Shown: positions 1 through 64,000 of the stretch, one piece after another
How positions within the stretch are numbered: position 1 is the first letter of the stretch
Layout of the letters: each line of letters starts with the position of its first letter
NCBI GenBank assembly: GCA_951406725.2
Contig: OX597821.1
Coordinates: 86,056,001 to 86,120,000 of the forward strand
Length of the DNA: 64,000 nucleotides
Source of the DNA: Octopus vulgaris
Taxonomy: Eukaryota
Direction of reading: 5' to 3'
Made by a program: the position numbers and the translations under genes
The notes under the pieces: model-generated
What the model was told of the DNA's origin: nothing
Seen by the model: only the letters and a program-made list of their open reading frames with translations
Database searches by the model: none

Positions 1-84
1 AAAGATTGATAGGATATCCATTATTGGGTTAGCTGGTATATATACACACACATGCATACATATGTATATATATACTCACACATA

Positions 85-119
<35 letters not shown>

Positions 120-200
120 GGACACATCCATACATACATGTATGTATATATATATATATATATAGACACACACACACACTCACACACACACACACACACA

Positions 201-244
<44 letters not shown>

Positions 245-499
245 CATATATATATATATCGAGCTGGCAGAAACGTTAGCACGCCGGGCGAAATGCTTTG
301 CGGTATTTCGTCTGCCGCTACGATCTGAGTTCAAATTCCGCCGAAGTCGACTTTGCCTTTCATCCTTTCGGGATCGATAAATTAAGTACCAGTTACGCAC
401 TGGAGTCGATCTAATCGACTGCCCCCCTCCCTAAAAATTTCAGGCCTTGGGCCTAGAATAGAAAAGACATGCATACATACGTACATGCATGCATATATG

Positions 500-549
<50 letters not shown>

Positions 550-588
550 GTGCACACAAAAACATACATGCATGCATAATACATACAT

Positions 589-623
<35 letters not shown>

Positions 624-2026
624 TATATATACATAAGCGCAACTATGGCGCACGATTTAACGCAGAATCTGTCAGCTATGTTGGGAGGTTGGGAATGACC
701 CGTAACTAGAATTGAAATCGCGATGGCATTTGAAGTGGCACGAACATATAATACTAAAAGGTTTATCTCATTCAAATTGAGGAACTATTACGCAAGCTAA
801 TGAGAGCTTTTTTTTTAATGCAGTTATTTGACTTACTAGAAATAGCAACTAATTCATCCTCAAATCGCTCCCTCTTAAGAAGAAGTAAAAAAAACCCAGC
901 ACATTGGAGGAGATCACTGAATAGAATGTAATCTTTAATAATATTATCTAGCACCTTTTTTTTTCATCCTGTTATTTAAATGTTAACCACACGTTGTAGC
1001 AAAAAATTGTCTTGGCTTATGTAATATAAATTTAGTCTCATAACAGCCAATTTATGTTACCGAACGGTTTCAAGCTGAAGAACCTTCAAAATTTTTAGTA
1101 TAAGTATAAACGATTAACGATTATCGGATATGGTTATATGGAAGCTATGCCTTTTCGTTCAGCCATGTCCGATGATTTTTGTTTACCTATCCAAAATTTG
1201 AAAGGTTCTTCAGCATGAAACCGTTCTGTAAAATTTATTGGTTTTCATTCAGGAGAAATCTTCAGAGGAAGAACTCTCTTTAAGCAATTGCTCCAGCCCG
1301 TTAGTTTCTGACACTCCAAGGGATCAGGGACCCGCTAAGTCATGAATCCTAGGTGCCTTCATGCTGTTTCTGAAATGCTGCCCTTAGTGGAGAATGAACT
1401 CGGGTGATCTTATTTCTTCGATCTGCAGTGTAAGAAAACCATCCCCAAAACTTGCCACGAAACTCGGCCACGAAAACCACCCCAAGAACTTGCTCTGTGA
1501 GTCTATTTCAAACTGGGTTTCCCTACCATTCTGTTTAGTATCCTGCAGTGCTTCTTTTCAAGCTCCAGCTGTCGTTTCTCTTTGTCTATAGCCACATTGT
1601 ATATATCATATATGTATATGACAAAGCGTCAAGAGGACTGTCGCCAACTACAACCATTCAAGGAACTCCGAAATATTATTGAAGGTTACAAATTTCACTG
1701 GAAAGTGTTGTTATTTAGCTTCAAGTACCCCTGATCTGATTAAGCAGAATTATCTTAATCTTTGATCTTTTACTTGTTTCAGTCACTGAACTGCGGCCAT
1801 GCTGGAACACCACCTTGACGACTTTTAGTCGAACATATCAACCCCAGTACTTAATTTCTTGTAAAGCGTGGTACTAAATCCTTTCGATCTCTGTTGTCGA
1901 ACCGAAAAAGTTACAGGGACGTCAACAAAATAACACGGGGTGTCAAGTGGCGGTGAGGGAAAACACAAACACACACACACACATACACACGCGCGCACGC
2001 ATTGTTTGTTTTTTCACTATATAGAC

Positions 2027-2709
2027 CAACCTTTCTCAACCGGGGTACCCCAGAACCCTAGGGTTCCACAAAAGGATTCTAGGGGTTCCGCGAGAAAGAG
2101 TGAGATGAGCTAATGCCAACTTCATGATCGTAATATTACTTATACATTCACAACATATTACTGGTTATTGTAATATTGTAATAAAGACATCATCCTATCT
2201 AATCTATTATGCTATCGAAAAATATAACAACCATTGAGGATATATTTAGTGATGTCTGTAATTTACGGACACCATATATATATATATATATATATTTACT
2301 CTTTTACTCTCTTTTACTTGTTTCAGTCATTTGACAGCGGCCATGCTGGAGCACCGCCTTTAGTCGAGCAAATCGACCCCGGGACTTATTCTTTGTAAGC
2401 CCAGTACTTATTCTATCAGTCTCTTTTGCCGAACCGCTAAGTGACGGGGACGTAAACACACCAGCATCGGTTGTCAAGCAATGCTAGGGGGACAAACACA
2501 GACACAAACACATACACATACATACATATACATATATATACATATATACGACAGGCTTCTTTCAGTTTCCGTCTACCAAATCCACTCACAAGGCATTGGT
2601 CGGCCCAAGGCTATAGCAGAAGACACTTGCCCAAGATGCCACGCAGTGGGACTGAACCCGGAACCATTTGGTTGTTTAGCAAGCTACTTACCACACACCC
2701 ACTCCTGCG

Positions 2710-2753
<44 letters not shown>

Positions 2754-3081
2754 AAATGGGATAAGAACGCAAAACATCGAGATAGACGATACAAAAAACA
2801 CGGACGGGTCATTCGAAGCCTTTAATCTTCAGTCAAGAACCGGATCATCCACGCAATTCCAGCTGATTAATCTTGAGATTGGTCCAATCTGGCCAGCCCC
2901 AAGGAAAAACTAAGCTAAGAGCATTAGATTCCTTGGAAGTGTGTGTGTGATATTTACCACTTGAACTACGATGAAAAGAATATAAGATATGTTATATCAT
3001 TTTCTTTTTTGTGCAGGGGTTTCTTGAGACATGTAATTTATTTTAAGGTTTACGCAAGGGTAAAAAGGTTCAGAAACACTG
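2027..3081. mobile_element. hAT-type non-autonomous element with nested SINE and PLE-like remnant
   Basis: Ends CAACCTTTCTCAACC / GGTTCAGAAACACTG; 8-bp TSD ATATAGAC at 2019-2026 and 3082-3089. Confidence 0.75.
2296..2712 (-). mobile_element. Full-length copy of the 20990 SINE family
   Basis: Near-identical reverse complement of 20990-21420. Confidence 0.85.
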
Positions 3082-4706
3082 ATATAGACGCAAGCCTGAT
3101 ACTGTGACGAGAGGCCTACTTCTCAGCTACATCGTTCTGGGCTTCGCCCCATTGCGTGAAACCTAAGGGAAAGGCCTTCTACTATAGCTCCGGGCTGACC
3201 AAAACTTTGAGTGGATTTGGTAGACGAAAACTGAAAGAAACCCTTCACACATACACACACGACGGTCTTCTTTTAGCTTCTATTTACTAAATCAGATCTA
3301 CAATATTTTGGTCGGTCCAAGGCTATAGTAGAAGACATTTGCCCAAGGTGCTACGCAGTGACACTGAACCCAGAACCATGTTGTTGGGAAGGAAACTTCT
3401 TACCACACAGCCACACCTGCGCCTAGGATAACAGTGACATTTTATTGTTATTTTTTTTTCTTTGTAAGACGGTAGTACGCTATTTGAGGAAAATTTAGCG
3501 GGCAATTTCTAATAGGTCGTGTAACCCGTAGAGAGGCATCCACGTTAGCTTGGATCAATCAATGACAATTTCTGCGTGTGATGAACAACTCCCCAAAATT
3601 TACGAGCAATAAAAATAAATGATGCGGATGACAAATCGGTTTTAGAGATTTCTTTCATCTGGACATTTTTTTATAAATTGTAAATACGTCGCTGCTGCTT
3701 CACAGCTGGTGTTTCACAGCTGCTGCTAAAGTTACCGTTTGTTTTAGCCTTTGGTCAAACCAGATCTTCTAAGCCCTTAATGGATCGCATTTCAATTGTA
3801 ATCATTTCGTCTTTTAAGGGCTGTAGAATGACAGTTATTGCTCCAAATCAGTACTATCATCAAAGACATTCCAGCCACAACCATCCTGTCTTTTATACAG
3901 ACACAGTACAATACAGACTATATTATCCACAGTCTCCCCCACTGTTTTAAGGATGAGATAAGAGGACCAGAATGTTAGGGTATTTGGCTACTATGTCTAG
4001 CAAGTCGAGTTGTCGCGTAGGAGCTCTTTGTTGGTTTGTAGTTGTTTAGCACTTGGGTAACTCTGAGTAGTTAGGCCTATCATCGAATACTTTCCATTCA
4101 AGACCATGCCATCTTTTCGAGTATCTGGGACTACATTAACTAATGTATCCATCCCGTTCTTAAGACTGCAGGCTGTGATTTGAGGGAGATTTAGCTGTTA
4201 TTTCTAGCAGTTTGGTAGACGATATAAAGGCATTCTCGTTGATGTACGTGTTAAGGCTTCTTTGTCTTCACAGTAAAATACATTTTTATTATTTTTGTTA
4301 TTCGTATTTAGCTTCAGATCCGCATTGATTGAACAGTGTCAATGAGGTTTCATTTTTTTTCAGTGTAGCTTGATTCCAGAGTGAAATGGCTGCTATTTCT
4401 AGCAAGAGGAGCGACTACGTACAAGTTCTTTCAATATTCGAATATAGGAGGTGCAAGAGGAAGAAAAAGAAATAGAGAAAAAGAAAGGGAAGAAGAAATA
4501 AAGATAGTTAAATGAGGAGAGAGAAAGAGAGAGAGAGAGAGAGAAGAGTAAGCGGGAAGCATGCACTACATGGATAAATTGGATATAAACATAAAGTGGC
4601 GATATGTGTGTGTATACACAGACACACATGATGAGGTACTGAAAAGTTCCTGGCATTGGGTAACAGAAAATACAGGAGGATCAGTTAATTATGATTTTAG
4701 TCAACA

Positions 4707-5066
4707 CTAGCAGTATCGCCCGGCGTTGCTCGGGTTTGTAAGCGAAATAACTATAAAGCATTTTTAGAGAGTTATAGCCAAAAAATGGAAAAAAAATGAT
4801 GGTAAATTTTTTTTTCGTTAAAAAGGTCGAGTTGCGTCCCCTAGACAGTCTGTGGTTTGTGTTTCTGATTCTCGACCCCATGTCGAATTTATCGATTTTT
4901 TCAGAACTGGGGGAACTTTTCATAATTTTCGCTGCGTTAGTTTTGAATTATGACATTGAGCTATGTGTGTGTCAAGTTTCATCAGAATCGGTTGAAAGCC
5001 GTGGTCAGGGTGAGGGTACAACCTAACAGACACACACAGACAAACTGCCGTTTATATATAGAGAGA
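4707..5066 (-). mobile_element. Non-autonomous Helitron
   Basis: Minus strand 5'-TC...CTAG-3'; subterminal hairpin CCCGGCGTTGCTCGGG; inserted between A4706 and T5067 with no TSD; splits a MITE whose uninterrupted copy reads tcaaca|tattccc. Confidence 0.82.
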
Positions 5067-5237
5067 TATTCCCATCTCAGATTCTCACACCTACTGCAGC
5101 GGGCCTTCAGTTTTTCTAAGCCTTGCAAAAGAACTCGGAAGGTTTGGCGAAACATCAACAGGAAAGAAAGAGAGCCTATCTCAACAAGACATTATAACAA
5201 TTGTTACAATGTCTTGTTGTTGAGATAGGCTCTCTTT

Positions 5238-5319
5238 CTTTCCTGATGAGAAGATTGCATTTTACACCGTTTATTCCTTTGGAATAAAACTATGTTGTCT
5301 TCGAAACATATGTCGAAAG
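5238..5319 (+). ncRNA. Type I hammerhead ribozyme, canonical core, in a Penelope-like remnant
   Basis: Stem I CTTTC/GAAAG; core CTGATGA (5243-5249); stem II GAAGAT/GTCTTC with inner TTATTCC/GGAATAA hairpin; GAAA; palindromic stem III ACATATGT; GTC cleavage triplet 5312-5314. Confidence 0.85.
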
Positions 5320-5376
5320 TAAAAGAATTTTAATAACATCTGCGTTCAACTCCATTTATTTACTTATATATATATA

Positions 5377-5885
5377 CTAGCAGTATTGCCCGGCTCGTGC
5401 GCTCGTGCGTTCTATGCACGCGCGAATTAAGCTAAACTTGGATGAAGTTCAATCAAAATTCAATTATTTTGGTTTTAAAATCAAGCATTTAATGCCCTCT
5501 ATTTTTGCGCTTATGTGTTCCATTTCCTCAATAGGAAGTACGTAGAAGCGTTTCATAAATTTTTGTTGATCAAATAATTGCATTGTTGAATTATTCTTTT
5601 AGATCAGTATTTCTCAACGGGGATTTCAGGGGAGAGTTTCAGGGAGTCGCTGGCAATCTATCGTGATGATCAAAAATCCGGCCTGCTAAAATTTGGTTAA
5701 AGTGATTCAGACTGCAGACTCAACGCAAAATGGTCACATTTAATTCAAAGCGTTAAAAATGTTACGAAAACATTTTGGTGGTTCTACGATTTGTTGGCTA
5801 GGAGGAGATGTGCCGGGAAGTTAAACACACAGACACACACACATATACACACACAGACACACAAGTTGAGTTTTATATATATAGA
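5377..5885 (-). mobile_element. Non-autonomous Helitron, same termini, different interior
   Basis: Plus strand starts CTAGCAGTATTGCCCGG and ends ttttatatatatagA|T. Confidence 0.6.
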
Positions 5886-5982
5886 TATATGTCAGTATGT
5901 ACATATATGTATGTATATATACCTATATATATATACTTTATATTATTATTCGATTGAATGCCACACATCCATTTCCAAGTAA

Positions 5983-6060
<78 letters not shown>

Positions 6061-6064
<4 letters not shown>

Positions 6065-6550
6065 TTAGAAATATGATCACTAAGACATACAAGAAAACTA
6101 TCACTTCCACATACAATAACATAAATACAGAAGCGAAGAAGATAGCCATATCCCTTAATATAGAGGTTCGTGTAGACCGCCTTGTCACGTGACCCCACCT
6201 CATTACCCCTAAGGACCGCAAACCTAATTTCTCTCTCTAATCCCAAATGCAGGCTGATCAACCATTCTAAAAGCGAGATAGACATTATCAGTAAGCGCAT
6301 TCTTGATACCATCCATTATGTATTAGAAGGGGCACAAGATTGATTCAATGAGACTCCAGTGTAGCTGTGATCGACTGGTTCCACGCGGTCGAGAACAAAT
6401 CAGCCTACAGTTTCACATTTCACATAGTTTGACATCGTGGAATTCTACCCTTCAATATCGAAACCTCTTCCCCTGAAGGCCCGAAGCAATTCACTAGCAT
6501 AATCAATTTCGATGTTAGAATCATCACGATCGCAAAAAATGTCAATCCTG
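6061..6550 (+). pseudogene. Penelope-like element reverse transcriptase fragment
   Basis: Frameshifted translation: [30 protein letters not shown](P)KDRKPNF..NPKCRLINHSKSEIDIISKRILD..AVIDWF..NK..FDIVEFYPSIS. Matches PLE RT motifs (LKDHKxNF, CRLINP, FDIxxFYPSI). Lies between (TA)n and (TACA)n tracts. Confidence 0.85.
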
Positions 6551-7202
6551 GTATGAATACATACATACATACATACATACATACATGCATACATAAATGC
6601 ATACATACATACATACATACATACATACATACATACATACATACATACATACATACATACATACATACATACATACATGCATACATAAATACATACATGC
6701 ATACATAAATACATACATACATACATACATACATACAAAACAGTCCGAAATGGTCGTGATTTCTGGTACTTGACTGAAGAAAGAAAGCCAAGAATGACCC
6801 GTCTTTTTTGCCTGTCCTTCTAATTGTTGTTTCTCTTGTCCGCCTTTGTGTCGTTTATCTGTCTGAATGTTTTAATGCCCTCTATTGCGTTTTTGTTTCA
6901 TTTTTATATTTATATACATACATGCATAAAACTTTCCAGAAGTTTATCATTTTAGTATATACGAGCATGTCTAGATATGCAAATATATGCATGAAAAGAT
7001 ATACATAAGGCAAAAGATAAAAATCTACACGTATACATACATTTATACAAACATACAAAAATACCCTGTTGTTCATGTTGAAATTCCAGTAAAGGAGCTT
7101 TGGATCAAGGTTGGAAACCGATTCTTTCTCTATTGGCAAGAAATCGTGAAATAAAACTGAATAATGTTATATATACATGCATACACACATACTCACACAG
7201 GA

Positions 7203-7257
<55 letters not shown>

Positions 7258-7407
7258 CGGTTTAAGTAATTGAGATTCAAGTGAATTCTAATGAATTCAC
7301 ATGAATATGGTCCTTAACTAGGATGCACCGGAAATCTATATGGTGTTAACCATACGATAAGTGGGGTGATTACAAATAGGAAAAAAGCAACAAGAATGGA
7401 TTAAAAT

Positions 7408-7493
7408 CTTGGTACAATTGTTTCGTACGAGGACATCTGTAATAAGCTACAAAAAATGCAGTAAATACAGATGGCTCGTACTCGTCAACCGAA
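7408..7493 (-). ncRNA. Inverted, mutated copy of the 7910 hammerhead (C3U)
   Basis: Reverse complement reads TTCGG-TTGACGA-GTACGAG...CTCGTAC-GAAA-CAATTG-TA-CCAAG. Confidence 0.7.
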
Positions 7494-7909
7494 AAAACAT
7501 CAGAGAATTCCCAAACATCAAAAGGGGTAGATACAAATGAGAGTGTAAGATTAACTGCATTGAAGAAAGTTCGATTCCTGGAGATCCGATGAAAGGTCTT
7601 AAACTTACAGAATTTGTGCATGTCTATATATAGCTCTTGTAAATTACAATAACAATCTGTTCCTATACACGATATGACAGTCACTTTGCTTCTTACTCGG
7701 ATTTTCAGAAATTTCGCATGACTGTATCCGAAATTTCTTCACATAACTTAATTAACAATTCAATATGAGCTATATATAGACGTGCACAAATTCTGTAAGT
7801 TTAAGACCTTTCACCGGATCTCCAGGAATCGAACTTTCTTCAATGCAGTTAATCTTACACCCTCATTTGTATCTACCTCTTTTGATGTTTGGGAATTCTC
7901 TGATGTTTT

Positions 7910-7995
7910 TTCGGCTGACGAGTACGAGCCATCTGTATTTACTGCATTTTTTGTAGCTTATTAAAGATGTCCTCGTACGAAACAATTGTACCGAG
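7910..7995 (+). ncRNA. Type I hammerhead ribozyme, canonical core
   Basis: Stem I TTCGG/CCGAG; CTGACGA (7915-7921); stem II GTACGAG/CTCGTAC extended by CATCT/AGATG; GAAA; palindromic ACAATTGT; GTA triplet 7988-7990. Confidence 0.88.
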
Positions 7996-8738
7996 ATTTT
8001 AATCCATTCTTGTTGCTTTTTTCCTATATATATATGTATATATAGAGGGAGAATTCACAAAAAAAAACAACAAAAGACGAAGACAGATGGTGTAGACAAC
8101 AAACAGATGTATTAGTATAACGCTCGGGAAGTGTGAAAGTCTTTTACGTTTCGAGCCTACGCACTTCCACAGAAAGGAACACAGAAGGAAACAAGGAGAG
8201 AAACACACACATACACTCCGAGTATGCACACAAACACACATATATATGTGCATAGAGACCGAGAGAGAGAGAGAGAGAGAGGGAGAGAGGGAGAGAGGGA
8301 GAGAGGGAGAGAGGGAGAGAGGGAGAGTTAAAGAGAGATGGAGAGAGTGAACAGAGAAAGAGCAACACATATATGCCTTACAGCATCGGACAAAATGCCT
8401 TGCTGTATCTGCTTCGGCATTTTACGTACTGCGCTCAAATTCCCGCGTGGACAACTTTTGCTTTTCATTCTTCCGGGATCGATAAAAGTCCTGGGATCGA
8501 TATAACTGATTACCCTCATCTTTTAAAACTGCTGGCCTTGAGGCTCAAATCTGAAGCGCGCGCACGCACATTTATACACACATTTATACGAGGGTGTGCT
8601 GCAAAGTTTCTGGCGTTGGGTAAAAGAAAATACAAGAGAATCAGTTAATGGTGACAACAATTGCAGCGTGGAAGGTGTTTGTAAGCCATTTAAGAAACAC
8701 ACAAAAGCCGTTCGATTCACTTCAACATTTAAGTTTAA

Positions 8739-8789
8739 TTTGTCAAAATATTTTCGTCGCTTTAAGACCGCGACCTGTTCACTGACAAA
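8739..8789 (-). ncRNA. Variant hammerhead-like fold (G3:C8 core swap)
   Basis: Reverse complement: TTTGTCA-GTGAACA-G-GTCGC-ggtcttaaa-GCGAC-GAAA-ATAT-TT-TGACAAA. 7-bp stem I, 5-bp stem II, palindromic AATATT. Confidence 0.6.
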
Positions 8790-9262
8790 AATGGTGATTT
8801 TATTTTTAATATTCCCCTATCAGATTCACATACTTATTGCAGCGGTCCTTCAGTTTTTCTAAGGTCTGTAAAAGAACATGGAAGTTTGGCTCTCCAGCCA
8901 GGCCTTTCGCAATACCCTTAAAACTAGGAACTTTTCAACACCCTTCGTGTATACATGTTTATATATATATATAAATCAAAGGAAAATAACATTAAATCGC
9001 CGAAATAACATTGATAATAACTACGGAAATCAACTGTCTGCGAGCAAACGAGTCAAGAAAAGCATTTAACAAACCTATATAGCAGCATCCGGCTATATAT
9101 TTTCTAGTATTTGGACTCACGTGGACCACTTTCTGGACTGGCATTATAGCCTCATCTTTCTCAGCACGTGTTACCACGATGAAGAAACCCCCAACCCGTC
9201 ACTTGAAGTCTGCACTTCACTGATTTGCTTCGCGCTAAATCATAATGTGAAAATGATTCCAA

Positions 9263-9600
9263 TAAGGAGCAAATATTCAGTAGAAAATATTTGCGAGAAT
9301 ATTATTCATTCTATTATTATCTAGGGTAATAAAATTAAATTGATGACAACAGAATTAATAATATAGGCAATTGCCGTGGTTTAAATAAGAGTTTTCACGG
9401 ATATTTCCAGCAGGTAGACATAATCAATATGTCCTTTGATTGATATAAATTTTAATCCTTCAGCTATTTAATGCTTTTTTGGGGTTTGCAATCGCCTATA
9501 TTATTAATTCTGTCATTATCAATTTAATTATATTACCCTAGATAATAATACAGTGAATAATATCTTCGCAAATATTTTCTGCTGAATTATTTGCTCCTTA
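9263..9600. repeat. Inverted repeat (~112-bp arms) in a family also present at 44236-44990
   Basis: 9263-9374 versus 9488-9600. Confidence 0.85.
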
Positions 9601-9616
9601 TACACACACATGCGTG

Positions 9617-9653
<37 letters not shown>

Positions 9654-10133
9654 CTGTATAAAAGCACAAGCGTGACTGCACGGTTCAAGTTTGCTTTCCA
9701 AATTTGTGGTCTTAGGTTCAATCCCATTTTACTTGTTTTGGTGGTTTGACTGCGGTCATGCTTGAAAGCTTTTAGTCGTACAAATCGACTCCAGTACTTA
9801 TTTATAAAGCCTAGTTCTCTTCTGTCGAACCACTAATTTACGAGGACGTAAACGCACTAACACCGGTTGTCAATCGGTTGTGGAGATAAAGCTAAACACA
9901 AAGACATGCACGTTTATATATATATATTTATTTATTCTTTTACTTATTTTATTTGACTGCGGCCATACTGGAGCACCACCTTTAGTCGAACGAGTCCACC
10001 CCAAGACTTATTCTTTGCAAGCCTAGTACTTATTCTATCGGTCGCTTTCGTCGAACCACTAGACAACATGGACGTAAATACACCAACATCGCTTGTCAAG
10101 CGATGGTGGGGGGTGACAAACAGAAATACAAAC

Positions 10134-10189
<56 letters not shown>

Positions 10190-10585
10190 GGCAGACGATA
10201 TACGGCTGGGCGAAATGCGTAGCCGTATTTCGTCTGCCGTTACGTTCTGAGTTCAAATTCCGCCGAGGTCGACTTTGCCTTTCACCCTTTCGGGGTCGAT
10301 AAATAAAGTACCAGTTACGCACTGGGGTCGATGTAATCGACTTAATCCCTTTGTCGGTCTTTGTTTGTCCCCTCTGTGTTTAGCCCCTTGTGGGCAATAA
10401 AGTAACATATACATATATATACGATAGGCTTCTCTCAGTTTCCGTCTACCAAATCTACTCACAAGGCTTTAGTCGACCCGAGGCTATAGTAAAAGATACT
10501 TGCCCAAGGTGCCACGCAGTGGGAATGAATCCGGATCCATGTGGTTGGGAAGCAAGCTTCTTTACCACACAGCCATACTTACAAG

Positions 10586-10698
<113 letters not shown>

Positions 10699-11084
10699 CA
10701 TATATATATGCATATGTGTACACACACACACACACACACGTATATGTATGTAAAGAAAGAGAGAGGAAAAAAGGAGGAAGAAGGGAGAGAGAAAAAAACA
10801 GGGTGAGGCTACAGTGAAAGAGGCAGTATTAAAAAGTTAAATTAGAGATTGCGATGAAGACATATTTCTGTATACCTATAATCATACAGGCACGCATACA
10901 CATACACACTCATTCGCACATTTATATACGCATGTAGGAATATTTATAAACACGTATACACATACATCATTCCCCTACTCACCCATACGCAGACATTTAA
11001 ATATACACGCACACTTCCAAATATATATAATATATATGTTTGTGTATCTAGTACTTGCTTCTTCTTTTAGAGGCTTTTAATGTA

Positions 11085-11182
<98 letters not shown>

Positions 11183-11528
11183 TGTATGTATGTATGTATG
11201 TATGTATGTATATGTATGAATACACAAACAGAGAAAGTGGCGGATAGACGAAAGTGATAGAGAAACTAATAGATAAGATAGACAGATAGACAGAGAAGAG
11301 GGATGGAGTGAGTGAGCGAGAAAGAGAGAGAGTGAGAGTGAGAGAGAGAGGGAGAGAGAGAGAGATTGTGTGTGCGCGTGCGCTAGTAAGTGAAAGTGAG
11401 AATTGGTAGGTGTGGAATGGGGGAGGGGGGTTTAAGGAGAAAAAAGGTGGTTGAGTGAATGGGCAGGGAGGTAAGTTGATTCTATATCGGTTAGGAAGCT
11501 GTTAGTTTAGATGCTGTAGTTGTCAAGC

Positions 11529-11912
11529 ATGGCAAGTAAATTAATGGATTTTGTCGAACAAACTAAGCACTTGTTGCTGTTACTACTAATTCTTGCCTCT
11601 CTGTGCGGTACCATTAGCAGCACTACCAGCTCCACCAGCATTACCATCGCCACTACGACAAACACCAACTACAATGTCCACAACGGGGCCAGTATCACCA
11701 CCACTACCACCGCTACAAAATATTTCCATAGCTTATTTCTGGATCCTTACGAAAAGTACCGTTTGTCGTGGAAGTTTAATAAATGTTCGATCCAGTTTCA
11801 AGTTCGGGTGAATTCCACAGGATACGTTGGGTTCGGTTTATCGCCGGACGGTAGCATGAGAAACTCCGATATTATAATTGGCGGCGTAAAAGATGGAAAA
11901 CCTTACTTTTCG
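11529..11912 (+). CDS. MOXD1: First coding exon of a secreted/luminal DOMON-domain protein (DBH-like monooxygenase, MOXD1-type); partial gene
   Basis: ATG at 11529. Hydrophobic signal-like HLLLLLLILASLCG, then a Thr/Ser-rich linker, then the DOMON signature LDPYEKYRLSWKFNKCSIQFQVRVNSTGYVGFGLSPDGSMRNSDIIIGGVKDGKPYFS. A phase-0 donor TCG|GTAAGT falls at 11912/11913, exactly where DOMON similarity stops. The family is recognised from motif memory; the exact paralog is uncertain. Confidence 0.85.
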
Positions 11913-12671
11913 GTAAGTAAACTTACACAAAATATCGAGTTCTATTCTAGTTATTGTTTAATCCTGGCCACTCCTGATCCAGCAGACTAACAATCAAAGA
12001 CATTCCAGCGATGACCATCCAGTTTCTTTCTATTTAACTGTATGCATGACTATATTTTTTAATGTATCAATCCTTATAAAGGCCGCTTAAGTGTGCCTTA
12101 CGGGAGATTTGACTGCTATTTCTACGAAATCTAGCTGGCACAGAGGCTCACACGTTGATTCACACTGTTGTCATTGTTGCTATCATTCCGTCCCTGGTCA
12201 TCCCTGAACCCAGCTCAATTTTTATGATCAAATGCGTTCCATCCGTGGCCATCACGGGCGGAAGCATGACAAATTCCAATATTATACATGGTGTATTTAG
12301 AACTACATTATCGAGTGTACCTTTTCTTGTTTTGGTATTTTTTTCCAGACACATCCGAGACTATATATACCCTGTCTCTTTCCAAGACTATGTTGTGATT
12401 TAAAGGCGATTCCGTTACCATATCTAACAACACAGATTCGAATGTTGTTGTTATTGTCGTTTAGCCTCAGGTCTGCTGCAGCAGACCAACAATTAAAAGC
12501 ATCACTGATGTGGTCATCCTCGTTTTTTCCCTTTTTCTTTTGGCAGAATTCTTCATTAAGCATGCCAAATAACCTCTCATAACTTTTTGAGTTTTGGGAA
12601 TTTTCTGAATTGTTTTTTTGCAAATTTGAGTTTTATACACGGGAAATCATGATTATTCAGAAGCATTACGC

Positions 12672-13073
12672 TTTACTCTTTTAATTGTTTCAGTCATTTG
12701 ATTGCGGCCATGCTGGAGCACCGCCTTTAGTCGAGCAAATCGAGCCCAGGACTTATTCCTTGTAAGCCTAGTACTTATTCTATCGGTCTCTTTTGCCGAA
12801 CCGCTAAGTTACAGAGACGTAAACACACCAGCATCGGTTGTCAAGTGATTTTGAGGGGACAAACACAGACACACAAACACACACACACATACATATATAT
12901 ATAGATATACATATATTCGACAGGCTTCTTTCAGTTTCCGTCTACCAAATCGACTTACACGGCTTTGGTCGGCTCGAGACTATAGTAGAAGACATTTGCC
13001 CAAGGTGCCACGCAGTGGGAATGAACCCGGAACCATGTGGTAAGCTACTTACCACACAGCCACTCCGGCGCCT
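12672..13073 (-). mobile_element. Copy of the 20990 SINE family
   Basis: Reverse-complement match with small deletions. Confidence 0.8.
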
Positions 13074-13456
13074 AATTCCTTAAAAAAAAAAAATTACGAG
13101 GGGTTAAAGTAGAATTCTGTCTTTCTTTTTAGATATTATGTAATATCCATATTTTTGTTTAAAGATAATAGTTCTTGATTTGTTTAAAATTTGACTGCTA
13201 TCTCTAGCTGATCGAGTAATAGTTAAAACATTCCCTCGTTAGCTTATGATAGTAACGTTGTTGTTATGGTCCTCGCTGTCATCGTCATCGTTTTGCGCTG
13301 GATTGGCTTGGTTGAGCAACTTCGAGATGATAACATTAGTCATTGTGCCCTTTCTATTTTTAAGAGGGTAAAGTATCAAATGAGGAACTTAGTTGCTATT
13401 TCCAGCTTATGGGGTCGCAAAGTTACTGCTTCAACGGTCCTGTTGGCTTGTAAGGG

Positions 13457-13680
13457 AGCTGGCAGAAACGTTAGCACGCCGGGCGAAATGCTTAGCGGTA
13501 TTGCGTCTGTCGTTGCGTTCTGAGTTCAAATTCCGCCGAGGTCGACTTTGCCTTTCATCCTTTCGGGGTCGATAAATTAAGTACCAGTTACGCACTGGGG
13601 TCGATATAATCGACTTAATCCATTTGTCTGTCCTTGTTTGTCCCCTCTGTGTTTAGCCCCTTGTGGGCAATAAAGAAAGA
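13457..13680 (+). mobile_element. SINE with Meta-domain-like core (other copies ~260-466, 10205-10400, 38975-39209 minus, 47340-47780)
   Basis: Head GAGCTGGCAGAAACGTTAGC, B-box GAGTTCAAATTCC, core GTCGACTTTGCCTTTCATCCTTTCGGGGTCGATAAATTAAGTACC. Confidence 0.8.
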
Positions 13681-14393
13681 GATATTGATGTCGGTGGTGC
13701 TTTGATTAAGTTGATATTTCAGTTGTTTTTATCTTATATTTTATTCCCAGTATATTGTATTTAGAACAATAATATTCCACGTGTTCTTTCTCCATTTTTC
13801 AAGAAGTTAGGGGGAAATTTTGGAGTTTATCATTCCTATATTTTTACTCTGCGTGTGCGATACGTGTACGTATGTGTGTGTTTGCGCAAAACGGAGCATG
13901 AAAATATGTGCACAAGCAGGTATGCGAATTCAGTTATACACGGACTCGAACACCAAACACTCACGAAAGTAAACAGAAGCATATCTATGTGCATATCAAC
14001 TCACGAATACCCTCAGATCGCACCCTGCCTCCGTTGGATAATGTAGTCCTATTTTAAATCGGGTACTTATTTCAATCACTCTCTTAATGCCGAATCGCTG
14101 TTACGGGAAAGTAAACAAACTAAGCGGTGTGTGTGTGTATGTGTGTGTGTAGTACCCAAACATGAATATACACACACATACCCACGAGCACACGCATACA
14201 CACGCACCCGTGCACACACGCACCCGTGCACATACACGCTCATGCACATACACATACGACGGCTTGTAAACAGTTTCCGTCTCCCAAATTCACGCTCGAA
14301 GCTTTGGTCGTCCCAGGGTTATGGCACAAAGGTAACACACAGTGGAACTGAACTCGAAAGCAAGTGGATGCAAAACGAGCCTATTAACCACAC

Positions 14394-14497
<104 letters not shown>

Positions 14498-14559
14498 GTC
14501 TATCTGTCTATCTGTCTATCTGGCTGTCTGTCTGTCTGTCTATCTATCTATGTGCATTA

Positions 14560-14596
<37 letters not shown>

Positions 14597-15101
14597 GTGT
14601 GTGTGTGTGTGTGTGTATGTGTTTCAGTCATGAGACTGCGGCCATACTAGGGCACTGCCTAGTTTAAAACAAAAAGTCTGATACTTATACTATTGGTCTC
14701 TTTAGCCAAACTGCTATGCTACGATGATGTAAGCACACCAACACCGGCTGTCAAGCAGTAGTGGGGGACTAATACATGTACACAGACATACTTATTCACA
14801 GACACATATATGTACATATACACACACATCTACGAAGGGTTTCCCTCAGTTTCTGTCTACAAAATCCACTAGTGGGATTGAACCCGGAGCCATGTGGTTG
14901 GGGAACAAGCTTCTTACCATACCTATGTGTGTGTGTGTAATTTCTTTATTGGCTTCAGTCAATGGCCTAGGGTCATTCTGGGGCACTGACTTTACGATGA
15001 GATTCACTGCAGCATATATTTCGTTTTGGTAGGTCCACTTTGCCTTTCATCCTTTCGGGGTCGATTAAATAAGTACCAGTTACTCACTGGTGTCGATATT
15101 T

Positions 15102-15519
15102 AGGCGGCGAGCTGGCAGTAGCATTAGCGCGCCGGGGGAAATACTTAGCGGTATTTCGTCTGCCGTTACGTTCTGAGTTCAAATTCCGCCGAGGTCGACT
15201 TTGCCTTTTATCCTTTCGGGGTCGATAAATTAAGTACCAGTTACGCACTGGAGTCGATGTAATCGACTTAATCCGTTTGTCTGTCCTTGTTTGTCCCCTC
15301 TGTGTTTAGCCCTTGTGGGTAGTAAAGAAATAGGTATTTCGTCTGCCGTTACGTTCTGAGTTCAAATTCCGCCGAGGTCGACTTTGCCTTTCATCCTTTT
15401 GGGGTCGATAAATTAAGTACCAGCTACGCACTGGAGTCGATGTAATCGACTTAATCCGCTTGTCTGTCCTTGTTTGTCCTCTCTGTGTTTAGCCCCTTGT
15501 GGGTAGTAAAGAAATAGGT
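15102..15519 (+). mobile_element. Dimeric Meta-like SINE
   Basis: One head plus two bodies joined at GAAATA-GGTATTTCGTCTGCC. Confidence 0.8.
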
Positions 15520-16125
15520 AATTATTTTATTGACCTCTAATAACTGGGATATAGCGGGACCCTATTAGGACACAGACAGACAATAATAACAGCGTGAGTC
15601 ACGTATAATGTCGTGCATCCACGCAAAACCGGACAAACTACGAAAGATTCCCTCGCTTCCCGTGTATGTTGGTATATTTAAGGTTCAGTATTCTCATTTG
15701 TTTAATTGATATAGACAGATATTCTTAGCACCGACTACCCGTTGATTCGTTGTGCACTCCCAGTAATTAACTCGTGTAATTGAACTAAAATTACTTTGCC
15801 TAGGTTCATCATACGTTCACACTTACATACATACGTACATACATACATACATACATACATACATACATACATACATACATACATACATACATACATTATT
15901 ATGGCTGCCTCCTCGTTATCGAGTATGGCTATTGCACGAAGCTTAACTGTTATCGGTGTTGTGATCGAATGTGACTTTTTAGCTCAGCTAAAGATCTACA
16001 ATGTCTTGTACAAAATTGGCAACTAAAACCTTCACTGGTAATAGCCAGCTGTAGTTGTAACTGGGCTTCATGTACATACATACATACATACATACATACA
16101 TACACACACATGCTTATATACTGTA

Positions 16126-16327
16126 CGAGGGGCTGGCTTGGGTAAAAGAAAATACAGGAAGATAAGTTAATTACGATCTTATTCAACATATTCCCCTCTC
16201 AGATTCACACACTTATAGCAGGGGTCCTTCAGTTTTTCTAAGCCCTGTAAAAGAACTCGGAAGGGTGGGACACCAACCAGTCCTTTCGTGATACCCGTAA
16301 AGCCAGGAGCCTTTCAGCACCCCCTCG
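16126..16327. mobile_element. Mariner-type MITE (interrupted copies 4631-5150 and 8589-8947)
   Basis: TA|CGAGGGG...CCCCTCG|TA termini; three copies share the internal sequence gggtaaaagaaaatacagg...tcagattcacac...ccttcagtttttctaag. Confidence 0.78.
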
Positions 16328-16342
16328 TACGAACTGATATAT

Positions 16343-16565
16343 CTCTTTACTCTTTTACTCTTTTACTTGTTTCAGTCATTTGACTGCGGCCATGCTGGAG
16401 CACCGCCTTTAGTCGAGCAAGTCGACCCCGGGACTTATTCTTTGTAAGCCCAGTACTTTATTCTATCGGTCTCTTTTTTGCCGAACCGCTAAGTGACGGG
16501 GACGTAAACACACCAGCATCGGTTGTCAAGAAATGCTAGGGGAACAAACACAGACACACAAGCAT

Positions 16566-16600
<35 letters not shown>

Positions 16601-16769
16601 CATATATACATATATACGACAGGCTTCTTTCAGTTTCCGTCTACCAAATCCACTCACAAGGCTATATATATAGCAGAAGACACTTGCCCAAGATGCCACG
16701 CAGTGAGACTGAACCCGGAACCATGTGGTTGGTTAGCAAGCTACTTACCACACAGTCACTCCTGCGCCT
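16343..16769 (-). mobile_element. Copy of the 20990 SINE family
   Basis: Reverse-complement match. Confidence 0.85.
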
Positions 16770-17027
16770 ATACGTATATATACATGTTATGCATATACAT
16801 TATATGTATTAAACAATATCTGTAGACTTTTAGCCTACATAGTATGTATAGACAGATGTAAAACATCTTGTCTCTGCAGAGAACATATCTGCGGAGAGAA
16901 AAATCTGAAAGAATATTCTGTAATAACAAATCGTTGAAAGAAAACATTGTGAAGACGCCAGTGATCTATTAACTGTGCGGGCGTGTTTATGAGAGTTTAT
17001 GCGTGCGTGAGCGCGAGCGTATATTCA

Positions 17028-17216
<189 letters not shown>

Positions 17217-17861
17217 GTCTATCTATCCATCTATCTACTTATCTGTCTGTCTGTTTGCTTGTCTCTTTGTCTGTTCGTTACACCTGTTTTATTTTCATAA
17301 TTAATAAAAACCGAAACATTTCTGGATTTGACACACACGCACACACACGCACACACACGCACGCACACACACACACACACGCACGCACGCACACACGCAC
17401 ACATGCACACGCACGCACGCACGCACGCACGCACATAATTGAGTGACGTATGTGTGTATCGTATTGGTCATGCTCGTCAAACAAGCAGAGTCATCACATA
17501 TATATGCGCAGGAATGGCTGTGTCCTAGGTACGTACCTTGCTTACCAGCCTCATGGTTCCGGGTTCAGTCCTACTGGCACCATCGGCAAGTGTCTTCTGC
17601 TATAGCTTCGGGCCGACCAAAGCCTTCTGAGTGGACTTGGTAGACGGAAACAGAAAGAAATCCGTCGCTTGACAACCAATGCTGGTGTGTTTACGTTCGA
17701 CATAAGAGACCGACAGAATAAGTACTATTCTTACAATGAATAAGTCCTGGTGTCGATTTTCTCGACTTAAGGCGGTGCTCCAGCATGGTCACAGTCAAAA
17801 TGACAGAAACCAGTAAAAGAGAGACTAAAAGATGTGTATGTGTGTGTGCATATATATATAC

Positions 17862-17967
<106 letters not shown>

Positions 17968-18569
17968 GAGTGTATGCACGTATGATTCACTCCATTGCTA
18001 CTTTTCCCGCTATGTCCAATCCTATAGGTGATTAGGTGATTAATCCTGTTTGTATATCCAAGCCTGTGGGTCTGTGTGTGCGTATGTGTGCGTGTGCATG
18101 TAATTACACGCACATCTATATATATGTTTTTTCTGTTACCTTTCGCTTAGATTGCTTAGCCATTGGACTGCAACCATGCTGGGGCACCGCCTTGAAGAAT
18201 TTTTAGTCAAACGAATCGACCCTAGTATTATTTTTTTAAAGCCTTGTACTTATTCCATCGGGCTCTTTGGCCGAACCGTTGGGTTACACGGACGTAATCA
18301 CACCAACACATGTTGTCAAGCGATGGTAGGGGACAATCATAGCCATAAAGACACACACATACATGCATATATATACGACGGGCTTCTATCAGTTTCCGTC
18401 TACCAAACCCACCTCATAAGGCTTTGGTCGGCCCGAGGCTATAGTAGAGGATACTTGCCTTAGGTGCCACGCAGTGGGACTGAACTCGGAATCATGTAGT
18501 TGGGAAGCAAGCTTCTTACCACACAACCACACCTGTGCATACACACACTCACTCACACACACACACACA

Positions 18570-18642
<73 letters not shown>

Positions 18643-20502
18643 CTTTTTGCATGCATCAGCTGTCAACTACATTTTCGTATTTTGGCACAAGGTAATCGAT
18701 ATCAGGGTAAGGGTTAAGTCGAATACCTCGACCCCAGTTTTCCTCGGGTACTTTCTTCATCGACCCAGAAAGGATGAAAGTAAAGTCTACCTCGGCGGAA
18801 TTTGTACTCAGAACGTAAAGACAGATGAAATAAGCATTTTGTCCGTCTTGACAAACATGCATTTTACCCGGCGTGCTAATGATTCGATTTTATTAATGAA
18901 AACATGTTTGACTTTACCTAGACTTATAAAGACATTTTTCTTGAGGTTTTAATGGTGGCGGCGGTGGTGGTGTTGGGCGTTGGGAGCGAATCATAATGGC
19001 TTGTGAAATCTCCTTCACTTGTAAAAAACCGTATATATCTGTAGTACGGATCCAGATCAGCTTTGTTCAAGTGCCCCAATAGCCAAAGATGTTTCCCCTG
19101 GACTACATTATCTAATGTGTCCTTCATTTATAAAGATACTAGAGTCTGATGAGAGAGACGTTTGGTTGCTATTTCTAACAGGACAGTTGACTACGCAGAG
19201 AATTATTCCACCTCTCACAATGTTTCCTTTTCTTGTCTTACAAGAAACAGGGAATTGGCTTTAACACTGAGCTTTGCAGCAGTTGTTAATAGAAAATAAC
19301 CCTGATAGGAATCAATGTTTGGTTTTCTTTCAGCTACACCTCAAAATATACAGTAGTCAGTGATACCAGTGCTAAAGTAGTATAAACCTTAGCTGGGGCT
19401 TTATAAGATTTTTAATGAGTTATGTTTGGTTTGTTGCGCCAAAGTATATTAACCTACGTACTCTGTAACACGAAGTTAGGTATGCTACGATATATGCTAC
19501 AGTGTAACACATATCATAGTAGTGAAGGTGGTGGTGATGATGATGATGATGATGATGAGGAGGAGGAATTATCATCATCATCATCATCCTTATCATCATG
19601 AGAAGGAGAAGCAGTTGCTTCTACGACCCAAGTATAATTCCTTTCTACTAAAGGCACAAGACCTAAGACCCAAATATAACTAGTTGGGTCTGAGAAATGA
19701 TCACAGATTCTCTGCCTGTAAGCGTGCGATATGTGGTAATGTTATGTAGTACGTCATTGTATGATAGCTAATTTGCTCACGGTTGTCTATGATATATTTT
19801 ACATCGTAAAACAGTAGAAAACCAGGAAACTTGAGGTAGTTTGCGTTGACAAACAATAAGGTAACGTGTTTCAAGCAGAGAAATGAATTTTATGCTGTGG
19901 GGTAGAAGAGCCCAAAGTTTCGAGTGTTCTGTCCGAAACGGCAGAGTTTACTTCCTCGCAGTAGGACCGCCAAGAGAAAGTGGAGCAAGACTGCTTTTAG
20001 ACCTTACAGAAATGGAGGTGATTGTCTTAAAATTTAGGACAGCTGCGAGGGGTTTTTTATTGTGAAAGGGGAAAACCCCAATTACATGCCTCTGTTTATC
20101 TTTTCACAACTTCTGTTTCATCTTGTTACTTCAGGAGTTGGAAAACATGGCGGTCTTTTCATTGTAACTGAGAGCAAAATACAAATTAATATATTGTTTA
20201 CTCTAAGCATTTAGATTGAGCAAAGACCAAAAGATGTTGGCTACAATTCCTACTTCACTAAAATTATACAGAACAGTACACGTATTGAACAGATATTTTT
20301 TTATAAGGTATTTTGAGGTAGATTTAGCTGGTATTTGCAGTGTATAATGTAATCACGAAGAGGTTTCTTCATTGACATCTTTATTTTATGTTTTTTTTTG
20401 TTTTGTCATCCAATTGTATGTCTTTGATTGCGTGTTTTTTTTGCACTTTTAAGTTTTAATTCTAATGATTATGACATATTAGATATTAAGTGTTTATGAA
20501 GA

Positions 20503-20537
<35 letters not shown>

Positions 20538-20989
20538 ATGTGTACATATATGCATGTATATAAATTTGTGTGCTTAAGTATTAATGAATATTCATGTCTT
20601 TTATCATTTATCTTTTACCTGTTTCAGTCATTTGACTGAGGCCGTGCTGGAGTACTGCCTTGAAGAATTTTAGTCGAACGAATTGACCCCTATACTTATT
20701 TTATTTATTTTTTGCCTGGTAGTTATTCAATCGGTGTATTTTGCCGGACCGCAACGTTACAGAGACGCAAACACATCAACACCAGTCGTCAAACGGTGGT
20801 GGAAGACAAACGTAGACACAAAGACAGTAAACGACGGGCTTCTTTCAGTTTCTGTCTATTATATCCTCTCACTAGGCTTTGGCCGATCCAAAGCTATAGT
20901 AACAGCAACGTTTCAGGATAACTCAACTGAAAAGAAGAATTACATCGAGTTATGAGAAGCCGATTTACAAAAAAAAAAAAAAAAACGTT

Positions 20990-21420
20990 AGGCGCAGGAG
21001 TGGCTGTGTGGTAAGTAGCTTGCTCACCAACCACATGGTTCTGGTTTCAATCCCACTGCGTGGCATCTTGGGCAAGTGTCTTCTGCTATAGCCCCGGGCC
21101 GACCAATGCCTTGTGAGTGGATTTGGTAGACGGAAACTGAAAGAAGCCTGTCGTATATATGTATATATATATATATGTATGCGAGTGTATGTTTGTGTGT
21201 CTGTGTTTGTCCCCCTAGCGTTGCTTGACAACCGATGCTGGTGTGTGTTTACGTCCCCGTCACTTAGCGGTTCGGCAAAAGTGACCGATAGAATAAGTAC
21301 TGGGCTTACAAAGAATAAGTCCCGGGGTCGATTTGCTCGACTAAAGGCGGTGCTCCAGCATGGCCGCAGTCAAATGACTGAAGCAAGTAAAAGAGTAAAA
21401 GAGTAAAAGAGTAAAAGAGT
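20990..21420 (+). mobile_element. Abundant tRNA-headed SINE with CORE-like motif, internal microsatellite and (GTAAAAGA)n tail
   Basis: A-box TGGCTGTGTGG, B-box-like GTTTCAATCCC, CTTGGGCAAGT motif; about 30 full or partial copies in the window by eye. Confidence 0.85.
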
Positions 21421-21423
21421 ATG

Positions 21424-21584
21424 CAAACCACTTATTTTTTTTTCCGGCACATCGACAAAGGTAATGCAACTAAGATGGCCATCCACATTGAAGACTAACT
21501 CCACACCATATGAAATCAAGTGGAGAATCGTGGAGAAATCCAAGCCATATGAAGTAAGGAAATGCAGCTTAGGCGTAGGAGAAA
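21424..21584 (+). pseudogene. Penelope-like GIY-YIG endonuclease C-terminal fragment
   Basis: Reads NH..FRHIDKGNATKMAIHI..NSTPYEIKWRIVEKSKPYEVRKCSLGVGE, resembling the PLE pattern NHxxSFxH..T.LS..IW..Y.IKW.I..PY..C.LC..EK. Confidence 0.65.
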
Positions 21585-23211
21585 GTGTTGGCGACAGGAA
21601 GAGCACATGGCTGTAGAAAAACCTCACCAACTAATTTACACCCGACCCATGCACGCATGAAAGAGAGGACATTAAACGTTAATGATGATGATCATCATTA
21701 TCAACATACGGTGGTCTGTCTACTATATTTTTCCTAGTATAGATTATCTGTAGTGTGCTGCTGGTTATTGTAATATTATTAGACAATACCATTTTTCTGA
21801 AGGGATCCGTACTCCTAGGAATGCTTTCCAGTAATTATAACATTGAATAGACAAGAAATAAATATTTTATAACCAAGGCTAGTTGGAATGCTAGTATTTC
21901 TCAGGTTAATCTATCTCCCCAAATGATAAGGCATCACTTTTAAAGTTGGGCAAATTGAGGCCAGTAGTATTATGTATCTTGCTCAGTGAAACGTGATAAT
22001 GCCTAAAATGATATATAAACCTATCAGGTTTCATTTATTCTGTACATCATTGCATGTCATAGTTCTATTTAAAATATCCTTGCATGGCTTCGAAGAGCAT
22101 TCCTCATTACGACTCAGGATATTACATCTGAATTATAACAATTTTATGATATATCATGGCTACATGTATGATATCACGGTAACCAGATAATTCAAACCTC
22201 TCAAGCATATATCTTGGCAATCTATAGTGAACAACTTTAGTGTATTCTCAAGCATATTTGTAATTCATTTCTATGAAGTTTGTGTACGTGCCAAAATAAC
22301 ATAACTGCTAGCTGTAGAGGTTTAGCTAGGAAAAGTATGTCTTTTCAATCTATCTCCTGCAGTCCCCATTTGCAAATTCTCTATCAATTTCATTCACGCA
22401 ACTCTGCAAACTAGTTATTTGACTCTGAGAATTTACAAAATAAACTTAATTTTCGTTGACATATTACGTTTGACATTTGTTAATAACAGCTGTGCGTGTC
22501 GTATAAATTTCTTCATATTCAGGAAGTATACTTGAAGCTGGTTCACAGAATTATTGTTTCGACGCTGACATTGCAAAATACTCCATAGATTGTATTATCA
22601 AACTTAAACACATATAACTCCTACGAGTCAACGCATGATGTTAATTTTTTTTTACTTTCGAGTATTTTTGATTTTTTGCTATTCGTCTGCCGTTTATGTA
22701 CACAGTTGAGTTATTTAGCAAATTTTATTATAGAGCTTTGATTTATTAGGTCTAGCAAACAGATTTTATACAGAGGCTCTCACTACACACACATAGACCC
22801 CCCCTCCCCCCACATACACACACACACACACGCACATACACATGACAGAAGGATGCGATTTAGCTATTATCTGTAATAGGACAAGCTACCATATAGATCC
22901 CCCCTCCTTGTTGACTCATTCATTCATACCAACATGAAACTGCATGGTGTAATTTTAGGGAGATAAAGCTGATATTTCCATTCGGCTTAGCTACCGCATC
23001 ACATGGAGGCCTTCTTCTTTGGCTCACATATATGAGCGCAGCGTTACATAATCGGATTGTTATCTAACAGTCCGTTGAATCCCTAGTGCGAAACCAATTG
23101 GTACGATCGGCCGAAATAGATATATAATATTGTACACTTCGGATAATATACCTATTGTACTGACACGTATATGAGTTCATTTTTCCTGACTTATGGACTC
23201 TTAGACGGTTT

Positions 23212-23286
<75 letters not shown>

Positions 23287-23653
23287 TATACACGTGACAG
23301 TAGGCTATGACATGAGGGAGATGTGGTTGCTATTTCTAGCAGGTCTAATAACCACATAACTGCATCCGCGTTGGCTCACACACACATATCACATAAAACA
23401 GCAGGGTGTTGTTTAAGGGATTTTTGATGGCTATTTCCAGCAGCCCTCACGTTGGTCATACATACACATGTACATTAATAATATATGTGATTTCAGGGAG
23501 ATTTACCTGCTTTTCTTTCTAGTATGTCTAACGTAGAAAAGTTGACTCACTGGTCAAAAGATTGTAGGTTGTGATTTGTGAGAAATTTGGTTGTTATTTC
23601 TAACAAATCGAGATAACACGGAGAGGCTCCCATGTTGCCCATTGAAACATAAA

Positions 23654-24130
23654 CGAGGTCTGATCAATAAGTATCCGGACTGTTACCATAGCAACGAAGC
23701 TAAAGCACATAGAGTGAAGCCGCCAGGCAAAATTGACTTTGAACTTCGTTGTGCATGCGCACTAAGTTTTAACGTTTCAGCTCACCTCCGCTGTTTACAG
23801 CAGTGCTTGGTAGGAAGGTGTGTAGCATGTGGTCATCGCATTGACCATGACAGAGAAAGTTGTCGGGCGATACCTGCTCAGAGGCCCAAGCAATGTTGCA
23901 GAAAGTGTATAGATAGGAGTGTATGAGCCGCACACAAGTGTACGAGCTGTTCAGACGTTTCGAAGATGGCCGAAAAAATGTCGCTAGTGCCAAAACTGCT
24001 TTCAGCTGACCAAAAGGGCACTCGGGTTTCAGTTGCACAAGATTTCCATGATTGTGTCGAGAACAATGAAAAATTTTTGAAAGCTTTACGTAGGCCTCTA
24101 AGCAGGTATCACCAAGCTTTTGGCAAAAGG
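23654..24130. mobile_element. Deleted mariner derivative (TIR plus N-terminal HTH fragments on both strands)
   Basis: TIR-like CGAGGTCTGATCAATAAGTATCCGGACT; plus strand GDTCSEAQAMLQKVY..CMSRTQVYELFRRFEDGRK; minus strand FCQKLGDTCLEAYVKL. Confidence 0.7.
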
Positions 24131-25349
24131 CGTCTATAGATAAAAAATGACTGAGAACCACTGACTTAGATGTACAATTGGTATGTTAAACAACAACAAA
24201 AATGTAGATCTATTAAGCCCGAAACTTATTCCTAGCCTTTTATCAAAGATTAGGTTTCCTTCACTTAATGTCAAAACTTCAGACCCGAAGCTGACCTTGA
24301 GTAGAGAGAGATTACCTTTGTATAGTACGGGAGTGGCGGCGAGAGGAGTTTGGCAAACAACTGAGTGATCGATTGATCGAATAATCGTTTCATTAGTTGA
24401 TTAAACAGCTAACCAATTGGCGAGTAATAATAAAGCAGTGAAACTGAACCAGTGCGTGTGTTTATTATTGGCATGATGACCCTCCTGAGATACCAAAAAA
24501 TCTTTCTCAACACACTCGTTCACATCAAGAATCTTGCGAACCAAATACGAAAACAGAGCATAGTTTACTGCAAATTTGTTTCTTAATTCCGTGCAATTAC
24601 TCCCTATTTCTTTGCTAGTTACTCACACTTACCACTGTTTCTCTTTGACTTCATTTAGTATGTCATTCAGTTCATCACCGCCAAATAGAAATAATCAAAT
24701 TTAGGCGCAGCTCACGAGGGAGAAATATAGAGTTATTGAAGTGCTTACAAGAACTGTTATGCACCTTCTTTAGGAGCAAAAATATCTATATTTGTTGATT
24801 GCATATTAACATGTTAACTGCACTTAATTATTTCATTAAATTCTACATCTAGAATTGGTTGAGAGGTAAGATTATTTCTATTTCTCCCTGTTGCTTAACC
24901 TCGGAACATCCCTGACTTATGAGTAAAAACGTTCTAGCTTCGACCATTCCGTTTTTTTTTCTAACTGTATCTAGTGCATTACCCAAAGTGTTATTCTAAG
25001 ACAGCTGAGCAGTGGTTCTCAGGCATATTTTGTCCATGGTTTCCTTTGATTCCTATTTTGCTCCACTGGACTTCCATAGCTGTTATGTTGTGTATAAAAA
25101 ATCCTACCGTAATTTTATAATTAAATATTAAGAATTGTATGGAAAAAATTTTTTTTAATATTTTCTGCATTGTAGAGTTATAAGCAATTTATTGCAAATA
25201 AATTTCAACAACGGACCCTGGATGAGAACCGCTGACTTGATAAATATTTTGCTGGTTATTGTGGTTGTTTAGCACCAGGAATGTCTTGACTGAGCAGATC
25301 TATGGTCAAAAGTGACCCAGCTATTGCAATTAAGTTCTCCATATACATT

Positions 25350-25657
25350 GCGTGGAGGCGCAATGGCCTAGTGGTTAGGGCAGCGGACTCGCGGTCGCAG
25401 GATCGCGGTTTCGATTCCCAGACCGGGCGTTGTGAGTGTTTATTGAGCGAAAACACCTAAAAAGCTCCACGAGGCTCCGGCAGGGGGTGGTGATCCCTGC
25501 TGTACTCTTTCACCACTCTTTCTCCCACTCTTTCTTCTGTTGGCCTGCTCGCTTAGCCAGCGGGGTGGCGTCATTCGAAGGCTAAAACAATGCGAATGCA
25601 TTGTGACCAGCGATGTGTAACAACATCTGATGGTCTGGTCGGTCACGTGATCACGTG
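25350..25657 (+). mobile_element. tRNA-Arg-derived SINE, alternative-tail subfamily (second copy ~26761-27054)
   Basis: Same head as 34988 but a different 3' half ending GGTCACGTGATCACGTG; 9-bp TSD ATATACATT. Confidence 0.85.
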
Positions 25658-26219
25658 ATATACATTCCAGTTCTAGGACAACAATACGAATACAATGTGA
25701 CCATCCATATCGAAGACTCTAAAGTGCAATGCAGCTGATAACAGGCTGCTGTCTTTATCAGGTCAAGCGGCCACCAATGAATAGATATTACTCAAGTACC
25801 GAGACCTGGAAAACCTACTCAGCTATTTTCCCTCTTTTATCTTTTACTTGTTTCAGTCATTAGACTGCGGCCGTGCTGGTGCACCGCCTTGAATTTTTAA
25901 CCGAATGTATTGACCCCAGTACTTATCTTTTTAAAGCCTGGACGGGACCAGTATTGAGGAGTGGCAGAAACAGCCCGAAACAAGGACTGGTCTGCTGGTC
26001 CCTTCGCTAGGAGATGGTAGGAGTTCGCTCCCCTGCTCGCAATTTTATCGAATGCAGCTGTGCATCGTTAACCAGCTAGAGGAGATGTCCTCTTGGGGTT
26101 AAAAAACCGCTGTAGTGTCCGCTCGAACGGACGGCCATGTTAAAGTGGCTATGAATATTACTTGTCAGTACAACTATTATGTTGATCTCTTAGAGAGATT
26201 TTAGAACTAGCATTTTGCT

Positions 26220-26294
<75 letters not shown>

Positions 26295-28800
26295 TAAAAT
26301 TTCTAAGTCTCTCTAAAGGAGACTACGGCAGCGGTAATGAAAATTAACAGTTATCGCCAAGCTAACATGGCAGTCTGTAAATATAAAGCTGCCGTTGATA
26401 AGTCCAAAGGCCATCGCCTCTAGCTAGCTATGTCACACGGCAGCTTAAGTCTTATATTTATAGACTGCCATGTTAGCTTGGCGATGAATGTTAATATATA
26501 TATATGAAACACTGAGTAGTCGAAGCAGGGGCAGCTGAAGAAAGGGAAGATTCTTTGTGTTGTATGTCTTGTATTCTGTTTTTTCGTTGTTTGAAAAAAG
26601 TCCGTTTTTATATTTTTATGTTTTCGTTTCTCATTGTGTTCTACGTTTTTTTGGTGTCTTGTAGCCATATATGCATGTATATATACATATATGTATATAT
26701 ATATACATATATGTATGTATATATGCATATGTTTTATTTATTATTTTGTTATTATATATATATGGCCCAGTGGTTAGGGCAGCGGACACGCGGTCGTAAG
26801 ATCGCAGTTTCGATTCCCAGACCGGGCGTTGTGTGTGTTGATTGAGCGAAAACACCTAAAGCTCCACGAGGCTCCGGCAGGGGGTGGTGGCGATCCCTGC
26901 TGTACTCTTTCGTCACAACTTTCTCGCACTTTTTCTTCTGTTGACCTGCTCGCTTACCCAACGGGGTGGCGTCATTTGAAGGCTAAAACAATGCGAAGCG
27001 CATTGTGACCAGCGATGTGTAGCAGTATCTGATAGCCTGGTCGATCACGATGATATACATATACATATTTATCTCTGTGTGTGTGCGTGTGCGCGCGTGT
27101 GTGTGTAAATGTGTGTCTGTGTTTGTCCCCCACCACCGCTTGACAACCGGTGCTGGTGTGTTTACGTCCCCGTAACGTAGCGGTTCAGCAAAAGAACCGA
27201 TAGAATATGTACAAGGCTTTTAAATAAAAATTCTTCAAAGCGGTGACCCAACATGACCGCAGTCTAATGACTGAAACAAGTAAACGATAAAAGATTTGGT
27301 GGTTTACGGTATCGGTTTATTTTTCATGTTTCTAAATATTTTGCTAGTAAAGGTGAGGGATCATGAAAGTATTGCCTGGCATTAACTATTTCACATAAGA
27401 ATTAGAGATTGACCAGTTATAAATCTTCTAGAACTACTGACAAATTATATTAACAGAATAATAATTTTTGAAGTTTTTTAATCGGACAACAGCCATGCTA
27501 GAGCACCACCTTGAAGGATTTTGTCGAATAAATCGACCCCCGTATTTATTTTAAGTCAGGTACTTATTCTATCAGTGTCTTCAGGATGTTAACAAACAAT
27601 TCGATTGAGGACACAGACAAACCAACTCCGGTTGTCAAGCGGTGTTGGATGGACGAATACAAACATACACACGCATATAAACACATACGAGCTTCCACAG
27701 TTTTCGTCTAAGAAATTCACTCTCAAGACATTGTTTGTTTCGTAGCTCTTGCCCAACGTGCCGCGCAGTCGGACTGAACCCCGAAACCACGTGGTTGTAA
27801 AGCAAGCTTTTTAAGCAAATAGCCATGCCTTCGTATGTACTTTTAGGTGGAAAAAAACAAAAAGCAAAAAACCATAAAACAACAACATATAAAACGCTTA
27901 ACTTCAAAGACTTACTGAAGGTTTGTTTCAATTATGAAGTCTTAGCAATACATGGTTAGAAATGACTATCCTCCGTGATATCCTGCAAATGTTTTAAACT
28001 CATTTTTCTCGCAGTTTGAATATCATTTATCGTCATAAAAAATTTACTAACATTGCTAAATTTAATGTATAGGCGAAAATGTTCTAGAATTATCTATGCG
28101 TGGGTGTGTATTAAGAACCCTACTTCCCAAGTACATGGTTCCGGGTTCAGTCTCACAGCGTTGCATTTTGGGCAAGTGTCTTCTTCTATGGTCTCTAGCT
28201 ACATTTTGGCATTAAAAAATTGAGATTTGATCTGGTAGAAAAAAGTTTACATCAAAATTTGTAGGAAAGTTATAGCAGAGTAAGTAACATCACCAATCAA
28301 GTTTAGATCTAAATAACTTTTTTAAACATTTTAAAAGCAAAATATATTTCTCATAGCTTCAATGATAGAAGAAAGCATGAAGAATTTCGTAGTTTTAGTC
28401 CCATGCAACAAAAATATTTATCAAAAAAGTTGTGAGGTAAAATATCAGGGAAAAAAATATAAGGCAAAATATTGGATTTAAGTATAATCAACTTTTTCTA
28501 TTTTAAAAACAAACTATATTTTAATTAAGTTTAAATGATAGAGATCAAATCGAGGAATTTCATGGCATCAATCTCATGCAATGAAGTTTTAAGAGAAAAA
28601 ACTTATGAATGTTTGTTTCGCAAATTTAAGGGTGATAATATAATTCTATACTTTTTTAATAAATATAGTTCTATAAGGGGACTTTTAATATATGTCACTG
28701 GCGTCATTGAGGTAAGGAAAAAATTATCAATGACATCGCTAATTGACACATTTGACACATTATTAATTAGCGTAATAGCATATCCTGGAAAAAACATGGA

Positions 28801-29578
28801 TTACATGGGAAAATGCGAGCTAGAGAAATAATATTCTTAAGATTATAGATCGAGAAAATTACAGGACAAGTTATTACACTTGGAAAAATTCAGGACAACA
28901 AAATTTTTACTTAAAATATTAAATATTAAAAATTATTTGATTTTAATTTACAAAGTAATAATATAATTAAAAAAGGTACTATCATTTTGTTAAAATATTG
29001 ACGCACTAGAATACTTAAAAAATGAGCGCCAAAAGTACCAATATAGCTAATGTTTTATTGCAAAGTAGAATAATATATATGGTAGGCAAATTCATTATGT
29101 AAAAAAATAGGCATTGCGCCGAGACTAAAAATGTGAAGACTTGGCAATAACTTAGGCAATAACTCAAGCAAATTTTACTGTTAATTCGTTGTTATTGGTA
29201 TAAATTTAACTGTAATATATAACTAATTTTTGAATTATTCTATTTATTGTACTAACTAATTATGTACTACTATTATTTTTATAACCTATTTTCAAATTTC
29301 TAATTATTAATTAATAATTCAAAAAATGTATTTTTTTAAAGTGCAAAAAATATTTTGAGTATTTTAAATTTTTAATAGAAGTATCAAGTAATAACAAATA
29401 GAAGTAATAACTTGTAATAAAATTCTTAGTTTTAATAAACTAAAATTTTCTTGTTCTGTGCTTTACCAGTTGTAACACGTTGTCCTGAAATTTTCCAAGT
29501 GTAATAACTTGTCCTGTAATTTCCCAGGTTTCTAATCTTAAGAATATCATTTCTCTTACTCTCATTTTCTCATGTAAT
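28801..29578. repeat. AT-rich foldback/MITE-like element with ~100-bp inverted arms
   Basis: 28801-28898 versus 29479-29578 (aaattacaggacaagttattacacttggaaaa / ttttccaagtgtaataacttgtcctgtaattt). Confidence 0.8.
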
Positions 29579-29587
29579 ATATATCTA

Positions 29588-29624
<37 letters not shown>

Positions 29625-32173
29625 CCTTGTATGTGTGTGTGTGTGTGTGCGTGCGTGTCTTTGTGTCTGAGTTTGTGCTCCGCTACTACTGATTAGCAAC
29701 CGGTGTTGGTGTGTTTTCGTCTCCGTAGCTTAGCGACTAGGCAAAAGAGACGGATAAAATAAGTACGGTCTTAAAACAAAAAAAAAAAAAGTTTTTACTG
29801 CGGTAAAATTCATTCGATCAAAAATTCTTCAAGGCTGTGACCCAGCATGGCCGCAGTCTAATTGCGGAAACAAAAAAAAATTAAAGACAAATAATAAAAG
29901 AACCCTATCGCTTACACCCTTCTTCTTTGTTACCAATGGACGAGAAGAAACTGCATAACTCTTATGGTACATCTTATGATTATTGAGTTATCCCAGGATT
30001 AGATGATTACAGGTCTATCAACGATTATCTTAATTTCTGGTGTTCCGAGCAATTTTTAGTTTTTATAATTTTGATGTGTAATCAGTGTCTCAGAATGATA
30101 TTTTTGTGTGAATGTTTTACCATTTTAACACTAATTTATCGCTTAGACCTAGCAATAGTAGGTAATCAATTAAGAGTCTCAGCTTAATGAGTTTACATTT
30201 ACTAACGGAAGAGTTTACGTCTGTTTTTATAGTTTATCTTTGACTTATTTCAGTCATTGGACTACAACCATGTTGGGGCACAACTCTGAAGGGTTTTTTA
30301 AGTCTGGTACTTATTCTATCGGTATCTCTGGCCGAACTGCTAGGTTACAGGGACATAAACAAACCAACACCGGTTGTCAGGTGAGGATAGGGGTTTGGTA
30401 AAAATACATACACACATACATGACGAGCTTCCGCACAGTTGTCGTTTGCCAAAGTTACTCACAAGGCATTGGTCGGCCGACGCTAAAGTAGGAGTCACCT
30501 GCCCAAGATGCTGCGCAGTGGGACTCAACCCGGAACTACGGGGATGCAAAGCAAGTTTCTTAATCACACAGCCATACCTGCTCCTATATGTTGATTTATT
30601 TTTGAAACCCACGACTGTCCGTTGTATTCTGATCACCATTTTATCTAAAAGGGGGCACCTGCCTCAATCATGGAAAGTAACGACCCGAGGACTGCATACA
30701 GCTTTCTGAATCGTACGTCTTATAAAAAATTATCTTGAATTTTTTTAGTAGTATGGCCCGCATGCTGAATCGTTATGTCTAATACGGCTCACTTCTCAAA
30801 AAGTTTTGACTATGCCTGCTACATAGTCACTTCAAAATCATACTGCACCGTTTCACAACAAGGATAGATGCATTAGATACATATTTCTCATTGCAAGAGC
30901 CTGTAAATATTGAAAAGAGGGCAGACAAATTGCCACGTTTAATAAGATTAAGATAATTTTAAATTCTTTATACTTGTCCGACACTATGACAAAGAAGAAT
31001 TGTCTTCTCATTAATAATAGTGACAGGGTAGGCAGAAAAATCTCACTGATATGTTTTTGAGGAAGTGGAGATTAATATTTCGCAGCTTGAGAACTATTGC
31101 ATTTCAGACAATACAGTGTACTTCCGCCATGACAAACTTATAAAAAGACGGGGTAGACATGATGGGAATGAGGCTCTGCAACAACAGCAACTTTCAGTTA
31201 AAGCTAGCTCAAGGGCAGTGATAAAATATATCGAGATATACATCGCATACTTAGTGTCAAACACGTTTAAAATTTTATCAAAGTCTGCCTCTGATATACG
31301 TGTAAAATATGTTGTTAAAATTAGTTTTACTGCAGTTCCACAATATTATCTTATTTAGTAGGTTTTTGGATCTCTTAACTAAACGAACAAAAGGCACCAA
31401 AGCTATTTGAATGTTTCTGTTTCAATTATAGCAGATTTATGTTCATCTTCAAAGGTTTGGTTAGATGGCGGTCTAAACGGAGGTCCTTTGTTGATATGGT
31501 CATAATTTAGCGAAAGTCTGGGGCAAAATATATTATATAGAGGCGAGAAAGTTAGGGGAACTGAAATCATGGCGGCTACACACATACACAAACACACACA
31601 CAATCGTAGCACTCATACATACATACATACATACATACATACATACATACATACATACATACATACATACATACATACGTGAATGTATGTATGTATGTAT
31701 ATATATATATTATTACTGTTTGTTTTTATGTTCAGCTGTAATAAAAACAATTTTACATTAATCTAATGGGTTACTCGATTCTTTTGTAGGGTACAAATTT
31801 CTTCTTATATAAAAATGCTGCCGGGTAAGTTTTCACTAGAGAATTCGTTGGTAGACTTTCGGAAAAGTACATCCACATGAATTGAATTTTCTTTGTTTTG
31901 ACGGGGATTCTTCAATTTTTCGTTCCCCACTACACTCTTGCAAATGATGGAGGGAAGCTTTCCATGAAAAATGTTTTTTATATTTATGAATTTTTCAATT
32001 CTTCTCTTTCACTCAGTACCGATTTTGGCCAATTTTTTTTGTACTACACACTTAAAAACGACGAGAGAAACCATGAACGTTTAAAAACAGAAAAAAGTTT
32101 TGAAAATGGCGATCATCATCACAATCCCCACCTCCTTTATTTTCAAACAGGCAATGAAACGTAATTTAAAAAA

Positions 32174-32269
32174 TTCCCTGATGAAATTATGCTCATGTTA
32201 CACAAATGTAAACTTAATGTATAAATTTGTAATTAAATTATTGAGTATTAATTGAAACGGCCGTAGGAA
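32174..32269 (+). ncRNA. Type I hammerhead ribozyme, canonical core, long AU-rich stem II
   Basis: Stem I TTCC/GGAA; CTGATGA (32178-32184); stem II AATTA-TGCTCA/TGAGTA-T-TAATT; GAAA; palindromic ACGGCCGT; GTA triplet 32263-32265; (TA)n begins ~55 nt downstream. Confidence 0.82.
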
Positions 32270-32327
32270 GTAATAATAAATAATTGTTAACTTCCAACTT
32301 TCAATTTTCTTTTCTTCGTTTAACTAT

Positions 32328-32402
<75 letters not shown>

Positions 32403-33157
32403 CATAATTAAATACATAACCAAAAGAGATACTAATTGTTCCATGCTATTAGGATACTTGAACAGGCATATTTATAAAATACACCAGATACCTTAAAGCA
32501 ATCTTTCAGGCTCTATTATATATGAATTTTTAAAGAACGGGGACATTGGGCAGTAAGAAAATAAGAAACAAAACATGAAGAAAGTTGGCGCCAAAAATGG
32601 AACGAGAAAAAGGAACCGAAATAAAGAACTACAATCCTCTTCCTCTCTCATTGCACATACATACATACATACATACATACATACATACATACATACATAC
32701 ATACATACATACATACATACATACACGTGTATGTGTGTATATACATATATGTGTATGTGTGTTATGTATACGAAGGCGCGTGGATCAGTGCTTAAGGATA
32801 TTCGGCTGAAGGCACTAACGTCGTGAGTTCGATATCTAGAGACGCATTGTATCCTTGAGTAAGACGCTATTTCATGTTAGTCCCCTCAAACTCATCTGAG
32901 AACAATGAGTTTTACCTGTATTTAAAAGGCCAGCCTTGTCTTATTCTGTGTCACGTTGAATCTCCTTGAGAACTACTCTAAGAAATCGCGTGTCTGTGGA
33001 GTGCTCTGTCACTTTGATTTTACGAGCAGGCTCTTCCGTTGATCGGATCAACCGGAACAATCGTCGTCATAACGGGAGTACCATTTTTTTAATGAATGTA
33101 TGTGTCTGTGTGTGTGTTTGAGTGCATACATACATATATACGTATACATATACATAC

Positions 33158-33220
<63 letters not shown>

Positions 33221-33391
33221 CACATATATACGACGGGCTTCTTTCAGTTTCCGTCTACCAAATCCACTCACAAGGCTTTGGTTGGCACGAGGCTATAGTA
33301 GAAGATAGTTGCCCAAGGTGCCACGCAGTGGGACTGAACCCGGAACCATGTGGTTGGTAAGCAAGCTACTTACGAGACAGCCACTCCTGCG

Positions 33392-33442
<51 letters not shown>

Positions 33443-33969
33443 TGAAAAATAAGGAGAATGAAGAATTTGAACATTCACACTTTATTTATTAATATACATC
33501 CTCTTTATTATTAATAATGTACTTCACACTGTAAGTAGCCATGTAATAAACTCTAACATCGGATGGGAATTAAAGGAAATTTACCAAAAAACACGCACCA
33601 TCTCAAGGAACCAGCCTTGGCATTTTACATAGAGAAATTTGGTATCCGCCTGGAAATTATATCCCTCCTCTTACAATATATATACACACACCACCCAAGC
33701 ACACCGCCCACACCACCCACACACCCATCCCCCACATCTCCACACCCACACAAACATACACACACGTCCAGACCACCAGCCCTCTTTCACACGCACATAT
33801 ACACACGCACCTTTGTGTTGGGGGCACCTTCGTATTGGAAGTCATTTGACCCTGTTATTTCCCCTACTGTCCCTCTCGCGTTTGACCACTGTCCGAAAGT
33901 CAGGATGCCATGATAGATCGTTAGCTCCTACACGCTCTTTTTTCTCTCCTTGTTTTTTTTTTCTGTGTA

Positions 33970-34007
33970 TCTTTCTGTCGAAGAGCGTAGGCTCGAAACG
34001 TAAAAGA
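33970..34007 (+). ncRNA. 38-nt minimal hammerhead-like fold with variant core CUGUNGA+A (copies 8140-8177 minus, 61523-61560 plus)
   Basis: TCTTT-CTGTCGA-A-GAGC-gtag-GCTC-GAAA-C-GTA-AAAGA. Stem III is only the palindrome ACGT. Confidence 0.55.
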
Positions 34008-34121
34008 CCTTTTCTATTTCTATTCCTGAGCGCTATACTAATACATTTGTTTGTTTGTATTACCTGCCTTCGTCTTTTGTTTATTTTCGTAAACTTTGTT
34101 TATATATATATATAAACTTTC

Positions 34122-34163
<42 letters not shown>

Positions 34164-34987
34164 CTTACCAGAGTAAGCACATAAATGCGAAACAAGGTGG
34201 AAAATATAGTACTCGAATATCGGAGGTAGAGTAATATGCTTTATTAAAAAAGCAGCAAAATTTAATGTACATAAATTTATAATTTATATATATATATATA
34301 ATTTTTTTTATATATAATTTATATACATATATAATTGTTTTCATATATAAATTATATATATATATATAACTTTTTTATATATAATTTATATATATGTAAA
34401 TTTATATATATATATATAACTTTTTTTTATATATAATTTATATATATATATATAATTATAAGAACAGTTTCATACGGCCGTTTCTGCCTAGAGGTCACAA
34501 TACACCACATGTTATTTCCATCTCTTCAGTGTTTCGTAGTGATCGGTAGATAACATTAGGGTATTGGGTGTGCCTCTATATATATGTATGTATATTAACA
34601 GTTAAAAGTCTATCCAAGTCAACGTGTTCCTTACAGCGGAACTTAAACCACGTTTCCAAGACATTTAAGCGACTGAGAATACAAGACTCTGTCCTGAACG
34701 GAGCCGTAGTACTCATTTGGAGCTACATAGACACGAGCTCACTCCAGTATTTTTCCACATGGAGGTATGACCCGAACCAAACAGGAAGTATGACCCTTAA
34801 CCTTCACAGCAAAGGCTTCAGTACCAAAACATAAAGAAGAGAAGACACTGGATAGCTATGGTCACATCTAGGTATGTGTCAGACTAATCAATATTGATCA
34901 GAGTTCTAATGAAGTCATATTTAAAACCATCCCGATCTATGATCTACAGATGTATCGTTTGAGCTCGAGGTTATAGATAAATCTACC

Positions 34988-35377
34988 GTGGAGGCGCAAT
35001 GGCCCAGTGGTTAGGGCAGCGGACTCGCGGTCATAGGACCGCGGTTTCGATTCCCAAACCGGGCGTTGCGAGTGTTTATTGAGCGAAAACACCTAAAAGC
35101 TCCACGAGGCTCCGGCAGGGGATGGTGGTGATCCCTGCTGTACTCTTTCACCACAACTTTCTCTCACTCTTACTTCCTGTTTCTGTTGTACCTGTATTTC
35201 AAGGGGCCGGCCTTGTCACTCTCTGTGTCACGCTGAATATCCCCGAGAACTACGTTAAGGGTGCACGTGTCTGTGGAGTGCTCAGCCACTTACACGTTAA
35301 TTTCACGAGCAGGCTGTTCCGTTGATTCGGATCAACTGGAACCCTCATCGTCGTAATCGACGGAGTGCTTCCACCAC
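34988..35377 (+). mobile_element. tRNA-Arg(TCG)-derived SINE (Octopus OR1/OR2-type)
   Basis: A-box TGGCCCAGTGG, TCG anticodon loop, B-box-like GGTTTCGATTCC; 13-bp TSD AGATAAATCTACC. Confidence 0.88.
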
Positions 35378-35973
35378 AGATAAATCTACCAGAGAACACA
35401 GACGTTTTTGCTTCTTCGACTAGACTACTGATGACTATCGCTTAATTTTTAACGAGGACCTTTGCCATCGCAATGTCATTGTCCTTTAAAATACCCCATC
35501 ATGCTACGTGGGAACCTTTTCAGGAGTTTTAAGAAGAACCTCACTATCGTTGATATCAGAAGTTTGTTTTTCTTTTCATTAAGAATTCGTTCATTTCCGC
35601 CAACATCTGACGTTACGACTTTTTGGACGAACTATATCAATTCATTTCCGAATGACAACGAAGTAGTGGTTTGCTGATTGCGGTTACTGCTGTCTTGGAT
35701 GTCGGTGTTGTGTCATTCGTTGCTGTATCTATCTACTGCTGTCATCGTGTTACTTATAATTGTTCTTGTTTAATAATAAAAGCCTTTAGTTTTAAACATA
35801 TTCAAAACAGGGCACACAATTAGAAAGTGATAGTACAGCCGAAATGCGAGAATTCATAGCATATTACTTGCACATTATTCATCGCTCGCTGAAGGGTTTA
35901 TTGTCGGATGCGTAACTGAATTCCTGATGGTACGCACATACATCGCCATTCAGACAACTAGCAATACATTTAC

Positions 35974-36006
<33 letters not shown>

Positions 36007-36378
36007 TGGCACACAGACGTAGACACATATACAGACAGACAGGCGTAGAAACGGCCAATCGAGGAGCCTGCGATTTCGTTTAATGACATACAGGAAGTGT
36101 TTAATTATTGAATTGACTTCGTTGTTAACTCACTTGTAATGGATACATACAAATGCGCGCGCGGGTAAACACTCACACACACACACACACACACACACAC
36201 GCAGACAGAACTGCTATACACATGTACGCACTCTGTCCTCCCACAATTCATAATGTAAATATATCGTCTGTAATCCCATGTATGTGGATGTGTACTGTGA
36301 TGAGAGATTACTAAAGAGGGTTGAATATAAATACACACGTATTTCCATGCACCCAAACAGCCACAAACCTGTGTGTGC

Positions 36379-36444
<66 letters not shown>

Positions 36445-36607
36445 GTGCGTGTGTGTCTGTCTGTATGAGTACGTATGCATGGATGATTATTTTTATATTT
36501 TATCACTGTATGTCTGTATGTTTATATGTATATACATTTATATTTATACTTAGATATATTCATATAAATATATATTTATATATGTATGTATATATATCTA
36601 CACACAC

Positions 36608-36687
<80 letters not shown>

Positions 36688-36946
36688 TTTCTTTTACTTG
36701 TTTCAGTCCTTTGACTGGATCCCTGCTGGAGCATCGCCTTCAGTCGAAAATCGAACGCAGGACTTATTCTTTGTAAGCCTAGTACTTATTCTATCGGGCT
36801 CTTTGCCGAACCGCTAGGTTAGGGGAACGTAAATACACCAACATCGGTTATCAAGCAATGGTGGGGTGGACAAACACAGACACACAAATACATACATACA
36901 TACATACATACATACATACATACATACATACATACATACACCCCCC

Positions 36947-36993
<47 letters not shown>

Positions 36994-37134
36994 GAGAGGG
37001 AGGGAGGGAGGGAGAGGAAGAGAGGGTATATAGATAGCGAGGGTATGATATAAAATATATATTCATTCTTCCGTACATATAGACGTATACGCAAAGATAT
37101 AGACATACAGGTATAGATATATACACACAGACAT

Positions 37135-38192
37135 GCATACATACATACATACATACATACATACATACATACAAACATACATACAAACATACATACATAC
37201 ATACATACAAACATACATACATACATACATACATACATACATACATACATACATACATACAAACATACATACAAACATACAAACATACATACATACATAC
37301 ATACATACATACATACATACATACATACAAACATACATACATACATACATACAAACATACATACATACATACATACATACATACATACATACATACATAC
37401 ATACATACATACATACATACAAACATACATACATACATACAAACATACATACATACATACATACATACATACATACATACATACATACATACATACATAC
37501 ATACATACATACATACATACATACATACATACAAACATACATACATACATACATACATACATACATACATACATACATACATACATACATACATACATAC
37601 ATACATACATACATACATACATACATACATACATACATACATACATACATACATACATACATACATACATACATACATACATACATACATACATACATAC
37701 ATACATACAAACATACATACAAACATACATACATACATACATACATACATACATACATACATACATACATACATACATACATACATACATACATACATAC
37801 ATACATACATACATACATACATACATACATACATACATACATACAAACATACATACATACATACAAACATACATACATACATACATACATACATACATAC
37901 ATACATACATACATACATACATACATACATACAAACATACATACATACATACATACATACATACATACATACAAACATACATACATACATACATACATAC
38001 ATACATACATACATACATACATACATACATACATACATACATACATACATACATACATACATACATACATACAAACATACATACATACATACAAACATAC
38101 ATACATACATACAAACATACATACATACATACATACATACATACATACATACATACATACATACATACATACATACATACATACATACATAC
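37135..38192. repeat. ~1.06-kb (TACA)n microsatellite with AACA interruptions
   Basis: Read directly from the sequence. Confidence 0.98.
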
Positions 38193-38927
38193 GTATACGT
38201 AACGCATATTTGATATCATAGGTAGATGAATAAATTGGTTGGCAGATAAACAGAGCGAGAGACAAAGAACGAGACAGAGGATGATGAGGAGGATGAGGAG
38301 GAAAGTGAGATGGAAAAGGGGTGAAGCAGAAGGTCACAAGGTCAATGAGAGAAGGATTAGCAGTCAGTTTAGTGCAAAACAATTAAGACACGATCAGAAA
38401 AATTTGATCTAATTTATCAAGCTTTCTAATTAAATATAACAATTATTTCTGCATATACACACATACGTCAGTGTGATGTACGTACATACGTACATATATG
38501 CATACATACGTACGTACATACATGCATATATACATACATACATATATATACATGCATTTATATACATATATATACATACATACATACATACATGCATACA
38601 TATACATACCTACCTACCCACATCCATCCATCCATCCATCCATCCATCCATCCATACATACATACATACATACATACATACATACATACATACATACATA
38701 ATACATACATGCATACATACATACATACATACATATACAGATACATACATATGGTCATACTTACACACACACGTACATACATACATGTATGCATGTACGT
38801 GTGTGTGTATGTCCGAATATATGTATGTATATATCTGCATATGTATGTATGTATTAGGATGGTAGATAGGTATGTAGGTACGTACGTACTACGTACGAAT
38901 GTATATATGTATGTATGTATGTATGTA

Positions 38928-39298
38928 TATCAGCAGCGGGGTCCGACTGCATATGCCCATTTACCCCCACCGTATATATTTCTTTACTACCCACAAGGGG
39001 GCTAAACACAGAGAGGACAAACAAGGACAGACAAACGGATTAAGTTGACTATATCGACCCCAGTGAGTAACTGGTACTTATTTAATCGACCCCGAAAGGA
39101 TGAAAGGCAAAGTCGACCTCGGCGGAATTTGAACTCAGAACGTAACGGCAGACGAAATACGGCTACGCATTTCGCCCGCCGTGCTAACGTCTCTGCCAGC
39201 TCGCCGCCTCATACTGCTTCTGTACGCCTTTGCGCAACATCAAATTCACTCATCCGTCCACAAACACTCTCCAAGCTTTCCTATCATTTATAAATTCT
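38928..39298 (-). mobile_element. Second RTE 3' fragment in the opposite orientation, interrupted by a SINE
   Basis: 38928-38957 and 39210-39298 are diverged reverse complements of 40150-40252. Confidence 0.65.
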
Positions 39299-39299
39299 A

Positions 39300-40373
39300 T
39301 TATAAGTATGTAAGATACTTGGAGTATCTGTGAGATAAAAGGTTGAGTTTGAAAGCGAAAAGAGGTGTGTATGGAAGGAAGGAGGAAGCACTCCGTCGGT
39401 TACGATGATGAGGGTTCCGGTTGATCCGAATCAACGGAACAGCCTGCTCGTGAAATTAACGTGTAAGTGGATGAGCACTCCACAGACACGTGTACCCTTA
39501 ACGTAGTTCTCGGGGATATTCAGCGTGACACAGAGAGTGACAAGGCCGGCCCTTTGAAAAACAGGTACAACAGAAACAGGAAGTAAAAGTGAGAGAAAGT
39601 TGTGGTGAAAGAGTACAGCAGGGATCACCACCATCCCCTGCCGGAGCATCGTGGAGCTTTAGGTGTTTTCGCTCAATAAACACTCACAACGCCCGGTCTG
39701 GGAATCGAAACCGCGATCCTACGACCGCGAATTCGCTGCCCTAACCACTGGGCTATTGTGCCTCCACGAGGTGTGTATGAGGGTGTGATTGAGCCTACAA
39801 TGTTATATGGTGCAGAGACGTGGAGGCTGAGAGAGGCAGAAAGGAGGCGACTAGATTTGTTTGAGATGAGATGTTTGAGCACCATGGTTGGTGTGACACG
39901 GATGGACAGGATTAGGAATAAAGAGGTGCGAAGGCGAGCAAGGTATGAGTGAAAAACTTACAACCAAAAGGGATAGACGAATGTTGAGGTGGTTTGGCCA
40001 CATGGAGAGGATGGACGAGGAGCGGATGGTAAGGAGGGTGATGAAGGTAGAAGTGGTAGGCAGCATAATCAGAGGTAGAACTCGGTTTCTGTGGATGGAT
40101 GGAGTGAGGAAAGCTTTGGTGGTTAGAGGTGTTGGAGTGAGAGAGGCAAGAGAATGTATAAATGATAGGAAAGCTTGGTGAGTGATTTTGATGTTGCGCA
40201 AAGGAGTATGATGCTGTAAACCAGCATCTGCTGTCGGGCCCCGCTGCTGATATTGGGGATTGCGTTCTATGCCTTGACCCGAACATAGAACGGCGCTCAC
40301 CTCTTTGAATGAAATGCCTTGTGTGCGTTTCGTTGTGGCTAACCCTCCTAAGAAAATGGGGAATAGGCCTGGG
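39300..40373 (+). mobile_element. 5'-truncated RTE-clade LINE (RT C-terminus and 3' UTR), interrupted by a SINE
   Basis: RLSLKAKRGVY|EGVIEPTMLYGAETW..FEMRCL..VTRMDRIRNKEVRRR..LRWFGHMERMDEER..RGR..WMDGV..DRKAW; followed by a (TATG)n tail. Confidence 0.9.
39374..39767 (-). mobile_element. tRNA-Arg-derived SINE inserted in the RTE LINE
   Basis: Same family as 34988; 12-bp TSD GAGGTGTGTATG (39362-39373, 39768-39779). Confidence 0.88.
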
Positions 40374-40405
<32 letters not shown>

Positions 40406-40951
40406 TGTATGTATGTATGTATGTATGTATGTATGTATGTATGTATGTATAATAACAAAATAATAAATAAAACATATGCATATATACATACATATATGTA
40501 CGTACCTGCATCTATATGTATATATACATGCATATATGGGTACGGGACACCAAAAAAAAAACACGTCGAACACAATGAGAAACGAAAACATAAACACAAA
40601 ACCATGGAAACGGGTATTTTTTAAAACAGAGTACAAGACATAGCCGGGCTTCTTTCAGTTTCCGACTAGCAAATTCAGGTACACGGTTTGTCTAAGGTGC
40701 CACGCAGTGAGACTGAACCCAAACTTCTTACCACACAGCTACTCTTGCGCCTACCTATATATGGGTCGAACTTAGTAATGCCAGCCTAAAGGAAAGTGTA
40801 ATGAATACTATCCCCTAAAGCTTTTGCCCTTGGGTAGCCATATGGACTCCGGTTAAGAACCACTGATTTAGATAAACAGATAAACTATGACCTAAGTTGA
40901 TAGGAAACCTACTGACTTGATGTTATTTCTGACCGATCATAATGTTAAATA

Positions 40952-41333
40952 GGAGGCGCAATGGCCCAGTGGTTAGGGCAGCGGACTCGCGGTCATAAGA
41001 TCGCGGTTTCGATTCCTAAACCGGGCGTTGTGAGTGTTTATTGAGCGAAAACACCTAAAGCTCCACGAGGCTCCGGCAGGGGATGGTGGTGATCCCTGCT
41101 GTACTCTTTCACCACAACTTTCTCTCACTCTTACTTCCTGTTTCTGTTGTACCTGTATTTCAAAGGGCCGGCCTTGTCACTCTCTGTGTCACGCTGAATA
41201 TCCCCGAGAACTACGTTAAGGGTACGCGTGTCTGTGGAGTGCTCAGCCACTTACACGTTAATTTCACGAGCAGGCTGTTCCGTTGATTCGGATCAACCGG
41301 AACCCTCGTCGTCGTAACCGACGGAGTGCTTCC
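40952..41333 (+). mobile_element. tRNA-Arg-derived SINE
   Basis: Same family; 11-bp TSD AATGTTAAATA. Confidence 0.88.
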
Positions 41334-41807
41334 AATGTTAAATAATACCGGGCACTAACTGAAGCCCCTCTCTTTTGGACATTGAATGTTCTAGTGTAAT
41401 TGACTTGTGGTTACCATTTGCCAACAAATAGGAGAAACAGTGATCGGTTGTCATGAGAAAACAAAACCAAAATAGGTCAGCTCTCTCTCCCAAACTTATC
41501 GACGGACTCAGGAAATATGTCATTAAGTGCAAAATAAAAACTAAATTCTCAAACCACCAGATGCGACTTTGTTCCTTTCTGGCTCTAGAATTCATAAACT
41601 AGAAAGATAATAAATACTTGCACATATGCACATACATAATACATGTATACATGCATGCACACAGGCATACACATATACCTACCTACCTACCTACCTACCT
41701 ACCTACCTACCTACCTACCTACCTACCTAACTACCTACCTACCTACCTACATACCTACCTACCTACATACCTACCTACATACATACATACATACATACAT
41801 ACATACA

Positions 41808-41841
<34 letters not shown>

Positions 41842-41909
41842 CATATTTATATATATATATTTCATAGATTTAGCTAGTATATATATATAATTTTTCACAG
41901 GTCTAGCCA

Positions 41910-41956
<47 letters not shown>

Positions 41957-42700
41957 AATGTAAAAAAATACAAACTGGGACAAGAACGTGAAACATTTAG
42001 AAGACGATACAAAAAACACGAACGGAACATTCGAAGTCTTCAATCTTCAGTCAAGAACCGGATCATCTTCGCAATTTCGGCTGACTGGCTAGACCTGTGA
42101 AAAATTCATGGGAAACAAAAAATGTAAGCATCTGTAAATAGTGTACTGGTGCCATCATGAGAAATGTTTGCATATTATGACCATCTGTCTTTACGTTCTG
42201 AGTTCAAATTCTTCCGAGGTCGACTTTACCTTTCGTCCTTACGGGGTCGATAAATTAAGTACCAGTTGTGTACTGGAGTCGATCTAATCAACTGCCCTCC
42301 ACCGCCTCTTCACAAAAATTTCAGGCCTAGAAAAGTATATTGTGACAGTTACAGAATATAGAAAGTAATGTAATACCAATGACTACGTTATCCAACCAAA
42401 ATATGTTACACAAACGTAAACGGAATTACAATTTAACCTTAGAATACATCGTACATATTCAAAGCAGCTTCTTGGTTTAGTGGTACGGAACGGTTTTCTG
42501 GTGTTCTTTTATTCTTTTAGTTATTTCAGTCATTTGACGGTGGCCATGCTGGAGCACCACCATTTAGTCGATGTTATTGACACCTTGACTTATTCCTTGT
42601 AAGCCTGATGCTTATTCTATCAGTGTCTTCTGCTGAACAGTTAAATTCCAAGGACGTAAATACAACAACATCGGTTGTCAAGCAATGCTAGTGGTGGGAT

Positions 42701-42759
<59 letters not shown>

Positions 42760-42783
42760 TACATACATACATACATACATACA

Positions 42784-42814
<31 letters not shown>

Positions 42815-43481
42815 GACGGGCTTGAGGTAGTGGTGATGATGGTTGGTGCGATTTTGTGGTTTGCTGGTATGCCGAGTGAGATCCAGCGGGCCCCTAACTG
42901 GTTCCCTGATCTTAAAGGTGTAATATGGATGTATAATGATGAAGCGGCTGGTGTGCTGGTGATGCTAGCTGGTGCGGTGGTCTTCCTCACAGTATTTCAT
43001 GGTTAACAATATTTTGTGTGCATGTCACACCCCGTTTTTGGCCTTGTCTTTTATCCCAATTGAATGTCATAACTCTTACTTTGATATTGTTCATAGCTCG
43101 CACTCTTGAAAATGCTGACATATAATTTAGCCATGAGAAAATACCGGTTGAGGCAAATGTATTCCAACTTTTCCAAATGTTTGCCCTTGAGCCTTATTAA
43201 TTGTCATTGAATATGCGAGTCAAAGTGGAAACTGAAGTCTGTTTAGTGTGAATGGAATATTTGCATCACTTGTTTAATTGTGGGAATTTTTTTTTCCATT
43301 TCTTCTGGCGTGCAGTTGTTGAAAATTTCTGGGTAAAAATGTACTAATTGAAATGCAAAACAACGAAATAATAAATGGATTTATGAATGAAAGTTTGATA
43401 ATTGCGTTTATTTCCACTACGCGACACTTATTATTGCAAACATGTTTTAACTAACCTATTCTATACACACACGCAAATACA

Positions 43482-43530
<49 letters not shown>

Positions 43531-44182
43531 TCATCATCATCATCATCATATACGAGTTGTCGTTGTGGAGTACTCAGCCATTTGTGTGTTAATTTTATTC
43601 TCGTATGATAATGAAAAGTGAAACTGACAGCCAATATTTGCAGTATATATGTATCTACTTCTCTTGCGATGTGATAAACATTTAAAAACACAAAACGAAC
43701 GCCGTCACCACTCACTGTCTGTTTCACACACTCTCACTTTCTTTCTCTTTTACTTCTCTGAACCATTTAAAAGCACAAAACGAACGCCGTCACCACTGAT
43801 GTCTCTTTCACTCTCTCACTTTCTCTCACTCTCTCTTTCTCTCACACTCTCTCTTTCTCTCTCACACTTTCTCTTTCTGTCTTACTCCCTCTCTCTCCTC
43901 CTCTCTCTCGCTTTTCCACTTCAAAGAAGTGTGACGCACACAACCGGTACGAACAAAAACAAAACGTTAGCGTATTAATATTATTGATAATAGCCTTCGC
44001 GTAAACCACTGGTTCGTTTTGTTCTCTTACTTTATTATCATCTTATAATCATCTCATACAAATGACCTTTATGACTCGTATTACTACCTCAGTCAATCTA
44101 AATGTATATATTTGTCGCTACCTGTCATAAATAGCCTTTTTCTATTTGCAATATGCATTTTCGTTGATTTTTCATATTTTAC

Positions 44183-44239
<57 letters not shown>

Positions 44240-44574
44240 TACGAAGTAAATAATTCAGGAGAGAATATTTGCGAAGATACTATTAGCTCTGTTATTATCT
44301 AGTGTAACAATTAAAAATGATAATAACAGAATCATTAATATAAGCGATTGCAGGTCAAAAAAGCATTAAATAGCTGAAGGGTTAAAATTAATCAACGGAC
44401 ATACTAAGTATGTCTACCTGCAGGAAATAACAGTCAAAACTCTTAACTAAATCGCCAAAAAGACAATGATAATGACTACAGAAATCAGCCGTCTGCGGGC
44501 AAACGGGCTAAGACAATCTCTCAACATACATTCAAGTATTTGGACTCACGTGGACCGTTTTCTGGTCCACGTGA

Positions 44575-44831
44575 GCCTTATCTTCCGCAGCACGCATTAC
44601 CTTACCTTTATAGCATTAAAGCCTTACCTTCCCCAGCATGCATTACCTTACCTTTATAGCATTAAAGCCTTACCTTCCCCAGCATGCATTACCTTACCTT
44701 TATAGCATTAAAGCCTTACCTTCCTCAGCACGCATTACCTTAGCTTTATAGCATTATAGCCTTACCTTCCTCAGCACGCATTACCTTACCTTTATAGCAT
44801 TATAGCCTTACCTTCCTCAGCACGCATTACC
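44575..44831. repeat. 46-bp minisatellite, ~5.6 copies
   Basis: Unit GCCTTACCTTCCYCAGCAYGCATTACCTTACCTTTATAGCATTAWA starting at 44575, 44621, 44667, 44713, 44759, 44805. Confidence 0.92.
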
Positions 44832-44989
44832 ATGATGGAAAGGACCCCAATCCGTCACATTTAAGTCTGCGCTGCAACTAATTCGTTTTGCACCGAGTCA
44901 TGGCAGCCACCAGTGTGAAAATAATTTCAATACGGCGCAAATAATTCAAATGAATAATATAGGCCGGCAATCGCCTATATTATTGATTA

Positions 44990-45385
44990 CTCTCTCTTTA
45001 CTCTTTTACTTGTTTCAGTCATTTGACAGAGGCCATGCTGGAGCACCGCCTTTAGTCGAGCAAGTCGACCCCGGAACTTATTCTTTGTAAGCCCAGTACT
45101 TATTTTATCGGTCTCTTTTTGCCGAACCGCTAATTGACGGGGACGTAAACACACCAGCATCGGTTGTCAAACAATGCTAGGGGGACAAACACAGACACAC
45201 ACACACACATATATATATACATATATACGACAGGCTTCTTTCAGTTTCCGTCTACCAAATCCACTCACAAGGCATTGGTCGGCCCGGGGCTATAGCAGAA
45301 GACACTTGCCCAAGATGCCACGCAGTGGGACTGAACCCGGAACCATGTGGTTGGTTAGCAAGCTACTTACCACACAGCCACTCCT
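44990..45385 (-). mobile_element. Copy of the 20990 SINE family
   Basis: Reverse-complement match. Confidence 0.85.
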
Positions 45386-45938
45386 ATCATTAAAAAGGCC
45401 ACATTAAGGCTGAATGCCCTCCACCCAGTGTAAAGGAACCAAAAGAAAAAAGTCGCACCTCTAACTCTAGCGAAGTCATCTACAAGCGAGGAGGAGCCTG
45501 GGAAGGAAGAAGAGTAGGAATGGACACAAGGGGAAAAACTAAAAAAAAGGTCTGAGGAAAAAAATGTACATCCCCACTCTACTCCCACCTCACTGCCACC
45601 CGATTCCATGCTGTAGTCACCAACCATACTGTCCCTCCTAACACAGACAATAACACAAACAAACAGGTGCCCCAAACTCCCCAGTCCCATCCTCCCAAAA
45701 AGTGTTTTGGTTTAATGGAAAACTCTGGGATGGAAACATTGGACATAGGCGTGACAGCAGACGCAAGTAAGTTGCCACCGAAGTTAAACTATCTTAATTA
45801 TAAGTTTGTAAAAAAAACAAAAGTAAAAAACGTGTAAATGAAGTTCCTCGGATGTGGGGTCGAGTGGCTTCCTTCCATTTCATTATTCCTTTTTTCATTT
45901 TTCCATTCGTTTGTCGTTTTTTGTCCCCACTTATATGA

Positions 45939-46820
45939 TTTCGCAGTGAAGACCTGAGCCTTGAAGATCGTGAGTGTAGTGGACGTCCATCTGTCATCGT
46001 TTACGGTCAATTAAAGACCATCATTGAGAAAGATCCACGTAAAACCGCCCGAGAACTAGCAAAAAAAATTTCAAGTTAGCCAGAAAATTGCCTGCAACCA
46101 TTTGCATGCGATCGGAAAATCAAAAAATCTCGATAAATGGGTACAACACAATTTGAATGAAAATCATAAAATGCGCAGATATGAAATTTGCTCGTCGCTT
46201 CTCCGTAACCAGACCGATCCATTTCTCGACCATATTATAACTTGCGATGAAAAGTAGATTATGTACAATAATAAAAAAAAATACCTTCTTCGCAGTGGTT
46301 GGAGCAAAATGAAGTCCCGAAAACCTTCCCTAAACCCGAGCTCTTCAAAAAAAGTTTATGGTGACTGGTGGTATACCTCTAGACTCATCCACTATAACTT
46401 CTTAAAACTCGGAAAAAAACCATTATTGCAGAAACATATTGCCATGAAATTGCCAAAATGAACGAAAAACAGCTACTCCACCGGCCCAGACTGGTCAGAA
46501 GAAGATGGCCAATCATTCTTTATGACAATGCTCGACCACACGTTTCACTAATGGCGCTCCAAAAGTTGAGGGAACTTGGCTACGAAGTTCTTCCCCACCC
46601 AGCTTATTCCTCAGACCTTTCTCTTACGGACTACCACTTATTCAAACACCTTGATGGTTTCTTGAGAGAGAAGGAGTTCAAAAATCAAACCAATGCTGAA
46701 AGTGCGTTCAAAGAGCTGATCAGCTCCAGAACGCCAGATTTTTATGTTACCGGAATAAACTAACTTGTAACTCGTTGGCAAAAATGTGTTGATTGTAATG
46801 GTACTTACTTTGATGAATAA
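45939..46820 (+). pseudogene. Mariner (DD34D) transposase pseudogene
   Basis: FRSEDLSLEDRECSGRPS..IEKDPRKTARELA..KWVQHNL..IITCDEK*IMYNN..ILYDNARPHV..VLPHPAYSSDLSLTDYHLFKHL..RWQKCVDCNGTYFDE*. Contains stops and frameshifts; decayed TIR-like sequence at ~46865-46900. Confidence 0.93.
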
Positions 46821-46906
46821 CATTTCCGCATTGTTGAGATATCTTGTGATGAATTTCATGTTTTTAAACGTTACTTACTTTTTACTTATTTATTTAGTCT
46901 AATATA

Positions 46907-46942
<36 letters not shown>

Positions 46943-46955
46943 CTATATATATCTA

Positions 46956-47094
<139 letters not shown>

Positions 47095-48133
47095 GTATCT
47101 ATGTTTCTGTACGGGCACACTCACAGAGGCATCACGATGTCCGCGTGTGTCTGCGTATGATTGAAAAAATGCAAGAATAAAACCAAAGTAAAGCAAGCAG
47201 TAGAATCGAACCTAAAACACCAGGTTAAATCTAAGTTTTCTTATGCAGTCACAAAGCGTTCACATCCATAAAAGGAGACAGAGAAAAATAAGCCCAGTAA
47301 GATTCGAAATCAGCTAAAGGATAGATGAAACGCCCATAGGGTTGGCAGAATCGTTAAGCGCGTCGGACAAAATGCTTAGCGTAATTTCGTCTGTCCTGAT
47401 GTTCGGATCTCAAATACCGTCAAGGTCGATTTTGCCTTTCATCATTTCGAGGTCGATAAATTAAGTAGCAGTGAAACACTGGTGTCGATGTAATCGACTA
47501 CTCCCCTCCCCACAAAGTTCAGGCCTTGTACCTTTTTGTAGAAAGGATTATTATTATTATTAATACTAAGACGGTGAGCTGGCAGAATCGTTAGCATGTC
47601 GGGCAAAATGCTTAGCGTCAGTTCGTCTGTTTTTACGTTGAGTTCAAATACCGCCGATATCGACTTTGCCTTCCATCCTTTCGGAGTCGATAAAGTAAGT
47701 ACCAGTTACGCATTGGGGACGGTATAATTGACTTATACGAATTTCCTGAAACTACTGGCCTTGCTCCAAAATTGGAAACTGGTATGAAACACCTATGTTA
47801 ATAACATAAAACTTTTCTAGTTGTTTGAATTTCTATTAATTGTGACTCATAAAATACGAAGTAGAAGAAAAAAGCAGAAGCAAAAATAGTGTTTCTTAAT
47901 ATCCTATTTCAGTCAATAAACATTTAATTCGCTGAATGTGTAACTAACTGTAAGGTTTATGACATCGTAAGAAGGTGGCGCTCCAGTAGCTCTGTTCCAT
48001 CATTTATCAGCTGTTAATGCTTCTTGGTTTTTATGGTTTCAGAACAGCGTTAGTCACGTTTCGATAACTCGTGAAAGACCAGAGGTGAAAAATGTTTGTT
48101 CGTGTGCGTATGTACGTTTATTTGTGTTTGTGT

Positions 48134-48196
<63 letters not shown>

Positions 48197-48279
48197 AGAT
48201 GGTGTTCGTTTACTTGAGCGAGTGTCTTGATGTCTATGTAAGTCTGTAGCTTTACGTTGCTATGTGTCATACTTGTATG

Positions 48280-48354
<75 letters not shown>

Positions 48355-48654
48355 GTCTGTCTGTCTATCTGTATGTCTGTCTGTCTATATATACATAACA
48401 TAACACACATATATGTGTTATATAACATAAACACACATATACACGCACACACGCACACGCGCGCGAGCACACACACACACGCACACAAATATATATACAT
48501 GTGCGTGTATGTATGTGTGTTTGTTTATATATATATATATATATGTATGTGTATATATATATATATATGAGCATGTATTTCCGTTTATATGTTTGTATTT
48601 CTTACTCTTTTCTCTCTCTCCTTCCCCTCATTCTCCCCCCTCTCTCTCTATATA

Positions 48655-48687
<33 letters not shown>

Positions 48688-49065
48688 TTGGATTTATATA
48701 TACACATACATTTTTGCACACACACCTAACACACACACATACACCACACCACACCACACCATATCATACCACACCGCATCACACATATTCATGTGTGGTT
48801 GTATACGTCTATGAAGGTGTGTGTGTCTGTGTGATGTGTGTGTTTGTGTGTGTGTGTGATGTGCGTGTTTGCTTGAGCGTAGGTGTCTTACTACGTGCGT
48901 TCATCATGTGGTGAATTCATTTCGATTTTGTCAATTAAATACGGGTAAATTGTACTAAATGCGAGAGAGAAGAGTTTCCTCCCCAGTTCCCTTACAAACT
49001 CCCAGACATCTGATATAAACGGCAGGGAGCTAAATGGGTTATTCTCATTTCCTGACAGCTTTATA

Positions 49066-49121
<56 letters not shown>

Positions 49122-49808
49122 CACACACTAGCACACACATACACACACACATACACACACACACACGCAGACACACACACACAAACCACACAGACACACA
49201 CACACACATACACACACACACACACACACACATGCACACACACACACACATACACACACACACACACATGCATGCACATGCACACACACACACTGCCTGT
49301 ATGTCTGTATGTCTGCCTGCCTTTCTGTCTTTCTTTCTCAAACACAGGGGCACACACATACGTGTACATTTACCCATATACACACACATATGTTTATACC
49401 TTTCTCTCTCTCTCTCTCTCTCCACACACACACACATGCACTCACACACATATGCATACTTACATACATACATGCATACATACAGAAAGACATACAAAAA
49501 GACATACATACAAGAATACTTACATGCATACATACAAGTTTGCTGCTTGGATGCTGCACTTCGAACTACATCTGAATATAAATGTTTCACGTGGAGAGAT
49601 TATGTGCCGTTTCCTGTTTGGGTGTTTCCTCGTGACCCTTATTTTCTAACAGTCCCCCTTTCCCAATGATCTGAAAGTCATCGGGTATCTTAAGTTTGAT
49701 TTTCTGCATTCTTGTAGGTTGTGGTACTTCTTAAACCTCTGCATATTATTTTTCTGGTATCTTTACTTTTAGTTTTATATTAAGTTTTTATTCTTATTTT
49801 TATTCGTA

Positions 49809-50274
49809 CCGTAAATCCTCGAGTATAGTCCGCCCTTGTGTATAATACGCAGGGGATTTTTAGGGGGTTCTACCTCTAAAAAACCTAAACCTAGTGTATG
49901 ATACGCACCCCTTCTCTAATTTGAGTCAAGGAGGTCTATATAACGTCCTTGGTTTGTTAAAACTGTATACGGTAACGTCTTTTCTTATTATTGTATATAT
50001 AACATAATGCAAACGTGTAGCATTTTTGTGCATTTTGTTTGCAGAAAATAAAGAAATAACAGTAATAACATTTAATGAATGTTGCTAACTGCAAGTTATG
50101 GATGATTTAAGGTATTTTCGCGCCCAAGACCACAAAATGCGTCTGAATAAACATTGCCGGTCAGACATTGCTTGGAAAATAATTTTCATTTTTAACCTCG
50201 TTTATAGTACGCACTAGGAATTTTGACCATTAAATTTTGGGAAAAAAATGCGGATTATACTTGAGGATTTACGG
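49809..50274. mobile_element. Tc1/mariner-superfamily (Tc2/pogo-like) MITE
   Basis: TIRs CCGTAAATCCTCGAGTATAGTCCGC / GCGGATTATACTTGAGGATTTACGG, flanked by TA. Confidence 0.82.
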
Positions 50275-50569
50275 TATTTTTATTCCTATAACAGACCTAT
50301 AATAGTTATTGGTATATGCCTCTTGCTCTTCCAAAGGGTTCTTTTTTCTCTTTTTCTTGTTTTTGTCTGTTGCGATAAAGTTGACTTCATTTTGTTCGAA
50401 TCCTTCACTTCAACTGTTCTCTTCAGAGGCAGAGTTGGGAACAAATGTGACCCTATCGTCCCTTTCAGCCTCTCATTTACTCAGGTCGCCAACTTGATCC
50501 TTCTCGATCTCTACTAGCAGAATCTTCTTCATTTGTTTCTTTCCCCGTGCTCTTATCTTCTTCATTTTT

Positions 50570-50790
50570 TTGTTGTTGGCATCCTTTTTGTCTCGGGAGA
50601 CAATGGAGTTGCGCATAAAGTAGTCTAGTCCGGCTTTTATATTTCATGTCCTGATACATTTCCTGCTGTGGATGTGTAAGCCTATCCTGGACAAACACTC
50701 CCTCTGGCAGGTACCGCAAATGTAGCGAAGACTGTTCCTGGCTGGTTGTAATGCCATAGTTTCTTGTTGACGTCTTTTCTTGTCTTTCCA
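50570..50790 (-). mobile_element. RTE-type LINE 3' end with C-terminal zinc-finger motif
   Basis: Reverse complement reads YICGTCQRECLSRIGLHIHSRKCIRT*, then the tail CCATTGTCTCCCGAGACAAAAAGGATGCC(AAC)n. Confidence 0.75.
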
Positions 50791-51351
50791 TTTCTCCCCT
50801 CTCTCTCTGTCACTCCTTTGTATTCCCTCTCCTACGGTACGTCGCCAGTCTTCATTTTTTTATAACCCTGAGTATCAAGTTTAGATTTGAATACACAGGA
50901 GCATAAGAACGTACAAATTCGTATCTCCTCTAAGTTTGAGTCAGTGATCTCTGGTCTCATCTTTAACTCACAAGAGCTTTCGCAGTAAGATTGTTGGGCG
51001 GATATTGCTCAGCCAGAATCCATGCCACGAGGAAAAAGTGACGTTTTCAACTGCCAGTTATATCTCATTTTCCAAATAATATTTACTTTAAGTTGCTCGT
51101 TCATAAATTTGGATTTGTCAGCTTCTTTCTCTTTATTACTGTTCGTGCGGAAATTTATATACTTTTATCAAGGATAGAGTATGTTTTTAATTTAATCGTA
51201 TCTTAGCGTGAAGAAAATACAGAGAAAAAGAAACAGCAAGAAAAAGACAGTACAAAGAGACCTTGATATATATATATATATATATTATATTAAATTAGAG
51301 ATAAAACCACTATTAGGCAAATCAAACAATGAAAAACATAAGCCAATACAT

Positions 51352-51406
<55 letters not shown>

Positions 51407-51407
51407 C

Positions 51408-51439
<32 letters not shown>

Positions 51440-51445
51440 ATATAC

Positions 51446-51493
<48 letters not shown>

Positions 51494-51971
51494 ATATAAA
51501 CACATGCACATCCATCCATCCATCCATCCATCCATCCATACATACATACATACATACATACATACACACATACATACACACGTACATACACACGTACATA
51601 CACACGTACATACACATATTTGAATGTGTGCGTGTGTTTATGTGTGATTTATTTCAATCTGTCTCACTAAAAGGAAAATAAAGAGAGAGAGAGAGAGAGA
51701 GTGACAGAGGGGGGAGGAGAAACAATACAAGACACGACACACAAGGAGTGACAGGTAGTTCTTAAGATCGTTGATGTTATTATAAAAGCATTATATCAAC
51801 GATACTTATTTGTTTTACTTCAGGAGTATTTTATTTATTTCCTTATGCTAAGCATTACATCAAATTTATTATTTCATAAGAAAATAAATTTATCCCTCCA
51901 TCTCTTAATTTCATTTCTCTCGTTGGAGGGAACAAGTATATTTATTACTATCTCTCCAAGAAGAGAAAGCG

Positions 51972-52060
<89 letters not shown>

Positions 52061-52464
52061 CAGATGGGGGGAGAGTGGAAGAGAGAGAGAGGGGGAGAAG
52101 GCAAGTGGGAGAAAGCGGAAGGGAGAAAACGAGATGGAGAAGGGAGAGAGATGAGAGAAAAAAAACCCCAGAGGAGAATGGTTATTTCGTTAAAGAACGA
52201 TTTTATTTTATTAATTTCATTGAGATCGTTTTTTTCCCTTCGCAGCGAAGCATATTTATTACCTTTAGTTTATCACCTCATATAAAAATACGAGGAACTA
52301 TAAGAAAGAAGTGATTTATTCATAAGAAAGCACATTAAGGTAATAATAAATCTATCTTACGAAAATAATAAAAAAAAAAAATGTATGCGAGAGAGAGCGA
52401 GAGAGCGAAGAGAGATTGAGAGAGGGCGAAAGTGAAAGTGAAAGTGAGAGAGTCAGTAAGTGAG

Positions 52465-52507
<43 letters not shown>

Positions 52508-52717
52508 GAGAAAGAGAGGTGTGGAGCGAGATACAGTATTACGTGAGAAACAATTAAACATGGAAAAGCAATATCGATTCAGGTATCCGTTGGCCTCTTC
52601 AGAAAGGAGATTTTAACAAACTATAAATAACAAAGAGAATACGTAGGAAGTAATAACAAAAAAACACGGAGGAATTATATGCAAGAATGTATGTATGTAT
52701 GTATGTATGTTTGTATG

Positions 52718-53102
52718 GTGGAGGCGCAATGGCCCAGTGGTTAGGGCAGCGGACTCGCGGTCGTAGGATCGCGGTTTCGATTCCCAGACCAGGCGTTGTG
52801 AGTGTTTATTGAGCGAAAACACCTAAAGCTCCACGAGGCTCCGGCAGGGATGGTGGTGATCCCTGCTGTACTCTTTCACCACAACTTTCTCTCACCCTTA
52901 CTTCCTGTTTCTATTGTACCTGTATTTCAAGGGGCCGGCCTTGTCACTCTCTGTGTCACGCTGAATATCCCCGAGAACTACGTTAAGGGTACACGTGTCT
53001 GTGGAGTGCTCAGCCACTTACACGTTAATTTCACGAGCAGGGTGTTCCGTTGATCGGATCAACCGGAACCCTCGTCGTCGTAACCGACGGAGTGCTTCCA
53101 CC
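52718..53102 (+). mobile_element. tRNA-Arg-derived SINE
   Basis: Same family; 11-bp TSD ATGTTTGTATG. Confidence 0.88.
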
Positions 53103-53557
53103 ATGTTTGTATGTATATGTTTGTATGTATGTACATTCATATATGTGTGAACGAACTTTAGGTTAGTTTCAAACATGTTTGTGACATATTTTAACTTCTG
53201 AAGGCAAAATCACTACAGTTTATCGTGGAGAAGAATTGTTGGTTATGATAAAAGAGTGGAGACTCTCTGCTGAGAGGGAGTTTTCACAGCTGCTTATCCT
53301 AAGCGAGAATTTTTTTCCCGCGGTAAACTGCGGTAAATTTGCCTTTAGAAAGTTAAGATATGTCACAAACATATTTGAATTGACATAAAGTTCCTTTATT
53401 TTTCATCACTGCTTAGTGATACTACTACTCCGTGCGTGTGCGTGTGTGCGTGCGTGCGTGCGTTCGTGCGTGCGCGTGTGTGTGTGTGTGTGTGTGTGTA
53501 CAGGGTGTTCACAAAATGCATACATACATTGAATGAAAGTCAGTGTTTATAAGAATA

Positions 53558-53956
53558 CTAGCAGTATCGCCCGGCGTTGCTCGGGTTTGTAAGGGAAATA
53601 ACTATATAAGCAGTTTTAGAGAGTTATAGCCAAGAAATAGCAAAAAAATGCATTAAAAATGGAAAAAAATTATGGTAAATTTTTTTTTAAATTGTTGACT
53701 CATCGTAGACATTTTTAGAGAGTTACTTCCCTTATATAATAGCGAAAAAAATGCATTGAAATGGAAAAAAAATTATGGTAAATTTTTTTTTAAATCGTAG
53801 ACTCATCGTAGACGCGCGCTAATACCCAGATGGGCTCGATATGAATCACGACTATAAGATACTCGGTTTTGGTTAAACTGCACCGCAAAATGTGGGAGTA
53901 GTTAGGAATCTAAATCGTAGGAGACAGACACACAACTTCACTTTTATATATAAAGA
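53558..53956 (-). mobile_element. Non-autonomous Helitron
   Basis: Plus strand CTAGCAGTATCGCCCGGCGTTGCTCGGGTTTGTAAG...tatataaagA; A|T insertion site; internal ~100-bp tandem duplication. Confidence 0.8.
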
Positions 53957-54731
53957 TTTAAATTTTCAAAATTTAAGACAAATAAAAATCTAGAGTTTAA
54001 TTTCTTATGAACGTTCGTTTTCAAACTCTTGACGGTTCCGGTTCACGATCTACTGATAACGCAAAGTAATGGAATTGCAAGTATCAAGATTACATTTCGT
54101 TCGGTATTTGAGCGCATTCTCGTTCAATGGCTGTCATCACTTTGTCGCCTGTTTCCGGTTTTGTACCTTAAATTTATCTTCGGTGGGTGCGGAGGGAATT
54201 CTACTGAACCTTATCGTCCAATCCACCTGGTTGGAGAAAAATCTAATCAGTGTAGGCCTTTAATTTCTTTGGCCCCTCTGGGAGATACTCCAGCTTTCTG
54301 GTAATAAAATTCTGCGTTTTCAAAGTCGTCTTGGATTCTTGGCATGACAGATTGTCACGGCAAGTTTCAAGAAAATGAGACCAGTCAACAAAAGAACAGT
54401 ACTGTCGAAAAAGAATCGTCCAATTAATCCTTACAATAAGTCACACCTTACAGTTACGCCTCGTTAGTTTACATAGGGTTTCCCCATAATATATATAGAT
54501 TTTTCAGGTCCATAGTGGGTGCAAGCGTGAGTCCTTGGCTCACTGGTATCATCATGCAGGAACAAAATCCGTAGCTACTGATATAGGAAAACAGAGATTG
54601 AAAAATTAAGGTAATAATACATTTATCTCACAAAAAAAAAAAAAAGAATATGAAAAAGAGAAAGAAGAGAGAGTGAATGAGTGAAAAAGAGAGAGAAAAT
54701 GGGTGTGAGAGCCAATGAGTGAGAGTGAGCA

Positions 54732-54783
<52 letters not shown>

Positions 54784-54825
54784 AATAAAATTTTGTTGTA
54801 TGCATCAGAAGCATTATTATATATG

Positions 54826-54936
<111 letters not shown>

Positions 54937-55276
54937 CTGAGTTTATTAACCCACCTCTTAACAACCGGTGTTGGTTCGTGTCCAATTTGAGATCTGGCTG
55001 TTTGGCAAAGAGGTGCACATCTAAAAAAATACCACATTTAAAAAGATAAGTACTCGGGGTGATTTATTCGACGAAAACCTTGAGGGCGGTGCCCCAGCAT
55101 GGCCGCAATCCAATGATTGAAACAAGAAAAAGATAAAAGAGGTAAAACTTTTTGTCAACTGATCAAGTAGACTGGAATTTTATTATACTTCACTGATGAG
55201 TTTAAGTAAGACCGAAACATGTCCGTAACTGTCACTTTGCTTTCTAACAAAAATCAGATTATTTCCTAAGCATATT

Positions 55277-55638
55277 CTTTTACTCCTTTACTTGTTTCAG
55301 TCATTTGACTGTGGCCATGCTGGAGCACCGCCTTTAGTCGAGCAAATCTTAGTCTTTGTAAGCCTAGTACTTATTCTATCGGCCTCTTTTTGCCGTAAAC
55401 ACACCAGCATCGGTTGTCAAGCGATGTTGGGGGTGGGGGGACAAACACAGACACACAAACATATATACATATATACGACGGTCTTCTTTCAGTTTCCGTC
55501 TACCAATTCCACTCACAAGGCTTTGGTCGGCCCGAGGCTATAGTAGAAGACACTTGCCCAAGGTGCCACGCAGTGGGACTGAACCTGGAACCATGTGGTT
55601 GGTAAGCAAGCTACTTACCACACAGTCACTCCTACGCA
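55277..55638 (-). mobile_element. Copy of the 20990 SINE family
   Basis: Reverse-complement match with internal deletions. Confidence 0.8.
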
Positions 55639-56644
55639 TATAGAAAGTTTTGTTAAATGAATTAAATTCTGTAAATTTTCTCAATTTTTCTTTGAGAGTC
55701 ATTACCTGTTATACATTAAGTTCCTGTTTTCTTTCTTTAACTAAAGGGAAATTTCAATCGATTTTTTTGTTGCTAGTACGACACTCAGTACAGCTACCCA
55801 CTAAGTGATTTATTATTAGATAAATACCGGTGTGAAGAGGTACAGTACGACGAAACAGTCAACTGTGCTACGATTTCCTTCTGACTCTCTTTTAAGCTAA
55901 ATATGGTTTGTCACTTGACTGTACTTTTTATACAATGTTTTAAGTAACTTGTATTAAGTATGGATAAATTGTATTTAATGCATGAGTGAAGAGTTTCCTC
56001 TTTACTCCTCTCCGCATCTCCCACAGTCATCTGATACAAACAGCAGGGTGCTAAATGGGACACATACACTTCCTGAATGCTTTATAACCATTATACGTAT
56101 GTATGAACGTATTTTTGATTAAATATGTCAGTGTGTATATGTATATATGTATATATATGTATGTGTGTGTGTGTGTGTGTGTATATATGTATATATGCCA
56201 ATATTTGCCAAATATACATAATGTTGTCGGTAAATAATTCCTTTTTTTACTGGTTTTAGTACCAAGCCAATTTGCGACGGCTTCCTAAGACGAATTTCCT
56301 GTGTATTCTCTGCTGATAGAGTAAGGAATGAGAATGGAAGTAGTTCCAGGTGTGATTTCAAATAGGAATTCTGACGATGAAGCTAAATATTGTTGTACTA
56401 CAATAGCCAAATATCTGTCCCATGGTCTGTGTAGTTCTTTAGTTCTTAGCCATCACAATTAATGCCATGCTAATTAATTTCAGGTAATAGGATATATTTT
56501 TTTCTAGCAACGTGAAAGCTCAGAAAGTTGGACTGTGGAGATATAGTTAATTTATATAGGACACACTTATGAGATTAAATATGGCGGTGCCCCAGCATGG
56601 CCACAGCTCATGAGCTGAAACTAAAAAATCAAAAAATCAAAAAT

Positions 56645-56730
<86 letters not shown>

Positions 56731-56735
<5 letters not shown>

Positions 56736-56980
56736 TAAATTAGAGACAAAACCACTATTAGGCAAATCATACAATGAAAAACTTAAGCCAATACATAAGA
56801 TTATTTAATTTATATTATTTAAATATATAACAAAATTATTATCGTAGTGATATATTAATTATACTTTTTTAATAATTTTGTTATATATTTAAATAATATA
56901 AATTAAATAATCTTATGTATTGGCTTAAGTTTTTCATTGTATGATTTGCCTAATAGTGGTTTTGTCTCTAATTTAATATA
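56731..56980. repeat. Essentially perfect 110-bp inverted repeat within a (TA)n tract
   Basis: 56731-56840 versus 56871-56980; a partial single arm occurs at 51286-51358. Confidence 0.92.
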
Positions 56981-57059
56981 ATATAATATTTTACTATAAA
57001 ATTGGATTCAATCTTAAATCTGATTTTTCCCTGTAAGTTTGGATTTATTCCCTAATATT

Positions 57060-57142
<83 letters not shown>

Positions 57143-58034
57143 GTATGTATATATATATATATGGCGTTTTGCTAGTAAATATGTGTACTTGTACTATTGG
57201 TTTCATGATCGGATCATCAGTGGTTGAGACTGCAACATTACTTGAAGGCTTCATCTTCTACGTAAAAAGGCTGATGTACACTCTAACAGGAGGAAAAAAT
57301 TCAATATCTGTCTACAAGAGCAGATTAACTCAACAAAGTGACACTCGGCATTCATCAAACTTACAAATGAGGGGATGCCCCACCCTACCTCCTACCCCTT
57401 AAAGCCTTTGAGTCTAGTGTTGCCGACTCTCTTCACAACCCCTTGATTCGGTTTTTCTCTCAAGCGTAATAGCTTTGCCTTCACTTTTACCAAGGAAACG
57501 CAAGCGTGAGAAACCCCCCTCGATATGTGCAAGGACCACCCAAAGTAGCTTAGATCAGTTTTGGCAAGGATCAGCATTATCTCGTCTTTCGCATTATGGG
57601 AAATGATAGGCGCATGTTTTTACTAAATAAAACACAATACCTGTGTGGTGCTTATTTTTGAGTAAAATCTGCACCGATTCCATTAACAGAGACCTCGACA
57701 GCATCCTCCGAGAAGACCATAACAACTCTCTTTTTCTCTCTTTTTCTTTTCTACTACAGGCACAGAGCCCGAAATTTGTGGGGAGAGTGCTAGAGGATTA
57801 CATCAAATCCAGTGCTTAATCCCAAAGATTGGCCCTTCTCCTCAGGATTAGAAAATATTTTAGTCTCCAATAGCTGCTGACATTCTACAAGAATCAAGTG
57901 ACTCCTACAATAGAGTACTGCTCTCAGAAATAGAACGATGAGGCTGCTACACACACATATATCCTGGACCCTATTTAGGAAAGAGCAACTCGACTGATTC
58001 GTAGTTAATGAGTGATGGGCACATTCCAGTTTCT

Positions 58035-58625
58035 TATTTCTTCATTGCCCTCAAGGGGCTAAACATAGAGGGGACAAACTAAGACAAAGGGATTAAGTCG
58101 ATTACATGGACCCAAGTGGGTATCTGGTACTTAATTTATCGACCCCGAAAGGATGAAAGGCAAAGTCGACCTCGGCGGAATTTGAACTCAGAACGTAGCA
58201 GCAGACGAAATACCTATTTCTTTACTACCCACAAGGGGCTAAACACAGAGGGGACAAACAAGGACATACAAACGGATTATGTCGATTACATTTACTCCAG
58301 TGCGTAACTGGTACTTAATTTATCGACCCCGAAAGGATGAAAGGCAAAGTCGATCTCGGCGGAATTTGAACTCAGAACGTAGCAGCAGACGAAATACCTA
58401 TTTCTTTACTACCCACAAGGGCTAAACATAGAGGGGACAAACAAGGACAGACAAACGGATTAAGTCGACTATATCGATCCCAGTGCGTAAATGGTACTTA
58501 TTTAATCGACCCCGAAAGGATGAAAGGCAAAGTCGACCTCGGCGGAATTTGAACTCAGAACGTAACGGCAGACGTAATACCGCTAAGCATTTCGCCTGGC
58601 GTGCTAACGTTTCTGCCAGCTCGCC
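58035..58625 (-). mobile_element. Trimeric Meta-like SINE
   Basis: One head plus three ~180-bp bodies inside a single 16-bp TSD GCACATTCCAGTTTCT (58019-58034, 58626-58641). Confidence 0.85.
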
Positions 58626-59403
58626 GCACATTCCAGTTTCTGGGTGACAGACGTGTTCTCTCCTCTCTCTACTCTACTGTTACTGTAATGGCCTCTGTTC
58701 CAGGGAGCAATTTTGCCTCAGACTTCCTCTTCTAAGACATTCCGGACCCACTCGTTTTTCTATCTCTTGTAGCCGTTGTTGCGTCCTCTTCTCCCCCAGG
58801 ACTAACACTATCCCCTATATCCAATCATTTCTTTGGCAGGAAAAACACGAGTATGGAGCTTCCACAAATAAATTTTCTCGTTTCTCAGCTTTTTCCTAGA
58901 CGTGTTAACTTGCATCAGTTTAAATGGAGCGTAATCGACATCAAGCTTAATAGCCTCACGGATGCCATGCAAAGGTAATACGCACAACCACATCCCCTTG
59001 AACCAGCAATATGTGTGTGTGTGTGGACGATAGGTTTCTTACAGTTTCCGTCTACTTAATCCACTCACAAGGCTTTGGCCGGCCGAGGCCATAGTAGAGG
59101 ACAATTATCCAAGATATCACACAGTGGGATTGAACCCGGGACCAGTCCTTTACCACTCAGTCATGCTTGTACTTAACATATATTAGTCATTCAAATACAA
59201 CTCTGTAGATGCTGTGGAATTGTGTGCGTGACCAGGTCGTAGTTAGTGCCACGGAAATCTTGGCACCAATTAAGGTGTAAATAAAGCTAACAGTTTTTTG
59301 TGTGCTTTTGAGTGGCTAATATGTATCGTTCACTCTGTGATGTTTTAGATTCAACACAGGTCACAGACCCAATGAGTAGCCAGATATGTATATATTCGAA
59401 ATG

Positions 59404-59437
<34 letters not shown>

Positions 59438-59438
59438 C

Positions 59439-60208
59439 AATATGAACAAGAAGGGTAGTAATATTATTTACTACCAGGTGCCCAGCACCAAAGACGAATT
59501 AGTCATAAGACAAAAATATTATTCATATAGAAAAATATTATTCATGTAGTTATACAATTAAGGGCTCCTAAATTAAGATGCCGAGTGCTGGGAACACAAA
59601 AAGGGGATGAATTTATCGAGAGTGAAAAACAAAAACGTTTACCGATAACTTTAACTCGAACCGCGGTTTCTGCTTCTTTCTAGCAAAACACAAAATATGT
59701 TTGCTAAGGCTAGCTTCATCAGCGAGTCGCCTTAATTTAATCGAGGTCTGCAGCGATGTGAGACCATGTGTTGATCTCGAACTACTAGCAGATCTTAACT
59801 TTTCAAATCTCTGCGCAGACACAAAATTTATACGGCAGTATAGGGCATGCCGGGAAGAATTTTACGAATAAATCCATCATGTAATATGCGAATATGAACA
59901 AGAAGGGTAGTAATATTATTTACTACCAGGTGCCCAGCACCAAAGACGAATTAGTCATAAGACAACAATATTATTCATATAGAAAAATATTATTCATGTA
60001 GTTATACAATTAAGGGCTCCTAAATTAAGATGCCGAGTGCTGGGAACACAAAAAGGGGATGAATTTATCGAGAGTGAAAAACAAAAACGTTTACCGATAA
60101 GTTTAACTCGAACCGCGCTTTCTGCTTCTTTCTAGCAAAACACAAAATATGTTTGCTAAGGCTAGCTTCATCAGCGAGTCGCCTTAATTTAATCGAGGTC
60201 TGCAGCGG

Positions 60209-60242
<34 letters not shown>

Positions 60243-60967
60243 AAAATTGAGGGAGATAAATTAATATTAATTTTAATATCAATTTAAAACCAGTAGTCCA
60301 GCATTCAAAAAATCTGATGAGTCAGAGAAAATTCAAATATATGTGTATATTGGCAGGGCTGGCCTGCTAGGTAGCCGGCCAGAATGCTAGAAAAAGATCA
60401 TCAACGATCAAACTACAAGGGAAATTCTCTAGAGGAAGAATCCAGCGAACACCAGAACCAAATTTGGCGGGCAGGACATATGAAAAATTAAATAAAAAAC
60501 AGACTTAAATGATACCGCGGTTTCTGCTCTTTCTAACAAAAGTTTGCTAAGGCTAGCTTCATCAGCAGTAATTCAAGTGTCCGTGACTTCTACTAGCAGT
60601 ACATTCAAATCTCTGCGAGATGGCAATAGGGCATGCAAGACGAATAACCCCATGTAATATCTGTGAACAAGACAGTAATATTATTTACTACCAGTGCCCA
60701 GCACCAAAGACGAATTAGTCATAAGACAAAATATTATTTATATAGAATAAAATTATTCAAATGTTATACAATTAAGGGCTCCTAAATTAAGATGCCGAGT
60801 GCTGGGAACACAAAAGGGGATGAATTTATCGAGAGTGAAAACAAAACGTTTACCGATAACTTTAACTCGAACCGCGGTTTCTGCTTCTTTCTAGAAAATT
60901 CACAAAATATGTTTGCTAAGGCTAGCTTCACAGCGAGTCGCCTTAATTTAATCGAGGTCTGCAGCGG

Positions 60968-60999
<32 letters not shown>

Positions 61000-61223
61000 A
61001 AAATTGAGGGAGATAAATTAATATTAATTTTAATATCAATTTAAAACCAGTAGTCCAGCATTCAAAAAATCTGAGGAGTCAGAGAAAATTCAAATATATG
61101 TGTATATTGGCAGGGCTGGCCTGCTAGGTAGCCGGCCAGAATGCTAGAAAAAGATCATCAACGATCAAACTACAAGGGAAATTCTCTAGAGGAAGAATCC
61201 AGCGAACACCAGAACCAAATTTG
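59439..61223. repeat. Tandem/duplicated block: 452-bp unit (59439-59890, partial repeat 59891-60207), then a re-duplication ~60660-61223
   Basis: AATATGAACAAGAAGGG recurs at 59439 and 59891; ~59900-60465 is repeated at ~60675-61223. Confidence 0.9.
59653..59728 (-). ncRNA. Type I hammerhead ribozyme in a 452-bp tandem unit (further copies 60105-60180 and 60864-60939)
   Basis: Reverse complement: GACTCG-CTGATGA-A-GCT..TTAGCAAA..TTTGCTAG..AGC-A-GAAA-CCGCGG-TT-CGAGTT. Stem I GACTCG/CGAGTT, palindromic ACCGCGGT, GTT triplet. The first stem II position is an A.A mismatch. Confidence 0.72.
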
Positions 61224-61338
61224 AGTCTCTTAGCGCGCCAGAGCCAAGACATTTTCGATGTAATCAGTAAGACTAAGCACGTGTCTGTCTTGACACAGAG
61301 AGCTGGGGTTAGTCTTGCGGTTTGCATCTCGAGGACCG

Positions 61339-61414
61339 AATGTACTGAAGAAGTCACGGACACTTGAATTATGCAAGTAATTCTTTTGTTAAGACCGAAA
61401 CCGAGGTATGCATT
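61339..61414 (+). ncRNA. Type I hammerhead ribozyme, slightly decayed
   Basis: Stem I AATGTA/TGCATT; CTGAAGA (61345-61351); stem II AGTC/GACC (A.C at base) with inner ACTTG/CAAGT; GAAA; ACCGAGGT (near-palindrome); GTA triplet. Confidence 0.65.
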
Positions 61415-62090
61415 TAAGTCTGTTTTTCATTTAATTTTTCATATGTCCTGCCCGCCAAATTTGGTTCTGGTGTTCGCTGGATCAGTAGCCACTAAACCTT
61501 TTTTATTTTCTCTCTCTTTGTTCCTTTCTGTTGAAGAGCGTAGGCTCGAAACGTAAACGACTTTCTCAATTCCCGACCGTTAAACTAATATATCTGTTTC
61601 TTGCTTACACACCCGTCTTCGTCTTTTGTTTTTGTAAATTCCAACTATACATACATACATACATACATGCATACATACATACATACATACATACATACAT
61701 ACATGCATACATACATACATACATACATTTATACACACACACACACACACACACACATACATACATACATACAAACACATATATATATGTCTATAACGCT
61801 TATGTCTATACTGCCTTTTCAAATACTATTTATATACGCATATACATACATAGGTAAAACATACATAGATAAATCTAGTTATATGCAATCATTTCATACA
61901 CATATCTTTACTAATAAACTCGAGCATCTTCGTAAACAGAACTATACGTAATTACTTCATACTTGTACATCAATAAACTCAGATATCGATATCACAACAG
62001 TACATTTTATGTGTAAAGAGTTTTAGGTACGAAAATGACTCAAGTTCTGACTTCATTCTCTCTCCCCAATGAAGTCATACATACATGCAT

Positions 62091-62143
<53 letters not shown>

Positions 62144-62150
62144 CATATAC

Positions 62151-62182
<32 letters not shown>

Positions 62183-62327
62183 ATATATATATGTATATAT
62201 GAATATACGTACTCCCATACACAAACACACACATATATATGCGTGTTGCACGTATGCGCGCGTCTGGTGCGGTGTGCGCATTTCTGCGTGTAAAAAGAGA
62301 GACACAAGGCGAGAGAGAAAGAGAGGG

Positions 62328-62381
<54 letters not shown>

Positions 62382-62802
62382 GTGGGGGTTGTAGAAATGG
62401 GAAAAGATTCGTGACTCACTTCTCAGAATAATGATTTCTACATCTATTCATCTTTTTCATTCTCTATGTTAATCCCAGCTTTTAAGTCTTAGATCAAACT
62501 GCAATATTCTATTGATGTTTCATCTGTATCAGAGTAAGGGCTGAGACCCAGGGCAGCTTTGGATTGCACGCAATTTCTCTTCCATTACGACGCTTTTACG
62601 CCTGGGAATGGTATCAACATCACAACCTCTCGCCCTTCTTTGCACTGGTTGTGTGTATTCAAAAATTGCTGGAGAAACCTATATAATTGTTTATATAATG
62701 GTAGAAATGACCAGACGTGGGATTAAGTATGTAATACTAGTCACTTTCATTTCTTTTAGTTTAAGGGAAGGCTAAAGTTTTCTGTTTTCTGCTAGAATAA
62801 GA

Positions 62803-62949
<147 letters not shown>

Positions 62950-62973
62950 TTATCTGTTTGTCTATGTGCATGA

Positions 62974-63018
<45 letters not shown>

Positions 63019-63058
63019 CATACATATATCCATTGTGCACGAGTGTGTATATGTTAAC

Positions 63059-63099
<41 letters not shown>

Positions 63100-63740
63100 C
63101 AGGCTAGTCGGATCCTGCCGAGCTGTCGACCATGGAATACGAATGTTAAATGATAACAGTGATACGCGCATGCGCGCTCTCACATGCTCACACACACGTA
63201 CACACAGACACACGCTGACCCAATGGAATATATATATATATATATGTAAGTATGTATGTAAGTATGTATGTATGTATGTATGTATGTATGTATGTATGTA
63301 TGTATGTGTGTGTGTGTGTGTGTGTGTGTATTGTATATATAACCCACAGTCATGCATATGTGCTTTCACTAGTCTCCATAGTTAGAAAGATCATGGAATA
63401 TATATAGAAGAGAATCAAAGTTGTTGAGTTAGTTTTCTAAATTATTTACATGTGTGATCTTTCATGTATTTTAGTAAATCTCACAACCTAAGTATATAAT
63501 CTGGACAAGGTAAATTTTCTAATTCTTTACGTCATCACGGATTTGAACTAATTATGTACTGAGTAATGATCACCGATGAAGTGAGGACTGTGCGTCCTAT
63601 ATTGCTGAATCCGACCATAATGTTCACTGAAACACGCGTAAGTTGACGTTATTAAATAATTTACTAGCTTCGACTTCTGTGTTTTCTATGTATGCATGCA
63701 TGCATGCATATATGTATGCATGTACGTGAGTGTATGTACA

Positions 63741-63810
<70 letters not shown>

Positions 63811-64000
63811 CACTCACGCACACACACACATATACATATATATATAAGTACATAAAATGTTGAAGCATATATATTCCTTCTTCCCTTCTTTCCTGAACGT
63901 CCCACAATACTTTATTTGTTCCACGTCCTCGCGTTGCTGTGTTTTTTTTGTGTTTTCTTGTTTGGATTAACTTTATTTATATATATATATATATATATAT

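What the first reader, a model, noticed from the sequence alone, without database searches (positions are those of the whole stretch)
8655..8789. 135-bp TSD-flanked insertion carrying a hammerhead with a G3:C8-swapped core
Seen: an insertion in a mariner MITE, bounded by the 8-bp direct repeat AATGGTGA (8647-8654, 8790-8797). One end coincides with stem I of a minus-strand fold TTTGTCA-GTGAACA-G-GTCGC..GCGAC-GAAA-ATAT-TT-TGACAAA. Established: C3 and G8 form a tertiary Watson-Crick pair in the active hammerhead, and the compensatory G3:C8 swap is tolerated. Inference: both partners being swapped while stems I and II stay perfect suggests a selected natural variant (also one extra G after A9, UUU site) that CUGANGA searches would miss.
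Basis: partly seen in the sequence, partly recalled or inferred. Interest (0 to 1): 0.75.

Follow-up and report, generated by a model that had tools for sequence, protein, structure and literature searches.

The report
Swapped-core hammerhead in Penelope retroelement
The 135-base insert is a truncated copy of an abundant Penelope-type jumping gene whose hammerhead RNA motif has two paired core letters swapped throughout the family, while sister families use other matching pairs; it likely still cuts slowly as a dimer, but cutting is untested.

Summary
Observation confirmed: TSD, stems and G3:C8 core are as described. The insert is not a stand-alone element. It is a 5'-truncated 3' end (pLTR) of a GIY-YIG Penelope-like element (PLE): 30 of 30 endonuclease loci carry the motif about 1 kb downstream, and tandem copies place it in the 5' UTR, 56 nt before the ATG. 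G3:C8 is family-wide (6,460 exact matches versus 0 canonical; 68 of 76 readable cores in an unselected sample). Related PLE families in the same genome carry C3:G8 or U3:A8 with compensatory stem II changes, which supports selection on the pair. The extra nucleotide and U17 are ordinary for PLE hammerheads, and the end at stem I is incidental. Copies mostly begin 22 nt upstream of G3, often behind an untemplated G (cap-like), and show no peak at the cut site, so uncleaved RNA is the template. I found no natural G3:C8 hammerhead in the papers searched; the key 2017 variant paper was unavailable. Cleavage is not shown. This scan noted the same swap before, in this genome and in others. New variant of a known kind.

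The parts
8585..8952 (.). Host mariner-type MITE (approximate ends; degenerate terminal inverted repeats; 'mariner' is a recalled label)
   Evidence: inverted arms 8596-8611/8926-8941; uninterrupted paralogues in the window and in loci
8647..8654 (+). Target-site duplication, copy 1 (AATGGTGA)
8655..8789 (-). 5'-truncated 3' end (pLTR, short end class) of a Penelope-like element, family 1
8655..8689 (-). First 35 nt of the element's ORF (ATG at 8687-8689, MAYKHLPRCNC); the end is the likely short internal start site of reverse transcription
   Evidence: (continuous frame in L064), (47 of 100 3' ends at +22 to +37)
8739..8745 (-). Hammerhead stem I, 3' strand (TGACAAA); predicted cut between 8746 and 8745
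   Evidence: the site is inferred from canonical numbering
8746..8755 (-). G12-A13-A14-A15.1, palindromic helix III AATATT (8747-8752), U16.1 (8747), U17 (8746)
   Evidence: no lineage-level variant among 131 copies
8756..8774 (-). Stem II (GTCGC/GCGAC) with 9-nt loop II
8775..8775 (-). Extra nucleotide between A9 and G10.1
   Evidence: known PLE feature (PMC4209133)
8776..8782 (-). Core strand GTGAACA with G3 (8782) and C8 (8777)
8783..8789 (-). Hammerhead stem I, 5' strand (TTTGTCA)
8790..8797 (+). Target-site duplication, copy 2; its last three bases on the minus strand (ATT) equal the family's next bases (microhomology)

Best explanation
The insert is a truncated copy of the pseudo-LTR of a Penelope-like retrotransposon, and its minimal type I hammerhead motif carries a family-wide G3:C8 pair that likely preserves slow, dimer- or protein-assisted self-cleavage. 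Shown: parent element with C-terminal GIY-YIG endonuclease, position of the motif in the 5' UTR, fixation of G3:C8, other Watson-Crick 3:8 pairs in sister families, two 3' end classes, and a 5'-end cluster with an extra G. Inferred: the mRNA starts (capped) at the A 22 nt upstream of G3; the element's RT starts inside the ORF at about +30-35 or +88-94 and copies uncleaved RNA back towards the cap, giving the thousands of short inserts. Also inferred: two RNAs pair through the AAUAUU palindrome and exchanged stem I strands, and cleavage after U17 would remove the first ~58 nt with the cap, 56 nt ahead of the ATG, so it would process tandem read-through RNA or damp expression rather than define the ends of insertions.
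For: Parent: 30 of 30 endonuclease loci have the motif ~1 kb downstream on the same strand. A 1,025-codon open frame has GIY-YIG (Pfam E 1.8e-5) and RT-like features (atlas 0.96 to clusters with RVT_1 in 30-48% of members). Motif and ATG are continuous with that ORF in L064/L065. Fixation: 6,460 G3:C8 versus 0 C3:G8 and 401 non-C8 exact 20-mers; 94 of the first 100 listed in the older subfamily; 68 of 76 readable cores in 100 copies chosen on the ORF start only. Selection: among 131 copies, lineage-level changes (14% or more) fall in loop II (4 columns), flanking UTR (5) and one wobble-preserving stem I site, none in core, palindrome or stem II. Across 11 hand-picked rows of three related families (45-50% amino-acid identity) the 3:8 pair is C-G 4, G-C 4, U-A 3, never unpaired, and two stem II pairs change on both sides. 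Literature: a lab C3G/G8C double mutant partly restores cleavage of a PLE hammerhead, which needs the PLE protein; RT starts at two internal ORF sites on uncleaved RNA (PMC11167929). Template: 62 of 100 5' ends lie 7-26 nt upstream of G3, mode -22; G precedes that A in 31 of 55 junctions, 16 of 25 outside inverted pairs, against 18% background.
Against: No cleavage data. No peak of 5' ends at the cut site (one inverted pair at +33/+34 and one copy at +38, of 100). G3.G8 mismatches are 35 of the first 100 non-C8 copies, more than A8 (19); in 4 of 8 two-armed loci both arms carry G8, so broken-pair RNAs or cDNAs were inserted. Lab G3:C8 swaps rescue only partly, and HHR mutants do not affect insertion in vitro (PMC11167929). 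The 11 rows represent three or four lineages and two independent changes of the 3:8 pair, so the shuffle statistics overstate support; the count of pairs changed on both sides was not above shuffles (225 of 500). Part of the 131-copy sample was selected on the core sequence. The minimum-energy dimer showed exchanged stems but no helix III.
Confidence: 0.62

Rival explanations
1. The motif is a hammerhead descendant that no longer cuts to any useful degree; its fold is kept for another job (binding the PLE protein, controlling translation or promoter function), and the swap was carried along by a successful lineage.
For: 72 of 100 unselected copies reach G3 or beyond across an uncut junction, with no footprint at the cut site. 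G3.G8 copies recur. HHR activity is dispensable for insertion in vitro (PMC11167929). PLE minimal hammerheads cut poorly (PMC4209133).
Against: Positions 3 and 8 changed together twice among related families and stay Watson-Crick, which is what the catalytic tertiary pair predicts. All other core positions are kept across the subfamilies sampled. G8 copies form no clade (21 changes on a poorly resolved 77-row tree).
Confidence: 0.3
2. The 135 bp is a self-contained ribozyme-defined mobile unit (a retrozyme or SINE) whose end is set by the hammerhead.
For: Clean 8-bp TSD; one end at stem I; short copies far outnumber ORF-bearing ones (9,309 ORF-start matches versus 24 matches to a stretch further into the ORF). 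An earlier scan note describes a satellite of a swapped-core PLE end (e1-8672697, not checked).
Against: The sequence is continuous with the autonomous PLE on both sides. Ends fall in the ORF start and near the -22 site, not at the cut site. Pairs are mostly head-to-head inverted, a PLE trait.
Confidence: 0.05
3. The hammerhead reading is a chance fit to an AT-rich repeat.
For: No Rfam match; folding z-score 0.14.
Against: 0 descriptor hits in 30 shuffled windows; it sits where PLE hammerheads sit; sister families carry the canonical core in the same register.
Confidence: 0.02

Closest known systems
Minimal type I hammerheads of metazoan Penelope-like elements (Cervera and de la Pena 2014, PMC4209133; read: parts 1-2 of 4, supplement file 2 part 2 and search passages; file 1 not readable)
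   Same: Type I topology in the pLTR, extra nucleotide between 9 and 10.1, G10.1-C11.1, palindromic helix III implying dimers, U17 frequent (about 20 of the 44 rows seen), most copies dispersed and truncated; U3-A8 covariation known.
   Different: Core is G3:C8; none of the 44 alignment rows seen has G3. Stem I is longer (7 bp), helix III is a 6-nt palindrome, and the extra nucleotide is G (their consensus H; one G row seen).
PAc (Poseidon, Anolis) hammerhead and internal RT initiation (Frangieh et al. 2024, PMC11167929; read: parts 1-2 of 4)
   Same: Hammerhead at the pLTR-ORF junction, two 3' end classes inside the ORF start, AT-rich targets, uncleaved RNA as template; C3G/G8C partly active as a lab mutant.
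   Different: Here the swap is natural and fixed; the motif lies wholly in the 5' UTR rather than overlapping the start codon; the tail is about 58 nt; the protein has a CX3CxxC linker of Neptune/Nematis type.
Natural core variants of hammerheads (Perreault et al. 2011, PMC3088659; read: passages)
   Same: Natural covariation at the 3:8 pair.
   Different: The passages report U3-A8 only.
Animal non-LTR retrozymes (Li et al. 2026 bioRxiv 10.64898/2026.07.22.740005; read: part 1 of 5)
   Same: Short non-coding hammerhead-bearing inserts related to PLE pLTRs.
   Different: This copy is a solo truncated end of an autonomous PLE, not a tandem unit bounded by ribozymes.

Membership tests
EN+ Penelope-like elements | Single ORF with RT and C-terminal GIY-YIG endonuclease | tested here: met
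   1,025-codon frame in L062; Pfam GIY-YIG at 915-1005; RT by atlas features 0.96 and a YVDD motif (recalled). Pfam RVT_1 and PDB gave no hit.
EN+ Penelope-like elements | pLTRs: partial tandem and inverted 5'-truncated copies, optional 3' tail | tested here: met
   Tandem junction in L065; inverted copy in L062; two 3' end classes, 47 and 53 of 100
EN+ Penelope-like elements | Hammerhead in the pLTR | tested here: met
   30 of 30 endonuclease loci
Neptune/Nematis clades | CX2-5CxxC linker before GIY-YIG | tested here: met
   CQSNCAVC in the frame; definition from PMC8557442 passages
Neptune/Nematis clades | Placement on an RT phylogeny with named references | not tested
   No reference PLE proteins were at hand
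PLE minimal type I hammerhead | Core CUGANGA ... GAAA ... NUH | tested here: not met
   G3 and C8 replace C3 and G8; all other core positions are kept
PLE minimal type I hammerhead | Watson-Crick pair between positions 3 and 8 | tested here: met
   G:C here; C:G and U:A in sister families
PLE minimal type I hammerhead | Stems I and II, G10.1-C11.1, extra nucleotide after 9, palindromic helix III | tested here: met
PLE minimal type I hammerhead | Self-cleavage after N17 (as dimer or protein-assisted) | not testable with these tools
   No assay; only assembled contigs were available
Non-LTR retrozymes | Tandem non-coding units each bounded by a hammerhead, circular RNA | tested here: not met
   Solo copy continuous with an autonomous PLE; ends not at the cut site; circles not testable

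The most novel reading that the evidence does not exclude
An active natural G3:C8 hammerhead, so that one small PLE clade has used three of the four Watson-Crick pairs at the catalytic 3:8 position. It sits between the cap and the start codon as a dimer-dependent decapping switch that limits the element's own expression, while thousands of cap-to-ORF cDNA inserts record the uncut RNA.
Probability: 0.3. Interest if true: 0.7.

Novelty: new variant of a known kind. Interest (0 to 1): 0.5.

Why it matters
It widens the natural hammerhead consensus from Y3:R8 to include G3:C8, so standard descriptors and Rfam models undercount ribozymes (thousands here). Evolutionary covariation at 3:8 in PLE minimal hammerheads is also one of the few indirect arguments that these slow motifs are kept for catalysis, which is an open question. 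The cap-like G and the two internal RT starts map the element's RNA from genomic copies alone and put the cut site between cap and start codon, which makes a regulatory role directly testable.

Tried and rejected
Rfam: no hammerhead match. Fold z-score uninformative. Intron-acceptor reading of the CTAAC...TTTCTYAG stretch: considered, then disfavoured because truncated copies keep the AG, have unshared flanks and an extra G; splicing itself was not tested. Hammerhead overlapping the coding frame: rejected, since stops occur in the young subfamily and the ATG lies downstream. A separate G3.G8 subfamily as evolutionary intermediate: not supported, 0 of the first 100 in the older subfamily and no clade (short alignment, weak tree). 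A second G3:C8 family: none evident among the first 100 of 249 matches, control 103; that pattern demanded T not at 10.2 and an A/T-rich helix III, so others may be missed. A3:U8 was not searched specifically. Genomic footprint of cleavage: none. Expression: no RNA holder on record; runs were contigs of guessed type, which is no evidence either way. PDB sequence search of the ORF: 0 hits. One row of alignment A1 had wrong coordinates, so A1 was dropped and replaced by A2. Not held: Lunse et al. (PMC5785218), Przybilski and Hammann 2007 (PMC1986816), Martick and Scott 2006 (PMC4447102), Nelson and Uhlenbeck 2008 (PMC2271363). PMC5785220 was a wrong paper. PMC11014351, PMC13725137 and PMC2920678 passages held nothing on a natural G3:C8.

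Full report
Observation. The window shows AATGGTGA at 8647-8654 and 8790-8797 around 135 bp. Uninterrupted copies of the host MITE carry the site once, and the two window repeats share a window-specific change, so the duplication is real (261 sequences examined). A descriptor open at positions 3 and 8 hits only this site in the window and none in 30 shuffled windows. Rfam has no match and the fold energy is unremarkable.

What the insert is. The genome (2.8 Gb, animal) holds thousands of copies: 6,460 exact 20-mers of the core region and 9,309 of a downstream 26-mer. Many are head-to-head inverted pairs ending in TA repeats. One copy runs upstream into a GIY-YIG endonuclease with a CQSNCAVC linker, and 30 of 30 loci fetched with that protein have the motif about 1 kb downstream on the same strand. 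L062 holds a 1,025-codon open frame (the first ~20 codons are read-through from an inverted copy) with GIY-YIG at its C-terminus and RT-like features (Pfam RVT_1 and PDB gave no hit), preceded by an inverted truncated copy. L064 and L065 show the junction motif - 56 nt - ATG MAYKHLPRC..., continuous with that ORF. This is the pLTR layout of EN+ Penelope-like elements (PMC8557442 passages; PMC6765202 section 11 part 2). The linker is of Neptune/Nematis type; no phylogeny with named references was run.

Is the swap fixed? The canonical C3:G8 version of the 20-mer has 0 matches and non-C at position 8 has 401. In the older subfamily 94 of the first 100 of 1,825 matches are G3:C8. Among 100 copies chosen only on the ORF-start motif, 76 have a readable core and 68 are G3:C8 (one of the other 8 is a false alignment). 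Fixation alone shows descent, not selection.

Evidence for selection. Within the family, among 131 copies, variants at 14% or more lie in loop II (4 columns), in flanking UTR (5), at two synonymous ORF sites, and at one stem I site where A to G keeps a U.G pair. None lies in the core, palindrome or stem II (part of this sample was chosen on the core, and G8-selected loci were left out). Between families, a canonical descriptor gives 1,146 matches against 150 for its control. Family 3 has C3:G8, stem II GTCAC/GTGAC, palindrome AAATTT and C17. Family 2 has stem II GTTGC/GCAAC, palindrome AATT and U17, with U3:A8 in one group and C3:G8 in another. All three share the extra G and a recognisably related tail, and their proteins are 45-50% identical over 297-382 aligned residues. 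On 11 hand-picked rows the 3:8 pair is C-G 4, G-C 4, U-A 3, and two stem II pairs change on both sides. These rows stand for two independent changes of the pair, so this is suggestive, not statistical. By parsimony C3:G8 is ancestral and G3:C8 arose by two transversions on the family 1 line (inference).

Evidence against. G3.G8 makes up 35 of the first 100 non-C8 matches (A 19, T 46; counted by hand). On a 77-row tree with position 8 masked these copies need 21 changes and are not clearly clustered (30 of 500 shuffles as low); 4 of 8 two-armed loci have G8 in both arms. So C8G recurs, partly at or before insertion, and a broken pair does not block insertion. This agrees with PMC11167929 (parts 1-2 read): hammerhead mutants do not affect insertion in vitro, C3G/G8C rescues only partly, and cleavage needs the PLE protein.

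How the copies arise. In the 100 unselected copies the 3' ends form two groups, 47 at +22 to +37 and 53 at +73 to +94 of the ORF, matching the two internal RT starts described for PAc. The 5' ends cluster 7-26 nt upstream of G3 in 62 of 100, mode -22 (14 copies); only 4 go further, and 72 include G3. The -7 class is inflated by subfamily mismatch to the reference, and some downstream ends are internal deletions. There is no peak at the cut site. Where the copy begins at the -22 A without templated upstream sequence, the preceding base is G in 31 of 55 junctions, and in 16 of 25 outside inverted pairs, against 18% G in the loci. An untemplated G is the recalled signature of copying a 5' cap, so I infer that the mRNA starts there and that short inserts are cDNAs of capped, uncleaved RNA. 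An internal promoter at the pLTR has precedent in Penelope (PMC2377424 passages). The window copy is a short-end copy that stopped 12-15 nt before the inferred start, at a 3-nt microhomology; its ending at stem I is incidental.

Mechanism. Most likely (0.62) this is a slow minimal hammerhead acting as a dimer or with the PLE protein; cleavage would cut about 58 nt behind the cap and 56 nt before the ATG, processing tandem read-through RNA or damping expression. The main rival (0.3) is a non-cutting fold kept for another purpose. Minimum-energy cofolding of two copies gives strand-exchanged stems (-30.6 versus -13.8 kcal/mol for one monomer) but not helix III; it does not decide the matter.

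Novelty. The extra nucleotide, palindromic helix III, U17 and U3-A8 are described (PMC4209133; PMC3088659 passages). G3:C8 appears in the papers I saw only as a lab mutant (PMC11167929; PMC8495972 passage; PMC3884650 passage). Searches found no natural case. Lunse et al. 2017, the paper most likely to list such variants, was not held, one supplement file of PMC4209133 was unreadable, and Repbase/Dfam could not be consulted, so absence from print is not established. Earlier notes of this scan describe a swapped-core PLE hammerhead in this genome and similar swaps in three other windows of other genomes; they are unchecked and do not count as support. Verdict: real, a new variant of a known kind, activity unproven; interest 0.5.

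Noticed in passing
L261-L347 (100 copies on contig C1) and other family 1 loci: 5' ends cluster at one A 22 nt upstream of G3, often behind an untemplated G: a likely cap signature that maps a PLE transcription start from genomic copies.
   Followed up: yes
L117-L146, L226-L245: Recurrent C8G in family 1, more frequent than C8A, on several backgrounds, in both arms of 4 of 8 inverted pairs and often with neighbouring changes; cause unknown.
   Followed up: partly
L248:1620-1660 and the opposite arm: One inverted family 2 insertion has U3:A8 in one arm and C3:G8 in the other.
   Followed up: no
L062:2968-6045 (minus); L064, L065: Young autonomous PLE: long open frame, near-identical endonuclease copies on many chromosomes, microsatellite-rich 1-kb 3' UTR.
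   Followed up: partly
L166-L195: Several further canonical minimal-hammerhead repeat families in this genome (1,146 matches, control 150); one lies near a GIY-YIG-like hit (L169).
   Followed up: partly
L077, L078: Local tandem clusters of short family 1 copies (several units within 3 kb), possibly satellite-like.
   Followed up: no
L199, L200, L210-L212, L222, L224: A group of near-identical composite copies that share the same inverted junction and downstream flank, suggesting secondary amplification inside another repeat.
   Followed up: no
window 4636-5148 and 16120-16322: Two more copies of the host MITE; the first is interrupted by another insertion.
   Followed up: partly
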